DNA from: Sphingomonas sp.
GTDB lineage: Bacteria > Pseudomonadota > Alphaproteobacteria > Sphingomonadales > Sphingomonadaceae
Length of the DNA: 64,000 bases
Assembly: GCA_019635535.1 (NCBI GenBank)
Contig: JAHBZH010000001.1
Coordinates: 1,018,995-1,082,994 of the forward strand
Reading direction: 5' to 3'
In this document: piece after piece, positions 1-64,000 of the stretch
Layout of the letters: every line of letters starts with the position of its first letter
Position numbering within the stretch: the stretch's first letter is position 1
The notes under the pieces: generated by a model
Told to the model about the DNA's origin: nothing
What the model saw: only the letters and a program-made list of their open reading frames with translations
Database searches by the model: none
Translations under genes and position numbers: made by a program

Positions 1-639
1 ATGACGCCGGACCGGCCGGAAACCGGCTATGGCTATATCAGGCGCGGCGCGGCGCTGGGCGAGGGGCTGTTCGCGGTCGATCGCTTCGTCGAGAAGCCGG
101 ACGCCGCCACCGCCGCCGCCTGGCTCGCCGAAGGCGGTCATGACTGGAATGGCGGCATCTTCCTGATGCGCGCCGACGCTTTGATCGACGGGCTGGCGGC
201 CCATGCGCCCGACATCCTCGCCGCCGCGCGCGCCGCCGTCGCGGGGCAGAAGGCGGACGGCGCGCGCATCAGCCCCGACGCGGCGGCCTTTGCCGGGGCG
301 CCGTCCATCTCGATCGACTATGCGCTGATGGAGAAGGCCGAGAAAGTAGCCGTCGCGCCGGTCGCCATCGGCTGGTCCGACATCGGCGGCTTTACGGCCT
401 TGCGCGACATCATGGCGCAGGACGCGGCGGGTAATGCGATCGCGGGAGACGTGCTGGCGCTCGATGCCGACAATTGCCTGATCCGCTCGGACGGCCCGCT
501 CGTCGCGGTGGTCGGGGTCAAGGATCTGGTGGTGATCGCGGCGGGCGGCGCGGTGCTCGTCGTGCCGCGCGACCAGAGCCAGCGCGTGAAAGAGATCGTC
601 GAGCGATTGAACGCGGAAGGACGCGACACATGGACATGA
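1..639 (+). CDS. manC: Mannose-1-phosphate guanylyltransferase, probably 5'-truncated by the window edge
   Basis: Motifs PETGYGYI, FVEKPD, WNGGIF, SIDYALMEK, WSDIG. Confidence 0.85.
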   Translation: MTPDRPETGYGYIRRGAALGEGLFAVDRFVEKPDAATAAAWLAEGGHDWNGGIFLMRADALIDGLAAHAPDILAAARAAVAGQKADGARISPDAAAFAGAPSISIDYALMEKAEKVAVAPVAIGWSDIGGFTALRDIMAQDAAGNAIAGDVLALDADNCLIRSDGPLVAVVGVKDLVVIAAGGAVLVVPRDQSQRVKEIVERLNAEGRDTWT

Positions 640-1565
640 GGAAGCTCGGCGCGAGCGGCTTCGCAACGCCCCGGCTGGTACTCGGCGGCAACGTGTTCGG
701 CTTCACTGTGAAGGGCGGGGAGGCGTTCGATGTGCTCGATCGTTTCGTCGCGGCCGGCGGCACGATGATCGACACGGCGGACGTCTATTCGAACTGGGTG
801 CCCGGCCATGTCGGCGGGGAATCGGAGACGCTGCTGGGCGAATGGCTGAAGCGGCGCGGCCGGCGCGACGACGTGCTGATCGCGACCAAGGTCGGCTACG
901 ACAAGGGCCTCGCGCCCAGCCATATCGCGGCGGCGATCGACGCCTCGCTGGCCCGGCTCGGCACGGATCGTGTCGATCTCTATTATGCGCACAAGGACGA
1001 TCCCGGGACGCCGCTCGAAGAGACGCTGGCCGCGTTCGACGGACTCGTGAAGGCCGGCAAGGTCCGCGCGATCGGCGCGTCCAATTATTCGGCCGCGCGG
1101 CTGGCCGAAGCGCTCGACGTCTCCATGCGGGCGGGACTGGCGGCGTTCACCGTGCTGCAGCCCGAATACAACCTGATGGCGCGGGCCGGTTTCGAAGGGC
1201 CGGTGCAACAGCTCTGTATCGAGCGCGATCTCGGCGTGCTGCCCTATTTCGGCCTCGCCTCCGGCTTCCTCACCGGCAAATATCGCGGCGAGGCGGATTT
1301 CGGCAAAAGCCCGCGCGGCGCCGGCATGAAGCGCTACCTGGACGACAAGGGGCGCGCGGTGCTCGCCGCGCTGGACGAGGTGGCGGCCGAAACCGGCGCG
1401 ACCCAGGCCCAGACCGCCCTGGCCTGGCTCGCCGCCCGCCCGGGCGTCACCGCCCCCATCGCCAGCGCCACCAGCCTCGCCCAGCTCGACGAGCTGCTCG
1501 GCGTCCTGACGCTTGAGCTGAGCGGAGCGCAGGTGGAGAGGCTGGAGACGGCGTCGGCGGAATAG
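636..1565 (+). CDS. Aldo/keto reductase
   Basis: IDTADVY, ATKVG, DLYYAH, IGASN, QPEYNL; ATG at 636 overlaps the upstream TGA (ATGA). Confidence 0.9.
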   Translation: MRKLGASGFATPRLVLGGNVFGFTVKGGEAFDVLDRFVAAGGTMIDTADVYSNWVPGHVGGESETLLGEWLKRRGRRDDVLIATKVGYDKGLAPSHIAAAIDASLARLGTDRVDLYYAHKDDPGTPLEETLAAFDGLVKAGKVRAIGASNYSAARLAEALDVSMRAGLAAFTVLQPEYNLMARAGFEGPVQQLCIERDLGVLPYFGLASGFLTGKYRGEADFGKSPRGAGMKRYLDDKGRAVLAALDEVAAETGATQAQTALAWLAARPGVTAPIASATSLAQLDELLGVLTLELSGAQVERLETASAE

Positions 1566-1605
1566 GGGTGAGGTCCGCTATGGGTGGGGAGTGGACACTT
1601 CTTAC

Positions 1606-1625
1606 CCCTCCCTTGAAAGGGAGGG
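1606..1625. repeat. CCCTCCCT-TGAA-AGGGAGGG hairpin, intergenic palindrome/terminator-like
   Basis: Perfect 8-bp stem between convergent genes; resembles the hairpin at 57591-57618. Confidence 0.45.
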
Positions 1626-1853
1626 CTGAAGGACCGCAAAGGGTCGATGGCAGACCTCCGACCCCCCGCTTCCAATGTAGGAAATGCTCTGTCACGCTTG
1701 CCCCCGACTCGGGGTCTCGGCTCTGGCTCGCGGCTCTTTGAAAAACACCGGCTCCCGTCCGGACGGCGCCCCGCGAAAACACCCCTCACCCTGTCAACTT
1801 AGTAAACTTAACACTCTCCAAGCGTGGTGGCGAATGGCCTGTTTTGTCGCGGC

Positions 1854-3179
1854 TCAGCGCCTCCCGAATACGCCCAGCGCGGCCACCGTCATCGCCTCGA
1901 CGGCGGTGGCGATGGTCGGCTCGGGCTCCGGCGCCCAGAAGGGGCTGTGGAGCGAGGGGAGCTGCGACATGTCGCCGGCCGCCGCGTCCCAGCGCGCCTG
2001 AGGCACGCCGCCGACCCAGAAGATCAGGCTCTCCATGCCGGGATTGGCGAGCCGGTAGCGGCCGAAATCCTCGCCGGCCATGACCGGGCGGATCGGGCGC
2101 ACCCGGTCGGCGCCGAAATGGTCGCGGAAGCCGGCGATGACGCTGGTGGTGAAGGCGTCGGTGTTGACCGTGGCCGGCGTGGCCTCCGCCTCGCGCACGG
2201 TGACGATCGGCATCCGGTCCTCCGGCACGCCGGCGGCGATCGCCTCGCCGCGCGCGATCCGGGCGATGCCGTCCAGCAACTGGCGGCGGATCTCCGGCGT
2301 GTAGCTGCGCACCGTGATGAGCAGGCGCGCCTCGTCCGAGATGATGTTGTGCTTGGTGCCGGCCTGGAAGGAGCCGACGGTGACGACCGCGCTGTCGAGC
2401 GGATCGAGCTCGCGGCTGACCAGCGTCTGGAGCGAGGTGACGATGCGGGCGGCGAGGACGACCGGGTCGCGCGTCGTGTGCGGCGCGGCGCCATGGCCGC
2501 CCAGCCCGCGCACCACCATGTCGACGCTGTCGACATTGGCCAGCGCCGGCCCGTCCGACCAGCCGATCACGCCCGCCGGGAGTGTCGCCGAATCGTGGAA
2601 GGCGATGGCGTGGCTGGGGCGCGGGAAGCGGGTGAAGAGGCCGTCCTCCAGCATCGCGATCGCGCCCTGGCTGGTCTCCTCGCCGGGCTGGGCGATCATC
2701 ACCAGCGTGCCGGACCATTGGTCCCGCATCGCCGCCAGCCGCCGCGCCGTGCCGACCCAGGCGGCCATATGCGTGTCGTGGCCGCAGGCGTGCATCAGGG
2801 CGGTGTCCAGCCCCTCGCGCGTCGTGCCCCGCGCGCGGCTGGCATAAGGCAGGCCGGTCTGCTCCTCGACCGGCAGGCCGTCCATGTCGGCGCGGATCAT
2901 CAGCACCGGGCCGGGGCCGTTCTCCAGCACCGCCACGACGCCGGTGACGCCGACGCCCGTGGTGACGGTGAAGCCGAGTGATCGCACCGCGTCGGCCATC
3001 AGCTCGGCGCTGCGCGTCTCCTGCATCGACAGCTCGGGATTGGCGTGCAGGTCGCGATACAGCTCCAGCAGGTCGGGCATGTCCTGCCGGATCGCGGAGC
3101 TCAAATCCTGGGCGTGGACGGGCAAAGCGGTGGCCATGACACAGGCGCATAGCATGGCGGCGAGGCTTTTGCGTCTCAT
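1854..3179 (-). CDS. M20D family amidohydrolase with signal peptide
   Basis: LHANPELS, RADMDGLP, MHACGHD, QPGEE, GGHG, GEDF motifs. Confidence 0.9.
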   Translation of the reverse strand: MRRKSLAAMLCACVMATALPVHAQDLSSAIRQDMPDLLELYRDLHANPELSMQETRSAELMADAVRSLGFTVTTGVGVTGVVAVLENGPGPVLMIRADMDGLPVEEQTGLPYASRARGTTREGLDTALMHACGHDTHMAAWVGTARRLAAMRDQWSGTLVMIAQPGEETSQGAIAMLEDGLFTRFPRPSHAIAFHDSATLPAGVIGWSDGPALANVDSVDMVVRGLGGHGAAPHTTRDPVVLAARIVTSLQTLVSRELDPLDSAVVTVGSFQAGTKHNIISDEARLLITVRSYTPEIRRQLLDGIARIARGEAIAAGVPEDRMPIVTVREAEATPATVNTDAFTTSVIAGFRDHFGADRVRPIRPVMAGEDFGRYRLANPGMESLIFWVGGVPQARWDAAAGDMSQLPSLHSPFWAPEPEPTIATAVEAMTVAALGVFGRR

Positions 3180-3191
3180 CTTCGTCCTTTC

Positions 3192-3809
3192 TTAGGGGCG
3201 TCCGGCGGGGACCAGCTCGATCACGTCGATCCGGGATTCGAATCGCGGAGACGGGATGGCGAGACGCCAGCGCCGTTCGCCGATCCGCTGCATCATGCCG
3301 ATCATGTCGCGATCGGCGTCGATGCCATATTGATAGGCGCGCCGCTCGTCGCCGAGCTGCATCGTGCCGATGAAGATCATGCGGGTCGATTGATCGGCAT
3401 AAAGCCGGCCCCGCGGGCGCTGCGATCCGGTCAGCTTCGCGAAGAGCAGCGAAGTGCCCTCGGCGCGGATGCGGCAGCGGAAGGCGGGATAGGCGACATA
3501 ATCGAGCGATCCGGACTGGCTGCCGATCTTGATCACGCGGCACGCATACTCGCCGGGCGGCGGCGCGGGATCGGCCAATGCCGCGTCGGGATCGAGCAGC
3601 GCGCCTTCGCCCGCGATCAGCGCGTCATGGCCGCTCTCGCGTGCCTCGGCGAGTCCCCGCGTCCAGGCATCGCGCCAGTCGCGCAGCCGGCGGCGATCAT
3701 CGGCGCTGGCCACCGTCCGCCAGCTCTGCCCCGGCGCAGGCTCCGGCGCCGGGGCGGGCTGGGCGAGCGCCGGCCCGGCAAGGAACGCGAGAAGGAGGGT
3801 GCGGAGCAT
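3192..3809 (-). CDS. Exported protein, DUF4893-like
   Basis: Signal peptide; YPAFRCRI, KLTGSQRP, YGxDxxRD pattern recalled for this family. Confidence 0.7.
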   Translation of the reverse strand: MLRTLLLAFLAGPALAQPAPAPEPAPGQSWRTVASADDRRRLRDWRDAWTRGLAEARESGHDALIAGEGALLDPDAALADPAPPPGEYACRVIKIGSQSGSLDYVAYPAFRCRIRAEGTSLLFAKLTGSQRPRGRLYADQSTRMIFIGTMQLGDERRAYQYGIDADRDMIGMMQRIGERRWRLAIPSPRFESRIDVIELVPAGRP

Positions 3810-3851
3810 GGACGGCAGCTTGCGCTGGATCGGCGGGCAAGGGCAAGCCCG

Positions 3852-4625
3852 TCAGGCCGCCGTCCAGCCGCCGTCCATGCCGAGATTGGCGCCGGTGATC
3901 TGCGCCGCCTCGTCGCGGCACAGGAAGACGGCCAAAGCGGCGACCTGATCGGGCTGGACGAACCGCTTGGTCGGCTGGGCGGCGAGCAGGACGTCGTTGA
4001 TCACCTGATCGCGGGTGAGGCCGCGCGTCTTCATCGTGTCGGGGATCTGGTTTTCCACCAGCGGCGTCCAGACATAGCCGGGACTGATGCAATTGACCGT
4101 GATTCCGGCCTGCGCGACCTCCAGCGCCACCGTCTTGGTGAGGCCGGCGATGCCGTGCTTGGCCGCGACATAGGCGGACTTGTTCGGGCTGGCGACCAGG
4201 CTGTGGGCGGACGCGGTGTTAACGATCCGGCCCCAGCCGCGCTGCTTCATCCCCGGCACGGCGAGCCGGGTGGTGTGGAAGGCGGCGGAAAGATTGAGCG
4301 CCAGGATCAGGTTCCACTTGTCGACCGGGAATTCGTCCACCGGCGCGACATGCTGCATGCCGGCATTGTTGACCAGGATATCGACCCCGCCGATTTCGGC
4401 CATCATCGTCTCGATCGCATCCGCCTTGGTGAGATCGGCGCTGTTGTAGCGGACAGTCGCGCCATGCACCTCGGCCAGAGCGGCGCGTTCCTGCTCGATG
4501 GCATCCGCATCGCCGAAGCCGTTGATGACGATGTTCGCGCCTTCGGCGGCGAGTGCCTTGGCGATGGCGAGCCCGATGCCGGAGGTGGAGCCGGTGACGA
4601 GTGCGGTCTTGCCCTTGAGGAACAT
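3852..4625 (-). CDS. bdhA: 3-hydroxybutyrate dehydrogenase (SDR)
   Basis: TGSTSGIG, NNAGMQHVAP, SAHSLVASPNKSAYVAAKHG; start set at MFLKGK after an AAGGA RBS. Confidence 0.9.
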   Translation of the reverse strand: MFLKGKTALVTGSTSGIGLAIAKALAAEGANIVINGFGDADAIEQERAALAEVHGATVRYNSADLTKADAIETMMAEIGGVDILVNNAGMQHVAPVDEFPVDKWNLILALNLSAAFHTTRLAVPGMKQRGWGRIVNTASAHSLVASPNKSAYVAAKHGIAGLTKTVALEVAQAGITVNCISPGYVWTPLVENQIPDTMKTRGLTRDQVINDVLLAAQPTKRFVQPDQVAALAVFLCRDEAAQITGANLGMDGGWTAA

Positions 4626-4641
4626 GGCGGAGAGGTCCTTT

Positions 4642-5784
4642 CTACGTGGCGAGGTCGAAGGCGGCGGTGCGGCCGTCGGCGATGTTGCGGGCGAGGAGGG
4701 CATCGTGGCGCATCGTCTCGGCGATGGCGGCAACGCCTTCGGCCCAATGATGCTCCATCGTCGCGCGCGAAAATTCGAAATCGGCCGCGCCACCCTGCCA
4801 GCCCTGCTTGCGGTAGATGAGATGGACGAGGCTGACCGCATGTTCGGCCGCCATCCCGGCGAGCCGCTTCGCGTCGGGATCGTCGGCCAGCTCGGGCGGC
4901 AGCCTGGCGATCAGGGTGCGGATCGCCTCGCGCTCCTTGCGCAGGCGCAGCAGCTGGTCGGTCACCTGGCGGGTGCGGCTCGAATAGCGGATGTCCTTCT
5001 CGCGCGCATAGACGTCCATGATCGTCGCCGGCATCTCGCCGCGCGCGGGGAAGAGATCGACCTGGAAGACCAGCATGTCCTCCCGCTGGTTCTCCAGCAC
5101 ATGGCCAAGCGGCGTGTTGGAGACGATGCCGCCGTCCCACCACCAGCCGCCGTCGATTTCGATCGGCGGCAGGCCGGGCGGCAAGGCGCCCGACGCCATG
5201 ATGTGCCGCGCGTCGAGCCGCTCGCGCTTCGTGTCGAAATAACGGAAATTGCCGGTCTCGACATTGACCGCGCCGACCGAGACCCGGACCGGGCCGTCGT
5301 TGAGCAGATCCCAATCGACATATTCATCGAGGGTCGCGGCGAGTGGATTGCTGTCGTAGAAACTGAGCGCGCCGGTGCTCTTGGCGGGCGCCAGCATCGG
5401 GCTGAGCAGGCGCGGCGTGAAGAAGCCGGGCACGCCCTGCGCGGCGACATAGCCGGCGGACATCAGGTGCACCCATTCGCGCCATTCGTCGCCGCCCCCG
5501 GCCAGCGGCAGCACGGGCAAGGCTGCCGTCACCTGCTCCCAGAAGCCGCGCAGCTTCGCGGTGCGCGCCGCGGGCGGATTGCCGGCGATGATCGCGGCAT
5601 TGACCGCGCCGATCGAGATGCCGGCGATCCAGTCCACCGCGATCGCCCGCTCGGCCAGGCCCTCATAGACCCCGGCCTGGTAGGCGCCCAGCGCACCGCC
5701 GCCCTGCAGGACGAGCGCGACCATGTCGGGAAGCGGCATCCGCTCGGGCGTACGCGCGCGGCGGCGGGGCTGGGCGTCGGCCAT
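4642..5784 (-). CDS. Patatin-like phospholipase with C-terminal DUF3734-like domain
   Basis: GGGALGAYQAG, GISIG (GxSxG), DGG motifs. Confidence 0.85.
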   Translation of the reverse strand: MADAQPRRRARTPERMPLPDMVALVLQGGGALGAYQAGVYEGLAERAIAVDWIAGISIGAVNAAIIAGNPPAARTAKLRGFWEQVTAALPVLPLAGGGDEWREWVHLMSAGYVAAQGVPGFFTPRLLSPMLAPAKSTGALSFYDSNPLAATLDEYVDWDLLNDGPVRVSVGAVNVETGNFRYFDTKRERLDARHIMASGALPPGLPPIEIDGGWWWDGGIVSNTPLGHVLENQREDMLVFQVDLFPARGEMPATIMDVYAREKDIRYSSRTRQVTDQLLRLRKEREAIRTLIARLPPELADDPDAKRLAGMAAEHAVSLVHLIYRKQGWQGGAADFEFSRATMEHHWAEGVAAIAETMRHDALLARNIADGRTAAFDLAT

Positions 5785-5885
5785 GTGCGGCCTTCTCCTT
5801 TGCTGCGGCGCAATATGCAAGTCGCGTCGTTGCAACCAAGCGGAGGCAGGCGCATTGTGCGCAGGACAGCGGAGGAGTGCGTCGA

Positions 5886-6794
5886 ATGCGTTTCGGGGAC
5901 CGCAGGACCAGCGACAATGTGGAAAGCCAGCGCGGGCAGAGCTTCGGCGGGCGCGGCGGCGGTGGGCTCGGTGGTGCCGGCGCGAGCATGCTGTTCGGCC
6001 TGGTCGCCAGCCGGTTCGGCATTGGCGGGGTCATCGTGCTCGCCCTCCTCTTCTTTGCCTTCGGCGGCGGATTGGGCGACCTGCTCGGCGGCGGCGGGCA
6101 GCGGGCGCTGGCGCCGCAGGAGGCACGGCCAGGGGCGCAGCCGGCCGGCAATGTCTGCCAATCGGACGAGGTGACGCGCTTCTCCTGCCAGGTGCTCGCC
6201 TCCACCGAGGAGCAATGGGGCGCGATGTTCGCCGCGAACGGATCGCGCTACACGCCGCCGCGCATGGTCTTCTACGACCGGCGCGGCAGCTCGGGCTGCG
6301 GCGCGGCGGATTCGGCGATGGGGCCGTTCTATTGCCCAGCCGACCAGCGCATCTATCTCGACACCCAATTCTTCCGCGAGCTGGCGCAGCGTTTCCGGGC
6401 GCCGGGCGATTTCGCCCAAGCCTATGTGATCGCGCACGAGGTCGGCCACCATATCCAGACGATCACCGGCGTCACCGATCAGGTCCGCCGTGCGCAGCAG
6501 GCGGTCGGCCAGACGCAGGGCAACGCCCTGCAGGTGCGGATGGAATTGCAAGCCGATTGCTATGCCGGCGTCTGGGCCTCGCGCGAGCGGGGCATCATGG
6601 ACGAAGGCGATCTGGAGGAGGGCATGGGCGCCGCCGCCGCGATCGGCGACGATACGCTGCAGCGCGCCGCGCAGGGCACGGTCGTGCCCGAAAGCTTCAC
6701 CCACGGCACTTCGGCCCAACGCCAGGAGGCGCTGATGCGCGGCTTCCGGGGCGGCGGGCCCGCGGCGTGCGATGCCTATATGCAGGGAGTCTGA
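5886..6794 (+). CDS. Neutral zinc metallopeptidase (YpfJ family)
   Basis: GPFYCPAD, AHEVGHHIQ, ELQADCYAG, HGTS. Confidence 0.88.
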   Translation: MRFGDRRTSDNVESQRGQSFGGRGGGGLGGAGASMLFGLVASRFGIGGVIVLALLFFAFGGGLGDLLGGGGQRALAPQEARPGAQPAGNVCQSDEVTRFSCQVLASTEEQWGAMFAANGSRYTPPRMVFYDRRGSSGCGAADSAMGPFYCPADQRIYLDTQFFRELAQRFRAPGDFAQAYVIAHEVGHHIQTITGVTDQVRRAQQAVGQTQGNALQVRMELQADCYAGVWASRERGIMDEGDLEEGMGAAAAIGDDTLQRAAQGTVVPESFTHGTSAQRQEALMRGFRGGGPAACDAYMQGV

Positions 6795-6820
6795 GCATCG
6801 GGTCGCACGCCCGCATGTCG

Positions 6821-6862
6821 AATAGAAGAGCGCCGGCGTGGCGGCTGCTGCCACGCCGGCGC
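6821..6862 (-). terminator. Intrinsic terminator for a leftward transcript
   Basis: Perfect 13-bp stem (6830-6842 with 6850-6862) followed on - by TCTTCTATT. Confidence 0.65.
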
Positions 6863-6962
6863 GGACGGACGAGCAAATGGGGAGAGTCGTCCATCTTTTC
6901 GAAGCGGCCCGGAGATACGCGATCGGACCGTTCGAGCGCCTCTTCTCACTAATGCGAATTAA
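6821..6962 (-). ncRNA. Candidate small RNA of about 140 nt
   Basis: Bounded by a sigma70-like promoter and a terminator; internal hairpin with a C-rich loop; no credible ORF. Confidence 0.5.
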
Positions 6963-6996
6963 TTGCAATAGTGATTTTCAGCTATTCCGGATGCAA
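6951..6996 (-). promoter_or_regulatory. Sigma70-like promoter overlapped by a Fur-box-like palindrome
   Basis: On -: TTGCAT (6996-6991), 17-nt spacer, CACTAT (6973-6968); TGCGA-ATTAA-TTGCA at 6953-6967. Confidence 0.45.
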
Positions 6997-7016
6997 TGTC
7001 GATTTCGGATTCGAGT

Positions 7017-7604
7017 ATGACCGATGATCCCACTTTCTTCTCCGACGAGGCCGCGTTCCGCCGCTGGCTGGCAGCGAACCACGCCGATGCGGGCGAGCTG
7101 ATCGTCGGCTTCTGGAAGAAGGGCAGCGGCACGCCGTCGATCGACTGGCCGCAGGCGCGCGACCAGGCCTTGTGCTTCGGCTGGATCGACGGGGTGCGCA
7201 CCTCGCTCGGGCCGGAAAGCTACAAGATCCGCTTCACGCCGCGCCGGCCGGGAAGCATCTGGAGCCGGGTCAATATCGCGCGGTTCGAGACGTTGAAGGA
7301 GGCGGGGGCGATGACGCCGGCCGGCGAGAAGGCTTTCGCCGAGGGCAAGGAACGGACCGACCATTATTCCTACGAGAATGAGGAGCGCGCGCTGAGCGCC
7401 GAGGAAGAGGCGCTGTTCCGCGCCAACCCGGCGGCCTGGGCCGATTTCGAGAAGCGCCCGCCTTCCTACCGCAAGCCCGTCCTTCACTGGGTGACGAGTG
7501 CGAAGAAGCCGGAGACTCGCGCGCGGCGGCTGGCGACGTTGATCGCGGACAGCGCGGCGGGGCGCAAGATCGGAGGCATGGAGATCGGCCGGAAGAAGGG
7601 CTGA
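7017..7604 (+). CDS. YdeI/OmpD-associated family protein
   Basis: ALCFGWIDG, RFTPRRPGSIWS, C-terminal SAKKPETRARRL. Confidence 0.85.
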   Translation: MTDDPTFFSDEAAFRRWLAANHADAGELIVGFWKKGSGTPSIDWPQARDQALCFGWIDGVRTSLGPESYKIRFTPRRPGSIWSRVNIARFETLKEAGAMTPAGEKAFAEGKERTDHYSYENEERALSAEEEALFRANPAAWADFEKRPPSYRKPVLHWVTSAKKPETRARRLATLIADSAAGRKIGGMEIGRKKG

Positions 7605-7606
7605 TC

Positions 7607-10600
7607 CTATTCCGCCGCGAGCAGGCGCTCGGCCCCGCCCAGATCGACGCTGACCAGCCGGCTGACGCCCTTCTCCACCATCGTCACGCCGAACAGGCGG
7701 TGCATGCGGCTCATCGTCACGGCATTGTGAGTGACGATGAGGTAACGCGTGTCGGTCTCGCCCGTCATTCGGTCGAGCAGATCGCAGAACCGCTCGATAT
7801 TGGCGTCGTCCAATGGCGCGTCCACCTCGTCGAGGACGCAGATCGGCGCCGGATTGGTGAGGAAGAGCGCGAAGATGAGGGCGATGGCGGTCAATGCCTG
7901 CTCCCCGCCGGACAGCAAAGTGAGGGTGGCGAGGCGCTTGCCGGGTGGCTGCGCCATGATCTCCAGCCCCGCCTCCAGCGGATCGTCCGATTCGACCAGC
8001 TCCAGATGCGCCTGGCCGCCCTCGAACAAAGTGGTGAAGAGGCTGCGGAAATGGCGGTCCACATCCTGGAACGCGGCGAGAAGCCGGGCGCGGCCCTCAC
8101 GGTTGAGGCTGCCGATCGAGCCGCGCAGGCGGTGGATCGCCTGCCCCAGTTCCTCGCGTTCTGCCTGGCTGGCGAGATGGCTCTCCTCCAGCTCGGTGAG
8201 CTCGCTTTCGGCGACGAGATTGACCGGGCCGATCCGCTCGCGCTCCTGATTGGCGCGCTCGAGCCGGGTCGATTCGACCTGGACGACCTCGATCGACTCC
8301 TCCTCGAAGCCGACTCGTTCGGGGAGCAAAGGCGGCGGACATTCGAACTTCTCGCCGGAGATGCGGGCCATTTCGATCCGCCGGGCGTCCTGCGCCTCGG
8401 CGCGGGCGGCGGCGCCGGCGCGCGCCTCGCGGCAGGCGGCTAGCGTCTCGCCGGCCTCGGCCAGTTTGACCTCGGTCTCACGCAGCCTGTCTTCGCCCGC
8501 CCGCTCGTGCGCGGCGGCGGCACGCGCGGCTTCGGCGGCCTCGGCCGATTCGTCGGTCAGCGCGGCGATGCGCTGCTCGAAATCGTCCGGCGCGGCGGCG
8601 AGCGTTTCCGCTTCCTTCTCGGCATCGGCGATGCGGCGGCCGAACTCGGCGTCGCGCTTCTCGGCGTCGCCCGCCCGCGCGCGCCAGTCGGCCTGCTCCT
8701 TCCTGGCCGCCTCGGCGCGCTGTCGGTCGGCGGCGACGCCTCTCGCATGCGTGGCGGCCTCGGCACGCAACTCGGCGAGCGCGGCCTGCGCGGTCTCGGC
8801 GGCGGCGCGCAGCTCGGCCACCTTCACCTCGGTCGCGGCGGCATCGGGCAGGGTGGCCCAGAGCGATTCCGCTTCATCGCGGGCCTTCACCGCGTCGCGC
8901 AGATCGTCCTGTGCGGCCTCGGCACGTTCCTTGAGGCCGACGCGGCGCACGTCGAGCCGCTCGATCTCGACCGTGGCGGCATTCTCCGCCCGGCCAGCCT
9001 CGCGGATCGCCGCACCGGCTTGGGTTTCGCCCCGCCGCGCGGCTTCGGCGGCGGCGCGGGCGGCGTCCATGACCGCCAGCGCCTTTGCGGTGCGCGTTTC
9101 CGCATCTTCCACCGACCTGGCGGCGGCCGGCATGGCCTGCTCAATCTCGGCGAGGCGGTTGACCCGGATCAGCCGCTCGGCGGCGGCGGCGCCGAGGCCG
9201 CTCGCGACATAGCCGTCCCAGCGGCGCAGCTTCCCATCCAGGGTGACGAGGCGCTGGCCCACGGCGAGCGCGATCGTGCCGTCGTCGCTCTCGGTCACGC
9301 CGATCTGGCACAGGCGGCGCAGCAGGGCGGCGGGCGCCTCGACATGGTCGGCGAGCGCGGCGCAGCCGGCGGGCAGCGGCGGATCGCCCGGCAGCGGCGC
9401 GGCCCCGGCCCAGCGGCGCGGTCCGTTCTCGGTCAGCGCGGCATCCAGATCCTCGCCCAATGCGGCGGCGAGTGCGCGCTCATAGCCCGTCGCGGCGCGG
9501 ACATGATTGATCGCCCGGTCGCCGCCGGAGGTCTCGACCGCCTTGATCAGCGCCTTCGCCTCGGACTGTAACGCCGCCAGCGCGGCGCGGGCGGCGGCGG
9601 CTTCGCTTTCGGCGGCGTCGCGCGCTTCGGCGGCCTGCTGCCGTTCGGCTTCGGCCGCCGCGATCGCCGTGCCCGCCTCGGCGAGCCGCGCTTCGGCGGC
9701 TTCGCGGTCGGCGCGGGCCTGAGTCAGCGCCGCGTGCAGCGGCGCGGCATCCCCAAGCGCGGCGACCTGATCGCGGATGCGCTGCGCTTCGCTTTCGGCG
9801 CGGGCGAGTTTCTGTAGCGCCGCGTCCAGCGCGGCCTGCGCCACCCGTGCCTCGGCCTGTTCGGCGGCCTGGACGGCGCGGGCCTGACCCAAGGCGGTTT
9901 CGGCCGCGCGGGCGGCACCCTCCTGCTCGACGGTGCGGATGTCGATCGTGCCGCGCCGGCTTTCGGCATCGGCGAGGCGGGCGGCGATGCTGGTCAACTC
10001 CTCGTCCAGCCGGGCGAGCGCCGTCGCCGCGTCGTCGCGCAATGCCGCCTCGCGTTCGCGGTCGGCGACGAAGGTGCGCTGCCGCGCCGCCAGCTCGTCG
10101 ATCCGGCGCCGGATGCCGTCTTGTTCGGTGCGCAGGGCGGCAAGCTTGTGGGCCAGATCGGAGGCACGCTCACGCGCCGCTTCGGCGGCGCGGCGCTTGT
10201 CGGCGAGCTCGGTGGCGGCCTGGGTCTGCCAGGCGGCGGCGGCGCGCTGCGCCTCGGCCGCGATGCCGACCGCCGCCCCGGCGGCCTGCGCCTCCTGCTT
10301 CGCGGCCTCGGCGGCGGCCGCCGCCTCGCGCCAGCGCGCGAAGATCAGCCGGCCCTCGGCCACGCGGATCTGATCGGACAGCTTGCGGTAGCGTTCGGCG
10401 GCGCGGGCCTGGCGCTTCAGCGCGCTGGCGCGCAGCTCCATGTCGGCCAGCACTCCGTCGAGCCGGACCAGATTGGCCTCGGTCGCGCGCAATTTCTGCT
10501 CGGCATCCTTGCGGCGGACATGGAGGCCGGAGATCCCCGCCGCCTCCTCCAGCATCATCCGCCGCTCGGTCGGCTTGGCGGCGATGACGGCGCTGATCCG

Positions 10601-11047
10601 GCCCTGGCTGACCAGGGCCGGTGAATGGGCGCCGGTCGCGGCGTCCGCGAAGAGCAAGGCGACGTCCTTGGCGCGCACGTCGCGGCCGTTGACCCGATAG
10701 GCGGAGCCCGCGCCGCGCTCGATCCGTCGGGTCACCTCGACCTCGCCGGCCGGGGCGAAACCGGCATCGCCGCCGACATCCCCCTCCTGCCGCTCGACCA
10801 ACAGCGAGACTTCGGCGAAATCGCGCGGCGGCCGGGTCGCGGTGCCGGCGAAGATCACGTCGTCCATCCCCGCGCCGCGCATCGATTTGGGCGAGCTTTC
10901 GCCCATCACCCAACGGATCGCCTCCAGCACGTTGGACTTGCCGCAGCCATTGGGGCCGACCACGCCGGTCAGGCCGGGCTCGACGATCAGCTCGGCCGGC
11001 TCGACGAAGCTCTTGAATCCCGAAAGCTTGAGGCGTTTTACCTGCAA
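7607..11047 (-). CDS. smc: Chromosome segregation protein SMC
   Basis: GFKSF, GPNGCGKSN Walker A, long coiled coil, LSGGE signature, LDEVDAPLD. Confidence 0.97.
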   Translation of the reverse strand: MQVKRLKLSGFKSFVEPAELIVEPGLTGVVGPNGCGKSNVLEAIRWVMGESSPKSMRGAGMDDVIFAGTATRPPRDFAEVSLLVERQEGDVGGDAGFAPAGEVEVTRRIERGAGSAYRVNGRDVRAKDVALLFADAATGAHSPALVSQGRISAVIAAKPTERRMMLEEAAGISGLHVRRKDAEQKLRATEANLVRLDGVLADMELRASALKRQARAAERYRKLSDQIRVAEGRLIFARWREAAAAAEAAKQEAQAAGAAVGIAAEAQRAAAAWQTQAATELADKRRAAEAARERASDLAHKLAALRTEQDGIRRRIDELAARQRTFVADREREAALRDDAATALARLDEELTSIAARLADAESRRGTIDIRTVEQEGAARAAETALGQARAVQAAEQAEARVAQAALDAALQKLARAESEAQRIRDQVAALGDAAPLHAALTQARADREAAEARLAEAGTAIAAAEAERQQAAEARDAAESEAAAARAALAALQSEAKALIKAVETSGGDRAINHVRAATGYERALAAALGEDLDAALTENGPRRWAGAAPLPGDPPLPAGCAALADHVEAPAALLRRLCQIGVTESDDGTIALAVGQRLVTLDGKLRRWDGYVASGLGAAAAERLIRVNRLAEIEQAMPAAARSVEDAETRTAKALAVMDAARAAAEAARRGETQAGAAIREAGRAENAATVEIERLDVRRVGLKERAEAAQDDLRDAVKARDEAESLWATLPDAAATEVKVAELRAAAETAQAALAELRAEAATHARGVAADRQRAEAARKEQADWRARAGDAEKRDAEFGRRIADAEKEAETLAAAPDDFEQRIAALTDESAEAAEAARAAAAHERAGEDRLRETEVKLAEAGETLAACREARAGAAARAEAQDARRIEMARISGEKFECPPPLLPERVGFEEESIEVVQVESTRLERANQERERIGPVNLVAESELTELEESHLASQAEREELGQAIHRLRGSIGSLNREGRARLLAAFQDVDRHFRSLFTTLFEGGQAHLELVESDDPLEAGLEIMAQPPGKRLATLTLLSGGEQALTAIALIFALFLTNPAPICVLDEVDAPLDDANIERFCDLLDRMTGETDTRYLIVTHNAVTMSRMHRLFGVTMVEKGVSRLVSVDLGGAERLLAAE

Positions 11048-11066
11048 CGCGATCCCCCGGGGCGCA

Positions 11067-11771
11067 TCACCGCGCGGTTCTCAACAGCGGTTCGAGCGAG
11101 GCCCAGTCATGGACGCTGCCGGCCAGCCTGCCGTTGATCGCGAAGCTGGGCGTACCCTGGACACCGAAACTGGAACCGGCGCGCTGCATCTCGACGATCC
11201 GCTCTAGCCCGGCCTGGTCGGCGAGACAGGCCCGCGCCCGCGCGGCATCGACGCCGTGGCGCGCGGCGATGTCGTCGAGTCCGGCAATCTCGACCACGCG
11301 GCGCATCGTCTCCAGCGGCGCCAGTCCCTCCATTGCCCGGCGCTGTTCGGCCGGCATCGCCGTAATCCGGCCCATCCATTGCTGCTGGCTGGCGAGGATG
11401 GCGTGATTGAGCGCGAAATAGTTTTCCGGCGCGGCGCAGCGGCTGACGAAGGCAGCGGCGAGATCGAGCCCGTTCAGCACGAAATTGCGATATTCGAAGC
11501 TGACCCGGCCGGACCGGACATAGGCGTCGATCAGCCGGGGCGCGCCCGTGGCGGCGAAATCGGCGCAATGCGAACAGGTCAGCGAAAAATATTCGACCAG
11601 CTTCACCGGCGCCTGCGGATTGCCCATCCGGAAGCCGCCTTCCGGCGTCATGACGATCACCCGGCTCCAGTCGCGCTGCGCTTGCGCCAAGGCGGGCGCG
11701 GCGGCCGGTGGCGCGGTCAGAACGAGACCGCCGATCACGGCAAGCAGCGCGGCCGGCAGCCGGGCCATCAT
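11067..11771 (-). CDS. DsbA/thioredoxin-fold protein
   Basis: MGNPQAPVKLVEYFSLTCSHC; GTPSF cis-Pro loop. Confidence 0.85.
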   Translation of the reverse strand: MMARLPAALLAVIGGLVLTAPPAAAPALAQAQRDWSRVIVMTPEGGFRMGNPQAPVKLVEYFSLTCSHCADFAATGAPRLIDAYVRSGRVSFEYRNFVLNGLDLAAAFVSRCAAPENYFALNHAILASQQQWMGRITAMPAEQRRAMEGLAPLETMRRVVEIAGLDDIAARHGVDAARARACLADQAGLERIVEMQRAGSSFGVQGTPSFAINGRLAGSVHDWASLEPLLRTAR

Positions 11772-11772
11772 G

Positions 11773-12516
11773 TCAGCCGCCGATCGCCGCGCGCAGCCGC
11801 GGCTCCAGCGAACGCCAGTCGGACACGTCCTGACGCTGTCCGTTGATGAAAAAGGTCGGCGTGCCCTGCACCTGTTCCTGAGTCACCGCCCGGTTGGTGC
11901 CGTCGGACAGGCGCTGCATGTTCTGTGGATCGGCGATACAGGCGCTGAACCGCGACTCCGGCATGCCGCGCCGGGCGAAGAAGGTGTCGAGATCCATGGC
12001 ACGGGCGAGCGGCGCGATCATCTGCTCCGGCGGCAGGGCATTGAGCTGCTGCGCTTCCTGCTCATCGACCGCGCCCAGCAATTCCCGCTGCTGCGCGAAG
12101 AGCTGTTCGACGGTACGGAAATAGGCTGGCAGCGGCTGGCAGCGGACGAGCACCGAAATGGCTGCGTCATAGGGGTTGAGCAGGAAATGGCGGAACTCCC
12201 AGCTCACCTGGCCGGAGCGGATATAGGTGTCGCGCAGCGTCGTCGAAGCCTGATCGGAGAAGGCTTTGCAGGCCGGGCATGTCATCGAGGCATATTCGAC
12301 CAGCTTCACCGGCGCGTCGGGATTGCCCATGCGGATGCCCCCTTCGGGCGTCTCGCTCACCGTTTCGGTCCAATCGCCGTTGTTCGGCGCCGCGATCTGG
12401 GTCAGCGGGGCGCCGCCATTGCCGGACGTGGCGTTGACATCGCCGCCGCCGCTGTCGCCGCAACCGGCGAGCGTGAGGGCGAGGGCGGCCAGGCTGGCGC
12501 CGATCTTGATCTTCAT
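11773..12516 (-). CDS. DsbA/thioredoxin-fold lipoprotein
   Basis: Lipobox LAGC; VEYASMTCPAC; GTPTFFING. Confidence 0.85.
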   Translation of the reverse strand: MKIKIGASLAALALTLAGCGDSGGGDVNATSGNGGAPLTQIAAPNNGDWTETVSETPEGGIRMGNPDAPVKLVEYASMTCPACKAFSDQASTTLRDTYIRSGQVSWEFRHFLLNPYDAAISVLVRCQPLPAYFRTVEQLFAQQRELLGAVDEQEAQQLNALPPEQMIAPLARAMDLDTFFARRGMPESRFSACIADPQNMQRLSDGTNRAVTQEQVQGTPTFFINGQRQDVSDWRSLEPRLRAAIGG

Positions 12517-13094
12517 GTCTTTTTCTCTCCACCAATTCTGCCGACGACCGGGATCGCCGTGACGACCGGCGTTCCATCGCCGGACGTAAGCCCGCGCGCA
12601 AGCGATTCGAGGCAGGCGCGCAGCTCCGGATCGGCGACCGCGCGCAGGGATTCGCCCATCTCCACAGATATCGGCCGCAGCGAGGGCGATGCCTTGCGCG
12701 GCTTCGCCTGTTCGGCGCGGACAATGCCCTGGCGGAAGCTGATCCGTGCCACGGCCGCATAGCCGAAGAAGCGGTTGACCCGTTCGGCGATCGCCGGCGC
12801 GACATGCTGGATCATCGGCGCATGGGCGCCTTCCACCACCAGGGTCAGCACGCCTTCGCTTTTCCTGCCGGGCGGGAAGCGGATCGATTCGGGCGCGGAG
12901 ACGGCGGCATAACGCGGTCCCACGATCTCGCGCCAGCGGCTGACGATCGAGGACTGGACGAAGCCGAAGCGGCGAAAGGCCGCGCCGCCCACTTCGGGCA
13001 CGAGATCGCTGACCGCGCGCATGCGCCGCGCGCGCTCGGGCGGCGCCGATGATTTCCTGCGCGTTCCGGCCGGTTTCGTCATCGCGCGAAGCAT
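12513..13094 (-). CDS. dciA: DUF721/DciA family protein (alternative start 13082)
   Basis: RRFGF...W..IVG, L.V.GA.APMIQH, RVNRFFGY; usual position between mutY and dsbA-smc. Confidence 0.75.
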   Translation of the reverse strand: MLRAMTKPAGTRRKSSAPPERARRMRAVSDLVPEVGGAAFRRFGFVQSSIVSRWREIVGPRYAAVSAPESIRFPPGRKSEGVLTLVVEGAHAPMIQHVAPAIAERVNRFFGYAAVARISFRQGIVRAEQAKPRKASPSLRPISVEMGESLRAVADPELRACLESLARGLTSGDGTPVVTAIPVVGRIGGEKKT

Positions 13095-13108
13095 GGCATA
13101 GCCGCCCC

Positions 13109-14146
13109 ATGCCCGTCGATGCCTCGCAGGCGCTTTTGTGTTGGTATGCTGTGGATAAGCGACGCCTGCCCTGGCGCGCCGAACCCGGCGATACGCCCGA
13201 TCCCTATCGGGTCTGGCTGTCCGAGATCATGCTCCAGCAGACCACGGTCGCGGCGGTGAAGCCTTATTTCGAACGGTTCACGACGCGCTGGCCCAGTGTC
13301 GTGGCGCTGGCCGCCGAGGAGGACGACGAGGTCATGCGGGCCTGGGCGGGGCTCGGCTACTATGCCCGCGCGCGCAACCTGCTCGCCTGCGCCCGCGCGA
13401 TCGTCGCCGATCATGGCGGGCGTTTCCCCAACGATGAGGCTGCGCTGCTCAACCTGCCCGGCATCGGCCCCTATACCGCCGCCGCGATCGTGGCGATCGC
13501 CTTCGGGCGGCGCGCGGTCGCGGTGGACGGCAATGTCGAGCGGGTGGTGGCGCGGCTGTTCACGGTGGCTGAGCCGCTGCCCGGCGCGCGCGCGCATATC
13601 AGGGCGCTGGCTGACAGCCTCGTGCCGGACGAAGGCGCGGGCGATTTCGCGCAGGCGATGATGGATCTGGGCTCGGCGATCTGCACCCCGCGCAATCCCG
13701 ATTGCCCGCATTGCCCGCTGCAAAGCTATTGCGCGGCGGCGCGGACGGGCGATCCGACGCGCTGGCCGATGAAGGCGCCGAAGGCCGCCAAGCCGAAGCG
13801 CGACGGCCTGGCCTATTGGCTGGAGCATGACGGCGCGGTGCGGCTGGTGCGCCGGCCCGGCAAGGGGCTGCTCGGCGGGATGTTCGCCTTGCCCGAAGCG
13901 CCGCCTATGCCGGCCGACTGGTGCGAGGCCGGGTCGGTTGACCATGTCTTCACCCATTTCGCGCTCAACATGAAGCTGCTGTGCGCGCGGGCCGAACGTC
14001 GCGACGACGGGCTGTGGTGGCCGGTCGAGAGGATCGGCGAAGCAGGCCTGCCCACTTTGTTCGCCAAGCTGGCCGCCCGGGGCGTTGCGTGGCGGGAAAG
14101 CGGGCAGCCGGCCCGGCGTGGGAGAATGAAGGAGACCGTATCTTGA
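13109..14146 (+). CDS. mutY: A/G-specific adenine glycosylase
   Basis: LPWR, SEIMLQQT, GLGYYARARNL, HhH LPGIGPYTA, VDGNV, CTPRNPDCPHCPLQSYC Fe-S motif. Confidence 0.93.
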   Translation: MPVDASQALLCWYAVDKRRLPWRAEPGDTPDPYRVWLSEIMLQQTTVAAVKPYFERFTTRWPSVVALAAEEDDEVMRAWAGLGYYARARNLLACARAIVADHGGRFPNDEAALLNLPGIGPYTAAAIVAIAFGRRAVAVDGNVERVVARLFTVAEPLPGARAHIRALADSLVPDEGAGDFAQAMMDLGSAICTPRNPDCPHCPLQSYCAAARTGDPTRWPMKAPKAAKPKRDGLAYWLEHDGAVRLVRRPGKGLLGGMFALPEAPPMPADWCEAGSVDHVFTHFALNMKLLCARAERRDDGLWWPVERIGEAGLPTLFAKLAARGVAWRESGQPARRGRMKETVS

Positions 14147-14985
14147 ACCTGCGCCTTTCGGGCCTGGCCGCCATTTTCATGCTGCTGCTGGGCCCGCCGC
14201 TCGCCGCTCAGGCGCCGGCCGCCACGGCCGAGATCGCCTATGGCGCCGATCCGCGCCAGCGGCTTGATTATACGCGGATCGAGGGACGGGACGCGCCGCT
14301 GGTGCTGTTCGTCCATGGTGGCGGCTGGCGGCGCGGTGACAAGAATCTGGCGGTGCATATGGCCGCGCATTTCCATGAGCAGGGCTATGCCTTTGCGACG
14401 ATCAACTACCGGCTGGTGCCGGACGCGACGGTGGACGGGCAGGCCGCGGATGTCGCATCCGCCATCGCGCGACTACGCCGCGAGCCGGGCGTCGATCCGC
14501 GTCGCATCCTGCTGATCGGCCACAGCGCCGGCGCCCATCTCGTCGCTCTGGTCGGCACCGATCCCGCCTATCTCGGCGCGCACCGGATCGCGCTTTCGGA
14601 TCTGGCCGGTATCGTTCCGCTCGACGGTGCGGGCTATGATGTGCCCCGCCAGATCGCCCAGAGCGGACCGCTGCTGCGCCACCTCTACCGCAACGCCTTT
14701 GGCGACGATCCGGAATTTCAGCGCCGTGTGTCCCCCATCGCCCATGCCGCCGCGCCCAACGCGCCGCGCTTCCTGATCCTCCACATCGCCAGCCGGCCGG
14801 ACGATTCCGGCGCGCAATCGGAAGCGCTCGCCGCAGCGCTGCGGACGGCAGGGACGCCGGCGGAGGTGGCGAGCGTCCCGGGCAGCCATTCCGACATCTT
14901 CCGCAATTTCGGCCGGCCCGGCCATGAAGCGACGGCGCTGGTCGACGCCTTCGCCGCCGACCTTTTCGCGACGGAAGCGCGCTGA
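14143..14985 (+). CDS. Alpha/beta hydrolase (esterase-like), exported
   Basis: HGGGW, GHSAG; TTG start overlapping the mutY stop. Confidence 0.85.
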   Translation: MNLRLSGLAAIFMLLLGPPLAAQAPAATAEIAYGADPRQRLDYTRIEGRDAPLVLFVHGGGWRRGDKNLAVHMAAHFHEQGYAFATINYRLVPDATVDGQAADVASAIARLRREPGVDPRRILLIGHSAGAHLVALVGTDPAYLGAHRIALSDLAGIVPLDGAGYDVPRQIAQSGPLLRHLYRNAFGDDPEFQRRVSPIAHAAAPNAPRFLILHIASRPDDSGAQSEALAAALRTAGTPAEVASVPGSHSDIFRNFGRPGHEATALVDAFAADLFATEAR

Positions 14986-14986
14986 C

Positions 14987-15871
14987 ATGGCCGAACCCGG
15001 CTTCACCGGCGCCAGCCTCGATCGCGCCGATCATCTGCGGCTCGATGCCGAGCGGATGGCCGACATGATGGCCAATGGCGACGCGCGGCTGCTCGATCTC
15101 GCCGAGCTGGACCCGGTGCTCGAGCCGGAGGGGACGCTGCACTGGACGAGCTTCGCCGAGGCGCATGTCGATGAGACGATCTTCCTGGGCATTCGCGACG
15201 GGGTGCCGCTGTTCGCGCCGCTGGTGCGCACGCGGGCGCTCGGCCGCCGCTCATGGAATGTGATGCGGCTGATCGACCGGATGAGCCCGCGCGACGCGGC
15301 GATCTGGGGCGCGGCGCGCAGCCTCAACGAATGGCACAACAAGCATCGTTTCTGCGGCGTCTGCGGCACGGCGACGGAGACGTTCCGGGCGGGATGGGGA
15401 CGGCAATGCCCGAGCTGCGGCGCGGAGCATTTCCCGCGCGTCGATCCGGTCGTCATCATGCTCGCCGAACATGACGGCCGCGTGCTGGTCGCCCGGCAGC
15501 ATCAATATCCGCCCGGCCGCTATTCCGCGCTGGCCGGCTTCGTCGAACCGGGTGAATCGATCGAGGAGGCGGTGGCGCGCGAATTGATGGAGGAGGCTGG
15601 GCTCGCCGTGCGCGACGTCGCCTATGTCGCCAGCCAGCCCTGGCCCTTTCCCGGCTCGCTGATGATCGCCTGTCTGGCCAAGGCGGACACGGACGCTATC
15701 GTGCTTGAGTCGAACGAGCTGGAGGACGGTTTCTGGGTCGATCGCGCGGGAGTGCGGGCCGCGCTGGCGGGAGCGCCCGACGCGCCGTTCCAGGCACCAC
15801 CGCCTTTCGCCATTGCCAATACTTTGCTGACCCGCTGGGTCGAGGGGCGGGAAGAGGGAGAACGGGGATGA
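14987..15871 (+). CDS. nudC: NAD(+) diphosphatase
   Basis: FCGVCG...CPSC zinc ribbon, FPRVDP, Nudix box GESIEEAVARELMEE, SQPWPFP. Confidence 0.9.
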   Translation: MAEPGFTGASLDRADHLRLDAERMADMMANGDARLLDLAELDPVLEPEGTLHWTSFAEAHVDETIFLGIRDGVPLFAPLVRTRALGRRSWNVMRLIDRMSPRDAAIWGAARSLNEWHNKHRFCGVCGTATETFRAGWGRQCPSCGAEHFPRVDPVVIMLAEHDGRVLVARQHQYPPGRYSALAGFVEPGESIEEAVARELMEEAGLAVRDVAYVASQPWPFPGSLMIACLAKADTDAIVLESNELEDGFWVDRAGVRAALAGAPDAPFQAPPPFAIANTLLTRWVEGREEGERG

Positions 15872-16329
15872 AGGCTTTGGGGATCGGCGCGACCGCGCTG
15901 TTGCTCGCCGCTTGCGCGACCAATTCGCAGAATCAGCGCGCCGAACTGGCGGTGACGCTGACGGGCCTGCAGGAAGTGCCGGGACCGGGCGACACGGACG
16001 GTACGGGTACCGCCTTGATTCGCGTCAATCCCGGCGAAGGCCAATTGTGCTGGGATCTCTATGCCCGCCAGATCGGCCCGGCCACGGCTGCCCATATCCA
16101 TCGCGGCGCGGCAGGTTCGGCGGGGCCGCCGGTGGTGACGCTGGCCACGCCCGACGCCGCCGGGCGGAGCCAGGGCTGCGTCGCGATCGAACAGGGGCTG
16201 GCGCGCGAGATCGCGTGGCGCGGTCACGAATTCTATGTGAACGTCCACAATGCCGAATATCCGGCCGGCGCGATCCGCGGCCAGCTGCGCGGCGGCGCGA
16301 TCAGGTCGCAACGCCAGCGGGACCGCTAG
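15868..16329 (+). CDS. CHRD domain lipoprotein
   Basis: Lipobox LAAC; AHIHRG, YVNVH, GAIRGQL. Confidence 0.85.
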   Translation: MKALGIGATALLLAACATNSQNQRAELAVTLTGLQEVPGPGDTDGTGTALIRVNPGEGQLCWDLYARQIGPATAAHIHRGAAGSAGPPVVTLATPDAAGRSQGCVAIEQGLAREIAWRGHEFYVNVHNAEYPAGAIRGQLRGGAIRSQRQRDR

Positions 16330-16711
16330 GCTTCCGGGGCTTCTGCTTTTTCTTCGGCGCAGCTGGTGTCGCCACCGGCGCGGCATCGACGGTGACGTTC
16401 GTGCGCTGCAGCCCTTCCTCGAGCCCCTCGAGAAAGCGTCGCAGGCCGTCGATCGCGGCGGCGCGCAGCGTCTCGCCCAGATGCTCCGCGTCGATGCTGA
16501 TCCGCGCGCCGAACTGCCGCGCGTCCTCGCGCGCCTCGGCCGAAGCTTCGCGCGCGGCGCGCTGGCCCCGCGCGGCGGTCGCGGCCGCCGCCTGGGCGAA
16601 GGCGCGGAACGAATCGCTCTCCGCCATCTTCACCACCTTCTTCGCCCGCTTGCGGACCTTCTTCGGGATTTCGATGCCGCCGACGCGCTTGGGAATCCGG
16701 ACCTTGGCCAT
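16301..16711 (-). CDS. Basic hypothetical protein
   Basis: ORF with strong RBS AAGGAG; N-terminal KVRIPKRVGGIEIPKK. Confidence 0.6.
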   Translation of the reverse strand: MAKVRIPKRVGGIEIPKKVRKRAKKVVKMAESDSFRAFAQAAAATAARGQRAAREASAEAREDARQFGARISIDAEHLGETLRAAAIDGLRRFLEGLEEGLQRTNVTVDAAPVATPAAPKKKQKPRKPSGPAGVAT

Positions 16712-16715
16712 GAGT

Positions 16716-16757
16716 CGATCTCCTTGTGTATTATTCACATAATACACAAGGAGATCG
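16716..16757. repeat. Perfect 19-bp inverted repeat with a 4-nt loop covering an RBS
   Basis: CGATCTCCTTGTGTATTAT-TCAC-ATAATACACAAGGAGATCG. Confidence 0.9.
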
Positions 16758-16760
16758 GTT

Positions 16761-18350
16761 TCAAGCACTCCTCGCGAAACGCAGCGGCTTGACCCTTTTC
16801 ACGCCGGGCAGCGCCTCCAGCCGCCGGACCAGATGGTCGGCGATATGGCCGTCCACCGACACCAAGGCCACCGCTTCGCCGCCCACTGCGCGGCGGCCGA
16901 GATGGAAGGTGGCGATATTGACCGCCGCCTCGCCCAAGGCGGTGCCGAGCCGGCCGATGAAGCCCGGTCTGTCCTCGTTGACGAAGTAGACCATTTCGCC
17001 GGCCAGGTCGGCCTCCACCGCGACGCCGAACATGTCGACGAGGCGAGGCGCGGCATTGCCAAACAGGGTGCCGGCGACGCTGCGCGGACCCTCCGGCGTC
17101 GCGGCGGTGACGCGCAGGAGGGTGTGATAGTCGCTCTCATGCGCGTGGCGCACCTCGCGCACGTCGAGCCCACGCTCCTTCGCGAGGAAAGGTGCGTTCA
17201 CCATGTTCACCGTGTCGGAATAGACCGCCATCAGCCCGGCGAGCACGGCCGCCGTGATTGGCTTCTGGTTCAGCTCGGCCGCCGCACCCTCGACCTCGAT
17301 CGAGACCTTCTGGATGCGGTCGCCATCGACCTGGCCGAGCAGCGAGCCGAGCTTCTCGGCCAGCTCCATATAGGGGCGCAGCTTCGGCGCCTCCTCGGCG
17401 CTGAGCGAGGGCATGTTGAGCGCGTTGGCGACGCCGCCGCGCACCAGATAATCGGCCATCTGCTCGGCGACCTGGATGGCGACATTGACCTGCGCCTCGG
17501 TAGTGGAGGCGCCGAGATGGGGCGTGGCGACCAGGTTCGGCGCGCCGAACAGGGGATTGTCGGTGGCCGGCTCCTCGACGAACACGTCGAGCGCCGCGCC
17601 GGCGACATGGCCCGATTCGAGCGCCCCGCGCAGCGCCGCTTCGTCGATCAGGCCGCCGCGCGCGCAATTGATGATCCGCACGCCCTTTCGGGTCTTCGCC
17701 AGATTCTCCGCCGACAGCACGTTGCGGGTCTGGTCGGTGAGCGGCGTGTGCAGGGTGATGAAGTCGGCGCGGGCGAGGAGCTGGTCCAGCTCCACCTTCT
17801 CGACGCCGAGATCGACGGCGCGCTCGGGCGTGAGGAAGGGATCGAAGGCGATCACCTTCATCTTCAGGCCCAGCGCCCGGTCGGCGACGATCGAGCCGAT
17901 ATTGCCGCAACCGATCAGGCCCAGCGTCTTGGCGGTGAGCTCCACGCCCATGAAGCGGTTCTTCTCCCACTTGCCCGCCTGGGTGGAGGCATCGGCCTGG
18001 GGCAGCTCGCGGGCCAGCGCGAACATGAGGGCGATGGCGTGCTCGGCGGTCGTGATCGAATTGCCGAAAGGCGTGTTCATGACGACGACGCCGCGCGCGG
18101 TGGCGGCGGGGATATCGACATTGTCGACGCCGATCCCGGCCCGGCCGATCACCTTGAGCCTGGGCGCGGCGGCGAGCAGGTCCGCCGTCACCTTGGTCGA
18201 GGAACGGATGGCAAGACCGTCATAGTCGCCGATGATCGCCTTGAGCTCGTCCTTGGCGAGGCCGGTCTTCTCGTCCACCTCGACCCCGGCGGCGCGGAAA
18301 ATCTCGGCGGCCTTGGGGTCCATCTTGTCGGAAATCAGCACCTTGGGCAT
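16761..18350 (-). CDS. serA: D-3-phosphoglycerate dehydrogenase
   Basis: GRAGIGVDNVD, GCGNIG, NCARGGL, TPHLGAST, ASB and ACT domains. Confidence 0.97.
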   Translation of the reverse strand: MPKVLISDKMDPKAAEIFRAAGVEVDEKTGLAKDELKAIIGDYDGLAIRSSTKVTADLLAAAPRLKVIGRAGIGVDNVDIPAATARGVVVMNTPFGNSITTAEHAIALMFALARELPQADASTQAGKWEKNRFMGVELTAKTLGLIGCGNIGSIVADRALGLKMKVIAFDPFLTPERAVDLGVEKVELDQLLARADFITLHTPLTDQTRNVLSAENLAKTRKGVRIINCARGGLIDEAALRGALESGHVAGAALDVFVEEPATDNPLFGAPNLVATPHLGASTTEAQVNVAIQVAEQMADYLVRGGVANALNMPSLSAEEAPKLRPYMELAEKLGSLLGQVDGDRIQKVSIEVEGAAAELNQKPITAAVLAGLMAVYSDTVNMVNAPFLAKERGLDVREVRHAHESDYHTLLRVTAATPEGPRSVAGTLFGNAAPRLVDMFGVAVEADLAGEMVYFVNEDRPGFIGRLGTALGEAAVNIATFHLGRRAVGGEAVALVSVDGHIADHLVRRLEALPGVKRVKPLRFARSA

Positions 18351-18371
18351 TTCGCTTTTCCTCTGATCGGG

Positions 18372-18438
18372 GCGTTGCTGCGAAAGCAGGAACCCAGAAT
18401 TGGTGTGTGAAGCTGGGCTCCTGCCTTCGCAGGAGCAC
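18372..18438. repeat. REP-like palindromic element, degenerate
   Basis: 26-nt inverted arms (GCGTTGCTGCGAAAGCAGGAACCCAG / CTGGGCTCCTGCCTTCGCAGGAGCAC); same architecture as 56073-56155. Confidence 0.7.
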
Positions 18439-18444
18439 GGGAGG

Positions 18445-19572
18445 TCAGGACGACTTCGCCTCGGCATAGGCCCAGTCGAGCCAGGGGCCGAGCGCCTCGA
18501 TATCCGACGAATCGACCGTCGCGCCGCACCAGATGCGCAGTCCCGGCGGGGCGTCGCGATAACCGGCTATGTCGTAGGCGGCGTCCTCCGCCTCCAGCAG
18601 CGCGGCCATCTTATTGATGAGCGCCGCGTCGGCACCCGCGACGGTCAGGCACATGCTGGTCTTCGACCGGCTGGCCGGATCGGCGGCGAGATGGCCGAGC
18701 CAGGGGCGCGCCTGCACGATGGCGTCGAGCGCGGCGGCATTGGCCTCGGTGCGGCGGAGCATCGCGGGCAGGCCGCCCAGCTCTTTCGCCCATTCCAGCG
18801 CGAAGATCGCATCCTCGACGGCGAGCATAGAGGGCGTGTTGATCGTCTCGCCCGAGAAGACGCCCTCGATCAGCTTGCCGCCTTTGGTGAGGCGGAAGAT
18901 CTTGGGCAGCGGCCAGGCGGGGCTGTGACCTTCCAGCCGCTCGACCGCGCGGGGGCCGAGGATGAGCACGCCGTGCCCGCCCTCGCCGCCCAGCACCTTC
19001 TGCCAGGAGAAGGTGGCGACATCGATGCGGTCCCAGGGCAGATCATAGGCGAAGACCGCGCTGGTCGCGTCGGCGAAGCTCAGCCCCTCACGGTCTTCGG
19101 CGATCCAGCCGCCGTCCGGCACGCGCACGCCCGATGTCGTGCCGTTCCAGGTGAACAGCACGTCATTCGTCCAATCGACCTGCGAAAGATCGGGCAGCGC
19201 GCCGTAATTGGCACGCAGGACGGTCGGGTCGAGCTTGAGCTGCTTGACCGTGTCGGTCACCCAGCCCTCGCCGAAGCTCTCCCAGGCGAGCGTCGTCACC
19301 GGCCGCGCGCCCAGCATCGTCCACATCGCCATTTCGAAGGCGCCGGTGTCGGAGCCCGGCACGATGCCGATCCGGTGCGTGTCCGGCAGGCGCAGCACGT
19401 CGCGCATCAGATCGATGCAATAATGCAGGCGCGCCTTGCCGAGTCTGGAACGATGCGAACGCCCCATGCAGCCGGTCACGAGCTTTTCGGGAGACCAGCC
19501 CGGCGGCTTCGCGCAGGGACCGGAGGAAAAATACGGACGCGCTGGACGCACGTCTGGCTTCAGCTCAGTCAT
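18445..19572 (-). CDS. serC: Phosphoserine aminotransferase (alphaproteobacterial type)
   Basis: FSSGPCAK, GSDTGA, WNGTTSGV, DATSA, FSWQK PLP lysine, NTPSML. Confidence 0.95.
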   Translation of the reverse strand: MTELKPDVRPARPYFSSGPCAKPPGWSPEKLVTGCMGRSHRSRLGKARLHYCIDLMRDVLRLPDTHRIGIVPGSDTGAFEMAMWTMLGARPVTTLAWESFGEGWVTDTVKQLKLDPTVLRANYGALPDLSQVDWTNDVLFTWNGTTSGVRVPDGGWIAEDREGLSFADATSAVFAYDLPWDRIDVATFSWQKVLGGEGGHGVLILGPRAVERLEGHSPAWPLPKIFRLTKGGKLIEGVFSGETINTPSMLAVEDAIFALEWAKELGGLPAMLRRTEANAAALDAIVQARPWLGHLAADPASRSKTSMCLTVAGADAALINKMAALLEAEDAAYDIAGYRDAPPGLRIWCGATVDSSDIEALGPWLDWAYAEAKSS

Positions 19573-19575
19573 GTC

Positions 19576-19625
19576 AACGACTCTCCTTCCAGAGAGCCCG
19601 CACCGCGTTGGGGCGGCGTGGCCCG
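19576..19625 (-). ncRNA. Probable serC leader RNA
   Basis: Hairpins CCGC-CCCAAC-GCGG and CTCTC-TGGAAG-GAGAG, the last overlapping the serC SD; position matches the known alphaproteobacterial serC leader; boundaries approximate. Confidence 0.5.
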
Positions 19626-19721
19626 TCGATGGCGTTACGGGAGAAGGGCATCCGCCGCAAGCGCCTCTCGCTTCGACTCGTCTTTCTTGACCGCCGCGTC
19701 CGCGCGAATCAGGCTTGGGTC

Positions 19722-20369
19722 ATGCGGCGGGGGCTCCTCCTGGCGACGATGCTGGTGTTGGCGGGATGCATCCCGCGCAGCGAGCCGCGCGCGCCGCCGC
19801 GGTCGGAGCCGCCGCCGCGCGCCACGGCCCAGCCCGATGCGGCGACCCGGCAATGCTTTGGCGAGCTGGCGCGCGAAGGCGTGCGCTTCCAGCCGCTGCC
19901 GGACCGGCATTTCCAGAACGGCTGCTCGGCGCTCGGCGCGGTGCAGCTCGAGGAGATCGGCACGCCCGTCGCCAATCTCGGCGCGATGACCTGCCGGCTC
20001 GCCCGCCAGTTCGCGCGCTGGACGCGCGAGGCGGTGCAGCCCGCCGCCGGCCGCTTCCTGGGATCGCCGGTGCGGCGGATCGAGACGTTCGGCACCTATT
20101 CGTGCCGCAGCGTCAACAGCCGCCCGGGCGCGCGCCTGTCCGAACATGCCTATGCCAATGCGGTGGACGTGGCCGCCTTCGTCCTTGCCGACGGCCGGCG
20201 CGTCACGGTGGAGCAGGGCTGGCGCGGTGGCCTGGACGAGCAGGATTTCCTGCGCGCGATCCATCAGGCGGGTTGCCGCCGTTTCAGCATCACAATCGGA
20301 CCCGACGCCGACGCCTATCATCAGGACCATCTCCATTTCGATATGGGACGCGGCCCCTATTGCCGCTGA
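19722..20369 (+). CDS. Extensin-like family lipoprotein
   Basis: Lipobox LAGC; GTYSCR, SEHAYANAVD, HQDHLHFD. Confidence 0.85.
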   Translation: MRRGLLLATMLVLAGCIPRSEPRAPPRSEPPPRATAQPDAATRQCFGELAREGVRFQPLPDRHFQNGCSALGAVQLEEIGTPVANLGAMTCRLARQFARWTREAVQPAAGRFLGSPVRRIETFGTYSCRSVNSRPGARLSEHAYANAVDVAAFVLADGRRVTVEQGWRGGLDEQDFLRAIHQAGCRRFSITIGPDADAYHQDHLHFDMGRGPYCR

Positions 20370-20427
20370 ATCAGGGGCTTGGAGGTTAAGGATTCACCTT
20401 CGGCCGAAACCGCTCTAAAGCCGGGTG

Positions 20428-21303
20428 ATGACAGACCCAGTTCCGCCGAAGCGCGTTTTCCATCCCGCCCGCGAGGAGGCCGCGACGGCCGCCCACGCGA
20501 CCGTCAGCCCGCAGACCGTCACGCCGGCCTATCGCCTGGCTTTTCAGGACATGGATTTCCTGCTGCGCGAGGATTTGCGGCCGGTCCGCTTCCAGCTCGA
20601 ACTGCTCAAGCCCGAGCTGCTGCTCGACGAGGCGAATATCGCGACCACCTTCGTCTTCTACGGATCGGCGCGGATTCCGGAGCCGTCCAAGGCGCAGGCT
20701 TTGGTCGATGCCGCCGCCACCGATCATCAGCGGCTGGTCGCCGAACGGCTCAAGGCGAAAGCGAAATATTATGACGAGGCGCGCAAGCTCGCCCGTATCG
20801 TCAGCCGCGTCGGCCCGGACACCGAAGGGCGCCGCCAGTTCGTCGTCTGCTCGGGCGGCGGGCCCTCGATTATGGAAGCCGCCAATCGCGGCGCCACGGA
20901 CGAGGGGAAAGAGTCCATCGGGCTCAACATCGTGCTGCCGCACGAGCAGCATCCCAATGCCTATGTGACCCCGGACCTGTCCTTCCAGTTCCACTATTTC
21001 GCGCTAAGGAAGATGCACTTCCTGCTGCGTGCGCGGGCGGTGGCGGTGTTCCCGGGCGGGTTCGGGACGTTCGACGAATCGTTCGAGCTGCTGACCCTTA
21101 TCCAGACCGGCAAGATCAAGCCGATGCCGATCATCTTCTTCGGCCGTGAATTCTGGGACCGGGTGGTCAATTTCCAGGCGCTGGTCGACGAAGGCGTGAT
21201 CTCGCAGGCCGATCTCGACCTGTTTTCCTTCTGCGAGACGGCGGAAGAGGCCTGGGAGATCGTCTGTCGCCATTATGCGGAGACGCCGGGGGCGATCTGC
21301 TGA
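20428..21303 (+). CDS. LOG family protein (TIGR00730-like)
   Basis: FYGSAR, SGGGPSIMEAANRGA, FHYFALRK, FPGGFGTFDE. Confidence 0.9.
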   Translation: MTDPVPPKRVFHPAREEAATAAHATVSPQTVTPAYRLAFQDMDFLLREDLRPVRFQLELLKPELLLDEANIATTFVFYGSARIPEPSKAQALVDAAATDHQRLVAERLKAKAKYYDEARKLARIVSRVGPDTEGRRQFVVCSGGGPSIMEAANRGATDEGKESIGLNIVLPHEQHPNAYVTPDLSFQFHYFALRKMHFLLRARAVAVFPGGFGTFDESFELLTLIQTGKIKPMPIIFFGREFWDRVVNFQALVDEGVISQADLDLFSFCETAEEAWEIVCRHYAETPGAIC

Positions 21304-21304
21304 C

Positions 21305-22093
21305 ATGGGCTGGTTCGGCCCGAAGCTGCCGATCGACCTGGACGAGCTGGATTTCCAGCTCGCCACCTTCAAATGGCTGATCGCGCAATTCGGGCCGGTG
21401 GGCGGGCAATTGCTGATCCTCCCGACGCGCGCGTTCTTCCCGCTTTCCGGCGCCGGCGGAGAAGCCGGCGTCCTTGAAATTTTCGAAGCGGTGCGTGGTC
21501 ATGCGGGCATGGCGGACTGGCCCTGCGAGCTGCAGGGCGGCCAGCAGAATCGCCCCTTCGACGTGGGTAACAACATTTTCCTGAAGCATAGCGGCAGCGC
21601 GCCCTGCGGGACCTTCGAGATCGGCGAAGGCCCGACCGGAACTTGCGGCATCATCACCTACAATCCCGACATGGCGCACGACATGGCGGGGCTGGCGGCG
21701 ACCTTCGCGCACGAATTCGGCCATTATCTGATGGCGACGGCGACGACCGCCCCGCCGGGCGGTTGGGACCTGCATGAGCTGCACACCGATCTTGCCGCCA
21801 TCTATCTCGGCTTCGGCATCTTCCTTGCCAATCACGCACGCTCGTTCGAGCATTTCGCGACCGAAGGCAGCACGGGCTGGCGCAGCTCTATCCAGGGCTA
21901 TCTGAGCGAGCAGGCGCTGGTGACGGCCCTTTGCATATTCCAGCGTCTTGCCGGCCGGGAACCGGCCGAGGCGGAGCCCCACCTGAAGCCCTATCTGACG
22001 AGCGTCCTCAAAAATGCCGACAAGGCACTGCGCAAGACCGCGCCGGATATGATGGCGGCGGTCGAGGCGATGAATCTCGACGATTTCGCCTGA
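21305..22093 (+). CDS. Hypothetical protein with HExxH motif
   Basis: Clean ORF closely coupled to the LOG gene; FAHEFGH. Confidence 0.7.
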   Translation: MGWFGPKLPIDLDELDFQLATFKWLIAQFGPVGGQLLILPTRAFFPLSGAGGEAGVLEIFEAVRGHAGMADWPCELQGGQQNRPFDVGNNIFLKHSGSAPCGTFEIGEGPTGTCGIITYNPDMAHDMAGLAATFAHEFGHYLMATATTAPPGGWDLHELHTDLAAIYLGFGIFLANHARSFEHFATEGSTGWRSSIQGYLSEQALVTALCIFQRLAGREPAEAEPHLKPYLTSVLKNADKALRKTAPDMMAAVEAMNLDDFA

Positions 22094-22094
22094 A

Positions 22095-22727
22095 TCACTC
22101 GGCGGCGGGCGCGGCCGCGTTGGCTTCGGCCGGCGCGGCCTCATTGCCCTCCGCGGGTGCCGCTTCGTTGCCCGCTTCGGCCGCCGGCTCCTCGACCGCG
22201 GGCGGCGGCGGGAGCTGCAGATTGCCCCCCTGCTGGTTCATGTAGAGCAGCAGGTCGGCGCGTTCCTGCGGATTGGACAGGCCTGCGAAGGTCATCCGGG
22301 TGCCCGGCGCGAAGGTGCGGGGTGAGGCCAGCCAGGCGCTCATCGTGTCCCAGTCCCAGGTGCCGCCGCGCGAGCGCAGCGCATCCGAGAAATTGAAGCC
22401 GGCATGACCGGTACCGACGGCCTCGCCCATCACGCCGTAGAGATTCGGGCCGAGGCCGTTGGCACCGCCCTGGTTGATCGTGTGGCAGGCGGCGCACTTG
22501 CGGAAGGCGCCTTCGCCGCGGGCCGCATCGGCGGTCTGCAGGAAGTGGGCGATCGGCGGCTCCGCGTCGGCGGCGCCGGACGATTCTTCCTCCACGCCCT
22601 CGATCGGATAGCCCATCGTTTCGGGGCGTTCCGACTTGAAGACCTGCCCGGTGACCAGCGTGCTGCCCAACAGGACGATGCCCGCGCCCAGCACCCATCC
22701 CGCAATCGTGTTGAACCGATCGTCCAT
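22095..22727 (-). CDS. Membrane-anchored cytochrome c (CycM/c2-like)
   Basis: N-terminal TM helix, CAACH, GPNL, PGTRMTFAGL. Confidence 0.92.
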   Translation of the reverse strand: MDDRFNTIAGWVLGAGIVLLGSTLVTGQVFKSERPETMGYPIEGVEEESSGAADAEPPIAHFLQTADAARGEGAFRKCAACHTINQGGANGLGPNLYGVMGEAVGTGHAGFNFSDALRSRGGTWDWDTMSAWLASPRTFAPGTRMTFAGLSNPQERADLLLYMNQQGGNLQLPPPPAVEEPAAEAGNEAAPAEGNEAAPAEANAAAPAAE

Positions 22728-22857
22728 GCCGCTTTCTTGCCTCCGAAGGTGCGCGGCCTCCCCTGGCCGGCTTCAAGCTGATTGGCGCCCCCTTTATGCG
22801 GGCGCGGCGCGCGCCGCAAGCCGGGCACGCACCTAAGGCGAAAGCGGGCCGGCGCAC

Positions 22858-22925
22858 TTATTCCCGTTATCCTCATTATCCACAGGCGGAATCCGTTTGG
22901 TGCGACTCACTTTTCATGACAGCCT
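22858..22925 (+). promoter_or_regulatory. Promoter module of large element 1
   Basis: Tandem TTATTCCCG-TTATCCTCA-TTATCCACA (22858-22884); GANTC at 22889 and 22904; TTGGTG-N17-CAGCCT. Confidence 0.55.
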
Positions 22926-22930
22926 TCCTT

Positions 22931-23664
22931 CCGTGGCAGAGACGATCGACCGGCAACGGACGAGAGCCTTCCCAGCCACGGCCCGAGCGAGGAGCCCTTG
23001 CGTCCCACCAGACGAAAGGTCCGAGCGGAGGCGGGGCGGCTGACGAAGCCGCCGCCAGGCGGAAGCTGCGGACTTGTCCTTTGGCGGATGCGAAAGCGGC
23101 AGGCTTCGTGAAGCGCCCAACCGGAACCGGAGGCCTTCGGGCGGACGGGACCGGGCAGGCAGGAAGAGAATCCTTCGGGGTTCGCGAACTGCCCGGTGGA
23201 AAGCGGGATCTTCGGATTTACGCACCGCCACCGGCGAGAAGGGAGGTTTCGGCCGAACGGATTGTCGGGCAGGACCGGGCCTGGTTCCCGGGAGCTGCGA
23301 AACCGGCGAGAGCCCAGGGCTTCGGCTCATGGCTCGCCAGGCGGAACCAGCGGCTTCGGCCAAGGATCCCGCCGGCTCCGGCACCAAGGCTTCGGCGGCG
23401 GTGACGGGAAGGCGGGAAGCGGAACGCGAGTTCCAAATCCGCCAAGCGGCGAACCGCCAGGGCTTCGGCCCTGACGGGGAGCCTGCGGGGAAACCCGAAC
23501 GAAGCTCACGCTTCGGGAAGGGACTCCGGGAACCGAAGCCAAGGCCCCCGGCCTGGTCAGGTTTCGAAATCGCCCTCGCGGACTGCCTCGCCTCCCAGGC
23601 TTGGTGTTCACCCGCGGCGGGACAGTGGGGGCCGGCGGCAACGCCGGCCCCCATTGCTGTTTCG
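22931..23664 (+). ncRNA. Candidate large structured ncRNA, copy 1 (about 730 nt); family not recognised
   Basis: About 9 UUCG-loop hairpins plus GAAA/GCAA loops on the + strand; ends shared with 25243-25692; own terminator; start inferred. Confidence 0.65.
23624..23664 (+). terminator. Terminator of large element 1
   Basis: TGGGGGCCGGCG-GCAA-CGCCGGCCCCCA then TTGCTGTTTC. Confidence 0.7.
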
Positions 23665-23716
23665 GCCTTGGCGCCGCCCGGCGCGCCCGATCGGCCCTGC
23701 TGCGGTTTCCCCCTGC

Positions 23717-23745
23717 TTGATCTGGCGCAAGACAGGCGCGATAGT
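23717..23745 (+). promoter_or_regulatory. Putative sigma70 promoter of the bactofilin gene
   Basis: TTGATC-N17-GATAGT upstream of RBS GAGGAGG. Confidence 0.4.
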
Positions 23746-23769
23746 CCCCGCCAAGCGAGGAGGGGCCAC

Positions 23770-24264
23770 ATGTTCTCACGCAAGGATTCGAAGCCCGGCA
23801 CGCGGTCCGGCCGATCGTCGTCGTCCGGTCTGTCCTTCATCGGGCCGGAGGTGGTGATCAGCGGCGATCTGACCACCAGCGCACAGCTCCATGTCGACGG
23901 GCGCATCGACGGCCATGTCCGTTGCGGCCAGCTTTGCCAGGGCGAAAGCGGAATCATCGCCGGCGATCTCACCGCCGACGAGGCGCGAATCGCGGGCCTG
24001 ATCGAAGGCACGGTCAACGCCGCGACGCTGGTCGTCGAGGCGACCGGGCGGATTGCCGGCGACGTGACCTACGAGACGATCAGCATCGCCGCCGGCGCGC
24101 GGATCGACGGCCGGCTCGCCCGGCGCGCGGCGCTGGCGGCCGGGCCGGGTGCCGACGACGTGCTGATCGCGACGCCCACCACGCCCGCCGGCAAGGGCAA
24201 GGCCGCCAGCAGCACCGACCTCTTCCCCGCCGGCAGCAAGCCCGAGGCGCTGGTGGTCGATTGA
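23770..24264 (+). CDS. Bactofilin (polymer-forming cytoskeletal protein)
   Basis: SFIG...ISGDL...LHVDGRIDGHV...GE.G.I.G.L.A....IAG.IEG.V beta-helix pattern; strong RBS before ATG 23770. Confidence 0.88.
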   Translation: MFSRKDSKPGTRSGRSSSSGLSFIGPEVVISGDLTTSAQLHVDGRIDGHVRCGQLCQGESGIIAGDLTADEARIAGLIEGTVNAATLVVEATGRIAGDVTYETISIAAGARIDGRLARRAALAAGPGADDVLIATPTTPAGKGKAASSTDLFPAGSKPEALVVD

Positions 24265-24728
24265 TGGCCAAGCATGTCGCGACGATCGACTGGTCTTCGG
24301 ACGGCCAATTCGCCAGCGGGCGCTACAGCCGGCGTCACGAATGGCGCTTCGACGGCGGCGCCGTGGTGCCGGGCTCCGCGTCGCCCGACGTGGTGCGTGT
24401 GCCCTTTTCCGATCCCGCCGCAGTCGATCCGGAGGAGGCCCTGGTCGCCGCAGCCTCGTCCTGCCACATGCTCGCCTTCCTGTGGGTCGCGCACAAGGCG
24501 GGGTTCGAGGTGGCGAGCTATCGCGACGATGCGGAAGGCACGATGAGCGAGGTCGCGCCGGGGCGCCTGGGCATGACCCGGATCGTGCTGCGGCCCCGGA
24601 TCGTCTTCGCGGGACGCGCGCCGGCCGGCGAGGAGCTGGACCGCCTCCACCACGACGCGCACGAGCAGTGTTTCATCGCCAATTCGATCAAGAGCGAGAT
24701 CGTCATCGAAGTCCCCGCCGAAGCTTGA
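24264..24728 (+). CDS. OsmC family protein
   Basis: YSRRHEW, DPEEALVAAASSCHML, CFIANS. Confidence 0.88.
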   Translation: MAKHVATIDWSSDGQFASGRYSRRHEWRFDGGAVVPGSASPDVVRVPFSDPAAVDPEEALVAAASSCHMLAFLWVAHKAGFEVASYRDDAEGTMSEVAPGRLGMTRIVLRPRIVFAGRAPAGEELDRLHHDAHEQCFIANSIKSEIVIEVPAEA

Positions 24729-24729
24729 G

Positions 24730-25128
24730 CTAAAGGCCCCACCAGGGCAGCTTGGCGTAATAGCCCGTCACGTCCTCATAATCGCGCGGTTGCGGCCGGT
24801 CGGCCTGGTCGAGCCGCATGGTCGGCGCCACTTCGAGTTGCTCGCGGGTGAGATCGATGGCATAGGCGTCGAGATCGACATCGTAGGTCAGCACTTCCCA
24901 CGGCACCGGATGGGCCTTTTCGCTCAGCCCGAGAAAACCGCCGAAGCTCAGCACCGCATAGGCGACCTGGCCGCTGCTTTTGTCGATCATTACCGAATGG
25001 ATCGCCCCGAGCCGCTCCCCAGCGCGATTGTAGACCGGCGTGCCCTCGACGCGCCGTGACGAGATCAGCGCGTTCCGCCGATCGAGCGCCTCGCTTTCGT
25101 TGAGCAGGGGCCGCGCATCCTGAGACAT
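24730..25128 (-). CDS. PRC-barrel domain protein
   Basis: LISSRRVEGTPVYN, IDKSSGQVAYAVLSFGGFLG, PVPW; RBS AAGGAG before ATG 25128. Confidence 0.88.
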   Translation of the reverse strand: MSQDARPLLNESEALDRRNALISSRRVEGTPVYNRAGERLGAIHSVMIDKSSGQVAYAVLSFGGFLGLSEKAHPVPWEVLTYDVDLDAYAIDLTREQLEVAPTMRLDQADRPQPRDYEDVTGYYAKLPWWGL

Positions 25129-25242
25129 GGTCCGTCTCCTTTCCGCCCCCGGAGCGATCGAATATAGCAGGATCGACCGGCGAAAGCACGCTTTCCCGGC
25201 GGGCGCTATGGCGCAGGCGGATGTCTGGAGAGGCTCGATACC

Positions 25243-25283
25243 GCTCAAAGCAATGGGGGCCGACGTCGCCGCCGGCCCCCACT
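25243..25283 (-). terminator. Terminator of large element 2
   Basis: On -: TGGGGGCCGGCG-GCGA-CGTCGGCCCCCA then TTGCTTTG; 33/35 identical to 23624-23658. Confidence 0.7.
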
Positions 25284-25692
25284 TCGCCCGAATCCAAATC
25301 CCGCGCCGGTGAGGGCTTGGGCTCGTCCCGGGAGAGGTTCCGGCCGAGGCCTCGCGGCCCCGGTCGGTCCCTTGGGTTCCATCTGAACGGTCTTGCGACC
25401 TTCGTCCGGTTCCCTGACCTGAAATGTCCCGAAGCATTGCTGCCTCGTCGCCTTTCAGATCGAGATCAGATCTCGGCCGAAGCTTCGACATGATCCCTTC
25501 GCGTTCCTTCCGTCCGAAGACTTCCGGTTCACCGGAGCAGCTGGAAAAGTGGGTTCGGCTTTCGCCTCGCGCTTCTTTCCGCTTCCCCGTCCAGCGCTTC
25601 TTCAGCTTTCTTCCTTGCGGAATTCCGCCATTTCCACCCTGGTCGCTTTCAGCCCTGCTCGTCCGTTGCCGGCCGATCATTCCTGACCGCGA
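25243..25692 (-). ncRNA. Candidate large structured ncRNA, copy 2 (about 450 nt); paralogue of copy 1
   Basis: GNRA and UUCG hairpins on the - strand; shared 5' motif, promoter module and terminator. Confidence 0.65.
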
Positions 25693-25698
25693 AGTTGC

Positions 25699-25777
25699 AG
25701 GCTGACTCGGTTTCCCGAGTCGCGCCAAGCGGAATCTTGCGTATCCTGCCTGTGGATAACGGGGATATCGTGGATAA
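25699..25777 (-). promoter_or_regulatory. Promoter module of large element 2
   Basis: On -: TTATCCACG-ATATCCCCG-TTATCCACA (25777-25751); GANTC at 25704, 25717, 25732; TTGGCG-N18-CAGCCT. Confidence 0.55.
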
Positions 25778-25780
25778 GAT

Positions 25781-26155
25781 TCAAGGGGCGGGCTTGGCGC
25801 CACCGTCGCCAACCGGCGGGGCGTTGCCGCCCGGCACCATGGCCGCGGCCCCCGGGACGATCTCGCGGATGCACTGCATCGTCGCGTCCTGAGCGCCGGA
25901 GCGGGAGACATCGTCGCCTTCGTTCATCAGGTCGCGGGCGCTCTTGCCCGTCATGTGCCGGTCGACGGCACATTCGCAGATCCGCTGGAAGTCAACGCCG
26001 GCGGGCGCGGCTGCGGCCCGTGAGCCCTGGACGCAGCCCTCAACCGCCTTCTCGCGATAGGATTCGCGGAAGCTGTTGTCGAACGCGCTGCCCGGGCCGC
26101 AAGCTGCGAGCAGAACGATGACGGAAACGGAGCCGATGCCGATTGCGAGACGCAT
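25781..26155 (-). CDS. Hypothetical lipoprotein with additional Cys residues
   Basis: Lipobox LAAC; C...CEC...C pattern. Confidence 0.65.
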   Translation of the reverse strand: MRLAIGIGSVSVIVLLAACGPGSAFDNSFRESYREKAVEGCVQGSRAAAAPAGVDFQRICECAVDRHMTGKSARDLMNEGDDVSRSGAQDATMQCIREIVPGAAAMVPGGNAPPVGDGGAKPAP

Positions 26156-26237
26156 GACCTTGATCCCCCTGTCGATTCAAGCGAGCCCCCCGATCCTCGC
26201 CGGACCCTTCGCTTGTAGTCGACCGGACGCGGTGATC

Positions 26238-26618
26238 CTAGAGCGGCATCAAGGCGGCGGCGATCCAGCGGCCTTCCCCGCGCAGCAGCCCCCATGCGCG
26301 CGCCGCCGCGCGGCTGTCCATTGCCTCGACGCCGATGCCCCGCACCTCCAGCGCGAGGACCAAGGCGCGGGGCGGAAAGACCGTTGCCGGACCGGTGCCG
26401 AGCAGCAGGAATTCCGGCGGCGGGGCGAGCGCGAGCAGCGGGGCGACGTCCGCCGCGCCGAGCGCGTCGAGCGGCGGCGGCGACCAGGGCAAGACCCGTT
26501 CCGGGGTCAATAGAACGCCGGCATATCTTTCGTCGCCGATCCGCAGGAGCTTTCCAGCGAAGCCCCGGACGCACGGCCCCGTCGCGGCTGGCGTCCGTTC
26601 AAACCTGGGCGCCGTCAT
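26238..26618 (-). CDS. Mth938-like domain protein
   Basis: LLLGTG, GIGVEAMDSRAAARAWGLL, IAAAL. Confidence 0.85.
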   Translation of the reverse strand: MTAPRFERTPAATGPCVRGFAGKLLRIGDERYAGVLLTPERVLPWSPPPLDALGAADVAPLLALAPPPEFLLLGTGPATVFPPRALVLALEVRGIGVEAMDSRAAARAWGLLRGEGRWIAAALMPL

Positions 26619-27576
26619 AGCCTTCGTTGCGTGCGCCCTTCTGGGCGCGGCTGACCGGATCCTTGGGCAGGAAGCTGTCCGGTGTCACTTTCAGCCAGAT
26701 CAGCCAGGGCGAGGCCACGTACATCGTCGAATAGGCGCCGACGATGACGCTGATCAGCAGCGCCGCGTTGAAGCTGAAGATCACGTCCGGCCCGAGGAAG
26801 AAGAGCGAGCCGAGCGCCAGCAGCATCGCCATGTTGGTGGCGACGGTGCGCGACAGCGTCTCGTTGATCGACAGGTTGATGAGCGCGGTCATCTCCATCT
26901 TGCGGTATTTGCGCAGATTCTCGCGGATGCGGTCGAAGATGACGATATTGTCGTTCAGCGAATAGCCGATCAGCGTCAGCAGCGCCGCGATCACGTTGAG
27001 GTCGAACTCGAGCTGGGTCAGCGCGAGGAAGCCCAGGGTGATCGTGACGTCGTGGAACAGCGAGAAGAGCGAGGCGATGCCGAACTGCCATTCGAAGCGG
27101 AACCAGATGTAGATCGACACGCCGAGCATCGCGAAGAGCAGGGCGAGCGCGCCGGCGCGCACCAGCTCGTCCGACACCTGTCCGGACACGGTTTCGACCG
27201 CGTCGATGCGCGCGCCCGGATAATTGGTCTCGATCGCCTCGCGCACGTCGCTCGCCGCCTGATTCGCCGCTTCCTCGCCGCCGTCGGGCAAAGCCATGCG
27301 GATCGAGATGTCGCGCGGGCTGCCGAATTCCTGGACGGTGGCTTCGGGATGACCGGTGTCGGCGATGCGCTGACGCAGCTCGTCGATGCGCGGCGCCTCG
27401 ACGAAGGTCACGCGGATCATCTGCCCGCCTTCGAAGTCGATGCCGAAATTGAGGCCGCGGACCACCAGCAAGGCGATCGAGGCGGCGATCAAGAGGCCGG
27501 AGATCGTGAAGGCGATCCCGCGCCAGCGCAGGAAATCGAGATTGGTGTTGTCCGGAACGAGCTTGAGCAGACGCAT
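26599..27576 (-). CDS. secF: Protein translocase subunit SecF
   Basis: GIDFEGG, FRFEWQF, IGYSLNDNIVIFDRIRE. Confidence 0.97.
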   Translation of the reverse strand: MRLLKLVPDNTNLDFLRWRGIAFTISGLLIAASIALLVVRGLNFGIDFEGGQMIRVTFVEAPRIDELRQRIADTGHPEATVQEFGSPRDISIRMALPDGGEEAANQAASDVREAIETNYPGARIDAVETVSGQVSDELVRAGALALLFAMLGVSIYIWFRFEWQFGIASLFSLFHDVTITLGFLALTQLEFDLNVIAALLTLIGYSLNDNIVIFDRIRENLRKYRKMEMTALINLSINETLSRTVATNMAMLLALGSLFFLGPDVIFSFNAALLISVIVGAYSTMYVASPWLIWLKVTPDSFLPKDPVSRAQKGARNEGYDGAQV

Positions 27577-27585
27577 GGCTTTACC

Positions 27586-29178
27586 TCACAGCACCAGTTC
27601 GCGCGGCCGCGTGCGCAGCCAGAGCGAGGCGAACATGCGGGTGACGGTCACGGCCGTGTAGACCGAGGTCACGATGCCGATCATCAGCACCACCGCGAAG
27701 CCGCGGATCGGCCCCGAGCCGAAGTAGAAGAGCAACATGCCGGCGATCACGTTGGTGATGTTGGCGTCGAAGATCGCGGAGCGCGCTTCGTTATAACCGT
27801 GCTCGACCGCCTGGACGATGTTGCGCCCTCGTCGCTGCTCCTCGCGGATGCGTTCGTTGATGATGACATTGGCGTCCACCGCGGCGCCGACGGTCAGCAC
27901 GAAGCCGGCGATGCCGGGCAATGTCAAAGTCGCGTTCATCAGCGCCATGACGCCCAGGATGATCGCCACGTTCAGGAAGATCGCGATGTTCGCGAAGATG
28001 CCGAACCGGCCATAGGTGACGAACATGTAGAGCAGCACGAGGCTGCTCCCGACGATCAGCGCGATGATGCCGAGCCGGATCGAATCGTAACCGAGATCGG
28101 GGCCGACGGTGCGCTCCTCGACCACGTTCAGCGCGACCGGCAGGCGGCCGGAGCGCAGCGAGATGGCGAGCTGGTTGGCGGTCTCGACCGTGAAGCCGCC
28201 GGAAATCTGCGCGCTGCCGCCCAGAATGGGCTCGTTGATGTTGGGCGCGGAGATGACGATGTTGTCGAGGATGATCGCGAACGGGCGGTTCACATTCTCC
28301 TGCGTCACCCGGGCGAAGCGGCGGGAGCCGGCGCCGTCGAAACGGATCGTGACGACCGGGGAGCCGTTCTGCGAATCGAAGCCCTGCTGCGCGTCGATGA
28401 TCTGGTCGCCCGAGATCATCGCCCGGCGCTGGACGGCGATGCGGCCGCCTTCGCCGGCGTCCGGATAGGGCAGGATCTGGCTGCCCACCGGCGCGCGACC
28501 GGAGGCCAACTGCTCCGGCGTCGCGCTGCCGTCGACCAGCTTGAACTCGAGCCGTGCGGTGCGCCCGATCAGCGCCTTGAGCGCCTCCGGGTCCTGAAGG
28601 CCCGGCACCTGGACGACGATCCGGTTGCTGCCCTGGCGGATGATCGTCGGCTCCAGCGTGCCCAGCGCGTTGATGCGCCGATCAACGATGTCGCGCGCGA
28701 CCTCCATCGCCTGATCGACCGCCTGGTTGAGCCCCGCCTGGGTCGGGCGCATGACGATGCGCTCGCCCACCAACTGGACCGACCAGTCCGGCTGGCCGGC
28801 GAAGCCGGCGGGCTGGCTCTGGCGCCGCGCAATATCGCGTGCCGCACCGGCCTGGGCCGGGTCGCGCACCGTGAAGCTCAATTGCTCGTCGGCGGTCGAA
28901 AGCTGGGAAATTTCGATGCGCGGGCTGGCGGTGCGCAGCTCGCGCCGCATGATCTCTTCCATCGATTCCAGCCGCTGGCGGGCGACGTCGCTGACATCCG
29001 CCTCGAGCAGCAGGTGGCTGCCGCCGGCGAGATCGAGGCCGAGATTGATTTTCGGCACCAGGATCGCCGGCATGTGCCGGGTGACGGTTTCAGGCAGGAA
29101 GGAAGGGAGCGCGTACCAGGTGCCGATCACGAGCGAAAGCGTGACCGCCCAGATCTTCCAGCGGGGAAAATCGAGCAT
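27586..29178 (-). CDS. secD: Protein translocase subunit SecD
   Basis: LGLDLAGG, IVVQVPG, TLTLPGIAG, AVDANV. Confidence 0.97.
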   Translation of the reverse strand: MLDFPRWKIWAVTLSLVIGTWYALPSFLPETVTRHMPAILVPKINLGLDLAGGSHLLLEADVSDVARQRLESMEEIMRRELRTASPRIEISQLSTADEQLSFTVRDPAQAGAARDIARRQSQPAGFAGQPDWSVQLVGERIVMRPTQAGLNQAVDQAMEVARDIVDRRINALGTLEPTIIRQGSNRIVVQVPGLQDPEALKALIGRTARLEFKLVDGSATPEQLASGRAPVGSQILPYPDAGEGGRIAVQRRAMISGDQIIDAQQGFDSQNGSPVVTIRFDGAGSRRFARVTQENVNRPFAIILDNIVISAPNINEPILGGSAQISGGFTVETANQLAISLRSGRLPVALNVVEERTVGPDLGYDSIRLGIIALIVGSSLVLLYMFVTYGRFGIFANIAIFLNVAIILGVMALMNATLTLPGIAGFVLTVGAAVDANVIINERIREEQRRGRNIVQAVEHGYNEARSAIFDANITNVIAGMLLFYFGSGPIRGFAVVLMIGIVTSVYTAVTVTRMFASLWLRTRPRELVL

Positions 29179-29184
29179 GAGGAA

Positions 29185-29526
29185 TCAGGCCTGGTCGTTG
29201 GCGGGCTTAGACCCGTGCGGCCGCACGTCGCTCAGCATCGATTTGACGACGCGCACCCGCATGCCCGTCGCGACTTCCAGCTCGATCTCGTTCTCGTCGA
29301 CCTTGGTGACCTTGCCGATCAGGCCGCCGCTGGTGACAGCCGTATCGCGCGGCTTCACCGCCATGATCATCGCCTGGTGCGTCTTCATCCGCTTCTGCTG
29401 CGGCCGGATCAGCAGGAAATAGAAGATGATGAAGATGAGGACGAGCGGGAAGATCTGCACGAAGAAGGAGGCGCCTCCTCCGGCTGCGGCGCCGCCGGTC
29501 GCGGCATAGGCTGGCGATTCGAACAT
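29185..29526 (-). CDS. yajC: Preprotein translocase subunit YajC
   Basis: FYFLLIRPQQKR, VTSGGLIG. Confidence 0.95.
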   Translation of the reverse strand: MFESPAYAATGGAAAGGGASFFVQIFPLVLIFIIFYFLLIRPQQKRMKTHQAMIMAVKPRDTAVTSGGLIGKVTKVDENEIELEVATGMRVRVVKSMLSDVRPHGSKPANDQA

Positions 29527-29677
29527 GTTGTCCTAACCTGAAATGGAGCGCGCGCGAGAAGCCGCGCGCCTTCAAAAGCGCGAGGCGACTATCATGGGGA
29601 GGGGCGATTGCCAAGGCAAGCCGCCGACCCCTGCTGTGACCGCTTGGCCACAGTCGCGCCGTCCGGCTCCGGGGCGG

Positions 29678-30142
29678 TCAGCGGGAGGGAAAGATGATCA
29701 GCGTCGAGGTGCCGTGCGCGAGCAGCTTGCCGGTGGCCGATCGCAGAAACGCCTCGGCCGTGCCGATCTGGCGGCCGCGGCTGAGCACGCGGCCTTCGCA
29801 GCGGATCGGGCCGCCCTCCGGGTCGATCGGCCGGGTGAAGTTCACCTTGGTCTCGATCGTCGTGTAGCCGATTCCCCCGCCCAGCTCGGTATGCAGCGCG
29901 CAGCCCGCCGCGCTGTCGATCAGCGTCAGCGCATAACCGCCATGGACGGAGCCGAGCGGATTGAGCAGATGCGGTCCCGGCATGCCTTCGAACATCGCCC
30001 GGCCAGGCTCGACCTCGACCAGCCGAAACCCCATCGTCGCGGAAATCGGCGGCGCCGGCAGGCGGCCGGCGATCATCGCGCGCAGCATGTCGATGCCGGC
30101 GAGGTCCCGCACCTGATCGGGGGTGGCGATGCCAGAGTTCAT
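29678..30142 (-). CDS. PaaI family thioesterase
   Basis: NPLGSVHGG, LIDSAAGCA; start uncertain (30142, 30154 or 30199). Confidence 0.88.
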   Translation of the reverse strand: MNSGIATPDQVRDLAGIDMLRAMIAGRLPAPPISATMGFRLVEVEPGRAMFEGMPGPHLLNPLGSVHGGYALTLIDSAAGCALHTELGGGIGYTTIETKVNFTRPIDPEGGPIRCEGRVLSRGRQIGTAEAFLRSATGKLLAHGTSTLIIFPSR

Positions 30143-30157
30143 GCGCGGCTCCATAAC

Positions 30158-30173
30158 TTCGTTTCGAAACGAA
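30158..30173. promoter_or_regulatory. Perfect 16-bp palindrome, putative operator
   Basis: TTCGTTTCGAAACGAA immediately upstream of the thioesterase. Confidence 0.5.
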
Positions 30174-30262
30174 ACTAGTATGGTCGGCGCTTCTGTCAAT
30201 CCCGTGCCGTGCCGCCGCGCTTGCCATCGCGGCGGTGCCCGCCTAAATGCCCGGCCTCTGGT

Positions 30263-30339
30263 CGGGGCGTAGCGCAGCCTGGTAGCGCATCACACTGGGG
30301 GTGTGGGGGTCGCTGGTTCGAATCCAGTCGCCCCGACCA
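30263..30339 (+). tRNA. tRNA-Pro(GGG)
   Basis: 77-nt cloverleaf; acceptor CGGGGCG/CGCCCCG, anticodon loop CTGGGGG, TTCGAAT, encoded CCA. Confidence 0.97.
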
Positions 30340-30351
30340 TGATCCTGGACA

Positions 30352-30921
30352 CTAGGGCGCCGCGTCGGATGTGCCTGGGGCCGCGACATAGAGCGCGACG
30401 GCGGCCGTCGCGGCGATGCCGATAGCGCCGGCGATCACGATCGGCAGCCAATTTGACTGCCGGTTGGCGCGCGGCATCGGCCTGGGTGGCATGGTGAGCG
30501 AGCGGCCGCGCACGGATTCGCCGTCGAGCAGCCGGTCCGCCGCCGTGGCCAGATAGGCGAAATGCGAGTCCAGCGGTGCGGCGACGGGCCCGATTTCGTG
30601 GGCCGCGCCGATCGCGGCGGCGAGCGCCTCGGTCGGCACGGCGTCGGAGAGCCGGAACGTCATGAGCGGCAGGCCGGCGTTGGCGGCACGTTCGGCAACC
30701 TCCCGCAAAGCGGGTGAATTGACACTCGTGCGCGACAGGATGAGCACCACGAGACGGCTGGCGCGGATCGCATCAAGCGCGGCGATATCAGGTGCCACGC
30801 TCTGCGGGTATTCGCGTGCGGCGAGCCAGCAGCGATGCCCGCCCCGCTCCAGCGCGGTGCAGGCGGCTTCGGCGACGCCTGCATCCGTTGCCGTATGACA
30901 GATCAGGATATCGTGCGACAT
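30352..30921 (-). CDS. TIR-domain protein with C-terminal TM helix
   Basis: DILICH...LERGGHRCWLA.RE...AIRASRLVVLILS....SP...RE pattern of TIR_2 domains. Confidence 0.7.
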   Translation of the reverse strand: MSHDILICHTATDAGVAEAACTALERGGHRCWLAAREYPQSVAPDIAALDAIRASRLVVLILSRTSVNSPALREVAERAANAGLPLMTFRLSDAVPTEALAAAIGAAHEIGPVAAPLDSHFAYLATAADRLLDGESVRGRSLTMPPRPMPRANRQSNWLPIVIAGAIGIAATAAVALYVAAPGTSDAAP

Positions 30922-31009
30922 TGGACGCGGCCCCCTTTCGCGCCCCGATAGCCCGAACCCGCTCATCTGGCCAACTTTCCCGGCGTGGCGCCCCGGCCTG
31001 CAGATGGGA

Positions 31010-32674
31010 TCAGATGCGAGTGAGCGGGATCGCCGTCACGTTTCCGGCCCAGAGCGCCCGGGCGCGGGCGAGATTGCGCGCCGCCGCCTCGGCTCGCCCG
31101 GTGGCCTGCTCCGCCTGCGACAGGGCATAGAGCGCCAGCGGATCGTCGGGCCAACGGGCAAGCGAGGCTTCGAGCTGGCGCCGCGCGCCGCGCGCATCGC
31201 CGCCGGCGAGCAGGGCGGCGCCAAGGCTGCGGCGCACCGAATACCAGAAGGGCGGCGGATCGTTGCCGGCGTCCATGGCGAGTTGCGCCTGCATGCCGCG
31301 CCGATAGGCGGCGGCGGCCTCGTCATAGCGCCCCGCGACCATCGCCGCGCGCCCGTCCAGGACATGGCGCAGGATTTCGATCAGAGGCGTCGCCGGCCCG
31401 AAGCTCGCCTCCGGGCCATCGAGCAAGGCGGCAATCGCCCCGGCCTCTTCCGCCACGCGCCCCGCATCGCCGAGCCGCGCATGGATCTCACCGCGCGCGT
31501 AATGGCGAAAGGCCTTGTCGGCAGCATGCTCCGGCACATCGCCGGCGAGCACGTCCTCGGGCCCGCCATGCAGTCCGTCCGCATACCAGGCGGCCCCGCC
31601 GATCAGCCGCGCCCATAGGCTGATCTCGCCGGTCATATGCGTCTCGCGATAGCGGCGGGCCATGTCGAGCGCAGTGGCGCCGTCGCCGCGGATCAGCGCG
31701 CTCTGGATGGTGAAATGCATATTGTGGCGGTCGAGCCCGGTCCGATAGGCGGAGGCCGGCGGACGCACCCGCGCGATATAGGCGCGGTCGGCGGCGATCG
31801 CCGCCACATTGGTCGCCGCCGCTTCCTCGTAGCGCCCGACGCCGTAGAAGGTGTGGGACGGCATGTGGACGAGATGGCTCGCCGCCGGCGCGATGGCGGC
31901 CAGGCGTTCGGCATAAGGCACGGCCAGATGCTGCCGGTCGATCCAGTCGGTGAGGTGGATGTAGAGGTGGATCGCGCCGCCATGGCCCGGATTGCGCGCC
32001 AGCACGCGTTCCAGCAAACGCTGTGCCGCCGGGGCGGGCCGCGCGCCGCGCTCGGCGGCGATCATATGCGCATCGGCGGCGAGCACGGCGATCATGTCGT
32101 CGTCCGGCATCCGCCGCGCCGCGCGGTCGAGGAAATCGGCATAGGCCCGGTTGGAGAAGTCCTCGCCGTCTCGGGTGCGCAGCACCGCCGCGTCGATCAG
32201 CACCCGGTCGCGCGGCGACAGCCCCTCGGCCAGCGCCAGCGCGCGTCGGGCGGCGGCGCGGGCGGCTTCTAGTTCGGGCGTGCGCGGCTGCAGGTTCAGC
32301 GTCGGCGAACGCGCCCAGGCCTCGCCGAAGAAGCACAAAGCGCAAGTCGGATCGGCTCGTTGCGCCTCGGCGAAGGCACGGATCGCCTCGGCTTCGTCGA
32401 ACGCCCAGATCAGCTGTACGCCCTGCGCGAACCAGGTGCGCGCTTCGGCGATGTCGCTGTCCGGCGCGATCCCGACATAGCCCAGCCCCTCGACCAGCAC
32501 CGGCGGCGGTGTTGCGGCGGCGGCCTCGGCCAGCGGCTCGGCGGGCAGGCAGGTGCCGGCGGTGACTGTCTCGGTCGAACGCAGGCTTGCGTCGGGTGCT
32601 GTCTGTTGAGCAATCGCCGCGCCGGCAAGCGCCGCGCCGATCAGCGCGCTCCGGCGGATCATGAAACGCAGCAT
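31010..32674 (-). CDS. Exported TPR-like protein
   Basis: Signal peptide; FAQGVQLIWAF...EAIRAF, HLYIH, HLVHMPSH; helical repeats. Confidence 0.8.
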   Translation of the reverse strand: MLRFMIRRSALIGAALAGAAIAQQTAPDASLRSTETVTAGTCLPAEPLAEAAAATPPPVLVEGLGYVGIAPDSDIAEARTWFAQGVQLIWAFDEAEAIRAFAEAQRADPTCALCFFGEAWARSPTLNLQPRTPELEAARAAARRALALAEGLSPRDRVLIDAAVLRTRDGEDFSNRAYADFLDRAARRMPDDDMIAVLAADAHMIAAERGARPAPAAQRLLERVLARNPGHGGAIHLYIHLTDWIDRQHLAVPYAERLAAIAPAASHLVHMPSHTFYGVGRYEEAAATNVAAIAADRAYIARVRPPASAYRTGLDRHNMHFTIQSALIRGDGATALDMARRYRETHMTGEISLWARLIGGAAWYADGLHGGPEDVLAGDVPEHAADKAFRHYARGEIHARLGDAGRVAEEAGAIAALLDGPEASFGPATPLIEILRHVLDGRAAMVAGRYDEAAAAYRRGMQAQLAMDAGNDPPPFWYSVRRSLGAALLAGGDARGARRQLEASLARWPDDPLALYALSQAEQATGRAEAAARNLARARALWAGNVTAIPLTRI

Positions 32675-32740
32675 GCCGTCTCCTCTTTTGACCGGAGCCT
32701 AACGTTCCAAAGCGCGGCCGAAAACCGATAAAATCTTGCG

Positions 32741-33655
32741 TCAGGCACCTTGCCGTTTGCGCATCGTCAGGATCGCCCAGTCGCCATTGTCGATCCGCGC
32801 GACGGGCATCATCCGCCGCCGGCGATAGGCGGCGGCGACGCGCGGAGCCTGTTCCTTGAGCAGGCCGGCGAGGATCAGCCGCCCGCCCGGCGCCACCGCT
32901 CCGGCCAGATCGGGTGCGAGTTCGATCAGCGGCCCGGCAAGGATGTTGGCGATGAGCAGGTCGTAGGGTGCGCGGGCGAGGAGACGGGAATGGCGCATGC
33001 CCGGCGCGACCGCCAGCTCGACCTGGCCGCGCGCCCGGCCGATCGGAATATGGTTCACCCGCGCATTGTCCGCCGCGACCTCGATCGCGACCGGATCGAT
33101 GTCGGAGGCGATGGCGCGCGCGGCAGGCCAGAGCCGGAGCGCGGCATAGGCCAGCAGCCCGGTGCCGGTGCCGATGTCGGCGGTGTTTTGGAAGTTCGCG
33201 CCGCCACGCTTCAGCCGATCGAGCGCGGCGAGGCAGCCGGCGGTGGTTTCGTGATGGCCGGTGCCGAAGGCGCGGCCGGCGTCGATCTCGAACGCGATGC
33301 CGTCCGGCGGCACCTCGCCGCGATGCGCCGGGGTGTGGACGAAGAAGCGCCCGGCGCGGATCGGCTCCAGCCCGGCCTGGCTGAGCGTCACCCAATCCTC
33401 GTCGGCAATTCGTTCGACGACCGGCTTCACGCTTCTGGCGCTGGGCACGAGGCCCGTGAGCAAGGCAAGATCGGCCTTGGCGGGCTTCGCCTCGAAATAG
33501 GCGTCCAGCCGCCACTCGTCCGGCCGCGCCGGGTCCGGCTCGCTGGTCATCAGCACCGGCGGCGCATCGAGCAGGGCGAAGGCGATGATGTCCCCTTTCA
33601 GCAGCTCGGCCTCCGCCTTGGTGCAGGGCAGGGTGACGCGCCAGCTATCTGACAA
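32741..33655 (-). CDS. prmA: Ribosomal protein L11 methyltransferase
   Basis: DWVTLSQ, AFGTGHHETT, DIGTGTG, IANILA. Confidence 0.93.
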   Translation of the reverse strand: MSDSWRVTLPCTKAEAELLKGDIIAFALLDAPPVLMTSEPDPARPDEWRLDAYFEAKPAKADLALLTGLVPSARSVKPVVERIADEDWVTLSQAGLEPIRAGRFFVHTPAHRGEVPPDGIAFEIDAGRAFGTGHHETTAGCLAALDRLKRGGANFQNTADIGTGTGLLAYAALRLWPAARAIASDIDPVAIEVAADNARVNHIPIGRARGQVELAVAPGMRHSRLLARAPYDLLIANILAGPLIELAPDLAGAVAPGGRLILAGLLKEQAPRVAAAYRRRRMMPVARIDNGDWAILTMRKRQGA

Positions 33656-34355
33656 AGCTGGCCCCGTTCACGTCGATCGCCGAGCCGGTCGCGGCCGGCG
33701 GGGCGTCGAGGGCGAGCCAGCGGATCGTTTCCGCCACTTCGTCGGCGGTGGACGGGCGGCCGATCGGCAGATCGCCCAAGGCCGCGATGCCGCCCCGGCT
33801 GGCGATATACTCGTCGACCATTCCGGTGACGGTGAAACCGGGGCAGACGGTGAAGGCGTAGATGCCTTCGGCGGCATAGGCGCGCGCGATGGTCTTGGTC
33901 ATCGCGATCATGCCGCCCTTGGACGCGGCATAATGCCAGTGGTCCGGACTGTCGCCGCGATAGCCGGCGCGGCTGGCGACATTGACGATCCGGCCGCCTT
34001 CCCCGCGCTGGCGGAAATGGAGCACCGCGAGCCGGCACAGCTCGCCGGCGGCAGTGAGGTTGACCCGCATCGTACGCTCCCACCCCGCCGCCCATTCGGG
34101 ATCGTCGGCCGCGATCGGCGCCGCCTCGAAGATGCCGGCATTGTTGATCAGCACGTCGATCCGCCCGTCGAGCGCCGCCATCGCCTCCCACCACAAGGCG
34201 CTGGCGCCCTGGGGATCGCCGAGGTCGGCGGCGATGCGTCCGTCGCCGCCCGCCGTGGAATGGCCGAGGACGCGTTGATTGGCGAGCGCCCTGACGGTCG
34301 CGGCGCCGATACCCCGGCTGCTGCCGGTGACGAGGATGTGAAGTGGTTCGCTCAT
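33645..34355 (-). CDS. SDR family oxidoreductase
   Basis: TGSSRGIG, NNAG, YAASKGG. Confidence 0.9.
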   Translation of the reverse strand: MSEPLHILVTGSSRGIGAATVRALANQRVLGHSTAGGDGRIAADLGDPQGASALWWEAMAALDGRIDVLINNAGIFEAAPIAADDPEWAAGWERTMRVNLTAAGELCRLAVLHFRQRGEGGRIVNVASRAGYRGDSPDHWHYAASKGGMIAMTKTIARAYAAEGIYAFTVCPGFTVTGMVDEYIASRGGIAALGDLPIGRPSTADEVAETIRWLALDAPPAATGSAIDVNGASFVR

Positions 34356-34398
34356 GCGCGCTGGATAGGCGCGCATGGGGGTTCGGGAAAGTCCGGTT

Positions 34399-35742
34399 TT
34401 ACGCTGCGAAGGTCTGGACGAACTTGCCGGCGGTCGCCTTGAAGCGGGCCATCTGCTCGTTCACTTCGGCGAAGTTCTTCTCGACTTCGTCGATCTCCGC
34501 GGCGACGCTTTCGGTGTCGGCGCGGATCGCGGCGATGGTGGATGACATCGAATCGGCGGCGAGCGCGGTCTCATCGACGGCGGCGGTGATCATGGTCACG
34601 GTCTGCGCCTGCATCTCCATCGCCTTGCGGATACGATCGGCGCTGACCTGAACCTCCTCGACAGTGGAGGAGATCGAGTCATTGGCCTCGACGGTCTGCT
34701 TCGTCGCGGACTGGATCGCGGAAATCTTCGCGGTGATGTCGTCGGTGGCGCGCGCGGTCTGGCTGGCGAGGCTCTTCACCTCTTGCGCGACGACGGCGAA
34801 GCCGCGGCCGGCATCGCCGGCACGGGCCGCCTCGATCGTTGCGTTGAGCGCGAGCAGGTTGGTCTGGCCGGCAATGTCGCGGATGAGGCCGAGGATCGAT
34901 TCGATCGCCTCGACATGGCCGGAGAGCGCCTGGCTTACCTGGACCGCTTCGTGCGCCTGATCGCCGGCGCGGGTGGCGACGCCGGCGGCGACCTCCACCT
35001 CGTTGCGGGCTTCCTCGATCGCCATGATGAGACCGGCGGCGGTCTGCGCCGCCTCGCGCATCGCGACGGCGGATTGCTCGGCGGCGGCGGCGACCTCGCT
35101 GGTCTTGCCCAGCATGCCGCGCGCGGCGGTGCTGGCTTCGGCCGCTTGATCGCGCAGCTTGCGGCTGCCGCTGGCGGTCGTTTCGACGACGCTGACGATT
35201 TCCTTGTTGAAGTCGCTGCCCTGCGCGCTGCGGCGCTCGCGCTCCGCCTTGTCGCGCAGCAGGTCGTAATAAGCCGTGAAGACGTCGATCTCGATCGCGG
35301 TCAGCCAGATCAGCGCCTTGCTCAGCTTGTTGCGCTGTTCCGGCTGATCGGCCAGCGCGACATCGAGCAGCGCCTGGATCTTGTCGGCGCAGGCGGCGAC
35401 GCCGGCATAAAGGGTCGAGGGCGCGACCTGGCCGCGGGCGGCGGCGTCGACATAATCGCGCACCCGGTTGGCCCAGGTGGAATCGGCGAGATTGGTATAT
35501 TTGCCTTCGATATGGGGGAGGATGCGGGTGGTCAGCTCCTCCATCTTGTCGGCGTTGATCGCCCGGGTGATTTCCGGCGCGCGGGCATATTGCTCCCAAT
35601 AGGCGCGCGCCACGGCGCGCTTGTCGGGCTCGATGATCGCCCAGATTTCGCGGCACAGCTCGGCCAGATCGCCGCGCGTGTCGAACAAGGCGACCCGCCC
35701 CTTCAGATCGATCTCGTCCCGCTGTCCCGTATTGCCGACCAT
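34399..35742 (-). CDS. Soluble methyl-accepting chemotaxis protein with globin-like N-terminal domain
   Basis: [34 protein letters not shown] signalling hairpin; no TM segments. Confidence 0.88.
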
Positions 35743-35795
35743 GTCTCGCATTCCCTTCACGCACCGTTGCGCGCGCCCAGTTAGAAGCGAATTGG

Positions 35796-35810
35796 TTAAG
35801 ATGGCGTTAG
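35796..35810. promoter_or_regulatory. Probable CtrA box upstream of the MCP gene
   Basis: TTAA-GATGGCG-TTAG, one mismatch to TTAA-N7-TTAA; chemotaxis genes are typical CtrA targets. Confidence 0.5.
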
Positions 35811-35892
35811 CCATTGCTCCGGCGCGCGGCACGGCCTTGCAACGTCCGCCTATCGGCCTAAAAGCGACCCCAGCGAAGGGGAGCGTCGCTTC

Positions 35893-36345
35893 ATGCATCG
35901 AAATCCGTCCCGGCCATTGTCGCCGCATCTCACCATCTGGCGCTGGGGACCGCACATGCTGGTCTCGATCCTGCACCGGGTCACCGGCTCCGGCCTGGCC
36001 GTGATCGGATCGGCGATCCTGGTCTGGTGGCTGGCCGCCGCCGCGAGCGGGGCCGAGGCCTATGCGACCTTCACCGGCTTCATCGGCTGGCTGACCGGCG
36101 CCGCCGCCGCCGACAATGCGGGCGCGGTCGACTGGCTGCTTTATGCGCTGGGCGTCGCGGTCGGCGTCGGCCTGGTCTGGGCCTTCTTCCAGCATCTGCT
36201 GTCGGGCCTGCGCCACTTCGTCATGGACGCCGGCGCGGGCTACGAGCTCAGGACCAACCGTTTCTGGTCGATCGCGACGATCGTCGGCGCGCTGCTGCTG
36301 ACCGCGGCGATGTGGGGCTGGATCGTGTTCGGGAGGGGCGCATGA
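35893..36345 (+). CDS. sdhC: Succinate dehydrogenase cytochrome b556 subunit
   Basis: [26 protein letters not shown]. Confidence 0.95.
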
Positions 36346-36728
36346 GCATGGAAACCCCGCTGAAGCGGGTGCGGGGCCTCGGCGCAGCTCGCTCCGGCGC
36401 GCATCATTGGTGGCTGGAACGGCTGACCTCCGTCTCGACCCTGGTGCTGTTCGGCTGGTTCATCGTCTCGCTGATCCGCCTCCCTGCGCTCGATCGGACG
36501 ACGGTCGTCGAATGGCTCGCCTCGCCGCTCGCCGGCGTGCCGATGGCGCTGCTCGTCGTCTCGACCTTCTGGCACCTGAAGCTCGGCCTCGCCGTCGTCG
36601 TCGAGGATTATGTCCATGACGGCGCGCGCCTGTTCTGGCTGACGTTGATCAACTTCCTCAGCCTGCTCGGCGCGGGCATCGCCCTGTTCGCCATCCTCAA
36701 GATCGCCATCGCCGGGAGCGCCGCATAA
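36342..36728 (+). CDS. sdhD: Succinate dehydrogenase membrane anchor
   Basis: [32 protein letters not shown]. Confidence 0.95.
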
Positions 36729-38530
36729 TGGCCGAGGCCTACAAGATCATCGATCACACTTACGACGTCGTCGTCGTCGGCGCCGGCGGCTCCGGCCTGC
36801 GCGCCACGATGGGCGCGGCGCAGGCGGGGCTGAAGACCGCCAACATCACCAAGGTCTTCCCGACGCGCAGCCACACCGTCGCCGCGCAGGGCGGCGTTGC
36901 CGCGTCGCTCGGCAATATGGGTCCGGACCACTGGACCTGGCACATGTACGACACGGTCAAGGGCTCCGACTGGCTCGGCGACCAGGACGCGATCGAATAT
37001 ATGGTCCGCGAGGCCCCGGCCGCCGTCTACGAGCTGGAGCATTTCGGCGTGCCGTTCAGCCGCACCGACGAGGGGCGCATCTACCAGCGCGCCTTCGGCG
37101 GCATGATGCAGAATATGGGCGAAGGCCCGCCCGCCCAGCGCACCTGCGCGGCGGCCGACCGCACCGGCCACGCCATGCTGCACGCGCTCTACCAGCAGAG
37201 CCTGCGCTACGACGCCGATTTCTTCATCGAATATTTCGCGCTCGACCTCATCATGGAGGACGGCGCGTGCCGGGGCGTCGTCGCCATGTGCATGGAGGAC
37301 GGCACCATCCACCGCTTCCGCGCCCAGGCCGTGGTGCTGGCGACCGGCGGCTACGGCCGCTGCTACTTCACCGCGACCAGCGCCCATACCTGCACCGGCG
37401 ACGGCGGCGGCATGGTGCTGCGCGCCGGGCTCCCCTTGCAGGACATGGAGTTCGTCCAGTTCCACCCGACCGGCATCTACGGCGCCGGCGTGCTGATCAC
37501 CGAGGGCGCGCGGGGCGAGGGCGGCTATCTCACCAACAGCGAGGGCGAGCGGTTCATGGAACGCTATGCCCCGTCCGCCAAGGATCTCGCCAGCCGCGAC
37601 GTCGTCTCCCGTTCGATGGCGATGGAGATGCGCGAGGGGCGCGGCGTCGGCCCGCACAAGGACCATATCTATCTCCACCTCGATCATATCGACGAGAAGA
37701 TCCTGGCCGAGCGGCTCCCCGGCATCACCGAATCGGGCAAGGTGTTCGCGGGCGTCGATCTCACCCGCCAGCCGCTGCCCGTCACGCCGACCGTGCACTA
37801 CAATATGGGCGGCATCCCGACCAACTTCCACGGCGAGGTCGTGACGATCAAGGACGGCGATCCGGACAGCGTTGTCCCCGGTCTGTTCGCGGTGGGCGAG
37901 GCGGCCTGCGTCTCCGTCCACGGCGCCAACCGGCTCGGCTCCAACAGCCTGATCGACCTGGTCGTGTTCGGCCGCGCGGCGGGCCTGCGCCTCGCCGAGA
38001 CGATCAAGGCGAACAGTCCCAAGCCGCCGCTGCCCGCCGACAGCGCCGATCTCGCGCTCGCCCGGCTCGACAGGTTCCGCTTCGCCAGCGGCGGCTCGCC
38101 GACCGCCGAGGTGCGCGTCGAGATGCAGCGCAACATGCAGACGCATTGCGCCGTGTTCCGCACCGACGAGTTGCTGGCCGAAGGCGTGGACAAGCTCGCC
38201 AAGACCTATGAGCGGATGAACGACCTCAGCGTCACCGATCGCTCGCTGATCTGGAACACCGATCTCATCGAGACGCTGGAGCTGGACAATCTGATCAGTC
38301 AGGCCAGCGTCACCATCGCCGGCGCGCTCAATCGCAAGGAAAGCCGTGGCGCCCACGCGCACGAGGATTATCCCGAGCGCGACGACAAGAACTGGATGAA
38401 GCACACCGCGTCCTGGTTCGAAGGCTGGGGCGGGCAGGGCGGCAAGGTCACGCTCGATTACCGTCCGGTCCACGAATATACGCTCACCGACGAGGTGGAC
38501 TATATCAAGCCGAAGGCGCGGGTTTATTGA
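36728..38530 (+). CDS. sdhA: Succinate dehydrogenase flavoprotein
   Basis: [33 protein letters not shown]. Confidence 0.98.
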
Positions 38531-39114
38531 GTGGCAACGGTCGCGCCGTTGGCGAGGCGATAAGGAAATTCTTCGCGTCTCCGCCTCAGGAATGCGGGCG
38601 GCTTTTAAACGAACGCGCGCTCCAGCTGGAATTGGCTTACTGGTTTCGGTTACGCGGTTGGGGCGTTCGTTTTGAGGTTCCGATGTTCGCGCCGCGTCTT
38701 GCGGGTTCGACGTTGCGAGCCAAGACTAACCTCGATCTGCTCGTGGAAGTTGACGGCTTCAAGGTTGCTATCGAACTGAAGGTGCCGCTGAACGGGCAGC
38801 ACCCGGAGACGATGTATTCTTTTTGCGCTGACCTCGAATTCGTGGAGGCCATCAAGCGCGCCGGAATGACGAATAGCGGCTATTGCGTGATGGCCACGCC
38901 CGATGCCGCATTCTGGCGGGATTCCGGCCGGGGTAGTTCGATACACAATCTATTCCGCGCATCGGGTGGCGTGCTTTCTGGGACTATCGGTAAGCCAACC
39001 GGTGCGAAGGATAGTTGTGTGATTCTCCAACATCGCTACGTCGCATCTGGGGCTTGGCGTGATCTTGACAACCGCTTGCTAGAGCGGGGTCGATACTTGC
39101 TTCTCGAAGTTTAG
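38527..39114 (+). CDS. Hypothetical protein, PD-(D/E)XK nuclease-like
   Basis: NERALQLEL...FE...LDLLV...AIELK; codon usage visibly unlike the flanking genes. Confidence 0.6.
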
Positions 39115-39156
39115 AGCACATCACCGAAGGCGCAATGTTACTGAGATTGTCGATGC

Positions 39157-39459
39157 TCACGCCGTTTTCCTGAACCGCTCCACCCGTATCTCCTCCTCGT
39201 GCGCCCGGGCCTGCGCCAGTTCATAAGCCGTCTGCATCCGCAGCAAGGTATCCGCCTTCACGCCGAACGCCTTCTCGAAGCGGATCGCCATGTCCGCCGA
39301 CAGGCCGGCGCGGGCATTGAGCAGGTTGCTCATCGCCTGGCGCGTCACGCCGAGATGGCGGGCGGCCTCCGTGACGCTGAGGCGGTGCGGCTCGACGATC
39401 TCGCCGCGCAGCCACGCGCCCGGGTGGACGGCGAAGGCGGGGGACATGCGAATGGTCAT
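39157..39459 (-). CDS. higA: HigA family antitoxin (HTH)
   Basis: HPGAWLR.EI, LSVTEAARHLGVTRQAMSNLLN, MAIRFEKAFG, LLRMQ. Confidence 0.88.
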   Translation of the reverse strand: MTIRMSPAFAVHPGAWLRGEIVEPHRLSVTEAARHLGVTRQAMSNLLNARAGLSADMAIRFEKAFGVKADTLLRMQTAYELAQARAHEEEIRVERFRKTA

Positions 39460-39499
39460 TCAAAAATCACCCTCCAAATCTTCATGTAGTCGAAGGAGC

Positions 39500-39528
39500 T
39501 TGACGACGAACCGTGCATTATGCACGAT
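39500..39528 (+). promoter_or_regulatory. Putative creD promoter with internal palindrome
   Basis: TTGACG-N17-CACGAT; CGTGCAT-T-ATGCACG at 39512-39526. Confidence 0.45.
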
Positions 39529-39554
39529 GAGTTGAGTTTCAAAGGAGCGCCCTC

Positions 39555-40928
39555 ATGTCCTTTTCCGCCACCGAACGATCGCCGGGCGCCAAGCTCGGCT
39601 TCGCCCTGCTGATCGGTTTCCTGCTATCCTTCCCGCTCTTCACGGTCTGGCTGCTGGTCTACGACCGGCAGATGCAGTCGGAATATGCGCAGGCGGGCAT
39701 CGTCGAGGGCTGGGGCGGGCCGCAGGTGATCGGCGGGCCGCTGCTCATCATCCCCTATCGCGAGAATGTCGTCGAGACGGTGACGGAAAACAACCGTCCG
39801 GTCACGCGCACGCGCGAGGTGTGGAAGGAGCTGACCCTCTCGCCCGAACAGTCGCGGATCGAGACGCAGGTGCGCCCGGAACGGCGGGTGCGCTCGATCT
39901 ACGAGGCGGTGGTCTACGAGGCGGAGGTGTCGGGCCGGTCCCGCTTCGCCATGCCCGCCGATCTGGCGCGCTTCGGCGTCACCGTGGCGCAGATGGACCT
40001 GACCCGCGCCGAATTGCGCTTCGGCCTCTCCGATCCGCGCGGGCTCGGCGCCAATCCGCGCGTCAATGTCGGCGGGAATGCGCTGCGGCTCCAGCCCGGC
40101 GGCGGCACGCGCGGCAGCGGCGGGGCGGGCTTCTTCGCCTGGCTCGACGCGGCGGCGCTGGCCGGCGCGCCGGTCGAGGTCGATTACGCCTATTCCTTCC
40201 GTGGCAACCGCTCGCTCGGCCTCATGCCCCAGGCGGGCGAGACACACTGGCGGCTGATCTCCCCCTGGCCGCATCCCAGCTTCCAGGGCGGTTTCCTGCC
40301 CATCGAACGCGAGGTGGGCGATGCCGGCTTTACGGCGATCTGGCGGGTGGGCAATCTCGCGCTCGGCCAGTCACTGGTGACGGCGGGAGAAGCGGACGGT
40401 CCGGATCGATCGGCGGCGGCGATCGCGGCGGGCGGCGGCCATGTTGCGCAGGTCAGCCTGATCCAGCCGGTGGACCTCTATTCGCGGGTGAACCGCTCGG
40501 TGAAATACGGCTTCCTGTTCATCGGCTTCACCTTCCTCGCCTTCCTGATGTTCGACGTGATCGGCGGGCAGCGCGTGTCGGCGGTCGAATATCTGCTGGT
40601 GGGCGCGAGCCTGGTGCTGTTCTTCGTGCTGCTGCTCGCCTTCGCCGAGGTGATCGGGTTCACATGGGCCTATCTCGTCGCGGCGGGCGCGATCGCCGGG
40701 CTCAACACGGCCTATTCCGCCGCGGTGCTGAAAAGCTGGCGGCGCGCGGGCGTGATCGGCGCCTTGCTCGTCGGCCTTTACGCAACGCTCTACGTGCTGC
40801 TCAGCCTGGAGGCCTATTCGCTGCTGATCGGCGCGCTGATGCTCTTCGTCGCGCTGGCGGCGGTGATGTACGTGACCCGCAACCTCGATTGGGGCGGGGT
40901 GCGGGAGGAGGCGGTGGCTCAGACATAG
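39555..40928 (+). CDS. creD: Inner membrane protein CreD
   Basis: WGGPQ.IGGP, WPHPSFQG.FLP, RSVKYGFLFI, C-terminal six TM helices. Confidence 0.92.
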   Translation: MSFSATERSPGAKLGFALLIGFLLSFPLFTVWLLVYDRQMQSEYAQAGIVEGWGGPQVIGGPLLIIPYRENVVETVTENNRPVTRTREVWKELTLSPEQSRIETQVRPERRVRSIYEAVVYEAEVSGRSRFAMPADLARFGVTVAQMDLTRAELRFGLSDPRGLGANPRVNVGGNALRLQPGGGTRGSGGAGFFAWLDAAALAGAPVEVDYAYSFRGNRSLGLMPQAGETHWRLISPWPHPSFQGGFLPIEREVGDAGFTAIWRVGNLALGQSLVTAGEADGPDRSAAAIAAGGGHVAQVSLIQPVDLYSRVNRSVKYGFLFIGFTFLAFLMFDVIGGQRVSAVEYLLVGASLVLFFVLLLAFAEVIGFTWAYLVAAGAIAGLNTAYSAAVLKSWRRAGVIGALLVGLYATLYVLLSLEAYSLLIGALMLFVALAAVMYVTRNLDWGGVREEAVAQT

Positions 40929-40932
40929 AGCA

Positions 40933-41076
40933 CCGTTCGTCCTGAGCCTGTCGAAGGACTGTTCTTCTTTTCGCCGGAAGAGAAGGGCAGGGCTTCGACA
41001 ATGGCCGGGTGCGAATGTCCCCCGGACATCCGCAGCCAAGCCGGGGGCTTGGCGGCCCGGCCATCAGCCCGAACGG
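40933..41076. repeat. Composite REP-like element with a nested palindromic insert
   Basis: Left arm CCGTTCGTCCTGAGCCTGTCGAAG; right arm CTTCGACA...TCAGCCCGAACGG split by ATGGCCGGG...CCCGGCCAT. Confidence 0.65.
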
Positions 41077-41100
41077 GTCTGGGGTTGAGAGACTGCCGTC

Positions 41101-42249
41101 TCACCGCCAGCGCAAATTGTCGCGGCTGAGTTGATCGAGTCTTGTGATGCCCATCAGGCGCATGCCGCGGGCGATCTCGGCGTGGAGCTTGCCCAGCACG
41201 CGCTCCACGCCGGCCCGGCCGGCGGCGGCCAGCGCGTAGAGATAGAGCCGCCCGCCCGAGCAGGCCGTCGCGCCGACGCTGAGCGCCTTCAGCACATGGC
41301 TGCCGCGCCTGATGCCGCCGTCGCAGATCACCTCGATCCTGTCGCCGACCGCATCGACGATCTCGGCGAGCTGGTCGAACGGCGCGCGGCTGCCGTCGAG
41401 CTGGCGGCCGCCGTGGTTGGAGACGTAGATGGCGGTGGCGCCGATCTCGACCGCGCGCTTCGCATCGGCGACCGACATCACCCCCTTCAGCGCGAACGGC
41501 CCGCCCCAGTCGGCGCGGATCGCCTCGGCCGCCCGCCAGTCCATCGCCGGATCGAACATCCGGTCGATATATTCGGCGACCCCCATCGCGACCGAGCTGC
41601 CGTGCGTCACATAATCCTTGATGTTGGCGAGGCTGAACGGTTCCCGGCACAGATAGTCGAAGGTCCAGCGGGGATGCGCGGCGAAGCTGGCCAGCGCGCG
41701 CGGCGTCCAGCGCGGCGGGGTGGTGAAGCCGGTCCTCAGGTCGCGCTCGCGATTGCCCCCGACGATCGTGTCGACGGTCAGCGCGATCGCGTCGAACCCG
41801 GCGTCCTTGCAGCGTTGGACGAGCGCGCGGTTGAGCCCCGGATCGCGGTGGACGTAGAGCTGGAAGAGCTTGGGCGTGGACACCAGCCGCCCGATCTCCT
41901 CGATGCTCACCGTGCCGATCGTGGAGATGCCGAACCAGGCGCCGAACTTCTCGGCCGCCGGCGCGACGGCGCGCTCGCCCCGCCAGTGGAACAGCCGCTG
42001 CATCGCGGTCGGCGAGAGCATCAGCGGCGTCGGCACCGTCTTGCCCAGCACAGTCACCGACATGTCGATGTCGGTGACACCGGCCAGCACGCTGGGCACC
42101 AGATCGCAATCGTTGAACGCCTCGGTGCTGCGTCGGAGCGTCACCTCGTCGTCGGCGCCGCCGTCGATATAGTCGAAGACCGGGCCGGGCAGGCGCCGCT
42201 TCGCCAGCCGCCGGAAATCCTCGACATTGTGGCAGTGATCGAGCCGCAT
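41101..42249 (-). CDS. lldD: FMN-dependent alpha-hydroxy acid dehydrogenase (LldD-like)
   Basis: FDYIDGGA, LTVD, LKG, SNHGGRQLD, DGGIRRG. Confidence 0.85.
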   Translation of the reverse strand: MRLDHCHNVEDFRRLAKRRLPGPVFDYIDGGADDEVTLRRSTEAFNDCDLVPSVLAGVTDIDMSVTVLGKTVPTPLMLSPTAMQRLFHWRGERAVAPAAEKFGAWFGISTIGTVSIEEIGRLVSTPKLFQLYVHRDPGLNRALVQRCKDAGFDAIALTVDTIVGGNRERDLRTGFTTPPRWTPRALASFAAHPRWTFDYLCREPFSLANIKDYVTHGSSVAMGVAEYIDRMFDPAMDWRAAEAIRADWGGPFALKGVMSVADAKRAVEIGATAIYVSNHGGRQLDGSRAPFDQLAEIVDAVGDRIEVICDGGIRRGSHVLKALSVGATACSGGRLYLYALAAAGRAGVERVLGKLHAEIARGMRLMGITRLDQLSRDNLRWR

Positions 42250-42393
42250 CGCCCCTCCCGCGCGCCATGGTTGGCGTTCGCCACGGCCCGGCGCAAGAGC
42301 GCTGTTCACAACATTTGTTTTTCGCCATGTTCGGCCGCGAGCGTTGCGTGCCCCTGCGGGCGGGACTAGCTGCCCGGCGTTCAGCCCTCTCCG

Positions 42394-43419
42394 TTGGAGG
42401 CTCCGGCTCCCTTGTCCAGTATCGAACCGCGCGTCATTCCCCCTCAGGATCGGGAGCGGCTGCGCATCCTGTTCATGGCCAAGCACGCCTTGTGGGGCGG
42501 CGGCATGCACCCCGAGGACGGCAACCACGCCATCTATCATCACGAGGTCCGCACCGCGCTGGAGGCACTGGGGCTGAATCTCCAGTTCGCCAACCGTTAC
42601 GACGTGCTGTTCGAAAAGCCGGACGTGGATTTCGTCTTCCCGCTGCTCAACCGGGGCGGGTTCGTCAATTCGGAGATGCTGATCCCTTTGCTCTGCAACA
42701 AGCACGGCCTGCCCTATATCGGCGGCAGCCCGATCGTGCGCGGGCTGGGCGACGACAAGCATCTGTCCAAGCTGGTCGCCGAGCGCGCCGGCGTGCCGAC
42801 CGCGCCCTGGACCTGCTATCGTCGCGGTGCCCCGGTAGAGGAAAGCGCGCTGCCCAAGGCGGAGCGCTGGGTGATCAAGCCGGTCGCCTCCTCCGCTTCC
42901 TGGGCGATTTCCGACGCGTTCGACTGGGCGGGCGTCGCCAATGCCGTGGCCGACATCCATGCCCAGGGCCATGACGCGATCGTCGAGCCCTATCTGGACG
43001 GCTATGACGTGCAGGTCGCCTTCATCACCAACGACCGTCCGGCGATGCTGCCGATGCTGATCTACGAGCGCGAGGATACGACGCGCCTGTGGACCTATTA
43101 CGAGAAGCGCGATCTCATCCAGAACAACGAAAAATCCTCGCTGAAGCGGTTCGACGATCCCGAATTCGCGCCGATCGTCGCCGATTATGCCGCCAAGGTT
43201 GCCGCCGCCTTCGATCCGTTCGATTACGGCCGGATCGAGTTCCGGCTCGATCGCGCCAAGGGCGAAGTCAATTTCATCGAGATCAACCTCAACTGCAATC
43301 TGTGGTCGGAAAAGGTGATGGCCAAGGCCGCCGCCGCCGCCGGCTTCAGCCACGGCCAGCTGCTCGAGACGATCATCGCCGAAAGCATGCGCCGCCAGGG
43401 AGTGCTGTCCTTTGGCTGA
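42394..43419 (+). CDS. ATP-grasp protein, divergent D-Ala-D-Ala ligase-like
   Basis: DFVFPLL, PYIG, DDKHLSK...AGVPT, WVIKP, RIEFR, IEIN; TTG start uncertain. Confidence 0.75.
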   Translation: MEAPAPLSSIEPRVIPPQDRERLRILFMAKHALWGGGMHPEDGNHAIYHHEVRTALEALGLNLQFANRYDVLFEKPDVDFVFPLLNRGGFVNSEMLIPLLCNKHGLPYIGGSPIVRGLGDDKHLSKLVAERAGVPTAPWTCYRRGAPVEESALPKAERWVIKPVASSASWAISDAFDWAGVANAVADIHAQGHDAIVEPYLDGYDVQVAFITNDRPAMLPMLIYEREDTTRLWTYYEKRDLIQNNEKSSLKRFDDPEFAPIVADYAAKVAAAFDPFDYGRIEFRLDRAKGEVNFIEINLNCNLWSEKVMAKAAAAAGFSHGQLLETIIAESMRRQGVLSFG

Positions 43420-44212
43420 GTCCTTCAACGTCATCGTCCTCGCCGCCCAGCGCGACGGCAAGCTCGACCCGCTCGCCGCCGAGGCCGGGGTCAGCCACAA
43501 ATGCCTGGTGCCGATCGGCGGCAAGCCATTGCTCGCCCATGTGCTCGATGCGCTGGCCGGGGTCGAGGGGATCGAAAGCGTGCGCGTCGCGGTCGAGGCG
43601 GGCGCCGAGGCCTTGCTCCGCCCGATCGCCGAGGCGTCCCGCCTGCCGGTGGTCTTCACGCGGGCCGCGCCCAATCTCGCCGACAGCGTCTATGCCGCCG
43701 CCGAGGGCGCGTCTGGCAATTTCGTCGTCACCACGGCGGACAATGTGCTGCTGACGCCCGGCGCGGTGCGCGGCGTCGCGGACCGGCTCGCCGCCGGCGA
43801 CGACGTCGTCGTCGCCTTCGCGCGCAAGGAAGCGGTGCTCGCCGCCCATCCCGAAGGGCAACGCAATTTCTACCGCTTCCGCGACGGCGGCATCTCGAAC
43901 TGCAACCTTTACGGCCTGTCGCGGCGCGGGCTCGGTGCGGCCGAAAGCTTCCGGGGCGGCGGCCATTTCTTCGCCCATCCGCTGCGCATCGCGCGCGCGT
44001 TCGGGGTGACCAATCTGGTGCTGATGCGGCTCGCGGCGCTCACCGTGGAGGCGGCGATGCGCCGGATCGGCCGCCGCTTCGGCGTCGCCGCTTCGGCTGT
44101 GTTCCTCGACGATGGCGCCCATGCGATCGACGTCGATAACGAACGCACCTACCGGATTGCCAGCCTGCTGCTCGAAAAACGCGCCGCCGCACCATTGAGC
44201 CTGAGCGCCTGA
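43412..44212 (+). CDS. Nucleotidyltransferase (NTP transferase family)
   Basis: IVLAAQR...[23 protein letters not shown]. Confidence 0.8.
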
Positions 44213-44243
44213 CCGGCTATCCCCGCCGCCAGGGGAGACGCGC

Positions 44244-45029
44244 ATGGCCGAGTTCACGCTTCCGAAGAACAGCAAGATCACCAGGAAGGGCCGCCATCAC
44301 GCGGCGCCGGAGGGGGCGGCGCGCACCCGCACCTTCAAGGTCTACCGCTACGATCCGGACAGCGGCGAGAATCCCCGCTACGACACGTTCGAGGTCGATC
44401 TCGACAGCTGCGGCCCGATGGTCCTCGACGCGCTCATCAAGATCAAGAGCGAGCAGGATGCTACGCTCACCTTCCGTCGCTCCTGCCGCGAGGGCATTTG
44501 CGGCTCCTGTTCGATGAACATGGACGGCAAAAACGGTCTGGCCTGCACCACCGCGATCGAGGATCTGAAGGGCGATGTGCGGATCACGCCGCTGCCGCAC
44601 ATGGACGTGATCAAGGATCTCGTGCCGGATTTCACCCATTTCTATGCGCAATATGCCTCGATCGAGCCCTGGCTGAAGACGAAGACGCCGACGCCGACGG
44701 GCAAGGAAAGGCTGCAATCGCCGGAGGACCGGTCCAAGCTGGACGGCCTGTACGAATGCATCCTGTGCGCCTGCTGCTCGACCTCCTGCCCGAGTTACTG
44801 GTGGAATTCGGACCGCTTCCTCGGCCCGGCGATCCTGCTTCAGGCCTATCGCTGGCTCGCCGACAGCCGCGACGAATATACCGGCGAGCGGCTCGACGAT
44901 CTGGAGGATCCGTTCCGCCTCTATCGTTGCCACACGATCATGAACTGCGCGAATGTCTGCCCCAAGGGCCTCAGCCCCGCCAAGGCGATCGCCGAGACCA
45001 AGAAGCTGCTGCTGGAGCGCGCGGTCTGA
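44244..45029 (+). CDS. sdhB: Succinate dehydrogenase iron-sulfur subunit
   Basis: [34 protein letters not shown]. Confidence 0.98.
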
Positions 45030-45065
45030 TCGGCGGCGGCGTCCGCTGATCGGGCGGGAACCGGG

Positions 45066-45221
45066 ATGAAGGACGGCGAACCAGGCAAACCGCGCAGCTG
45101 TCCGTCCTGCGGCGGCATGGGTTTGATCACCCAGCTGGTCGACGGCGTGATGCTGACGGTGCCATGCGCCTGCACGCGGCAGGGCCGGCAAGGGCATTTA
45201 TGGCCCCCGCGCAGGGGGTAG
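45066..45221 (+). CDS. 51-aa zinc-ribbon-like micro-protein (absent from the ORF track)
   Basis: MKDGEPGKPRSCPSCGGMGLITQLVDGVMLTVPCACTRQGRQGHLWPPRRG*; GGGA upstream. Confidence 0.5.
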   Translation: MKDGEPGKPRSCPSCGGMGLITQLVDGVMLTVPCACTRQGRQGHLWPPRRG

Positions 45222-45313
45222 AATCGTTCGCAGCTTCGCTGAAGCGGGCGGAGCAGCCCAAGGTTCCGGCGATGCGCAGCATCGTTGGAATGTCTGCGTA
45301 GGGTGGTACCGCC

Positions 45314-45338
45314 TCTGTTTCAGCAAAGCTGAAACAGA
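45314..45338. promoter_or_regulatory. Perfect 11-bp inverted repeat (operator or hairpin)
   Basis: TCTGTTTCAGC-AAA-GCTGAAACAGA. Confidence 0.4.
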
Positions 45339-45407
45339 CTCTAACGGCGGGGTCGCGCATCCATCCCTCGTCTTGCGTGGCGTGCGCTTTCCCGCCACTG
45401 CACCACC

Positions 45408-45857
45408 ATGCACACCCACCCGCTCGTCGGCCATGCGCCCGATCCCGATCATCCCGGCTGGTGGACATGGGATCTGCCGCGCGACGGGGGCTATTACGCC
45501 AATGTCGGCAAGCTCCTCGTCCGCGCGGACGGGCCGGGGCGGGCATTGTTTCGGATGTTCCCGGACGACAGCCATCGCAACCTGGAGGGCGGCGTCCATG
45601 GCGGGGCGCTGATGACCTTCATCGACATGGCGATGTTCGCGGGCGGCACGCTCGCCACCGGGACGGCCGTGATGGGTGTGACGCTGGATTGCCATGTGCG
45701 GTTCCTCGCGCCGGTCCGGCCGGGATCGCCGATCGATGCCGAGGTCGAGGTGCTGCGCCAGTCCGGCCGCACCCTGTTCGTCCAGGGGCGCGTGATCCAG
45801 GACGGCGAGACGGTCGCCTCCTATACCGGCGGCCTGCTCCGGACGGCCGGCGCGTGA
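45408..45857 (+). CDS. PaaI family thioesterase
   Basis: HRNLEGGVHGGALMTFID; hot-dog fold pattern. Confidence 0.85.
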   Translation: MHTHPLVGHAPDPDHPGWWTWDLPRDGGYYANVGKLLVRADGPGRALFRMFPDDSHRNLEGGVHGGALMTFIDMAMFAGGTLATGTAVMGVTLDCHVRFLAPVRPGSPIDAEVEVLRQSGRTLFVQGRVIQDGETVASYTGGLLRTAGA

Positions 45858-46966
45858 CCCCGCTCGCCGAGCGTTATCGCGCGCTGGTCGCGGCGGGCGA
45901 GCTGCGGCCCGACGCGGATCAGCAGCGGGCGGCGGCGGCGCTGGACAGGCTCGCCGTGCAGCTCGCCGAAGTGCCCAAGAAGGGCAGCATCCTGTGGCGG
46001 ATCGCGGGGCGGAAGGTGCCGCCGCCGGGCGGACTCTACATGTGGGGCGGGGTCGGGCGCGGCAAATCCATGCTGATGGACCTGGCGTTCGACACCATCA
46101 CCCATGAGCCGAAACGCCGCGTCCATTTCCACGAATTCATGCAGGAGGTGCACGAGCGGCTGCGCGCCGAGCGGGCGAAGGAAGCGGGCGATCCCATCCC
46201 GCCGGTGGCGAAGGCGATCGCCGCCGAGGCGCGGCTGCTCTGCTTCGACGAGATGGTGGTGAACAACAGCGCCGACGCGATGATCCTGTCGCGCCTGTTC
46301 ACCCAGCTCCTCGACGCGGGGGTGACGGTCATTACCACTTCGAACCGGCCGCCGCGCGATCTCTATCTGGGCGGTCTCAACCGCGAGCTGTTCTTGCCCT
46401 TCATCGCCCTGATCGAACAGAAGCTGGAGGTGGTCGGCCTCAACGGCCCCACCGATTACCGGCTCGAGCGGCTGGGCGGCATGCCGACCTGGCATGTGCC
46501 GAACGGGCCGCCGGCGTCGGCGGCCTTGTCCGAAGCCTTCTTCCGCCTCACCGATTATCCGCCCGAGGATCGCGCCCATGTGCCCACGGAGGAGCTGGCC
46601 ATCTCCGGCGGGCGCAGCCTGCATGTGCCCAAGAGCCTGAAGGGCGTCGCGGTCTTCTCGTTCAGGCGGCTGTGCGGCGAGGCGCGGGGCGCGGCCGACT
46701 ATCTCGCCATCGCGCGCCATTTCCATACCGTCCTGATCGTCGGCATTCCGCGCATGGGGCCGCAGAACCGTAACGAGGCGGCGCGTTTCGTCACGCTGAT
46801 CGACGCGCTCTACGAGCACAAAGTGAAGCTGCTCGCCGCCGCCGATGCCGCGCCGCAGAACCTCTATGTCGCCGGCGACGGCGCCTTCGAGTTCGAACGC
46901 ACCGCCTCGCGGCTCATGGAGATGCAGAGCGCGGACTACATGGCCAAGGGGCATGGCTTGGGATAG
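45854..46966 (+). CDS. zapE: AFG1/ZapE family ATPase
   Basis: GLYMWGGVGRGKSMLMD, HFHEFM, LCFDE, TSNR, FERTASRLMEM; GTG start overlaps the upstream TGA. Confidence 0.93.
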   Translation: MTPLAERYRALVAAGELRPDADQQRAAAALDRLAVQLAEVPKKGSILWRIAGRKVPPPGGLYMWGGVGRGKSMLMDLAFDTITHEPKRRVHFHEFMQEVHERLRAERAKEAGDPIPPVAKAIAAEARLLCFDEMVVNNSADAMILSRLFTQLLDAGVTVITTSNRPPRDLYLGGLNRELFLPFIALIEQKLEVVGLNGPTDYRLERLGGMPTWHVPNGPPASAALSEAFFRLTDYPPEDRAHVPTEELAISGGRSLHVPKSLKGVAVFSFRRLCGEARGAADYLAIARHFHTVLIVGIPRMGPQNRNEAARFVTLIDALYEHKVKLLAAADAAPQNLYVAGDGAFEFERTASRLMEMQSADYMAKGHGLG

Positions 46967-47098
46967 CGGGCTGGGGTATAAAAAATATAACCTAGACAGT
47001 AAAATTTTATGTTGAAAACACATAAAAGCTGTTCTAATAGGAAATATGCCAGCCCTAATGAAAGGGCAAACGGCATTGCCTTAGACAGGAGAAAACGC

Positions 47099-47806
47099 AT
47101 GCGCATTTATCTTCCCCGCAACCTCTTCCCGCAGATTCACGAAGATCCCGCTGTCAATCCAACGAGCCGCCGGAAGGTTGTCCTGCCACGGATCACCCGC
47201 CAGATCATGGAGGGGCAGGGCTATGTGTTCGGCAACAAAATCCGGGTGCCTGGCGGTTATGCTTTCGAGGCCACGGACCCGAACGGTCGTGCTTTGAAGA
47301 TCGGTCTCAAGACGGCGGTCAACCGTTGGCTCAATACCGCGACGACCTTGGTCGAAATGGTCGATACGGTAATCGTAACCACGTTCAAGTGGAATGAAGA
47401 GGACGAAAAGCCCGAGGCGCTGGAGCTGATTGAGGTTGCATCGGCCGATCTGCTCGGGATGGTTAAAAAGGTCCGGAGCGCCGCTCGCAAGGAAGGCCGG
47501 GATCCGAACGGCCATTACTACATGCCGCTCGATGAGGAGCTGATTGAAGGCGACAGTGTATGGTGCGCCGCCGGCGCGGTAATGAGCGTTGGCCGCCGTA
47601 TCTTCCGGTCCGAACCGGTCATCTGGGTTGCCGACGAGTGGGGCCGGACCGAAGCGACAAATGCTGGCACGCTCGCCGTCACTCCATCCGTCGAGGCATC
47701 GGCCCGGCCCGTCGATGTCGCGGCCATCGTGGCAGAGACGAAGGCTGTGCTCGCCGCCCAGCTCGGTGTGCCGACGAGCAATATCGATCTTTCGATCCGC
47801 TTCTGA
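47099..47806 (+). CDS. Hypothetical protein preceded by an AT-rich tract
   Basis: RBS AGGAG before ATG 47099; atypical codon usage. Confidence 0.7.
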   Translation: MRIYLPRNLFPQIHEDPAVNPTSRRKVVLPRITRQIMEGQGYVFGNKIRVPGGYAFEATDPNGRALKIGLKTAVNRWLNTATTLVEMVDTVIVTTFKWNEEDEKPEALELIEVASADLLGMVKKVRSAARKEGRDPNGHYYMPLDEELIEGDSVWCAAGAVMSVGRRIFRSEPVIWVADEWGRTEATNAGTLAVTPSVEASARPVDVAAIVAETKAVLAAQLGVPTSNIDLSIRF

Positions 47807-47871
47807 CCGCGTGCGACGACCGGTTGGCCGGTCGCCGCTGCCTAAGCGTCCAGGGCCCAGGCCTTGGACGC

Positions 47872-48402
47872 TTAGCGCAGCGCGGCCGCCAGTTCCTCTC
47901 CTCGCCCCGTCAGTCCGTAGATCGGCACCGGCGGGAAATCGTCCTCCAGCGCACGGCTGACCAGATCGGTCGCGAGCATCTGCTTCAGCGTCAGCGACAG
48001 CGCGCGCGGCGTCACCGGCGTCAGCGCGCCGCGCAATGCGGTGAAGCGCGCCGGCGCCTCGCGCAATCGCGCGACCACGGGCAGCGACCAGCGCGGCATC
48101 TGCCCGGGCTCCAGCCCCAGCCGCTCCCGCCCGGCCATCACCCGCGCGCAGAAGGCGGCGACCGGCGCGCCCGCCCCGGTCAGCACATATTCGGGGCGAA
48201 GCGGGTGGCCATGTCCCGGATTGCGGGCGAGCCAGCCGGCCGCTTCGAGCTGCGCCAGGCTCGTCGCCAGCGTGGAACGCGGCAGGCCGAGCCGCGCCAG
48301 CATCGCCGCGAAGCGCGCGCCGCCGCCCTCGTCCAGCACGGCCATCAGCGGGATCAGCCAGCGCCCCGCGATCAGCCGCCGCAATGCCTCGTCGCCGATC
48401 AT
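47872..48402 (-). CDS. HxlR-like regulator with two tandem winged-helix units
   Basis: RW.IP...L...ARF...L...L..LE..G...R...P.Y.LT..G pattern occurs twice. Confidence 0.75.
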   Translation of the reverse strand: MIGDEALRRLIAGRWLIPLMAVLDEGGGARFAAMLARLGLPRSTLATSLAQLEAAGWLARNPGHGHPLRPEYVLTGAGAPVAAFCARVMAGRERLGLEPGQMPRWSLPVVARLREAPARFTALRGALTPVTPRALSLTLKQMLATDLVSRALEDDFPPVPIYGLTGRGEELAAALR

Positions 48403-48475
48403 GCCCTCTTGCTACTACGCCCGAAAAGTATATGCGATATAAAAATCGAACTTAGATGATTCGAAAGGGTGGGAC

Positions 48476-48856
48476 ATGGCGATCGGTTATGACGGCGGGC
48501 TGACCTGTGCGCTGGGCGTGAAGAGCCTGGATGCGGCCATCCCCTGGTATCGCGACGTGCTCGGCTTCGAGCTCATCTACCGGTTGGAGGACATGGCCTG
48601 GTGCGAACTCAAGAGCGGTGTCGAGCGCGTCAATGTCGGCCTGTCCGAGGTCGAGGAGGCCGGCGGCAAGGGCGGCGCGACGCTCACCTTCGGCGTTCAC
48701 GACATCGAGGCCGCCAAGACCGAGTTGGACCGCCTCGGCGTTCGTCAGGACGGCCCGATCCAGGACATTCCCGGCATGGTCCGCCTGCTCACCTTCTACG
48801 ATCCCGACGACAATGCGCTGATGTTCTACCAGGATCTGAGTCAGGCCCATGGCTAG
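48476..48856 (+). CDS. VOC/glyoxalase family protein
   Basis: LGVKSLDAAIPWYRDVLGF, FGVHDIEAA, FYDPDDN. Confidence 0.88.
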   Translation: MAIGYDGGLTCALGVKSLDAAIPWYRDVLGFELIYRLEDMAWCELKSGVERVNVGLSEVEEAGGKGGATLTFGVHDIEAAKTELDRLGVRQDGPIQDIPGMVRLLTFYDPDDNALMFYQDLSQAHG

Positions 48857-49315
48857 GCTGCTGGCGGCCCTGCTGCTGCTCATCGCCGGGCCCGCGGCGG
48901 CGCAGGAGGCTACCCGCTCGCCTGGCTGGAGGGCCGCTGGCAGGGGCCGGGCACGATGCTCGGCAATGCCAGCGAGGCGGTGCTGGAGGTGCGACCCGCG
49001 CTTGGCGGCCGTTTCCTCGAATTCAGCTACCGCGCCGGCCGGTTCGAGGGCCGCGCCTTCTATCGTCCGGACGGCGAGGGCCGGTGGCGGGCGACCTGGT
49101 TCGACAATCGCGGCATCAGCTTCGGCATCGCCGCTGTGCTCGCCGAACGCACGCTCACCTCCGACTGGGGTTCGGCCGAAACCGAGCGCGGCCGGACCGT
49201 CTACCGGATGCTCGACGACGGCCGGCTGGAGGTGGTCGATACTGTGACGGCCCACGACGGCCAGGCCCGTGAATTCGCCCGCCACATCCTCTCCCGCGCG
49301 TCCTCGACCGAATAA
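48849..49315 (+). pseudogene. Exported protein split by a 1-nt deletion near 48912 (pseudogene or sequencing error)
   Basis: Signal peptide MARLL...AAAQEA in one frame continues as PLAWLEGRWQG...FDNRG in another. Confidence 0.65.
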
Positions 49316-49411
49316 GTCGAAAAAGGCCGCTCTCCCCGGTTGCCCCTCGCGCGCAGGGGGATTAAGCCCGCGCCACGTCCCGGCCGCCTTGCGCGGCCTC
49401 TTCGCATGTGA

Positions 49412-50398
<987 letters not shown>

Positions 50399-50420
50399 CG
50401 AGTTTCGCGAGGGGTTCGGG

Positions 50421-50999
50421 ATGAACAAGCGCGCATTTTTGACGGCAGCCGTTATGTTAGTCGCTTGCCCGTCTCATGCGGGCGCCGAACTTCAGCCTGA
50501 AGATGCCGGTCTTGTGCCGATGTTTTTGGAGACATGCACGCGTCCGGACATGAATGCGGACACCATTCTGTCAGGAGTCACCAGTTCCCCGGAATGGACC
50601 GAGGTCCCAAGCCCCGATGTGGATCTGCCCAAACTCGATCAGGTGCCGAGCCGTTTGGTTTCGGGCGCATATCGACGGCCCGATTCTGTTCGTCAGTGGC
50701 AGCGTACGCTTAATGGCCGGATGGTGACCTTGGTGATCGCGACGCTTCCGGCGCGCAACGTGTGTCGCCATGTCTGTGTCGTCTTCGCGCCAGATATTCG
50801 GAATGCCATGCCGTACCTTGACGCCATGGGCGAAGGCATGCGCGCTCTCGGGTTGTCTGGTCGGAGTACTGACCTGCCACATTACCGCGAATATGGGACG
50901 AGGCTAGCAGATCGTCGCCACGCGCATGCGGATATCTTTTCTCGATCGCAAGCCGTGTCGACAGCACGGACTATGCATCTCGCTATCATTTATCAATGA
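50421..50999 (+). CDS. Exported hypothetical protein with atypical codon usage
   Basis: Signal-peptide-like N-terminus; many T/A-ending codons. Confidence 0.65.
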   Translation: MNKRAFLTAAVMLVACPSHAGAELQPEDAGLVPMFLETCTRPDMNADTILSGVTSSPEWTEVPSPDVDLPKLDQVPSRLVSGAYRRPDSVRQWQRTLNGRMVTLVIATLPARNVCRHVCVVFAPDIRNAMPYLDAMGEGMRALGLSGRSTDLPHYREYGTRLADRRHAHADIFSRSQAVSTARTMHLAIIYQ

Positions 51000-51063
51000 C
51001 AGTTAGGGCGATTCGACAACCTGTCACTTTCGCCTCGAAGCCAGAATTAATCGAAGGAATACG

Positions 51064-51960
51064 ATGTCCATTCTCGTTAATTCCAACACCAGGGTCATCA
51101 CCCAGGGGATGACCGGCGAAACCGGCACTTTCCACACTCAGCAGGCCCTCGCCTACGGGACGAAGATGGTCGGCGGCGTCACGCCCGGGAAGGGAGGTCA
51201 GACCCATATCGGCCTGCCCGTGTTCGACACGGTCGCCGAGGCGGTCGCGAAGACCGGCGCGGACGCGAGCGTCATCTACGTGCCGCCGCCCTTCGCCGCG
51301 GATTCGATCCTGGAGGCGATCGACGCCGAAGTGCCGCTGATCGTCGCGATCACCGAGGGCATTCCGGTGCTCGACATGGTGAAGGTGAAGCGCGCGCTCA
51401 CCGGTTCGAAGTCGCGTCTGATCGGGCCGAACTGCCCGGGCGTGCTGACCCCGAACGAGTGCAAGATCGGGATCATGCCGGGCAACATCTTCCGCAAGGG
51501 CTCGGTCGGCATCGTCAGCCGTTCGGGCACGCTCACCTATGAGGCGGTGTTCCAGACGACCAATGCCGGGCTGGGCCAGACCACGGCGGTCGGCATCGGC
51601 GGCGATCCGGTGAACGGCACCAATTTCATCGACGTGCTGGAGCTGTTCCTGGCCGACGACGCGACCGAGTCCATCATCATGATCGGCGAGATCGGCGGCG
51701 ATGCCGAGGAGCAGGCCGCCCAGTTCCTCGCCGACGAGGCCAGGCGCGGCCGGTCGAAACCCACGGTCGGTTTCATCGCCGGGCGCACCGCGCCGCCGGG
51801 CCGTCGCATGGGCCATGCCGGCGCGATCGTCTCGGGCGGCAAGGGCGGCGCCGAGGACAAGATCGCCGCGATGGAAGCGGCTGGTATTCGCGTCTCCCCG
51901 AGCCCATCTGAGCTGGGCGAGACTTTGGCCGCTCTTTTGAAGGGCGAAGAGTTGGTCTAG
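51064..51960 (+). CDS. sucD: Succinyl-CoA synthetase alpha subunit
   Basis: [31 protein letters not shown]. Confidence 0.98.
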
Positions 51961-51998
51961 GCGCGTATGCGACGGCGTTGGAAAGCGTAGGCACGGGC

Positions 51999-54794
51999 AT
52001 GTACGGAGACGGCGAACAGGAGCGGGGCCCGAGCTGGGCGCGGGCGGGCTGGCCGCTGACCGATCTCGACGAGCGCAATGCCGGCCTCGATCCGACGCTG
52101 ATGGCGATCGAGAAGGTGGCGGAGAAGGCCAAGGCCGCCGCGTCCGCCGCCGGCAGGACCGGGGCCGAGGTCGAGCAGGCGGCGCGCGACGCCATCCAGG
52201 CGATGATGCTGATCCGCACCTATCGGGTGCGCGGCCATCTCGCCGCCGATCTCGATCCGCTGGGCCTCGTCCAGCGCGAGCTGCCCGCCGATCTCACCCC
52301 CGAATTCCACGGCTTCACCGGCGCCGCGCTCGACCGGCCGGTCTTCCTCGACGGCGCGCTCGGCTTCGAATGGGCGAGCGTGCGCGAGCTCGTCGCCGTG
52401 CTGCGCCGCAATTATTGCGGCAAGGTCGGCCTCGAATATATGCACATCAACGACCTCGCCGAGCGCCGTTTCCTGCAGGAGCGGATGGAGGGGCAAGAGG
52501 CCGAGATCCGCTTCACGCCGGAGGGCAAGCAGGCGATCCTCACCAAGGTCGTCCAGGCCGAGCAGTGGGAAATCTTCCTCGCCCGCAAATATGTCGGCAC
52601 GAAGCGCTTCGGGCTGGACGGCGGCGAGTCCATGGTCCCCGCGCTCGAGGCCGTCATCAAATATGGCGGCGGCTACGGCGTCCAGGACATCGTGATCGGC
52701 ATGGCCCATCGCGGCCGGCTCAATGTCCTCTCCAACGTGATGGCCAAGCCCTATCGCGCGATCTTCTCCGAATTCGCCGGCGGCTCGGCCAATCCGGAGG
52801 ATGTCGGCGGCTCGGGCGACGTCAAATACCATCTCGGTACCTCGTCCGACCGCGAGTTCGAGGGCATCCGGGTGCATCTGAGCCTCGTGCCCAATCCGAG
52901 CCACCTAGAGGCGGTCGATCCGGTCGTGCTCGGCAAGGCGCGCGCGCAACAGGTGGCGCGCGGCGACAGCGAAGGCGCGACGGTGCTGCCCGTCCTGCTC
53001 CACGGCGATGCCGCCTTCGCCGGCCAGGGCATCGTCGCCGAATGTTTCGGTTTCTCGGACCTGCCCGGCTACGACACGGGTGGTTGCCTCCATTTCGTGA
53101 TCAACAACCAGGTGGGCTTCACCACCTCGCCGCAATTCGCGCGGTCCTCGCCTTATCCGTCCGACATCGCCAAGATGGTCCAAGCGCCGATCCTGCACGT
53201 CAACGGCGACGATCCCGAGGCCGTCACCTTCGCGTGCAAGCTGGCGATGGAATATCGCCACAGCTTCAAGCGCGACGTCGTCATCGACATGTGGTGCTAC
53301 CGCCGCTTCGGCCATAACGAGGGCGACGAGCCGAGCTTCACCCAGCCGCTCATGTATGCCGAGATCCGCAAGCATCCGCTGGTGTCCGCGATCTATTCGG
53401 CCCGGCTGCGCGAGGAAGGCATCATCCCGGAAGGCTGGGTGGAAGGCGAGATCGCGGCCTTCACCGCCTTGCTCGAAAGCGAGTTCGAGGCGGCGAAATC
53501 CTATCTGCCCAACAAGGCGGACTGGTTCGAAGGCCGCTGGACGGGCCTCTCCAAGCCCAAGGGCGCGGAGGACGAGCGCCGCAACGCGCCGACCGGGGTC
53601 GATCCCGAGGTCATGGCCGATGTGGGCCGCACACTTACCACCGTTCCCGACGATGTCGCGGTCCACAAGACGCTGCGCCGGATCATCGGCGCGCGCGCCG
53701 AGATGTTCAAAAGCGGCGCGGGCTTCGACTGGGCGACCGCCGAGGCGCTCGCCTTCGGCACGCTGCTGCGCGAGGGCGTGCAGGTGCGCCTGTCGGGTCA
53801 GGACAGCGGGCGCGGCACGTTCAGCCAGCGTCACTCCGTCTGGGTCGATCAGGAGAACGGCGCCAAATATATCCCGCTCACCAAGGTCGGCCCCGGCCGC
53901 TTCGAGGTGCGCGACAGCCCGCTCTCCGAATATGGCGTGCTCGGCTTCGAATATGGCTATGCCAGCGCGGACCCGAAGACGCTCGTGCTCTGGGAAGCGC
54001 AGTTCGGCGATTTCGCCAACGGCGCGCAGATCATGATCGACCAGTTCATCGCCTCGGGCGAGGCGAAATGGCTGCGTGCCAACGGCCTCGTGATGCTGCT
54101 GCCGCACGGCTATGAAGGGCAGGGGCCGGAGCACAGCTCGGCCCGGCCCGAGCGGTTCCTGCAGCTCTGCGCCGAGGACAATCTCCAGGTCGCGAACTGC
54201 ACGACGCCGGCCAATTATTATCACATCCTGCGGCGCCAGATGCATCGCGGCTTCCGCAAGCCGCTGATCATCATGACGCCCAAGTCGCTGCTCCGGCACA
54301 AGCTCGCCGTGTCGAAGGCGGAGGAATTCACCGGCGAGAGCCATTTCCGCCGCATCCTCTCCGACCTCGCGCCGCCGGCTGACAAGGATGTGAAGCGGCT
54401 CGTCCTGTGCACCGGCAAGGTCGCCTACGAGCTGATGGAGGCGCGCGACGCGGCGGGCGACAGGAACACGTCTATCGTCCGGATCGAGCAGCTCTATCCC
54501 TTCCCGTCGGAGCCGCTCGTCCAGCGGCTGAAGCGCATGATCAGTCTCCAGGAGGTGGTCTGGGCGCAGGAAGAGCCGATGAACCAGGGCTATTGGGATT
54601 TCGTCGATCCGCGTATCGAACGCTGCCTCGACGAAGCGGGCGTGAAGCCGCGCCGCCCGGTTTTCGCCGGCCGCGCGCCCTCGGCCTCGCCGGCGACCGG
54701 CCTCGCCAAGCGCCATGCGGCGGAGCAGGCGGCGCTGATCGCCTCGGCGCTGGGTCACGACATCAAGGCGGCGCCGCGCCGCAAAGCGAGCTGA
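51999..54794 (+). CDS. sucA: 2-oxoglutarate dehydrogenase E1 (alternative TTG start 51978)
   Basis: KRFGLDG, GMAHRGRLN, GDVKYHLG, HGDAAFAGQG, WEAQFGDF. Confidence 0.98.
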   Translation: MYGDGEQERGPSWARAGWPLTDLDERNAGLDPTLMAIEKVAEKAKAAASAAGRTGAEVEQAARDAIQAMMLIRTYRVRGHLAADLDPLGLVQRELPADLTPEFHGFTGAALDRPVFLDGALGFEWASVRELVAVLRRNYCGKVGLEYMHINDLAERRFLQERMEGQEAEIRFTPEGKQAILTKVVQAEQWEIFLARKYVGTKRFGLDGGESMVPALEAVIKYGGGYGVQDIVIGMAHRGRLNVLSNVMAKPYRAIFSEFAGGSANPEDVGGSGDVKYHLGTSSDREFEGIRVHLSLVPNPSHLEAVDPVVLGKARAQQVARGDSEGATVLPVLLHGDAAFAGQGIVAECFGFSDLPGYDTGGCLHFVINNQVGFTTSPQFARSSPYPSDIAKMVQAPILHVNGDDPEAVTFACKLAMEYRHSFKRDVVIDMWCYRRFGHNEGDEPSFTQPLMYAEIRKHPLVSAIYSARLREEGIIPEGWVEGEIAAFTALLESEFEAAKSYLPNKADWFEGRWTGLSKPKGAEDERRNAPTGVDPEVMADVGRTLTTVPDDVAVHKTLRRIIGARAEMFKSGAGFDWATAEALAFGTLLREGVQVRLSGQDSGRGTFSQRHSVWVDQENGAKYIPLTKVGPGRFEVRDSPLSEYGVLGFEYGYASADPKTLVLWEAQFGDFANGAQIMIDQFIASGEAKWLRANGLVMLLPHGYEGQGPEHSSARPERFLQLCAEDNLQVANCTTPANYYHILRRQMHRGFRKPLIIMTPKSLLRHKLAVSKAEEFTGESHFRRILSDLAPPADKDVKRLVLCTGKVAYELMEARDAAGDRNTSIVRIEQLYPFPSEPLVQRLKRMISLQEVVWAQEEPMNQGYWDFVDPRIERCLDEAGVKPRRPVFAGRAPSASPATGLAKRHAAEQAALIASALGHDIKAAPRRKAS

Positions 54795-54804
54795 AGGGTA
54801 GAGA

Positions 54805-56067
<1,263 letters not shown>

Positions 56068-56072
56068 AGTCA

Positions 56073-56155
56073 GTTCCCCGGCGAAGGCCGGGGTCCAGGC
56101 GGCGCTACCGCGCCGTCTTTTGTTCAGGACTGGACCCCGGCCTTCGCCGGGGAAC
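56073..56155. repeat. REP-like palindromic element with perfect 26-nt arms
   Basis: GTTCCCCGGCGAAGGCCGGGGTCCAG ... CTGGACCCCGGCCTTCGCCGGGGAAC. Confidence 0.85.
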
Positions 56156-56165
56156 GAGGTAGAGA

Positions 56166-57584
56166 ATGGCAGACACCAATTTCGACGTGATCGTGATCGG
56201 CGCGGGGCCGGGCGGCTATGTGGCCGCGATCCGGGCGGCGCAGCTTGGTCTCAGGACCGCCTGCGTCGAAAGCCGCGAGACTTTGGGCGGCACTTGCCTC
56301 AATGTCGGCTGCATCCCGTCCAAGGCCTTGCTCCACGCCTCCGAGCTTTATGAGGAGGCCGCGCACGGCACGCTCGCCAAATGGGGCGTGAAGACCAGCA
56401 AGGTCGAGCTCGATCTCGGCGTCATGCACGATGCGCGGCTGGAGGCGATCAAGGGCCTCACCCAGGGCATCGCCTTCCTGTTCAAGAAGAACAAGGTCGA
56501 ATGGCTGAAGGGCCATGCCAAGTTCACGTCGAAGAATGCGATCGACGTCGCCGGCACCTCCTACACCGCCAAGAATTTCATCATCGCCACCGGCTCGTCG
56601 GTGACGCCGCTCAAGGGCGTCGAGGTCGATCAGAAGCAGATCGTCGATTCCACCGGCGCGCTGGAGTTGGCCAAGGTGCCGGAGCATCTCGTCGTCATCG
56701 GCGGCGGCGTGATCGGGCTGGAGCTGGGCAGCGTCTGGCGGCGGCTGGGCGCGAAGGTGACGGTCGTCGAATATCTCGACCAGATCCTCCCCGGCATGGA
56801 CGGCGACGTCCGCAAGGAAGCCGCGAAGATCTTCAAGAAGCAGGGCTTCGAGATCAGGACCTCGACCAAGGTCACCGGCGCCAGCGCCAAGGGCAAGGCC
56901 GTCACGCTCACCGTCGAGCCCGCCGAGCCTGCCCCGGCGAAGGCCGGGGGCGGCAAGGCGGAGACGATCGAAGCGGACGCCGTGCTCGTCTCGATCGGCC
57001 GCAAGCCCAATACGGACGGGCTCGATCTCGCCAAGGCGGGTATCGAGGTCAACACATACGGCCAGATCGAGGTCGATCACGATTTCCGTACCGGCACGGC
57101 CGGCATCTACGCGATCGGCGACGTGACGCCCGGCCCGATGCTCGCCCACAAGGCGGAGGACGAGGGCATCGCCGCGGCCGAGATCATCGCGGGGCAGGTC
57201 GGCATCGTGAATCACGACGTGATCCCGAGCGTCGTCTACACCATGCCCGAAATCGCCGGCGTCGGCCTCACCGAGGAGGACGCGAAGGCGAAGGGCCATG
57301 AGGTCAAGACCGGCAAGTTCCCGATGATGGCGAACAGCCGCGCCAAGACCAACAAGGAGCCGGACGGCTTCGTGAAGGTGATCGCGGACGCGAAATCGGA
57401 CCGGGTGCTCGGCGTCCACATCATCGCCTCGGTCGCCGGCACGATGATCGCCCAGGCCGCCCAGGCGATGGAGTTCGGCGCCACGTCCGAGGACATCGCC
57501 TACACCTGCCATGCCCACCCGACCCACAGCGAGGCGGTCAAGGAAGCGGCGATGGCGGTGACGGGCCTGCCGATCCACATCTGA
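56166..57584 (+). CDS. lpdA: Dihydrolipoamide dehydrogenase
   Basis: GAGPGG, GGTCLNVGCIPSK, GGGVIGLE, HAHPT. Confidence 0.98.
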   Translation: MADTNFDVIVIGAGPGGYVAAIRAAQLGLRTACVESRETLGGTCLNVGCIPSKALLHASELYEEAAHGTLAKWGVKTSKVELDLGVMHDARLEAIKGLTQGIAFLFKKNKVEWLKGHAKFTSKNAIDVAGTSYTAKNFIIATGSSVTPLKGVEVDQKQIVDSTGALELAKVPEHLVVIGGGVIGLELGSVWRRLGAKVTVVEYLDQILPGMDGDVRKEAAKIFKKQGFEIRTSTKVTGASAKGKAVTLTVEPAEPAPAKAGGGKAETIEADAVLVSIGRKPNTDGLDLAKAGIEVNTYGQIEVDHDFRTGTAGIYAIGDVTPGPMLAHKAEDEGIAAAEIIAGQVGIVNHDVIPSVVYTMPEIAGVGLTEEDAKAKGHEVKTGKFPMMANSRAKTNKEPDGFVKVIADAKSDRVLGVHIIASVAGTMIAQAAQAMEFGATSEDIAYTCHAHPTHSEAVKEAAMAVTGLPIHI

Positions 57585-57590
57585 GTTAAT

Positions 57591-57618
57591 CTCCCCTCCC
57601 TGAAATCAGGGAGGGGAG
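57591..57618. terminator. 13-bp hairpin after lpdA
   Basis: CTCCCCTCCCTGA-AA-TCAGGGAGGGGAG; no U-tract on +. Confidence 0.45.
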
Positions 57619-57649
57619 GAAGATCGCCGTCTGTGATAAGGCGCTCGCC

Positions 57650-58303
57650 ATGCCGCCCACCTTCCCAGACGCGCTCGGGCCGACGCTCGATCTCCTGAAC
57701 CTCGCCGGGATTGCCGTGTTCGCGGTGTCGGGTGCGCTGCTCGCCGCGGAGAAGCGCCAGACGCTCGTCACCTTCGCCTTCTTCGCGGTCGTCACCGGCG
57801 TCGGCGGCGGCACGGTGCGCGACGTGCTGATCGGCGCGCCGGTCTTCTGGGTGCATCACAATGTGACCTTGCTGATCTGCCTGGTCGGTGCGCTCGCCGT
57901 CTGGGCGCTGCCGCGCCGGCTGTGGCACGACAAGGCCCTGCTCTGGTTCGACGCGATCGGCCTCGCCGCCTTCGCCGCTTTCGGCGCGGCCAAGGCGATG
58001 GCGTTCGGCATCGCGCCCTTGCCCGCCTTCGCGATGGGCGTGCTCACCGGTTGCCTGGGCGGCATCATTCGCGACGTGCTGGCGGGCGAGCCGTCGATCC
58101 TGATGCGCCCGGAGCTTTACGTCACTGCCGCCGCGCTCTCCGCCGCCGCGATGGTCGGGCTGAGCCTCGCCGGCCTGCCCGGCGGCGTGGCCGGGCCGGT
58201 CGCCGCCCTGCTCGGCTTCGGCCTGCGCGGCGCGGCGATCTGGCGCGGCTGGTCGCTGCCCGGCTATCCCGAGCTGTCAGCCCCGCACAAGCCAGGCGAC
58301 TAG
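57650..58303 (+). CDS. Trimeric intracellular cation channel family (UPF0126) membrane protein
   Basis: FAVSGAL, TGVGGGTVRDVLIG, DAIGL, TGCLGGIIRDVL. Confidence 0.9.
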   Translation: MPPTFPDALGPTLDLLNLAGIAVFAVSGALLAAEKRQTLVTFAFFAVVTGVGGGTVRDVLIGAPVFWVHHNVTLLICLVGALAVWALPRRLWHDKALLWFDAIGLAAFAAFGAAKAMAFGIAPLPAFAMGVLTGCLGGIIRDVLAGEPSILMRPELYVTAAALSAAAMVGLSLAGLPGGVAGPVAALLGFGLRGAAIWRGWSLPGYPELSAPHKPGD

Positions 58304-60148
58304 GCTGGCCAGCATCCCGCCTTGCGCGCGGCGAGCGGGCGGCGGCGCGCTCGCCGGACATTCCAGGCAGCGGGCCTGCATGACGGGGCCGTCGAGCAAG
58401 GTCTCGGTATCGGCGATCACGCGCGCCATCACCGCATCCGGGCGCGTGCCGGCCTGAGCGAAGATGTCGCGCGCGCTCGCCGGCGCCCGGGTCTGGGACA
58501 TGCCGGCGAAAACGCTCGCCAGGAATCCGGGCGCCTTTTCGAGGAAGACGGGGCGGGCGGTGTCCGGGTCGATTTCCGCCCGCCGCGCCGCCTCGGCGAT
58601 TGCCTCGGGCAGCGATCCGAAGCTGTCGACCAGCCCGATCTGCCGGGCGGTGCCGCCGTCCCAGACACGGCCCTGCGCGATTTCGTGGACCCGCGCGACG
58701 GGCAGGTCGCGGGCTTGCGAGACAAGCGCGACGAAACGGGCGTAGAGGCTGTCGATGCCCATCTGCAGCATCGTGCCGGCTTCGTCCGAGACCCCGCGCA
58801 GGATGTCGGGTTCGCCAGACAGCGGCGTGGTCCGCACGCCGTCCGTGCCGACTCCGATCCGGCGCAGGGTTTCCTCGAAGCTGGGCAGAACGCCGAACAC
58901 GCCGATCGAGCCGGTGATCGTGGCGGGCTCGGCCAGGATGGTGTCGCCGGCGGTGGCGATCCAGTAGCCGCCGCTCGCGGCCACCGATCCGAACGAGACG
59001 ACGACCGGAATACCGCGGGCCCGCACGGCATGGATGGCGCGGCGGATCCGTTCGGAGCCCGTCGCCGATCCGCCCGGCGAATCGACCCGAACCACCAGCG
59101 CGGAGAGCCGGTTCCCCCGTATGCCCTGCTCCAGATTCTCGACGATCGTCTCGGCGCCCGCATTGCCGGGAGAGGAGCGCCCGTCCGTGATGACTCCGGC
59201 GACGGTGAGCACGCCGATCCGTCCGCCCGGCCGGCTCGCCGGATTGTCGGCGAGGAAGGCGTCGTAGCGGACCGCGCGATAGGCGCCGGGCTGGCCGGAA
59301 GCGTCGCGGCCGGCCAGCTCGGCCATGCGTCGGCCGAAGGCGGTGCGGTCGCCGACATGATCGACCAGCCCGGCGGCGAGCGCCGCCCGGGCGAAATCGT
59401 TGCCGGCGCTGCGCAGGAACGGCATCGGATCGCGGACCCATTCGGCGACCCGCGCGTCGGGCCTGACCTGGCGGACATCCTCCTGCCAATTTTCCCACAG
59501 CGCGTCCGCGACCGCCTGATTGGCGCGCCGCGCCTCGGGCGACATGTCGTTGCGCGCATAGGGCTCGACCGCGGATTTGTAGGCGCCGGCCCGATAGATG
59601 TGGGCGGTGATGCCGAGCCGCTCCATCAGCCGCGCATAATAGAGCCCGGTCCCGCCCGGCCCGGCGATCCACACCGCCCCCATCGGATCGAGCCAGATCT
59701 CGTCGGCATGGGCAGCGAGCTGGTAGCTGTCATAGGTGTAGCCATTGCCGTAGGCGACCACCCGCTTGCCGGCGCGCCGCACCCGGTCGAGCGCGTCGCC
59801 GATGTCGCCGATCGCCGCCTGCCCGCCGCCGGTGAAAAGGTCGAGATCGAGCGCGACGGCCCGGATGCGGTTGTCGCCCGCGGCGCTGTCGAGCGCGTGG
59901 ACGATCTCGGCCAGCCGATATTCGCGCGTCATCGATCCGGCGATGGCGTCGAGCGGGCTGACTTCGGAGGGCTGCTCGACAATCGCGCCGGCGAGGTCGA
60001 GCACCAGTGCGCCGTCGCGTGCGCTGTCCCGGTAGGGGCTGGATGACAGCGCCGCGTAAAGGCCGCCGAAGAAGACCAGCATGACGATCAGGACGAGCCC
60101 GTCCTTGATCCCGACCAACAGTCGCCAGACCTTGCCCGCGAAGCTCAT
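58277..60148 (-). CDS. sppA: Signal peptide peptidase SppA (long form)
   Basis: YKSAVEP, VDSPGGS, AASGGYW, TGSIGV, GRVWDG. Confidence 0.95.
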   Translation of the reverse strand: MSFAGKVWRLLVGIKDGLVLIVMLVFFGGLYAALSSSPYRDSARDGALVLDLAGAIVEQPSEVSPLDAIAGSMTREYRLAEIVHALDSAAGDNRIRAVALDLDLFTGGGQAAIGDIGDALDRVRRAGKRVVAYGNGYTYDSYQLAAHADEIWLDPMGAVWIAGPGGTGLYYARLMERLGITAHIYRAGAYKSAVEPYARNDMSPEARRANQAVADALWENWQEDVRQVRPDARVAEWVRDPMPFLRSAGNDFARAALAAGLVDHVGDRTAFGRRMAELAGRDASGQPGAYRAVRYDAFLADNPASRPGGRIGVLTVAGVITDGRSSPGNAGAETIVENLEQGIRGNRLSALVVRVDSPGGSATGSERIRRAIHAVRARGIPVVVSFGSVAASGGYWIATAGDTILAEPATITGSIGVFGVLPSFEETLRRIGVGTDGVRTTPLSGEPDILRGVSDEAGTMLQMGIDSLYARFVALVSQARDLPVARVHEIAQGRVWDGGTARQIGLVDSFGSLPEAIAEAARRAEIDPDTARPVFLEKAPGFLASVFAGMSQTRAPASARDIFAQAGTRPDAVMARVIADTETLLDGPVMQARCLECPASAPPPARRAQGGMLASLVAWLVRG

Positions 60149-60259
60149 TTCGTTCCTCCAAGCCGTCCTGCCGGGCTAACGCACCTGGGCGGCTGTGTAA
60201 ATCCGCGACGTTTGCGCCATGTCCGCTGCGTTCTCTATAAGTAATCAATATTAAAATAT

Positions 60260-60281
60260 ATAGTTAATTATTCTTAACTAT
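60260..60281. promoter_or_regulatory. Palindrome within an AT-rich divergent promoter region
   Basis: ATAGTTAA-TTATTC-TTAACTAT. Confidence 0.5.
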
Positions 60282-60380
60282 TTGAATCTGTTGTATCCAT
60301 TTCGGCTTAGATACTTGTGTCGTCCAAGTAGAATTCATGTACAGTTTGGCTTCTTCCAATGAATGAGAGGAGCAGAGCTC

Positions 60381-61334
60381 ATGTCGTGGACAAATGGAAA
60401 GGCAATGACGGCGCTTTCGTCGGTCGTTCTCCTGATGGGTCTGACGGGCTGCGAATCGAACGGCTCGACTCGCTTCACCTCGGTCGGCCAGGCGGGCCCG
60501 CCGGGCGCGCAGGGCCCCGTCGGCCCGCCCGGCGCCCAGGGGCCGGCTGGTCCGGGCGGTACCGCGGGCTCCGGCGGGCCGGGAGGTCCGGGCGGCTTGC
60601 CCGGCGCCGGTCCGCTCGGCGCATTGGCGGTCGGCGGTCTGATCGGCCCCAGCGGCATCGCCGGCACCGGGTTGCTCGCCAATACCGGCGATCCTGGCGG
60701 CAGCGTTCCGGTCGCGTCCGGGGTGCTCGTCGCGGCGGGCGATACGGTCCGGCGCGTCTCCGGCGGCCCGGTCGCGATCCTCGCCGAACGGGTCGATGCG
60801 GCGTTGCCTGGCGCGGTGCCGATCGCGGGCCGGGTGGTCGAAGTGATCGCCAATACAGGCCAGGCGCTGGTGCGCACCGGCAACGGCCAGGATTATCTGG
60901 TCGACGGCCTGACCGCCGCGCCCGGCGCGCTCGTCAATCTCTCGGTCGGCAATGCCCGCGTGCTGGGCGCGCAGGGGCAGTCGCCGCTAGCCGGGGTCAG
61001 CGCGCTCTCGGGCACCCAGAATCAGGGTGAGGGGCTCAGTGTCGGGCTCGGTTCGGACGGCCGCGTGCTGGCTCTCGCCGCGCCGGTCGCCGGTGTCGGC
61101 GCGGATGGTCCGGTCGGCAATGCCGTCGGCGCCGTCACCGATGCGGTGGCCGGACTGGTCGCCGGTGCCACGGGCGGCGCCGAAAACGCGCCGGCCAGTC
61201 CGGTTCAGGGGCTGGTCCAGTCCGTGACCGGGGCATTGCAGCCACCCGCCGCCGGTCCGTCGCGTCGCCCGCTGGGCGGCATTTTGGGCGGCGTTCTCGG
61301 CGGTTCGGCCAGTCCCCCGGGCGGCAACGACTGA
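60381..61334 (+). CDS. Collagen-like Gly-rich lipoprotein
   Basis: Lipobox LTGC; about 12 G-X-Y triplets; start could be 60405. Confidence 0.8.
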   Translation: MSWTNGKAMTALSSVVLLMGLTGCESNGSTRFTSVGQAGPPGAQGPVGPPGAQGPAGPGGTAGSGGPGGPGGLPGAGPLGALAVGGLIGPSGIAGTGLLANTGDPGGSVPVASGVLVAAGDTVRRVSGGPVAILAERVDAALPGAVPIAGRVVEVIANTGQALVRTGNGQDYLVDGLTAAPGALVNLSVGNARVLGAQGQSPLAGVSALSGTQNQGEGLSVGLGSDGRVLALAAPVAGVGADGPVGNAVGAVTDAVAGLVAGATGGAENAPASPVQGLVQSVTGALQPPAAGPSRRPLGGILGGVLGGSASPPGGND

Positions 61335-61399
61335 GGGGTGTGCGAGGCTTCTTGTGGGGAGGAGCCTCGCCGTCGCCGCCAACAGGAAGGATTCCCCAC

Positions 61400-63022
61400 A
61401 TGTGCCGAATCTCGCTTGGCGCGCTCGCGCTCGCCGGCTTCGCGGGCGCCGCCGGCGCCCAGACCAGCACGCCGATCGACCGCGAACGGGTGGATCGCGC
61501 CCAGCCGGTTGCGCCGGCGGTGGCGGAAGAGCCCGCCCAGGCGCCGGCCGCCGCGATCCGGATCGCGACCGGGGAGGCGGCGGACGCGGCGCCGATCCGC
61601 TCGGTCCGGTTCGAGGGCAGCGACGTGCCCGCCATCGTCGCCGGCGCCGCACGCACGTTCATCGGCCGTCCGGCTTCGCGTGCCACGCTCCAGGGGCTCG
61701 CCGACGCGATGTCGCGCGCCTATGGGCGCTCGCCTGTCGCGCTCTTCACCATCGCGATTCCGGAACAGGACCTGGCTTCGGGTGACATCCTCGTGATGGT
61801 GGCGGAAGGCCATGTCGAGGCGGTGGTGCTGACCGGCGAGGTCGAAGGGCGCGCGCTGGAGCTGGTCACCGCTTATGCCGATCGACTGACTCGCGAGCGG
61901 CCGACCAGCCGCCGCGTGCTCGAACGCCATCTCTCGCTGATCCGCGACATTCCGGGGCTTACGACCCGGGCGCGGCTGGAGATGGGCGACACGCCGGGCG
62001 GCGTGCGGCTGATCCTGGCGCTCGATTATCGCCGGCCGACCCTGTCGTTCAGCTTCGACAATCGCACGACCCGGCTGGTGCGCGACGGCCAGGTCCAGGC
62101 TTCGGCGCGCGGCTACGGCCTGCTCCGCGAGGGCGACGAGACGCAGGTCAATGCCGCCGCCTCGGTCGATTTCGACGATTATGTCTATCTGGGCGCCAGC
62201 CACTCCACTCCGGTCGGGCGGGAAGGGACGCGGCTCGCCGGCTCGGTCGGCTATCTGGTAACGCGCCCGGCCGCTACCGGCCGCACCGGCGAAGCGGTCT
62301 CCTTCGGTCTCGTCCTCACCCATCCGCTGATCCGCGCCTATCGGCGCAATCTGTCGCTCAGCTTCTCCTTCGATGGGCTGGACAGCCGGAACGCCGCCTT
62401 CGGCGCGCTGATCGCGACCGAACGGACCCGGGCGCTGCGCGCGGCCGCCGGCTTTTCCGAGCTGGCGGAGCGTCGTACACTGAGCGGCGGCGTCACTCTC
62501 AGCCAGGGCCTCGGCCTGTTCGGCGCGGACGTGGCCGAGGTGATCGGCGATGCGGCCTTCTTCAAGATCAACGGCCGCGCCGCCCTTGATCAGGCGCTGG
62601 GGCGGCGGGCGGTCCTGCGCTTGCGCGGTGCCGGCCAGTGGACGAACGATCCGCTGCCTGCGGCCGAGCGGTTCGGCGTCGGTGGCGCCGAATATGGCCG
62701 CGCTTTCGAAACCGCCGTGCTCGGCGCCGATCGCGGTCTCGCCGGTCTCGCCGAGCTGGCCTGGCGACCGCTGCGCGTGCCCCGCCTCGCGGGCAGCGAG
62801 CTTTACGGCTTCGCCGATCTGGCCGCCGTCCGGCTGCTCGAACGGCCCGGCTTCGCCGGTCAGGACTTCGATCTCGCCTCGGCCGGCGGCGGGGTCCGCT
62901 TCGCCTGGGCCGACCGGGCGCTGCTGGAGCTCGAATATGCCCGCGTGGTCGATCGGCCGTTCGAAGCCTATGCCGGGGACTGGCGGATCTCGGTCGCCTG
63001 GCGGCTCTCGCTCCGCCCCTGA
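61400..63022 (+). CDS. ShlB/FhaC/HecB family (TpsB-like) outer membrane protein
   Basis: Signal peptide, POTRA-like region, beta-strand pattern, ERFGVGGAEYGRAF loop motif, aromatic C-terminal strand. Confidence 0.8.
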   Translation: MCRISLGALALAGFAGAAGAQTSTPIDRERVDRAQPVAPAVAEEPAQAPAAAIRIATGEAADAAPIRSVRFEGSDVPAIVAGAARTFIGRPASRATLQGLADAMSRAYGRSPVALFTIAIPEQDLASGDILVMVAEGHVEAVVLTGEVEGRALELVTAYADRLTRERPTSRRVLERHLSLIRDIPGLTTRARLEMGDTPGGVRLILALDYRRPTLSFSFDNRTTRLVRDGQVQASARGYGLLREGDETQVNAAASVDFDDYVYLGASHSTPVGREGTRLAGSVGYLVTRPAATGRTGEAVSFGLVLTHPLIRAYRRNLSLSFSFDGLDSRNAAFGALIATERTRALRAAAGFSELAERRTLSGGVTLSQGLGLFGADVAEVIGDAAFFKINGRAALDQALGRRAVLRLRGAGQWTNDPLPAAERFGVGGAEYGRAFETAVLGADRGLAGLAELAWRPLRVPRLAGSELYGFADLAAVRLLERPGFAGQDFDLASAGGGVRFAWADRALLELEYARVVDRPFEAYAGDWRISVAWRLSLRP

Positions 63023-63056
63023 TACGTCCCGCCCGGAAGAAAAGCGCGCTTGCGCT

Positions 63057-63084
63057 CTTGACCCTGTCCCGGCTGCGCCTAAAT
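63057..63084 (+). promoter_or_regulatory. Sigma32 (RpoH) promoter of groESL
   Basis: CTTG-N17-CCTAAAT. Confidence 0.7.
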
Positions 63085-63093
63085 CAGCGCGCG

Positions 63094-63120
63094 TTGGCAC
63101 TCGCCGTTCGGGAGTGCTAA
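63094..63120 (+). promoter_or_regulatory. CIRCE element (HrcA operator)
   Basis: TTGGCACTC-N9-GAGTGCTAA. Confidence 0.92.
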
Positions 63121-63186
63121 CACGCGAATCATTCGGCGCGGCTGTCCATATGCGGGCGGCCGCGCGATCAGGAAAGGGTTGGATAT

Positions 63187-63474
63187 ATGGCTTTTCGTCC
63201 GTTGCACGATCGCGTGCTGGTCCGCCGCGTGGAGGCCGAGGAGAAGACGGCCGGCGGCATCATCATCCCCGACACCGCCAAGGAAAAGCCCCAGGAGGGC
63301 GAGGTGGTCGCGGTCGGCGCCGGCGTCAAGGCCGAGGACGGCAAGATCACGCCGCTCGACGTCAAGGCCGGCGACAAGATCCTGTTCGGCAAATGGTCGG
63401 GCACCGAGGTCAAGATCGACGGCGAAGACCTCATCATCATGAAGGAAAGCGACATCCTCGGGATCGTCGGCTGA
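63187..63474 (+). CDS. groES: Co-chaperonin GroES
   Basis: [24 protein letters not shown]. Confidence 0.98.
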
Positions 63475-63529
63475 GCGGGGAGGGACTCCCCCTCCACGTA
63501 GCGTCAACTTCGTCAACTTCCAGATTTGA

Positions 63530-64000
<471 letters not shown>

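Follow-up and report, generated by a model that had tools for sequence, protein, structure and literature searches.

The locus considered here raises the question of whether the short interval between a metallopeptidase gene and a ydeI-like gene of Sphingomonas sp. holds a small RNA gene and, if so, whether this gene is controlled by Fur. The window (that is, the whole stretch of 64,000 nucleotides that was analysed) contains a gene for a YpfJ-type zinc metallopeptidase (ypfJ; 5877-6794, plus strand; NCBIfam NF050010, E = 5e-100), a gene of the OmdA/YdeI family (ydeI-like; from 6996 or 7017 to 7604, plus strand) and smc (7607-11047, minus strand). Between the first two, the original prediction had placed an independent small RNA on the minus strand that would be gated by a Fur box, and all comparative tests that were run support this core proposal. 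On the basis of these results, the segment from 6971 to 6821 on the minus strand is probably, on balance, a free-standing gene whose product would be a trans-acting small RNA (about 140 nt), with a Fur box at its 5' edge.

Read in the direction of its presumed transcription, the unit begins with Fur-alpha box 1, a 23-bp palindrome (CTATTGCAATTAATTCGCATTAG in the minus-strand reading) at 6949-6971 with a 19-bp core at 6951-6969. The palindrome TGCGAATTAATTGCA that had been proposed at 6953-6967 is present, and it turned out to be part of this larger box, which runs over the full 23 bp from 6971 to 6949. The predicted small RNA (6821-6960, minus strand; about 135-150 nt) would carry three hairpins. 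A middle hairpin (UCGAACGGUCCG ... CGGGCCGCUUCGA; 6899-6935, minus strand), which occurs only in the long class A form of the RNA described below, was missing from the layout of the transcript as first drawn, in which the other hairpin and the terminator were correctly placed. The A-rich linker GAAAAG (6900-6895) leads to hairpin 2 (6864-6895, minus strand), in which the predicted GGACGA/UCGUCC pairing and its exposed loop were recovered; the stem is in fact 9-10 bp long (GAUGGACGA/UCGUCCGUC, 6895-6864) and carries the pyrimidine-rich loop CUCUCCCCAUUUGC (6886-6873, minus strand), the presumed seed. The unit ends with an intrinsic terminator (6821-6862, minus strand), whose perfect 13-bp stem (6862-6830) contains 12 G-C pairs and is followed by the T-rich tail UCUUCUAUU (6829-6821). 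This element had been predicted exactly so, and the terminator scan confirmed it, on the minus strand, as the sole terminator-like site on either strand within 6000-8000. The fold of the 151-nt stretch had a predicted energy of -71.5 kcal/mol (z = -5.5), and none of 200 shuffled sequences was as stable. The box, the loop hairpin and the terminator all lie far above chance expectation.

Comparison of homologues provided further information on the structure and its strand. In an alignment of 30 sequences (A3), 94.7% of pair cells were paired and 13 pairs had changed on both sides; it should be noted that A3 was fitted to the covariance model and is hence biased toward the structure. None of 500 shuffles reached any of the five measures used, and pairing fell to 28-43% when the 3' partners were slid by one to three columns. 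Compensatory stems are also plain in the raw sequences (for example, GGACGA/UCGUCC, GGGCGGC/GCCCGCCC, GACGGGC/GCCCGUC, GGCGGG/CCCGCC and GGACGGC/GUCGUCC). For hairpin 2, changes on both sides were found in eight of nine pairs, with 91.7% of cells paired; 27 G-U cells stood against no A-C cells, so that this hairpin pairs worse when read on the plus strand. Among class A homologues, the stem of the middle hairpin is compensated as well (GGUCCG/CGGGCC, GGUUCGA/UCGAACC, GGUGCGC/GCGCGCC and GGCUC/GAGCC), and three stem pairs of the terminator covary. The ten bases past the terminator stem contained on average 4.8 T on the minus strand versus 0.5 on the plus strand in the 30 homologues. Since both the G-U cells of hairpin 2 and the T-rich terminator tails point to the minus strand only, the RNA was assigned to this strand. 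No co-directional coding gene lies downstream, where the next gene is convergent or varies between genomes, and the transcript must thus be short. These features argue for an independent short RNA with its own terminator. A coding reading was considered and rejected: two minus-strand open reading frames (6697-6894 and 6776-6949) overrun the terminator into sequence antisense to ypfJ, and their start codons, inspected by eye, are absent from the short-form homologues. A dispersed repeat element was also rejected, because the unit is single-copy in its own genome.

The distribution of the unit was examined by BLAST and then with R1, a covariance model based on alignment A1. From box to terminator, the whole unit was identified in 32 out of 156 species genomes of the genus (E below 1e-17). 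The carriers belong to Sphingosinicella/Allosphingosinicella, including the type strain Sphingosinicella terrae KCTC 52780 and Sphingosinicella sp. LHD-64, whose assembly is not labelled as a metagenome bin. No other genus was found to have the unit when 401 genomes were sampled across 112 genera of the family, and as judged from these genomes the RNA family is restricted to one clade of one genus. Two forms could be distinguished. Class A, to which the copy in the window belongs, is about 140 nt long and is marked by the additional middle hairpin and by the loop CUCUCCCCAUUUGC or near variants of it; class B is about 105 nt long with the loop CAUUnCCUCUUCCCAAGG. The C/U-rich loop and box 1 were kept in 30/30 aligned homologues. 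No family match could be detected in Rfam for the window region or for eight homologue loci; the best overlapping match, ctRNA_pGA1, had E = 2.8 and 17.9 bits versus a gathering score of 45. On these grounds, the unit very likely represents a real and previously undescribed small-RNA family.

Several additional observations were made during these searches. Covariance-model matches in other genera were considered as family-wide homologues and rejected, as they were driven by the Fur box alone. The hairpin that follows the boxes in genus g70 (L036, L040 and L044) was also discarded; a better U-tract lies on the opposite strand, which identifies it as the terminator of the neighbouring gene. Two loci of other genera, L032 (G320) and L043 (G419), have a Fur box and, after it, a hairpin whose C-rich loop is of the CCUCCC or CCCCUCCCC type; a terminator comes next in L043. 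Neither arrangement was conserved within its genus in the sample searched, and both may be independent analogues. Within the carriers, G492 (L081) has a decayed copy of the unit beside a receptor gene and then an intact one that is headed by a box of its own, G561 carries the unit twice, on separate contigs (one of them L072), and the terminator of G006 (L005/L058) is present as a tandem duplicate. A contig labelled Synechococcus sp. H65.1 (L084) carries a complete unit, which probably reflects contamination by a sphingomonad or a binning error in that assembly. A weak match to the atpB RNA motif inside smc (7739-7839, minus strand; 24.5 bits, gathering score 37.4, E = 0.013) is most likely due to chance.

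To identify the regulator that would act on the unit, the palindrome was compared with other sites of its own genome (G000; 2.75 Mb, 67.8% G+C). The same palindrome was found ahead of bfr, an FTR1-cytochrome c iron permease, the Rrf2/IscR-suf operon, three TonB-dependent receptors (one of them Fiu-like), tonB, a class-V aminotransferase of the cysteine desulfurase type, a ferric-type periplasmic binding protein, nuoA and the 5-aminolevulinate synthase gene hemA. The last two boxes, at C1:1952921 ahead of nuoA and at C1:2068520 ahead of hemA (TTG start), fit an extended Fur-alpha regulon. When a position matrix was trained on ten iron-gene sites of this genome, with the site under study excluded (consensus ATTGCGAATCATTCGCAAT), the box at 6951-6969 scored 21.9 bits and ranked tenth genome-wide, behind nine training sites and ahead of one; it was the top-scoring site outside the training set. 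The genome also encodes a Fur homologue with 41% identity to Escherichia coli Fur and a second, more distant Fur-family protein. A Fur-alpha regulon had been predicted for Sphingomonadales and Caulobacter (Rodionov et al., 2006; PMC1698941), with protein-coding members only and no RNA gene. The sites found here agree with it both in the box, a 19-bp palindrome related to AATGATAATnATTATCATT that recurs upstream of iron genes, and in the gene set (TonB-dependent receptors, fbp, ftr, tonB, bfr, suf, hemA and nuo); the difference is that the box in the window heads a predicted RNA gene. By its regulon and its sequence, the 23-bp palindrome is a Fur box of the host organism. The likeness to a Caulobacter-type Fur consensus, which had been noted in the original prediction, was sound on account of regulon content, matrix rank and the encoded Fur homologue.

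The promoter of the original prediction was not supported as drawn. Its -35 hexamer TTGCAT (6996-6991, minus strand) and -10 hexamer CACTAT (6973-6968, minus strand), separated by 17 nt, are both present; their occurrence is at chance level, and the promoter scan selected TCGACA-N17-GAAAAT instead. The position of TTGCAT is not conserved either: in the near relative G549 no more than 8 nt separate the same hexamer from the box, and at this place the sequence of the other relatives is unrelated. The only conserved promoter-like element was CTATTG at the left edge of box 1 (6966-6973, minus strand), which overlaps CACTAT, is invariant in 29/30 homologues and may act as the -10. No conserved -35 could be observed upstream of it, and none of the -35/-10 pairs inside or after the box, the Caulobacter-type TTGAC-N16-GCTANA or the ECF-type motifs that were looked for by eye was conserved. 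G481 has TTGAAC at a Caulobacter-like distance, with nothing comparable in the other genomes. The start site would be expected at box 1.

The presumed seed was paired against 2393 crude start regions of its own genome (mean -11.2 kcal/mol, s.d. 3.4). The first rank (-23.8 kcal/mol) was taken by a c554-like multi-haem cytochrome (C1:1413147-1414535) with four CxxCH motifs by script count and more by eye, and the predicted pairing covers GCAGAUGGGGGG, start codon included. A dihaem cytochrome c ranked 7, a ten-haem MtrC-like cytochrome ranked 19, and an FAD and 4Fe-4S oxidoreductase that heads the same cluster as the ten-haem protein ranked 38. Thus, three out of five proteins with two or more CxxCH motifs ranked 1, 7 and 19 (hypergeometric P = 5e-6). 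This enrichment was reproduced by none of 60 shuffled loops and by none of four control sequences (the 16S anti-Shine-Dalgarno sequence, two class B loops and the reversed loop). The rank-1 site was kept in 12 class A genomes at -17.8 to -26.1 kcal/mol, and nearly all carriers use the rare GGG as the second codon of this cytochrome. Pairing of this site in class B genomes was at background level (-10 to -17 kcal/mol against the mean of -11.2), and the site of the rank-19 cytochrome was only moderately conserved. The classical iron-sparing targets ranked low among the 2393 regions (sdhB 353, bfr 2136, nuoA 1762 and sufB 1097), and iscR was not predicted. It should be noted that the enrichment of cytochromes was noticed after the ranked list had been viewed, so that cytochrome targeting is a lead and not a result; pairing of the loop with the cytochrome start region is suggestive only. 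The cluster itself (C1:1398420-1414535; L112 and L142) comprises two operons and encodes multi-haem cytochromes of the c554-like and MtrC-like types (ten CxxCH motifs in each of the two largest), an HbpS-like protein, an FAD/cNMP/4Fe-4S oxidoreductase and a possible outer-membrane protein without Pfam match. Most RNA carriers have conserved this cluster, which is unusual for an aerobic sphingomonad.

How far these data support a Fur-controlled RNA depends on how they are weighed against other readings. It could be argued that the hairpins are DNA-level or neighbour-gene elements (a ypfJ terminator, a repeat or the upstream promoter architecture of a receptor) and that no small RNA exists. The terminator stem is indeed a near-perfect palindrome adjoining the 3' end of ypfJ, and the apparent 'hairpin 1' of the short form, TTGCGAACGGTTCGCAA, proved to be a DNA operator: it was reinterpreted from an RNA helix to a second Fur box of 17-27 bits. 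However, the T-tails follow the stem on the minus strand only, the downstream gene varies between genomes, covariation is seen in both hairpin 2 and the middle hairpin, with wobble pairs confined to one strand, and the unit is single-copy, which make this explanation very unlikely. A second reading accepts the RNA and assigns the box to another gene, as an operator, or the relic of one, of the divergent gene (the receptor in relatives and the ydeI-like gene in the window), with the RNA constitutive or otherwise regulated. In about three quarters of homologues, the opposite strand carries a gene for a Fiu-like catecholate siderophore receptor whose start is about 45 nt away from the box, and on the receptor strand box 1 exactly fills the 17-nt spacer of TTGACA-N17-CAATAG. 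The second strong Fur box TTGCGAACGGTTCGCAA, 31 bp from box 1 and just past the receptor -35, travels with this promoter, being found only where the divergent receptor gene is present (L062, L066, L070 and other class B loci). In addition, no -35 is conserved for the RNA, and in the window the box is located 25-45 nt ahead of the ydeI-like gene.

What argues against this second reading is the behaviour of box 1 where the receptor is gone. Eight units lack a divergent receptor (the window, G021, G572, G549, G561, G562, G481 and G492). TGTCAA was kept wherever the divergent TonB-dependent receptor is present and decayed wherever it is absent; in all eight units TTGACA has decayed (TGAGAA in the window) and the second box is gone (below 7 bits), whereas box 1 is intact in every one of them (21.9-27 bits). 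The gene upstream of the unit in G549 and G572 is smc, which lies on the same strand and stops 69-70 nt before it, so that these two genomes lack any divergent gene; compared with them, the window gained its ydeI-like gene later, by insertion between smc and the box. A separate box about 130 nt away serves the receptor in G481 and G492, and in G561 and G562 the unit comes after the stop codon of a receptor gene that runs in the same direction. Selection has thus kept box 1 with the RNA, and this retention is the strongest argument for Fur control of the RNA. We consider it likely that the small RNA is repressed by Fur, and quite unlikely that the box serves, or once served, the divergent gene alone. 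In the window, the remnant of the receptor promoter, TTCTCA-N17-CAATAG with its decayed -35 at 6943-6948 on the plus strand (TTGACA in relatives), now aims at the ydeI-like gene, which may for this reason be Fur-regulated by accident. A third reading retains Fur repression and gives the RNA a job other than iron sparing, such as tuning outer-membrane transporters or iron uptake in a RusT-like way, or titrating Hfq or another RNA. The loop is a generic anti-Shine-Dalgarno sequence, the classical iron-sparing targets were not predicted, a Fur-boxed receptor gene (C1:660794-662926) is 8th in the pairing list, hfq is within the top 40, and class B loops pair poorly with the cytochrome site. On the other hand, the enrichment of multi-haem cytochromes is specific to the real order of the loop and the site is conserved in class A. 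Such a different job appears unlikely, and an iron-sparing role through cytochrome genes is itself proposed only tentatively, from a post hoc target prediction.

Taken as a Fur-repressed small RNA gene, the unit could work as follows. Box 1 overlaps the -10-like element, the only one that is conserved, and would also cover the likely start site. With iron in ample supply, Fe-Fur would sit on the box and prevent transcription. When iron is scarce, the RNA would be made up to the intrinsic terminator and would fold into the middle hairpin, the hairpin presenting CUCUCCCCAUUUGC and the terminator hairpin. The pyrimidine-rich loop could then pair with G-rich Shine-Dalgarno or start-codon regions and shut down translation, probably with Hfq. 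An hfq gene is present (C1:1917234-1917731), and the terminator U-tail and the A-rich linker are only suggestive of Hfq dependence. The best candidate targets would be the genes of the iron-rich multi-haem cytochrome and Fe-S cluster. With regard to its origin, the gene seems to have emerged next to a Fiu-like siderophore receptor whose promoter is under Fur control, with an operator common to both; when the receptor gene disappeared from the locus, the RNA gene kept this operator. The comparison directly shows the sequence elements, their conservation, covariation and strandedness, the identity of the box by its regulon and its linkage with the RNA, whereas binding by Fur, the position of the start, induction upon iron starvation, dependence on Hfq and the choice of targets are inferred.

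Fur-repressed small RNAs are the standard bacterial route to cut iron use, but in Alphaproteobacteria none is known to be linked directly to Fur. RyhB (RF00057), PrrF1/PrrF2 (RF00444), NrrF, HrrF and BrrF share with the unit the Fur box at the 5' edge, a short non-coding gene and an intrinsic terminator, and the expected logic would also be the same: repression by Fe-Fur, release upon starvation and pairing with mRNAs for iron-rich proteins. However, these RNAs belong to Gamma- and Betaproteobacteria, whereas the RNA of the window comes from a different phylum-level lineage, has no sequence or structure match to any Rfam family and, in relatives, shares its operator with a divergent receptor gene; moreover, their hallmark targets sdh, sodB and bfr are not predicted for it. 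Among alphaproteobacterial RNAs, AbcR/alpha-r15, alpha-r14 and the CcsR 'cuckoo' RNAs pair with ribosome-binding sites through C/U-rich hairpin loops (CCUCC/CUCCC type). None of them is known to have a Fur box, and they are represented in Rfam, yet the RNA of the window matches no Rfam family. IsrR of Staphylococcus and FsrA of Bacillus (PMC9410917) combine a Fur box with C-rich or pyrimidine loops that are predicted to mask G-rich ribosome-binding sites in mRNAs for Fe-S or haem proteins. In contrast, they are Gram-positive RNAs of unrelated sequence with several C-rich regions instead of one loop, and the likeness appears to be one of mode of action, not of descent. RusT of Caulobacter crescentus (PMC11005374) is induced by iron starvation under the control of NtrYX, has no Fur box, lies between lolA and xth, contains four stem-loops and is confined to Caulobacter. 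It resembles the present RNA in being alphaproteobacterial and in having several stem-loops and a terminator; by its description it is set apart from an RNA with three hairpins and a Fur box at the smc/ydeI-ypfJ locus (receptor-ypfJ in relatives).

For Caulobacter, the literature states that the search for a small RNA in the Fur regulon has yielded none (PMC11005374, PMC6120978), and an RNA-seq study reported no Fur box ahead of any iron-induced small RNA (PMC6120978). Our literature search revealed no report of such an RNA for sphingomonads and no transcriptome paper on Sphingosinicella. The unit described here is probably the first directly Fur-controlled small RNA seen in an alphaproteobacterium, as far as can be judged from comparative evidence. 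The fuller picture, that is, a lineage-specific RNA that is the first in the direct Fur regulon of this class, co-opted a receptor operator as a two-way switch and, under iron starvation, silences an iron-expensive cluster of multi-haem cytochrome and Fe-S genes through pairing that spans the start codon, is a possibility in which we place limited confidence. The scope of the finding is one clade of a little-studied soil genus, and its interest is for iron control in alphaproteobacteria. If true, it would supply the 'missing' negative arm of Fur that Caulobacter workers have sought without success. The unit offers a concrete and testable case of a Fur-linked small RNA in culturable strains, and it also illustrates how an RNA gene can arise beside an existing operator and retain this operator once the original gene has left.

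Follow-up and report, generated by a model that had tools for sequence, protein, structure and literature searches.

Tandem DnaA-box arrays at the promoters of two paralogous non-coding RNA genes in Sphingomonadaceae

Within a stretch of 64,000 nucleotides from a Sphingomonas sp. genome, analysed as a whole and hereafter referred to as the window, two copies of a compact module constitute the promoters of a pair of paralogous genes whose product is an abundant, structured non-coding RNA. Rather than standing free, the module opens a longer conserved unit at its 5' end. A preliminary description of this DNA had proposed that both elements are transcribed under replication or cell-cycle control. 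Transcription is now documented by soil metatranscriptomes, whereas control by replication or the cell cycle appears well supported by comparison among genomes, with DnaA and GcrA as the regulators that we infer. The reading favoured here is that of a weak extended -10 sigma-70 promoter, probably activated by DnaA and assisted by GcrA, through which RNA output would be tied to replication initiation and S phase.

Results

Architecture of the two modules

Both modules were re-checked against the window, and their strings and coordinates proved exact, base for base. Copy 1 reads TTATTCCCG-TTATCCTCA-TTATCCACA-GGC (22858-22887, +) and copy 2 reads TTATCCACG-ATATCCCCG-TTATCCACA-GGC (25777-25748, -), the two modules pointing towards each other. 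The 18-mers that follow the boxes are identical between the copies at 15/18 bases, the CAGCCT hexamer occupies 22920-22925 in copy 1 and 25704-25699 in copy 2, and the six GANTC sites (22889, 22904, 25704, 25717, 25732 and 25778) stand where they had been placed. The features of both units are as follows.

22858..22866, +: copy 1 box 1, weak DnaA-box-like 9-mer TTATTCCCG
22867..22875, +: copy 1 box 2, weak box TTATCCTCA
22876..22884, +: copy 1 box 3, perfect DnaA box TTATCCACA, closest to the promoter
22889..22893, +: copy 1 first GANTC site (GAATC), 5' of the -35
22897..22902, +: copy 1 -35-like hexamer TTGGTG, 12 nt past box 3 ('short-form' spacer)
22903..22909, +: copy 1 second GANTC site, in the -35/-10 spacer, CGACTCA (lower strand TGAGTCG), GcrA-type, centre at ~-26
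22917..22925, +: copy 1 extended -10, TG-A-CAGCCT
22933..23660, +: RNA gene copy 1, ~730 nt, non-coding; start predicted at 22932-22934, RNA-seq 5' end at 22940
23624..23658, +: copy 1 3' GC hairpin, GGGGGCCGGCG-GCAA-CGCCGGCCCCC, conserved across the genus
25769..25777, -: copy 2 box 1, TTATCCACG
25760..25768, -: copy 2 box 2, ATATCCCCG
25751..25759, -: copy 2 box 3, perfect TTATCCACA
25723..25728, -: copy 2 -35-like hexamer TTGGCG, 22 nt past box 3 ('long form')
25716..25722, -: copy 2 spacer GANTC site, CGACTCG (other strand CGAGTCG), GcrA-type, centre at ~-27
25699..25708, -: copy 2 -10 region GAGT-CAGCCT, overlapped by a further GANTC site (GAGTC, 25708-25704)
25245..25690, -: RNA gene copy 2, ~445 nt; RNA-seq 5' end at 25676
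25283-25249, -: copy 2 3' hairpin

DnaA boxes were recognised as 9-mers matching TTATCCACA (TT[A/T]TNCACA). Box 3 is perfect in both copies, and boxes 1 and 2 of both copies carry 1-3 mismatches to TTATCCACA. Relative to the start, the box centres lie at approximately -52/-61/-70 in copy 1 and -63/-72/-81 in copy 2. The core hexamers, TTGGTG-17-CAGCCT in copy 1 and TTGGCG-18-CAGCCT in copy 2, match at 5/12 positions a consensus that is the E. coli standard; copy 2 retains only the G of the extended -10 TG, and an E. coli-type consensus promoter scan found no promoter at the modules. Weak core hexamers, taken together with an extremely abundant RNA, fit a dependence on activators.

At copy 2, the stop codon of the upstream ORF (TGA, 25783-25781) overlaps the GANTC site (GAATC, 25778) that adjoins box 1, so that the promoter begins at most 4 nt from the end of the preceding gene.

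Rarity of the arrays and location of the likely origin

In this genome of 2.75 Mb and 68% G+C, perfect copies of TTATCCACA number eight against 3.7 expected. A genome scan for further modules, accepting three 9-mers in direct succession with up to five mismatches altogether, returned these two loci only, and a composition model predicts ~9e-6 arrays with at most four mismatches per genome. A chance origin of the arrays was consequently rejected, given two loci only and an expectation of ~1e-5 per genome. Similarly, a sequence-only promoter model (A2, R1) gave exactly two matches in the genome. GANTC is scarce genome-wide, with an observed/expected ratio of 0.57 and 1.7 sites per kb, yet six sites fall within ~160 nt at the modules.

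Single perfect boxes are found upstream of dnaB, dciA and mraZ in this genome, while its gapR has no DnaA box. One of the eight perfect boxes, TTATCCACAG at window positions 13150-13158 (-; genome C1:1032152), lies in the divergent mutY-dciA intergenic region, 55 nt 5' of a helicase-operator gene of the DciA family (PF05258).

GC skew is near-flat between 0.4 and 1.15 Mb and marks no sharp origin, and the DUF299-hemE intergenic region (C1:603.65-603.96 kb) was therefore used as the likely oriC. It lies 438 kb from the modules and holds only weak or moderate boxes (TTTTCCACA, TGATCCCCA, CGATCCACA and TCGTCCACA) and an AT-rich patch adjoining hemE. With the likely oriC at this distance and furnished with weak boxes only, the modules are no origin and represent the strongest DnaA arrays on the chromosome. 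No AT-rich unwinding stretch was found at the modules, and their reading as a second origin was rejected on this ground and on that of the likely oriC elsewhere.

Transcription and coding potential

That both elements are transcribed, as had been anticipated, is borne out by two soil metatranscriptomes, which cover 22940-23625 (+) and 25676-25314 (-). Their summed contig depth ranges from thousands to ~2e5 over the RNA bodies, and boxes, core promoter and flanking genes have zero depth; the reads of a soil DNA run are spread evenly along the whole stretch at ~10x. Three contig variants (depth 900-1200 each) start exactly at 22940, right behind the Illumina read-2 adapter, one contig (depth 2800) starts at 25676, and read-1 adapters stand at the distal ends, 23625 and 25314. 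This adapter orientation fits a stranded library and transcripts heading away from the boxes. The start of transcription had been expected after CAGCCT, and the adapter-joined 5' ends indeed lie 15 nt (copy 1) and 23 nt (copy 2) past this hexamer. Both distances exceed the usual 6-8 nt after a -10 hexamer, an offset that could reflect 5'-end loss in library preparation, RNA processing or a misplaced -10. We take the 5' ends to be slightly trimmed or processed, and the starts to lie probably near 22933 and 25690, where the conserved GTGG motif begins. The sequence was present only in metagenome and metatranscriptome runs, and no RNA-seq of a cultured carrier was found.

Each unit runs from the promoter module through a 350-750-nt non-coding body to a conserved GC hairpin. 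The module is followed by a conserved stretch, GTGGC..CCGGCAACGG, by a variable body with many CTTCGG and GNRA hairpins, and by the 35-nt GC hairpin, which is 94% alike between copies 1 and 2. A 1.6-kb gene block separates the two inverted copies, and the genes 3' of the units code for a bactofilin (copy 1) and a PRC-barrel protein (copy 2). Long ORFs across the region (202, 367 and 396 aa) were rejected as coding on the basis of indel lengths and phase-even substitutions: in comparison with three orthologues (~76% identity), 14-20 of 19-23 indels are of frame-shifting length, mostly measuring 1-2 nt, and substitutions in the RNA bodies are spread evenly over the three codon phases. Rfam covariance models run at permissive thresholds gave no match to the RNA bodies with E <1 in 20000-29000, the sole match in this interval being a chance isrG match outside the RNA bodies. 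The 3' hairpin obtained no classical-terminator score in an E. coli-type terminator scan.

The 3' hairpin, followed by ATTGCT (23624-23658, 25249-25283), is conserved across the genus far beyond an ordinary terminator. RNA-seq cover is nearly nil over both 3' hairpins, and the abundant species stop at ~23625 and ~25314. Furthermore, metatranscriptome contigs join distant points of copy 1 (window 23100-23500), skipping 64-328 nt between CTTCGG-type hairpins, which suggests that relatives carry varying numbers of hairpin modules; a varying number of hairpins fits the 350-1500 nt that separate boxes and 3' hairpin across the genus.

Conservation in Sphingomonadaceae

BLAST searches identified the unit in 24/24 other sampled genomes of the genus (Allosphingosinicella by GTDB), where it is best preserved at the boxes and the 3' hairpin. 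At the family level, the promoter model (A2, R1) matched in 24/112 genera of Sphingomonadaceae. R1 gave no match outside this family in the order-level sample, and a BLAST search with copy 1 against 16 genomes of other families of the order returned nothing. The family layout consists of an invariant consensus box, two weak boxes, a 12- or 22-nt spacer, a weak -35, the spacer GANTC and an extended -10, and RNA promoter elements follow the array in all 76 RNA-type copies collected in Sphingomonadaceae.

The constraint on each box was assessed in a set of 62 copies, defined by NN[A/T]TCCACAG at box 3 and upstream 9-mers with a TCC/CC core, the weak boxes being otherwise unconstrained. Box 3 is TTATCCACA in 55/62 copies, with TTTTCCACA, CTATCCACA and TAATCCACA as the sole variants, and information content falls to zero 2-3 nt 5' of box 1. 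The family consensus is TTATCCCCG for box 1 and (T/A)TATCC(T/C)CG for box 2, both boxes being held off-consensus by a pyrimidine (C or T) at position 7 and by G at position 9. Indeed, A occurs at position 7 of box 2 in 5/62 copies only, which indicates that this box is held non-consensus.

Two distances prevail between box 3 and the spacer GANTC: 18-19 nt, seen in 12 copies with copy 1 among them, and 28-29 nt, seen in 56 with copy 2 among them. Almost no copies fall between the two classes; the long form (22-nt spacer, copy 2) is the commoner one in the sampled family. A step of 10 bp preserves the same helical face and is as expected for a face-of-helix activator, although it may go back to perhaps one deletion event, and its statistical weight is therefore small. 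The family core reads TT(G/T)nnn, CGACTCG, 8-9 nt and TG-n-(C/G)AGC(T/A)T. Its extended -10 has the consensus TGa(C/G)AGC(T/A)T with the A (position 2) and the T (position 6) conserved; counted from the start, the family keeps TG at -15/-14, A at -11 and T at -7.

GANTC sites, GcrA and CcrM

Family-wide conservation among the six GANTC sites is confined to the -35/-10 spacer position. The upstream site (22889/25732), mostly GA(A/T)TC, is conserved mainly within the genus and not across the family, and the remaining copy 2 sites are not conserved. A symmetric operator formed by two GANTC sites was rejected: the palindromic relation is limited to some species, which leaves GANTC itself as the conserved feature. 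The spacer 7-mer is CGACTCG (49), CGACTCA (10) or CGAATCG (7) in 66/76 copies. Their lower-strand readings, CGAGTCG, TGAGTCG and CGATTCG, all fit YGAKTCG, with a central base that varies within K only.

The published GcrA motif is YGAKTCK/YGAKTCG, and published GcrA sites fall into classes at -20 +/- 1, at -30 +/- 2 or at +5 to +30 (PMC4647560, PMC9976885). As in the Caulobacter GcrA/CcrM sigma-70 promoters described in the same studies, a YGAKTCG-type GANTC is located here in the -35/-10 spacer of a weak promoter. Unlike those sites, the present, putative one follows a lower-strand reading and is centred at ~-26/-27 from the predicted +1, as against -20 +/- 1 and -30 +/- 2; it thus falls just outside the latter class, and would lie further upstream if the RNA-seq ends were the true starts. 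GcrA is encoded in the genome (PF07750, 146 bits), as is a CcrM orthologue, a 385-aa methyltransferase with a full-length alignment to Caulobacter CcrM (6pbd, E 1e-154), which scores 620 bits against the NCBIfam CcrM model, under its 830-bit cut-off.

Related arrays in other Alphaproteobacteria

The DnaA of this genome matches TIGR00362 and aligns with the E. coli DNA-binding domain IV (1J1V, E 2.6e-28), the ARPRQ and GGRDHTTV motifs being kept. The abutting pair TATCCNCNTTATCCACAG was present in 11/400 evenly sampled alphaproteobacterial genomes, this genome not counted, and its reversed-pattern control in 0/401 genomes. In 11/11 of these genomes the pair was found at gapR (3), at dnaB (4), beside hemE (2), which is a classical neighbour of the origin (PMC6393856), or in box-rich/AT-rich origin-like DNA (2).

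A wider array scan with the pattern CCCNNTATCCNCNTTATCCACAG, conducted with one genome per species, identified at least 120 loci. Among the matches listed, most are sphingomonad RNA promoters, the non-sphingomonad alphaproteobacterial arrays sit 35-100 nt 5' of dnaB or gapR, with at least seven further gapR and at least four further dnaB cases beyond the even sample, and the Firmicute matches are abutting perfect boxes. In the gapR promoters of other orders, the array lies 11-12 nt 5' of their -35. The placement of the array at gapR, dnaB and origin-type regions is a strong, indirect argument, drawn from comparison, that it would be bound by DnaA.

The same 27-bp triple array occurs by the gapR -35 or just 5' of dnaB in Rhodospirillales-like genomes, in Dongia and in other alphaproteobacterial genomes, and gapR promoters additionally display GAGTC and CGATTCG sites in the vicinity of the -10 and of the start. 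These gapR and dnaB arrays look like a conserved signature of a putative DnaA, and perhaps also GcrA, regulon.

Discussion

Proposed mechanism

The mechanism favoured here would start from a sigma-70-type core promoter with weak hexamers, aided in copy 1 by the extended -10. DnaA would nucleate at the invariant consensus box 3 beside the promoter and spread co-operatively from there onto the two abutting weak boxes, in the way in which low-affinity sites are filled at origins. Seated on a fixed helix face just 5' of the -35, the array would then allow DnaA to aid RNA polymerase. CcrM would methylate the spacer GANTC, and the sigma-70 cofactor GcrA would read it. In such a DnaA-then-GcrA feed-forward gate, RNA synthesis would track replication-initiation potential and S phase. 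Activation as the sign of the DnaA effect, together with its timing, is what we infer for this promoter.

Alternative readings

DnaA might instead bind and repress the promoter, with the RNA building up when active DnaA is scarce, as under starvation or slow growth, and marking non-replicating cells, a scenario that we consider unlikely. It would accommodate the extreme abundance of the RNA in soil metatranscriptomes, most cells there being slow-growing; a gene activated by DnaA-ATP would not obviously yield high abundance under slow growth, except through a very stable RNA. Furthermore, repression by DnaA is known for several promoters, among them dnaA and nrdAB at high DnaA-ATP (PMC8203912). 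However, the boxes lie wholly 5' of the -35 and the weak boxes reach away from the promoter, which makes occlusion unlikely; a 10-bp spacer quantum is typical of activation, and the core promoter is too weak for the abundance of the RNA without help.

It seems improbable that the arrays are mainly chromosomal DnaA sinks or handling sites, akin to datA and DARS of E. coli or the B. subtilis clusters, where the promoter only modulates occupancy, even if such a function could coexist with a promoter role. The arrays resemble these systems as DnaA-box clusters outside oriC, a few hundred kb away, and they are the sole multi-box arrays with a perfect box in the genome, and the best that the hemE-side origin region offers is a single box with one mismatch. 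In six genomes with the loci and hemE on one contig, 250-600 kb separate the two, a mild origin bias, but this trend with origin distance is weak and, in complete genomes, confounded by synteny. The distance and phase of the array are, in contrast, locked to the promoter family-wide, which is needless for a sink, and whereas datA, DARS and the B. subtilis clusters act on DnaA itself, the boxes described here are phase-locked to a strong promoter.

We regard as very improbable that another protein reads tandem TTATCC-type repeats whose likeness to DnaA boxes is coincidental. A gapless 9-bp period is unusual for DnaA arrays, those of E. coli oriC being 2-bp-spaced as against the period of 9 of the abutting 9-mers, and two of the three boxes have 1-3 mismatches. 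Nevertheless, box 3 matches the universal consensus exactly, and the variants it shows in nature (TTTTCCACA among others) are classical for DnaA boxes; in other orders the array also marks dnaB, gapR, origins beside hemE and one box-rich origin, and the Firmicute matches among those listed consist of perfect boxes in abutment. Finally, the module as a relic or part of a replication origin or of a mobile element, with no promoter, can be practically dismissed: DnaA-box arrays are a hallmark of origins and the copies flank a 1.6-kb gene block in inverted orientation, but the loci are stable across the whole family and transcription begins directly downstream.

Relation to known systems

The DnaA-regulated promoters reviewed previously comprise nrdAB and dnaA of E. 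coli, gcrA, ftsZ and mipZ of Caulobacter and nurR of Sinorhizobium (PMC8203912). Like the modules, they place boxes of both high and low affinity beside a sigma-70 promoter, and in alphaproteobacteria they belong to a DnaA-GcrA-CtrA cascade. Their targets are protein genes, and the review of DnaA transcriptional activity names no RNA or sRNA target (PMC8203912), whereas the arrays described here precede a large abundant non-coding RNA. Moreover, the modules differ in having three 9-mers that abut in the same direction, of which one is consensus and two are weak, in the lock of this array to the helical face of the -35, and in the GcrA-type site added inside the spacer.

The closest likeness in arrangement was provided by the gapR, dnaB and origin arrays of other alphaproteobacterial orders, which share a near-identical 27 bp, ..CCCCG-(A/T)TATCC(C/A)CG-TTATCCACAG, in the same orientation, and, in the case of gapR, the same 11-12-nt distance to the -35. 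The arrays of those orders serve replication genes or oriC; in Sphingomonadaceae, in contrast, the array stands at RNA genes, with one box each at dnaB and dciA and none at gapR.

CcnA, a cell-cycle non-coding RNA of Caulobacter, is reportedly short and CtrA-dependent. It parallels the present case as a non-coding RNA wired to an alphaproteobacterial cell-cycle master regulator (PMC8959179). Compared with CcnA and with the sites near other Caulobacter non-coding RNAs, the RNAs described here are of 445-730 nt and their array is conserved across the family. In the literature on DnaA-box-controlled sRNAs, in sphingomonads or elsewhere, we found only unvalidated single-site predictions for Caulobacter, in which the DnaA sites near non-coding RNAs are single matrix matches that were never validated (PMC5988900), and we found no paper on this array or this RNA.

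Significance

Taken together, the data invite a tentative and rather unlikely joint reading, in which the array is an ancient alphaproteobacterial 'DnaA read-out' element, found at oriC, dnaB and gapR, that was moved in Sphingomonadaceae onto a large structured RNA; the RNA would be a working part of a replication or cell-cycle circuit, with the arrays possibly as the main off-origin DnaA sinks. If so, the RNA could report or buffer initiation potential. As a transcription factor, DnaA is known for a handful of protein genes. Its control of this promoter, if true, would be the first well-supported case that we found of a large, abundant RNA (0.4-0.7 kb) under the replication initiator, and would provide a handle on an orphan RNA through the timing of its synthesis and the regulators to remove.

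The compact 27-bp element, in which a strong box and two weak ones follow each other without gaps, recurs at gapR, dnaB and origins across Alphaproteobacteria. It could make DnaA regulons of uncultured lineages predictable from their genomes, and may offer a simple natural substrate for DnaA oligomerisation on closely packed sites.

Elsewhere in the window, a 40-nt near-perfect palindrome, GATCTCCTTGTGTATTAT-TCAC-ATAATACACAAGGAGATC, was observed at 16716-16758, with a Shine-Dalgarno-like AAGGAG motif in each arm. It adjoins the start of a gene for a small basic protein (-) and looks like an operator or a translational control hairpin.

Follow-up and report, generated by a model that had tools for sequence, protein, structure and literature searches.

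The 64,000-nucleotide window, a stretch of a Sphingomonas sp. contig, encodes at 22931-23664 on its forward strand what is, judged from sequence alone, a genuine non-coding RNA gene whose product is heavily folded; its transcript has no direct evidence. The locus is predicted to form a separate transcription unit of four parts, i.e. an array of DnaA-box-like 9-mers, a core promoter, the RNA body and a terminator (Table 1). Promoter and terminator were inferred from their conservation, as were the ends of the unit. No transcript data are available for the family, and the start, end, abundance and stability of the RNA are all inferred. A bactofilin gene (Pfam PF04519) follows at 23770-24264, and a shorter paralogous gene (copy 2) is located further downstream on the opposite strand. 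Copy 2 scored 60.9 bits, compared with 60.6 bits for copy 1.

Table 1 Features of the putative RNA gene (copy 1) and its paralogue (copy 2), in positions of the window. Promoter elements and terminators are predicted.
Feature	Position	Strand	Basis or helices
Three head-to-tail DnaA-box-like 9-mers TTATTCCCG, TTATCCTCA, TTATCCACA	22858..22884	+	sequence
Core-promoter block GAATCC-GTTTGGTG-CGACTC	22889..22908	+	alignment A4
Two CcrM-type GANTC sites	22889-22893, 22904-22908	+	
-35-like TTTGGT between the GANTC sites; family consensus GCTTGN	22896-22901	+	
Conserved TGACAGCC(TT) block, likely -10 region	22917..22930	+	alignment A4
5' domain: helix P1 (CCGUGGC / GCCACGG) around an internal helix and the CCG-GCAA-CGG hairpin	22931..22982	+	helices 1-3
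Hairpin CCG-GCAA-CGG	22950-22959	+	
Long, nearly invariant hairpin domain GGCGGGGCGGCUGACGAAGCCGCCGCC...GCGGCAGGCUUCGUGAAGCGCCC	23030..23118	+	helices 5-8
Variable middle: serial short hairpins, purine-rich linkers, G.A-type internal loops	23123..23447	+	helices 9-27
UUCG loops of the middle	23133, 23168, 23207, 23245, 23317, 23352, 23389	+	
Two UUCG hairpins beyond the sequence-only reading	23133-23142, 23389-23396	+	
Hairpin GAAUCC-UUCG-GGGUUC	23168-23183	+	
Hairpin GAUC-UUCG-GAUU	23207-23218	+	
Hairpin GGU-UUCG-GCC	23245-23254	+	
Hairpin GGGC-UUCG-GCUC	23317-23328	+	
Hairpin GGC-UUCG-GCC	23352-23361	+	
Conserved module GGC-GAA-CCG-C-CAGGGC-UUCG-GCCCUG-A-CGG-GGA-GCC	23448..23483	+	helices 28-29
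Hairpin CAGGGC-UUCG-GCCCUG	23459-23474	+	
3' domain: hairpins CGGG-GAAA-CCCG, GAAGC-UCAC-GCUUC, GCCU-CCC-AGGC	23486..23623	+	helices 30-37
Hairpin CGGG-GAAA-CCCG	23486-23497	+	
Intrinsic terminator GUGGGGGCCGGCG-GCAA-CGCCGGCCCCCAU, then UGCUGUUU	23625..23662	+	helix 38
Copy 2, shorter paralogous gene	25245..25788	-	
Copy 2 9-mers	25778-25752	-	
Copy 2 GANTC hairpin and 5' domain with CCGGCAACGG, after the 9-mers	within 25788-25245	-	
Copy 2 terminator	25283-25249	-	

A sequence-only reading had singled out this region for eight stable tetraloop hairpins joined by purine-rich linkers. All eight hairpins were found within 1 nt of the positions it gave, both in the sequence and in the projected consensus structure, and the description of the linkers was borne out by the predicted unpaired bases of 67 family members, which are 43% A and 29% G. 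Seven UUCG hairpins whose stems have 3 bp or more lie in the 734 nt; the mean over the genome is 0.23 per scan window. The locus is the only one with at least six UUCG hairpins on either strand of 2.75 Mb, and it is the genome-wide density maximum. The UUCG-hairpin density at 22931-23664 is thus far beyond chance.

The consensus structure from ten orthologues comprises 200 base pairs, with 91.3% of the cells paired. Both sides of the pair have changed at 59 of these pairs, compared with 29.4 +/- 3.3 in shuffles (none of 500 reached 59) and with 15-25 doubly changed pairs in controls with slid partners. The structure was derived from the same alignment that was used for pair counting; therefore, the paired percentage is inflated, and the count of double changes is less affected. 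Most compensatory changes are found in helices 9-27 of the variable middle. Helix 5 shows no variation at 16 of its 20 pairs among the ten orthologues, and the long hairpin domain to which it belongs therefore rests on sequence conservation and not on covariation. The terminator helix has 13 pairs, all of them 100% paired, with compensatory changes at two. P1 persists across subtypes and genera, four of its six pairs showing compensatory changes; this comparison used 18 hand-picked sequences because automated extraction of the 5' domain was inconsistent across the 66 members. The hairpin within P1, CCGG(A/C)AACGG, occurs in about 40 of the 67 family members. The conserved module of helices 28-29 is a hairpin in which a C.A mismatch accompanies a 3x3 internal loop of purines (GAA/GGA). 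Modules of this type also occur in copy 2 and, in up to about eight repeats, in two other loci (L022 and L023). G-U pairs, UUCG loops and GNRA loops fit the + strand only. Among 750 predicted hairpins, 199 carry UUCG loops and 198 GNRA loops, and 37 GAA/GGA and GGA/GAA internal loops were counted in the predicted folds. The MFE z-scores were modest and close on both strands (-2.7 vs -2.2), and at this G+C content they are uninformative for strand or structure.

A search for protein-like codon conservation, which would have refuted the sequence-only reading, found none. Variability by codon phase is 0.61/0.62/0.64, showing no 3-base periodicity, and gap lengths modulo 3 are distributed as 39/116/98, i.e. 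multiples of three in 39 of 253 gaps. Stop-free frames exist on all six frames, each with 0-4 stops over all orthologues, as expected at 68% G+C. With compensatory base pairs beyond those of the controls and no coding signal, the locus satisfies two criteria of a structured non-coding RNA gene; the third, a discrete transcript with defined 5' and 3' ends, rests only on a promoter and terminator inferred from conservation. The lack of covariation that would likewise have counted against the first interpretation is not seen.

Within Sphingomonadaceae, 86 of 401 genomes carry the promoter and 5' module; these belong to 29 of the 112 genera sampled. The module is almost absent from the rest of the order. 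By BLAST, 36 of 37 genomes of the same genus had a match. Named hosts include Sphingomonas, Sphingomicrobium, Allosphingosinicella, Sphingosinicella, Hephaestia and Chakrabartia. The element occurs in one to three copies per genome, usually as a single copy, at syntenic positions. Every member shows the same predicted layout, namely 9-mers, a spacer of two lengths, a core promoter, P1 with its GNRA hairpin, a fast-evolving middle and a strong terminator. The middle consists of serial cUUCGg- or GNRA-capped hairpins broken by tandem G.A loops, and in other members it grows by tandem duplication of hairpin modules of 32-190 nt. A poorly conserved middle could also mean that only the ends matter. 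Together with the strong covariation, this distribution supports the earlier proposal of an independent large non-coding RNA, and likening its size to that of OLE, GOLLD and ROOL is justified because members span about 0.38 to 1.57 kb.

The locus could be the precursor or carrier of a base-pairing small RNA, in which C/U-rich loops (CCACCA around 23000 and CGCCUCCC around 23592) or the 3' end with its terminator pair with Shine-Dalgarno regions and the rest serves as a scaffold. Anti-SD-like CUCCC seeds are typical of alphaproteobacterial sRNAs, and the purine-rich A-R-N-like linkers could bind Hfq. The C-rich loops are kept in seven or eight of ten orthologues, but exactly these loops are swapped for inert UUCG hairpins in two or three others, the C-rich loop hairpin of the 3' domain in two. 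Moreover, no block or k-mer of at least 8 nt is common to the whole family apart from the GNRA and UUCG hairpins, and a seed carrier would need far less than 0.4-1.5 kb and about 35 helices. We regard this reading as improbable, and action through one base-pairing seed as unlikely.

The terminator that the sequence-only reading placed at the end of the region was recovered as a G+C stem of 13-15 bp at 23625-23654 with AUUGCUGUUU directly 3' of it. It is kept across genera and is 94% complementary to the copy-2 terminator (I6). A simple terminator scan made no call at 23625-23662 because the U tract is broken. This imperfect tract would also suit a cis-acting leader or attenuator, in which the RNA is the 5' UTR of the downstream gene (bactofilin, or a PRC-barrel gene for copy 2) and the terminator is read through conditionally. 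In 14 loci of the genus bactofilin lies 108-315 nt downstream on the same strand, and both copies in the window are followed by a same-strand gene. However, this synteny is genus-specific; neighbours vary between paralogues and between genera, and of 51 elements 19 are followed by a gene on the opposite strand, at times only 6-18 nt away (32 by one on the same strand), which argues against a 5' UTR. The constant co-oriented position before a coherent gene set that would mark a cis-regulatory leader or riboswitch is thus not met. The G+C stem of the terminator is conserved, and no riboswitch or leader family of Rfam matched. Bactofilin is also preceded by a ribosome-binding site (AGGAGG) and by a plausible promoter of its own (CTTGAT-N18-GATAGT, about 23706-23735), the latter recognised by eye and not called by the scan. 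The sequence-only reading had argued against a 5' UTR from these two elements, and the conserved promoter module and terminator of the RNA gene itself, with the opposite-strand neighbours, strengthen its case. We consider a leader decidedly improbable.

No other block of the family is as well conserved as the 9-mer array upstream of the putative RNA, which has 11 columns without variation across 66 elements. Its third box, TTATCCACA, is a perfect consensus box that is invariant in the 66 elements, with two degenerate boxes flanking it and all three in direct orientation. Only eight copies of this 9-mer exist in the genome, and others are located upstream of dnaB and dciA. The zero-spaced tandem layout likewise occurs in many Firmicutes DnaA-box clusters. 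The spacing between array and promoter falls into two classes of 18-19 and 27-29 nt, about 10 bp apart. Consensus DnaA boxes (TTATNCACA) at a fixed position relative to the promoter are the criterion of a DnaA-regulated promoter, and at the level of sequence this criterion is met; binding data are lacking.

The family core promoter reads GCTT-N3-4-CGA(C/A)TC-N8-9-TGACAGCTT. In copy 1, the hexamer ACAGCC (22919-22924) lies 17 nt after the -35-like hexamer, and transcription is inferred, and only inferred, to start near 22931 (+/- 5). A scan with the sigma-70 consensus found no canonical promoter or -10 element at this block, and none of the canonical sigma-70, sigma-54, sigma-32 and EcfG readings fits it, by eye or by scan. 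A GANTC is conserved at the second position in 65 of 66 elements, only in the forms GACTC (46) or GAATC (20). It lies 3-4 nt after the -35-like hexamer and reads (C/T)GA(G/T)TCG on the other strand. The motif of GcrA is YGAKTCK, and its criterion is a GANTC of this form within about 40 bp of the start, typically near -20 (PMC4647560). The second GANTC fits YGAKTCK on the other strand and appears to meet this criterion, its position relative to the start being inferred. The host genome encodes GcrA (146 bits); CcrM was outside the search, and there are no methylation or GcrA-dependence data.

If transcription starts near 22931, the 9-mers would occupy about -73 to -47, and the long-spacer class would lie 10 bp further upstream, an activator-like position. 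DnaA on the phased boxes would then control transcription, with the sign (activation or repression) not settled, and GcrA on a presumably CcrM-methylated GANTC at about -25 may add further control, so that RNA synthesis would be coordinated with replication initiation and S phase. The chances that transcription of the RNA is under DnaA bound to the phased boxes seem to us evenly balanced, DnaA binding itself being inferred.

No part of the locus is better conserved than the boxes, and clusters of three DnaA boxes define the DARS sites of E. coli. The functional unit might accordingly be the DNA itself, as a titrating or reactivating locus of the datA or DARS type whose transcription is incidental or modulates DnaA occupancy. 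This would leave unexplained the compensatory changes over 700 nt, the conserved terminator, the strand-specific tetraloops and the helical phasing of the boxes to a conserved core promoter, and the direct orientation of all three boxes also counts against it; we find it marginally harder to credit than a leader. An origin element, for which the criterion was a GC-skew minimum adjoining hemE, parAB or gidA, was rejected: hemE, gidA and parB are located at 0.60-0.61 Mb and the element at 1.042 Mb, about 440 kb apart.

Two further readings have next to no standing. Protein coding, whether of a small or low-complexity product or of an N-terminal extension to bactofilin via the open frame 23074-24264, could invoke long open frames in both orientations (396 aa on the + strand, sharing the bactofilin frame, and 367 aa on the - strand), but these are expected at the G+C content, and the missing periodicity, the gap lengths, the variable element length and the start of bactofilin homology at ATG 23770 contradict it. 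Mobile or repetitive DNA (MITE- or REP-like), or an assembly or alignment artefact, is suggested by two copies in inverted orientation, 1.6 kb apart, whose 35-nt ends are nearly identical, and by hairpin-rich tandem modules in the middles, and is opposed by the low, syntenic copy number, by a directional promoter and terminator in place of terminal inverted repeats, and by the failure to see a transposase or target duplications.

The sequence-only reading had recognised no known RNA family, and the searches agree. At the gathering threshold, Rfam 15 matched only a tRNA and a serC leader in the whole window, both elsewhere, and at E<=10 only chance-level matches of at most 21 bits were obtained for 22700-26200. 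Eighteen loci from other genera gave no match to Rfam 15. The set covers OLE, GOLLD, ROOL, raiA, HEARO, tmRNA, RNase P, SRP, 6S and group I/II introns. Full-text literature searches did not find a description of the RNA family; in PMC8632094, the sole mention of Sphingomonas concerns the odc1 motif. The RNA family is absent from the catalogues and papers searched and is thus apparently new.

Our best explanation is that about 22931-23662 (+) is an independent RNA gene of about 730 nt, with some 35 short helices, and a member of an uncatalogued family that part of the Sphingomonadaceae carries. With its proposed control and scaffold parts included, we hold this explanation to be, on balance and only slightly, probable. 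The product may be a long-lived trans-acting RNA whose repeated stable hairpin modules form a multivalent scaffold or decoy for an unidentified protein, or alternatively a self-assembling RNA particle. The UUCG and GNRA loops, the recurrent G.A loops, the length range and the module duplication favour multivalent modules, and the proposal as a whole remains tentative and rather doubtful. No partner protein was identified among the candidates examined (CsrA and a lysine-rich neighbour). A CsrA sponge, prompted by repeated CAGGGAUCC-like motifs, was rejected because CsrA (PF02599) is absent from all 41 genomes searched, the host and 40 relatives, with positive controls. A lysine-rich gene of about 125 aa abuts one paralogue type in at least 13 genomes and has no Pfam or NCBIfam match. 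Its 259 homologues are apparently confined to Allosphingosinicella, and it therefore does not explain a family over 29 genera. A 6S RNA was also rejected, as the locus has no RF00013 match and a separate full-length RF00013 candidate is found at C1:1961049-1961205 (45.6 bits, E=6e-8).

Sphingomonas and its relatives, among which the family is widespread, are well studied, can be cultured and are amenable to genetics. With such hosts, a mostly single-copy gene and an unusually informative promoter, the family is directly open to experiment. If the DnaA and GcrA wiring is true, this would be the first large structured RNA known to us under the replication initiator, and it would raise the question of what the RNA contributes to the alphaproteobacterial cell cycle. 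It is conceivable, although unlikely, that the Sphingomonadaceae RNA represents a wider undescribed class of large structured RNAs wired to DnaA via phased box arrays, an 'RNA arm' of the DnaA regulon. If members of such a class share a function, this RNA would signal the state of replication or act back on it, e.g. as a multivalent particle binding a replication, nucleoid or cell-cycle protein, with the hairpin modules setting its binding capacity. The duplicating modular middle is also a natural experiment in the growth of large RNAs.

Several known systems resemble the family in part. The Caulobacter crescentus cell-cycle promoters under joint DnaA and GcrA/CcrM control (e.g. mipZ, ftsZ) likewise have consensus DnaA boxes upstream and a YGAKTCK site between -35 and -10, and high-ranking methylation sites of this form lie around -20 (PMC4647560). 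However, they drive protein genes and not a large structured RNA. Three direct 9-mers without gaps between them, and the two spacing classes, are peculiar to the family. Loci downstream of argG in other Sphingomonadales have DnaA boxes with the GCTTG...CGACTC core-promoter motif in three of 12 genomes from other genera (L183, L186, L190), but their boxes are inverted, the locus differs and the RNA bodies have no obvious similarity to the family. In the host genome, a coding gene lies directly downstream of argG, and no argG is near any of 67 elements. Homology of the argG-downstream RNA to the family is likely but not shown.

6S RNA and Ms1, which bind RNA polymerase, are stable, abundant and trans-acting by protein sequestration, as is proposed for the family, and high base pairing is common to both. 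The family differs in lacking a long rod with a central bubble and in being 3-8 times larger. CsrB/CsrC and RsmX/Y/Z share with it a variable number of repeated short stem-loops, GGA-containing purine-rich motifs in or between these, and copy numbers that shift between species and paralogues within one genome. In contrast, the family has inert UUCG/GNRA loops without GGA presentation, is larger and possesses conserved 5' and 3' domains.

Bacterial RNA classes of more than about 400 nt are, to our knowledge, only a handful. Such classes have each given unexpected biology, e.g. RNA-only cages and membrane RNPs. We know of no report of a DnaA-box and GANTC promoter for OLE, GOLLD, ROOL or raiA. 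RNAs of these types have unknown functions or form RNA-only or RNP assemblies (PMC5737381; bioRxiv 10.1101/2024.12.08.627333; PMC12968392). OLE, GOLLD, ROOL and the raiA-motif RNA are, like the family, independent non-coding genes of several hundred nt with many covarying helices, and both have abundant GNRA-type loops and purine-rich internal loops. Their Rfam models do not match the family, whose host clade also differs (Alphaproteobacteria, Sphingomonadaceae), and the family stands apart from them by a far more plastic middle, repeated UUCG-capped modules and a 4-fold length range.

The analysis established copy 1, the proposed RNA gene of about 730 nt on the forward strand (22931-23664), as an autonomous, conserved and structured RNA gene. 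All eight tetraloop hairpins that a sequence-only reading had placed in it were found at their positions, and two extra UUCG hairpins occur at 23133 and 23389. When UUCG loops with three or more closing pairs were counted per 734-nt window on both strands of the whole 2.75-Mb genome, copy 1 held seven against a genome mean of 0.23, and it was the sole locus on either strand with at least six. The forward-strand runner-up for TTCG hairpin-like sites, at about 9555-10290 of the window (five per 734 nt), holds internal direct repeats (families D6, D12, D16 and D20) and is probably repetitive coding sequence. The sequence-only reading had also closed the region with a terminator and credited the downstream bactofilin gene with its own ribosome-binding site; both features are present (see table).

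Positions of the features discussed. Window coordinates are used unless a genome (G) and contig (C) are named; G000 is the genome of the window, and L numbers are individual loci in genomes of relatives.
Feature	Position or locus	Strand	Remark
Three 9-mers TTATTCCCG, TTATCCTCA, TTATCCACA	22858-22884	+	copy 1; TTATCCACA is a perfect DnaA box
5′ domain	22931-22982	+	conserved in copy-1 lineage
Long hairpin	23030-23118	+	nearly invariant in copy-1 lineage
Terminator hairpin	23625-23654	+	13-15 bp G+C stem, then AUUGCUGUUU
Bactofilin gene (PF04519)	start 23770		next gene after copy 1; own AGGAGG
Copy 2	~25788-25245	-	shorter paralogue, upstream of PRC-barrel gene
DciA (PF05258) helicase-loader gene	~13070-12515	-	perfect DnaA box upstream
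Perfect DnaA box before dnaB	G000 C1:2688661		
Lysine-rich gene	L036, L037, L039, L040, L042, L044, L045, L035, L028, L024, L025, L020, L038		end 0-200 nt before 9-mers
Weak homologue of lysine-rich protein	16409-16711	-	
Tandem promoter modules	G273:C2:1374890-1375417, G337:C57:22211-22744, G392:C1:1712021-1712610, G436:C19:90510-91084		

The locus is RNA, not protein. In an alignment of ten copy-1 orthologues (893 columns, 71% mean identity), variable sites are spread evenly over the codon phases (0.61, 0.62 and 0.64) and only 39 of 253 gaps have a length that is a multiple of three, in keeping with the earlier reading, which saw no recognisable protein here. Long ORFs, including an in-frame extension of the bactofilin gene, carry no weight as coding evidence because all six frames are nearly free of stops, as expected at 68% G+C. 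The RNAalifold consensus of the ten orthologues comprises 38 helices and 200 pairs, with 91.3% of the cells paired. Covariation, proposed with the sequence-only reading as a check on it, is present: both sides have changed at 59 pairs, a number that none of 500 column shuffles reached (29.4 ± 3.3), and sliding the 3′ partners by one to three columns gave only 15-25. Since the structure and the pair counts come from one alignment, the percentage paired is favoured, and the excess of double changes is the sturdier figure. P1, the helix at the 5′ end of the RNA, is maintained across subtypes and genera, with compensatory changes at four of its six pairs. MFE z-scores were modest and did not tell the strands apart; what identifies the RNA strand is the promoter and terminator together with the G-U pairs and tetraloops.

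Predicted folds of 67 members contain 750 hairpins, 199 with UUCG and 198 with GNRA tetraloops, and the predicted unpaired bases are 43% A and 29% G, in agreement with the purine-rich linkers noticed earlier. Tandem purine mismatches dominate the internal loops (GA/GA 59, AA/GA 36, GAA/GGA 20, GGA/GAA 17). Copy 1 has a single example (23448-23483) of a recurring GAA/GGA module, 5′-GG-(N)GAA-CCGC-[hairpin]-GCGG-GGA(N)-CC, of which copy 2 carries a related form; two relatives' loci (L022 and L023) contain as many as about eight. Besides the 5′ domain and the long hairpin, the 3′ domain and the terminator are likewise conserved in the copy-1 lineage. The middle is fast-evolving and has been enlarged in several species by tandem duplication of hairpin modules of 32, 39-41, 80 and 190 nt, so that the elements measure anything between about 0.38 and 1.57 kb. 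The only words of at least 8 nt common to most members belong to the CCGG(A/C)AACGG hairpin and the UUCG hairpins.

Whole-genome BLAST found copies 1 and 2 only, which have in common the upstream block, a 5′ motif around CCGGCAACGG and a terminator that is 94% identical; their middles have little in common. Matches were found in 36 of the 37 genomes of the window's genus, the clearest being the upstream block and the terminator, 0.35-1.5 kb apart, and 49 elements were extracted from this genus. In 185,579 species genomes, a pattern scan yielded about 20 further elements, hosted by records named Sphingomonas, Sphingomicrobium, Allosphingosinicella, Sphingosinicella, Hephaestia and Chakrabartia; its non-sphingomonad matches were mostly Firmicutes clusters of equally zero-spaced tandem boxes. 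R1, a model built from the promoter and 5′ block sequences of alignment A4 (66 elements), matched at full length in 86 of 401 Sphingomonadaceae genomes, from 29 of 112 genera, with one copy in most genomes and two or three in some, and essentially nowhere else in Sphingomonadales. In one other Sphingomonadaceae genus the promoter module stands twice in tandem, about 430-500 nt apart, an arrangement that implies a tandem duplication of the RNA gene there. Rfam 15 gave no match at the copy 1 and copy 2 loci, nor in 18 loci from other genera, as the earlier claim of no known family would have it. The observation behind that claim is confirmed, and its interpretation as an independent large ncRNA is supported, in the absence of transcript data, by a conserved structured family. 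On the same terms, these large structured RNAs form an uncatalogued family, and their promoter is unusual in being of a replication or cell-cycle type.

The strongest conservation of the locus is that of the three head-to-tail 9-mers, the last a perfect DnaA box (A4, 66 elements). Next come a spacer, then GCTT-N3-4-CGA(C/A)TC, then 8-9 nt, then TGACAGCTT and, a few bases on, helix P1. Two classes of spacing separate the last box from the GANTC: 18-19 nt in 29 elements and 27-29 nt in 27, about one helical turn apart. Of the 66 elements, 65 carry the GANTC, always in the form GACTC or GAATC; read on the opposite strand it is (C/T)GA(G/T)TCG, which fits the extended GcrA motif YGAKTCK. Sites of this type in the GcrA-dependent promoters of Caulobacter cluster around -20 or from +2 to +30 (PMC4647560). 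The GcrA gene is present in the window's genome. A consensus scan of the copy 1 promoter found no canonical sigma-70 -10 element, and the start near 22931 was therefore inferred from spacing. Relative to this inferred start, the box array would lie at about -73 to -47, or 10 bp farther from the start where the spacer is long, a position that would be typical of upstream activators.

TTATCCACA occurs only eight times in the genome and, besides both RNA genes, stands upstream of dnaB and the helicase-loader gene dciA, which suggests, as far as sequence can, a small DnaA regulon that may include the helicase and its loader. The dciA box is single and perfect (13142-13150, minus strand), about 60-70 nt upstream of the gene. 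Outside the window, a perfect TTATCCACA box (2745730) and a second site, TTATCCAC (2745592), that matches the first eight bases of this box lie 138 nt apart (G000 C1:2745592-2745730, minus strand) upstream of an ORF with an MraZ-like-looking N-terminus; MraZ was not confirmed by Pfam on the fragment tested. If it were MraZ, the division and cell-wall cluster would begin with this ORF.

Other identities were ruled out. The element is not a general leader: in 19 of 51 cases the gene after it lies on the opposite strand, and bactofilin follows the element in 14 loci of the window's genus and at none of the loci of other genera. Nor is it 6S RNA, for which the genome has a full-length candidate of its own at another place (G000 C1:1961049-1961205, plus strand, outside the window; 45.6 bits against a gathering threshold of 46.4, E = 6e-8). 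A replication-origin location is excluded, the element being at 1.042 Mb and hemE, gidA and parB at 0.60-0.61 Mb, and a CsrB-like sponge is excluded since CsrA is absent from 41 genomes. One paralogue type of the RNA gene has immediately upstream a lysine-rich hypothetical gene, itself preceded by a cupredoxin-like gene and apparently limited to Allosphingosinicella. Its product (about 120-160 aa, MAKGDKKAKK...KIPKRIAGVKV...AAALLAAAAALR...) had no match in Pfam or NCBIfam.

We infer with moderate confidence that DnaA bound to the phased box array, together with GcrA at the methylated GANTC, would control transcription of the RNA gene, and, with similar confidence, that such control would tie RNA synthesis to replication initiation and S phase. 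Much more tentatively, a role in trans is inferred, in which the RNA might be a stable, multivalent scaffold or decoy or a particle that assembles itself. Both of its ends are locked in helices, its body consists of capped hairpins that are inert but very stable, with G·A loops of a protein- or RNA-docking type, and module number varies freely, with sequence mattering little. The hosts are cultivable and the function is readily testable.

A related arrangement was found in three of 12 genomes of other Sphingomonadaceae genera (L183, L186 and L190), where argG is directly followed by DnaA boxes, then by the GCTTG...CGACTC core motif of the RNA family and by non-coding sequence rich in hairpins. 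In 8-9 of the 12 genomes this arrangement is missing after argG. Because the core motif is common to both, yet a coding gene directly follows argG in the window's genome and none of the 67 elements has argG nearby, the probable argG-linked RNA gene and the present family are likely to be sister families that share a promoter logic, although their RNA bodies have not been shown to be homologous. The argG-linked locus differs from the present family in the inverted orientation of its boxes.

Follow-up and report, generated by a model that had tools for sequence, protein, structure and literature searches.

A short paralog of a hairpin-rich RNA in a Sphingomonas genome probably represents an undescribed family of large structured noncoding RNAs in Sphingomonadaceae

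Positions 25243 to 25693 of the window (the whole 64,000-nucleotide stretch of Sphingomonas sp. DNA analyzed here) very probably hold, on the minus strand, a separate gene for a heavily folded noncoding RNA, the shorter of two copies in the genome. We refer to it as copy 2 and to its longer paralog as copy 1. On balance, copy 2 is probably a gene in its own right, encoding a stable and extensively structured noncoding RNA of ∼450 nucleotides (nt) that belongs to a so far undescribed RNA family of Sphingomonadaceae. The features that underlie this reading are collected in Table 1.

RESULTS

Noncoding nature and predicted fold of copy 2

The GC content by codon phase was flat across copy 2 (.61/.64/.64), versus about.65/.45/.87 for the adjoining genes, and this flat profile, together with a featureless translation and frame-breaking indels, shows that the stretch is noncoding. 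The sense strand had a predicted MFE of −208.7 kcal/mol (z = −3.97), compared with −177.4 kcal/mol (z = −1.86) for the antisense strand. Nine stem-closed GNRA or UUCG loops were found in the sense strand and none in the antisense strand, while dinucleotide shuffles of copy 2 (n = 500) contained 1.9 such tetraloops on average and never more than 6. The seven hairpins listed in the initial annotation were all located on the minus strand of 25243-25692, namely, TTCC-GCAA-GGAA, GGC-GAAA-GCC, GTC-TTCG-GAC, GC-TTCG-GC, GCA-GCAA-TGC, GGTC-GCAA-GACC, and GGCC-GCGA-GGCC. In the predicted fold, the hairpins are rod-like and carry symmetric purine-rich internal loops, e.g., GGAA/GGAA, AA/AA, and GA/AA. 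We placed the start of the transcript ∼6 to 7 nt past the −10 element and its end in the U-containing tail that follows the 3′ hairpin.

TABLE 1 Positions in the window of copy 2, its promoter elements and conserved structures, and copy 1
Feature	Positions	Strand	Details and basis
Copy 1, longer paralog	22858..23664	+	DnaA-box triple at 22858-22884, transcript at ∼22931-23664, 3′ hairpin at 23624-23655
Three abutting DnaA-box-like 9-mers, TTATCCACG / ATATCCCCG / TTATCCACA	25751..25777	-	Sequence; conserved in orthologs
GATTC, a GANTC (CcrM-type) site just 5′ of the −35 element	25732..25736	-	GANTC at this place in most orthologs
Putative sigma-70-type promoter: −35 TTGGCG at 25728-25723, 18-nt spacer, −10 CAGCCT at 25704-25699	25699..25728	-	Conservation
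Predicted transcript of copy 2, ∼450 nt	25243..25693	-	Flat codon-phase GC, strand-asymmetric folding, covariation
5′ motif in common with copy 1, conserved hairpin CCG-GNRA-CGG	25658..25678	-	Helix 100% paired
Copy-2-type core module, two helices around an invariant internal loop	25533..25589	-	Blocks invariant in 27 orthologs
3′ domain hairpin, GG-GA-CCG-A-CCGGGGCC-GCGA-GGCCUCGG-C-CGG-AA-CC	25336..25371	-	99% paired in 27 sequences
Small hairpin GCC-CUCACC-GGC with conserved hexaloop	25305..25316	-	Paired in 23 to 26 of 27 sequences
Family-wide 3′ hairpin, presumed intrinsic terminator, AGUGGGGGCCGGCG-GCGA-CGUCGGCCCCCAUU	25252..25283	-	14-bp stem, 100% paired

Relationship between the two copies

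A covariance model of the 3′ end (R1) returned copy 1 with 61.7 bits and copy 2 with 61.5 bits; the antisense strand of copy 1 came next in the genome with 28 bits, followed by a match at 24 bits, and neither of these is real. Pattern searches and the R1 model thus agree on exactly two copies in this 2.75-Mb genome. Both copies have the promoter in common, and both carry a GNRA hairpin at the 5′ end and a 14-bp hairpin with a GNRA cap at the 3′ end. Their interiors differ, and copy 1 holds 14 stem-closed tetraloops in its sense strand and 5 in its antisense strand.

The motif GATCG(A/G)CCGGCAACGGACGAG, described earlier as a shared 5′ end, was recovered at 25678-25658 (minus strand) and 22944-22964 (plus strand) with one mismatch over 21 nt, and no further site was found in the 2.75-Mb genome when three mismatches were allowed. 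The shared terminator was likewise recovered as a 32-nt core at 25283-25252 (minus strand) and 23624-23655 (plus strand), with two differences, a loop change from GCAA to GCGA and a stem pair changed from G-C to G-U, both of which keep the GNRA loop and the pairing. BLAST aligned the terminators of the two copies with 94% identity over 35 nt, and the core was restricted to the two RNA loci genome-wide even with five mismatches. The possibility, raised beforehand, of a generic dispersed terminator or promoter does not hold: both elements occur only at these two loci, and given that the ends are unique to them, the likeness cannot be that of a generic dispersed promoter or terminator. A weaker part of the earlier comparison concerns the shared words GGTGGAAA and GGGAAGCGGAA, which both copies do contain but which show no conservation in the ortholog alignment and may be chance occurrences. 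Apart from the promoter and the hairpins at the two ends, the copies show no likeness.

Within the genus, loci of the copy-1 type show the order cytochrome c, RNA, bactofilin in six of seven cases, with RNAs of 371 to 1,087 nt; family-wide, a bactofilin gene lies near only 7 of the 120 loci of the pattern scan described below.

Distribution of the RNA family

A scan with the double-box promoter pattern, using one genome per species, yielded more than 120 loci, nearly all of them from Sphingomonadaceae. Eighty-four of 120 loci with the promoter module reach the same GNRA-capped hairpin 340 to 1,550 nt further on, in line with the earlier proposal of a modular family with fixed ends and a variable interior. 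The loci with both module and hairpin come from Sphingomonas, Sphingomicrobium, Allosphingosinicella, Sphingosinicella, Sandarakinorhabdus, Hephaestia, and Chakrabartia, and the promoter-pattern scan also placed the family in Sphingomonas sediminicola DSM 18106, S. elodea ATCC 31461, S. yantingensis DSM 27244, and Sphingosinicella soli DSM 17328. The family is far wider than two paralogs and spans many Sphingomonadaceae genera, across which the hairpin content between the conserved ends covers 300 to 1,500 nt. Rod-like hairpins with GNRA or UUCG caps and symmetric purine-rich internal loops make up the interior, in varying number. The idea that tetraloop polarity follows the RNA strand, as expected for selection at the RNA level, was borne out on this larger set: in 106 of 107 elements of the family, stem-closed tetraloops are more numerous in sense than in antisense, averaging 8.7 and 0.8, respectively, and the helices covary. 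Copy 2 has all of the family features, i.e., the DnaA-box module, the tetraloop-rich noncoding interior, and the 14-bp GNRA-capped hairpin.

With the R1 model, 118 of 151 sampled family genomes were matched at an E value of ≤1e-3, and about 47 of the 151 at ≥45 bits (counted from the match list). Among 298 other alphaproteobacterial genomes, the best match reached 41 bits, and the matches were ordinary terminators that follow coding genes and lack DnaA boxes, showing that scores below about 43 bits are not specific. We therefore counted as family members only matches of ≥45 bits and, on this definition, regard the family as restricted to Sphingomonadaceae. The exact double-box 18-mer was present in 10 of the ∼298 other alphaproteobacterial genomes. 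Of the two such loci that we inspected closely, one was a dense cluster of DnaA boxes and may be an origin, and the other was a region upstream of a ribonucleotide-reductase-like gene; the remaining loci did not show the tetraloop-rich, strand-asymmetric signature. The copy 2 sequence had no match among plasmids and phages. This result and the presence of two copies per genome rule out a dispersed repeat, a mobile element, or a plasmid or phage origin.

Searching the window with Rfam 15 (4227 models, among them MISL, OLE, ROOL, GOLLD, raiA, 6S RNA, RNase P RNA, and tmRNA) gave gathering-level matches only to tRNA and the serC leader, and a permissive search (E ≤10) of 22700-25900 gave overlapping matches of 15 to 21 bits at best, versus thresholds of 36 to 70. 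Our literature searches turned up neither a description of this RNA nor any report tying DnaA boxes to large noncoding RNAs. As judged from these sequence comparisons, the loci appear to define a new RNA family that is without an Rfam entry and has strong comparative support.

Conserved structure in orthologs

For the structural comparison, we used an alignment of 27 copy-2-type orthologs from Allosphingosinicella and close relatives, made with MAFFT and thus not structure aware. RNAalifold predicted 59 pairs on this alignment, 27 of them with compensatory change. When the MFE structure of copy 2 was projected on the 27 orthologs, 76.4% of the cells were paired, compared with 31 to 51% after sliding of the 3′ partners, and 76 pairs were doubly changed, compared with 26 to 39 after sliding; none of 500 shuffles reached the observed values for pairing and doubly changed pairs. 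The best helices, with at least 96% of the cells paired, are the 5′ CCG-GNRA-CGG, the core-loop helices, the 25371-25336 hairpin, and the 14-bp terminal hairpin. In the middle region, which aligns poorly, several predicted helices have less than 50% of the cells paired, which is partly because MAFFT aligns without regard to structure. The hairpins of copy 2 are conserved through compensatory changes. Orthologous hairpins also exchange GNRA and UUCG loops and replace entire stems, for example, near the 5′ end (GGC-GGAA-stem-loop-stem-GGAA-GCC).

The 5′ hairpin has a GCAA loop in copy 2 and a GAAA loop in most orthologs, and four sequences show a compensatory change from CG to UA. The core module reads G-AAGCGYGA-GGC[variable apical hairpin]GCC-GAHCCCA-CUUUYC (25575-25546), with the loop blocks GAAGCGCGAGG at 25575-25565 and CCGAACCCACUUU at 25558-25546 (minus strand), and the helices flanking the loop are 99 to 100% paired with compensatory changes. 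This module is present in all Allosphingosinicella-type copy-2 orthologs, whereas neither copy 1 nor the RNAs of other genera have it; the Sphingomicrobium/Sphingomonas subgroup carries other invariant blocks. The 3′ domain hairpin has a 2×2 purine internal loop, a GNRA cap, and four pairs with compensatory change, and BLAST showed 90% identity between species.

In the stem of the terminal hairpin, 8 of the 14 pairs show compensatory change. The tail beyond it in copy 2, GCUUUGAGC (to 25243), is U poor, and the sequence that follows the hairpin is AUUUCGUUUU in most orthologs versus AUUGCUUUG in copy 2. A generic terminator scan did not call the 3′ hairpin of copy 2, owing to its weak U tract. 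An antiterminator pairing between the loop sequence CCCACU and the 5′ arm of the terminator, AGUGGG, was considered and rejected: species with AGUGGA keep CCCAC and leave the change uncompensated.

Predicted DnaA and GcrA/CcrM sites at the promoter

The triple array of copy 2 is arranged head to tail; TTATCCACA is a perfect consensus box, and the other two boxes have one and three mismatches. Genome-wide, there are only eight perfect TTATCCACA boxes, two of which lie at the RNA promoters, and the triple array is found at the two RNA promoters only. Further perfect boxes were seen upstream of open reading frames whose products look, by eye, like DnaB and MraZ. Of 20 family members from other genera, which do not have the triple array, 16 still carry DnaA boxes, located 400 to 800 nt 5′ of the 3′ hairpin, often as an inverted pair abutting the −35 element and followed by GANTC. 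Boxes with no more than one mismatch occur ∼1 per 22 kb in this genome, corresponding to a chance of ∼2% per 500-nt window. Given that boxes are retained despite their changed arrangement, the DnaA link of the promoter, although based on predicted sites, is likely functional.

A generic scan for TTGACA/TATAAT in the copy 2 region returned nothing, so that the promoter assignment is derived from conservation, which in the ortholog alignments covers TTGG.G of the −35 and CA of the −10 element. The spacer contains the site CGACTCG (25722-25716, minus strand), in which CGA.TCG is invariant in 27 of 27 orthologs, and a further site, GAGTC, lies at 25708-25704 (minus strand). CGAMTCG is found in 74 of the 84 family loci, its final G lying outside the search pattern. 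The complement of CGACTCG, CGAGTCG, fits YGAKTCG, the GcrA consensus for methylated GANTC sites (PMC5887438), and gcrA is encoded in the genome (PF07750 match at C1:1318271-1318876, 146 bits).

Genomic neighborhood

A PRC-barrel gene lies 115 nt downstream of copy 2 on the same strand. Within the genus, this downstream gene is found only here and in the closest relative (G021), and in the pattern scan it follows 1 of 120 loci, which is that of the same relative. Since the downstream gene is not conserved, we conclude from the comparison of loci that copy 2 is an independent, stand-alone RNA gene and probably not a leader of the PRC-barrel gene.

We also looked at the position relative to the replication origin, for which hemE serves as a marker in Sphingomonadaceae (PMC4741004). 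The GC-skew minimum is broad; hemE is located at 604 kb, the RNA loci lie at 1.042 Mb, and dnaA lies at 2.055 Mb. An origin-linked RNA was rejected given this distance of about 440 kb from the presumed origin.

DISCUSSION

Proposed mode of action and alternatives

Our working model for copy 2 as a stand-alone structured RNA is as follows. Transcription would start near 25693, in agreement with the coordinate of the initial annotation, from the sigma-70-type promoter. DnaA bound to the array of three boxes (about −50 to −85) would control this promoter, and GcrA acting on the CcrM-methylated CGACTCG in the spacer could provide a further level of promoter control. Such combined DnaA and GcrA/CcrM control would confine synthesis of the RNA to a limited period near the onset of S phase. 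In the most speculative step, the RNA would act in trans as a protein-binding or scaffold RNA, with recognition surfaces formed by the invariant AAGCGYGA / GAHCCCA internal loop and by the 3′ hairpin, which is strongly conserved. The likely partner of these surfaces is a protein or another RNA, and it is just as conceivable that the invariant loops make RNA-RNA contacts or serve as motifs of the tertiary structure.

A broader version of this model is possible but doubtful, namely, that copy 2 and its relatives are one lineage-specific form of a much wider class of DnaA-wired large hairpin-chain RNAs, serving as cell-cycle-phased scaffolds or self-assembling particles. The GcrA/CcrM methylation switch would then be an added input in Sphingomonadaceae, and the RNAs might signal the onset of replication or exert feedback on it.

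The invariance of the internal loop in 27 orthologs would also suit a base-pairing regulatory RNA that uses the single-stranded CCGAACCCACUUU as an mRNA seed, perhaps with Hfq on the 3′ hairpin, and Hfq is encoded in the genome (identified with an approximate query sequence). We consider this unlikely, as no complement of the loop of at least 11 nt exists elsewhere in the genome, with 10-mers in coding regions at chance level, a length of 450 to 1,500 nt and a dense structure are atypical of seed-type small RNAs, and the family ends are kept in other genera that do not have the invariant loop.

Rather improbable is a long cis-acting leader, in which the 3′ hairpin would be a conditional terminator and read-through would set the expression of the PRC-barrel gene. 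The location of the element 115 nt upstream of this gene on its strand, the weak U tract, which would make read-through possible, and the constant place of copy 1 in front of the bactofilin gene across the genus are compatible with such a role. However, the gene downstream varies across the family, with the PRC-barrel limited to this genome and its closest relative, no alternative pairing was found that competes with the terminator, and an EcfG-like GGAAA-N16-CGAT seen by eye between the terminator and the gene is a candidate for the gene's own promoter.

The three abutting boxes unique to the two loci, and the retention of boxes across genera in differing arrangements, raise the question of whether the DNA itself is the functional unit, i.e., a box cluster that titrates or recycles DnaA like datA and DARS, with a transcript that is a by-product or merely alters how the boxes are occupied. 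This is decidedly improbable in view of the compensatory helix changes, the swaps between GNRA and UUCG loops, and the polarity in 106 of 107 elements, none of which is expected of a by-product, and the loci are not at oriC (hemE at 604 kb, RNA loci at 1,042 kb).

Finally, we see virtually no chance that copy 2 is protein coding within the 393-codon frame (24730-25911, minus strand) that stays open across the entire element and continues in phase into the PRC-barrel gene, given that DNA with 68% G+C is expected to hold long open frames, GC3 bias is absent from copy 2, the Arg/Gly/Ser-rich translation shows no apparent domain or motif, orthologs are separated by many indels with lengths not divisible by three, and the conserved PRC domain begins at a ribosome-binding site and ATG at 25128.

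Significance

To our knowledge, few large structured RNAs are known in bacteria, and almost none of these are alphaproteobacterial. Carriers of the RNA described here include cultivable strains, so that its function is directly testable, and the pairing of DnaA boxes with a GcrA-type methylation site at the promoter predicts synthesis that is phased with the cell cycle. Should the DnaA link recur in other phyla, initiator-controlled large RNAs would be an overlooked general layer of cell-cycle control. The modular interior, in which hairpins are gained and lost between fixed ends, may moreover provide a model of how long RNAs grow.

Comparison with known RNAs

The RNA resembles 6S RNA in that it would be a stable RNA made from a separate gene, with a predicted promoter and a presumed terminator, and might bind a component of the transcription machinery; it does not share the size and central-bubble architecture of 6S RNA. 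The locus is neither the 6S RNA nor the RNase P RNA of this genome, since matches to both families are found elsewhere: a full-length candidate 6S RNA (RF00013) at C1:1961049-1961205, scoring 45.6 bits and thus just under the gathering score of 46.4 bits, and the RNase P RNA (RF00010) at C1:1577040-1577406 with 295 bits.

CsrB and RsmZ are similar in their multiple hairpins, variable number of modules, terminal Rho-independent terminator, and multivalent protein binding, of which the terminator is presumed and the protein binding is a proposal in our case. In contrast to these RNAs, the predicted loops here are GNRA or UUCG and do not contain GGA, and a tblastn search of the genome with E. coli CsrA (an approximate query) gave matches with E values of ≥0.5 only. 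A CsrA-type sponge was rejected on these two grounds.

The CcnA RNA is short, is encoded at the replication origin, is activated by CtrA, and pairs with the ctrA and gcrA mRNAs. Like CcnA of Caulobacter crescentus (PMC8959179), the RNA described here is an alphaproteobacterial noncoding RNA whose transcription is, by its predicted sites, tied to cell-cycle master regulators, but it is at least 450 nt long, lies about 440 kb from the presumed origin, has DnaA/GcrA-type sites, and shows no target complementarity. The MISL RNA of Verrucomicrobiota (RF03079) is also long, with many stem-loops in a row; this model gave no match at E ≤10 and comes from another phylum, and homology is unsupported.

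The closest counterparts in overall character are the orphan large structured bacterial noncoding RNAs OLE, ROOL, GOLLD, and raiA-motif RNA (PMC12286853, PMC10861870). Neither the sequence nor the structure matches any of these. Whereas they have a fixed multijunction architecture, the interior here is a variable chain of rod-like hairpins with an approximately fivefold range in length, and the promoter carries DnaA/GcrA sites, a link absent from the papers that we retrieved on those RNAs. What the RNA family has in common with them is a length of several hundred nucleotides, a stand-alone gene, covarying helices, invariant loop blocks, and restriction to one lineage.

DnaA boxes at the RNA promoters and elsewhere in the genome

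In other Sphingomonadaceae genera (comparison loci L170, L172-L175 and L177-L180), the RNA promoters carry two DnaA boxes in inverted orientation, TTATCCACA ... GTGGATAA, which abut the -35 element and replace the three head-to-tail boxes. The layout of the boxes has thus changed in these genera, whereas the boxes themselves are kept. Outside the family, the same abutting double box as at the RNA promoters, TTATCCCCGCTATCCACAG, is present in an unrelated alphaproteobacterium (L155), where the downstream ORF looks by eye like a ribonucleotide reductase. DnaA is well known to target nrd genes, and the position of the double box ahead of a ribonucleotide reductase-like ORF therefore supports the notion that the motif is a DnaA site.

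Few further perfect TTATCCACA boxes occur in the Sphingomonas sp. genome. Downstream ORFs, again judged by eye, look like DnaB and MraZ-RsmH (cell-division cluster), and one box sits where a MutY-like ORF begins. The base following the box is G in seven of the eight perfect boxes of this genome (TTATCCACAG). Directly upstream of hemE, a cluster of degenerate boxes (TGATCCAGA, TTTTCCACA, CGATCCACA, TGATCCCCA) is found together with an AT-rich stretch of 100 nt, and this region is the probable oriC.

Features located in this part of the analysis (C1, contig of the genome under study; L155, comparison locus)
Feature	Location	Strand	Context
Probable oriC	C1:603034-603900		upstream of hemE
Further perfect boxes	C1:2688661; C1:2745730; window 13150
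Double DnaA box	L155:1498-1520
Cytochrome c-RNA-bactofilin order	window 22858-24264
GGAAA-N16-CGAT	window 25172-25196	-	between 3' hairpin of copy 2 RNA and PRC-barrel start codon (25128)
Suggested tandem or duplicated Hfq domain gene	C1:1917270-1917722	-
Probable 6S RNA	C1:1961049-1961205	+

RNA-associated genes and a possible neighboring promoter

E. coli Hfq matched two adjacent segments of the genome (tblastn), suggesting a gene whose Hfq domain is tandem or duplicated. One match to 6S RNA, full-length and probably genuine, scored 45.6 bits versus the Rfam gathering score of 46.4 bits, and would be overlooked at the default threshold.

For copy-1-type RNAs, the order divergent cytochrome c, RNA, bactofilin is kept genus-wide (also in L018, L021, L022, L023 and L031), with RNA lengths ranging from 371 to 1,087 nt; this paralogue is possibly functionally tied to the bactofilin gene. 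Between copy 2 and the PRC-barrel gene lies GGAAA-N16-CGAT, which resembles the EcfG general-stress promoter of alphaproteobacteria, GGAAC-N16-17-CGTT; PRC-barrel genes are typical members of the EcfG regulon.
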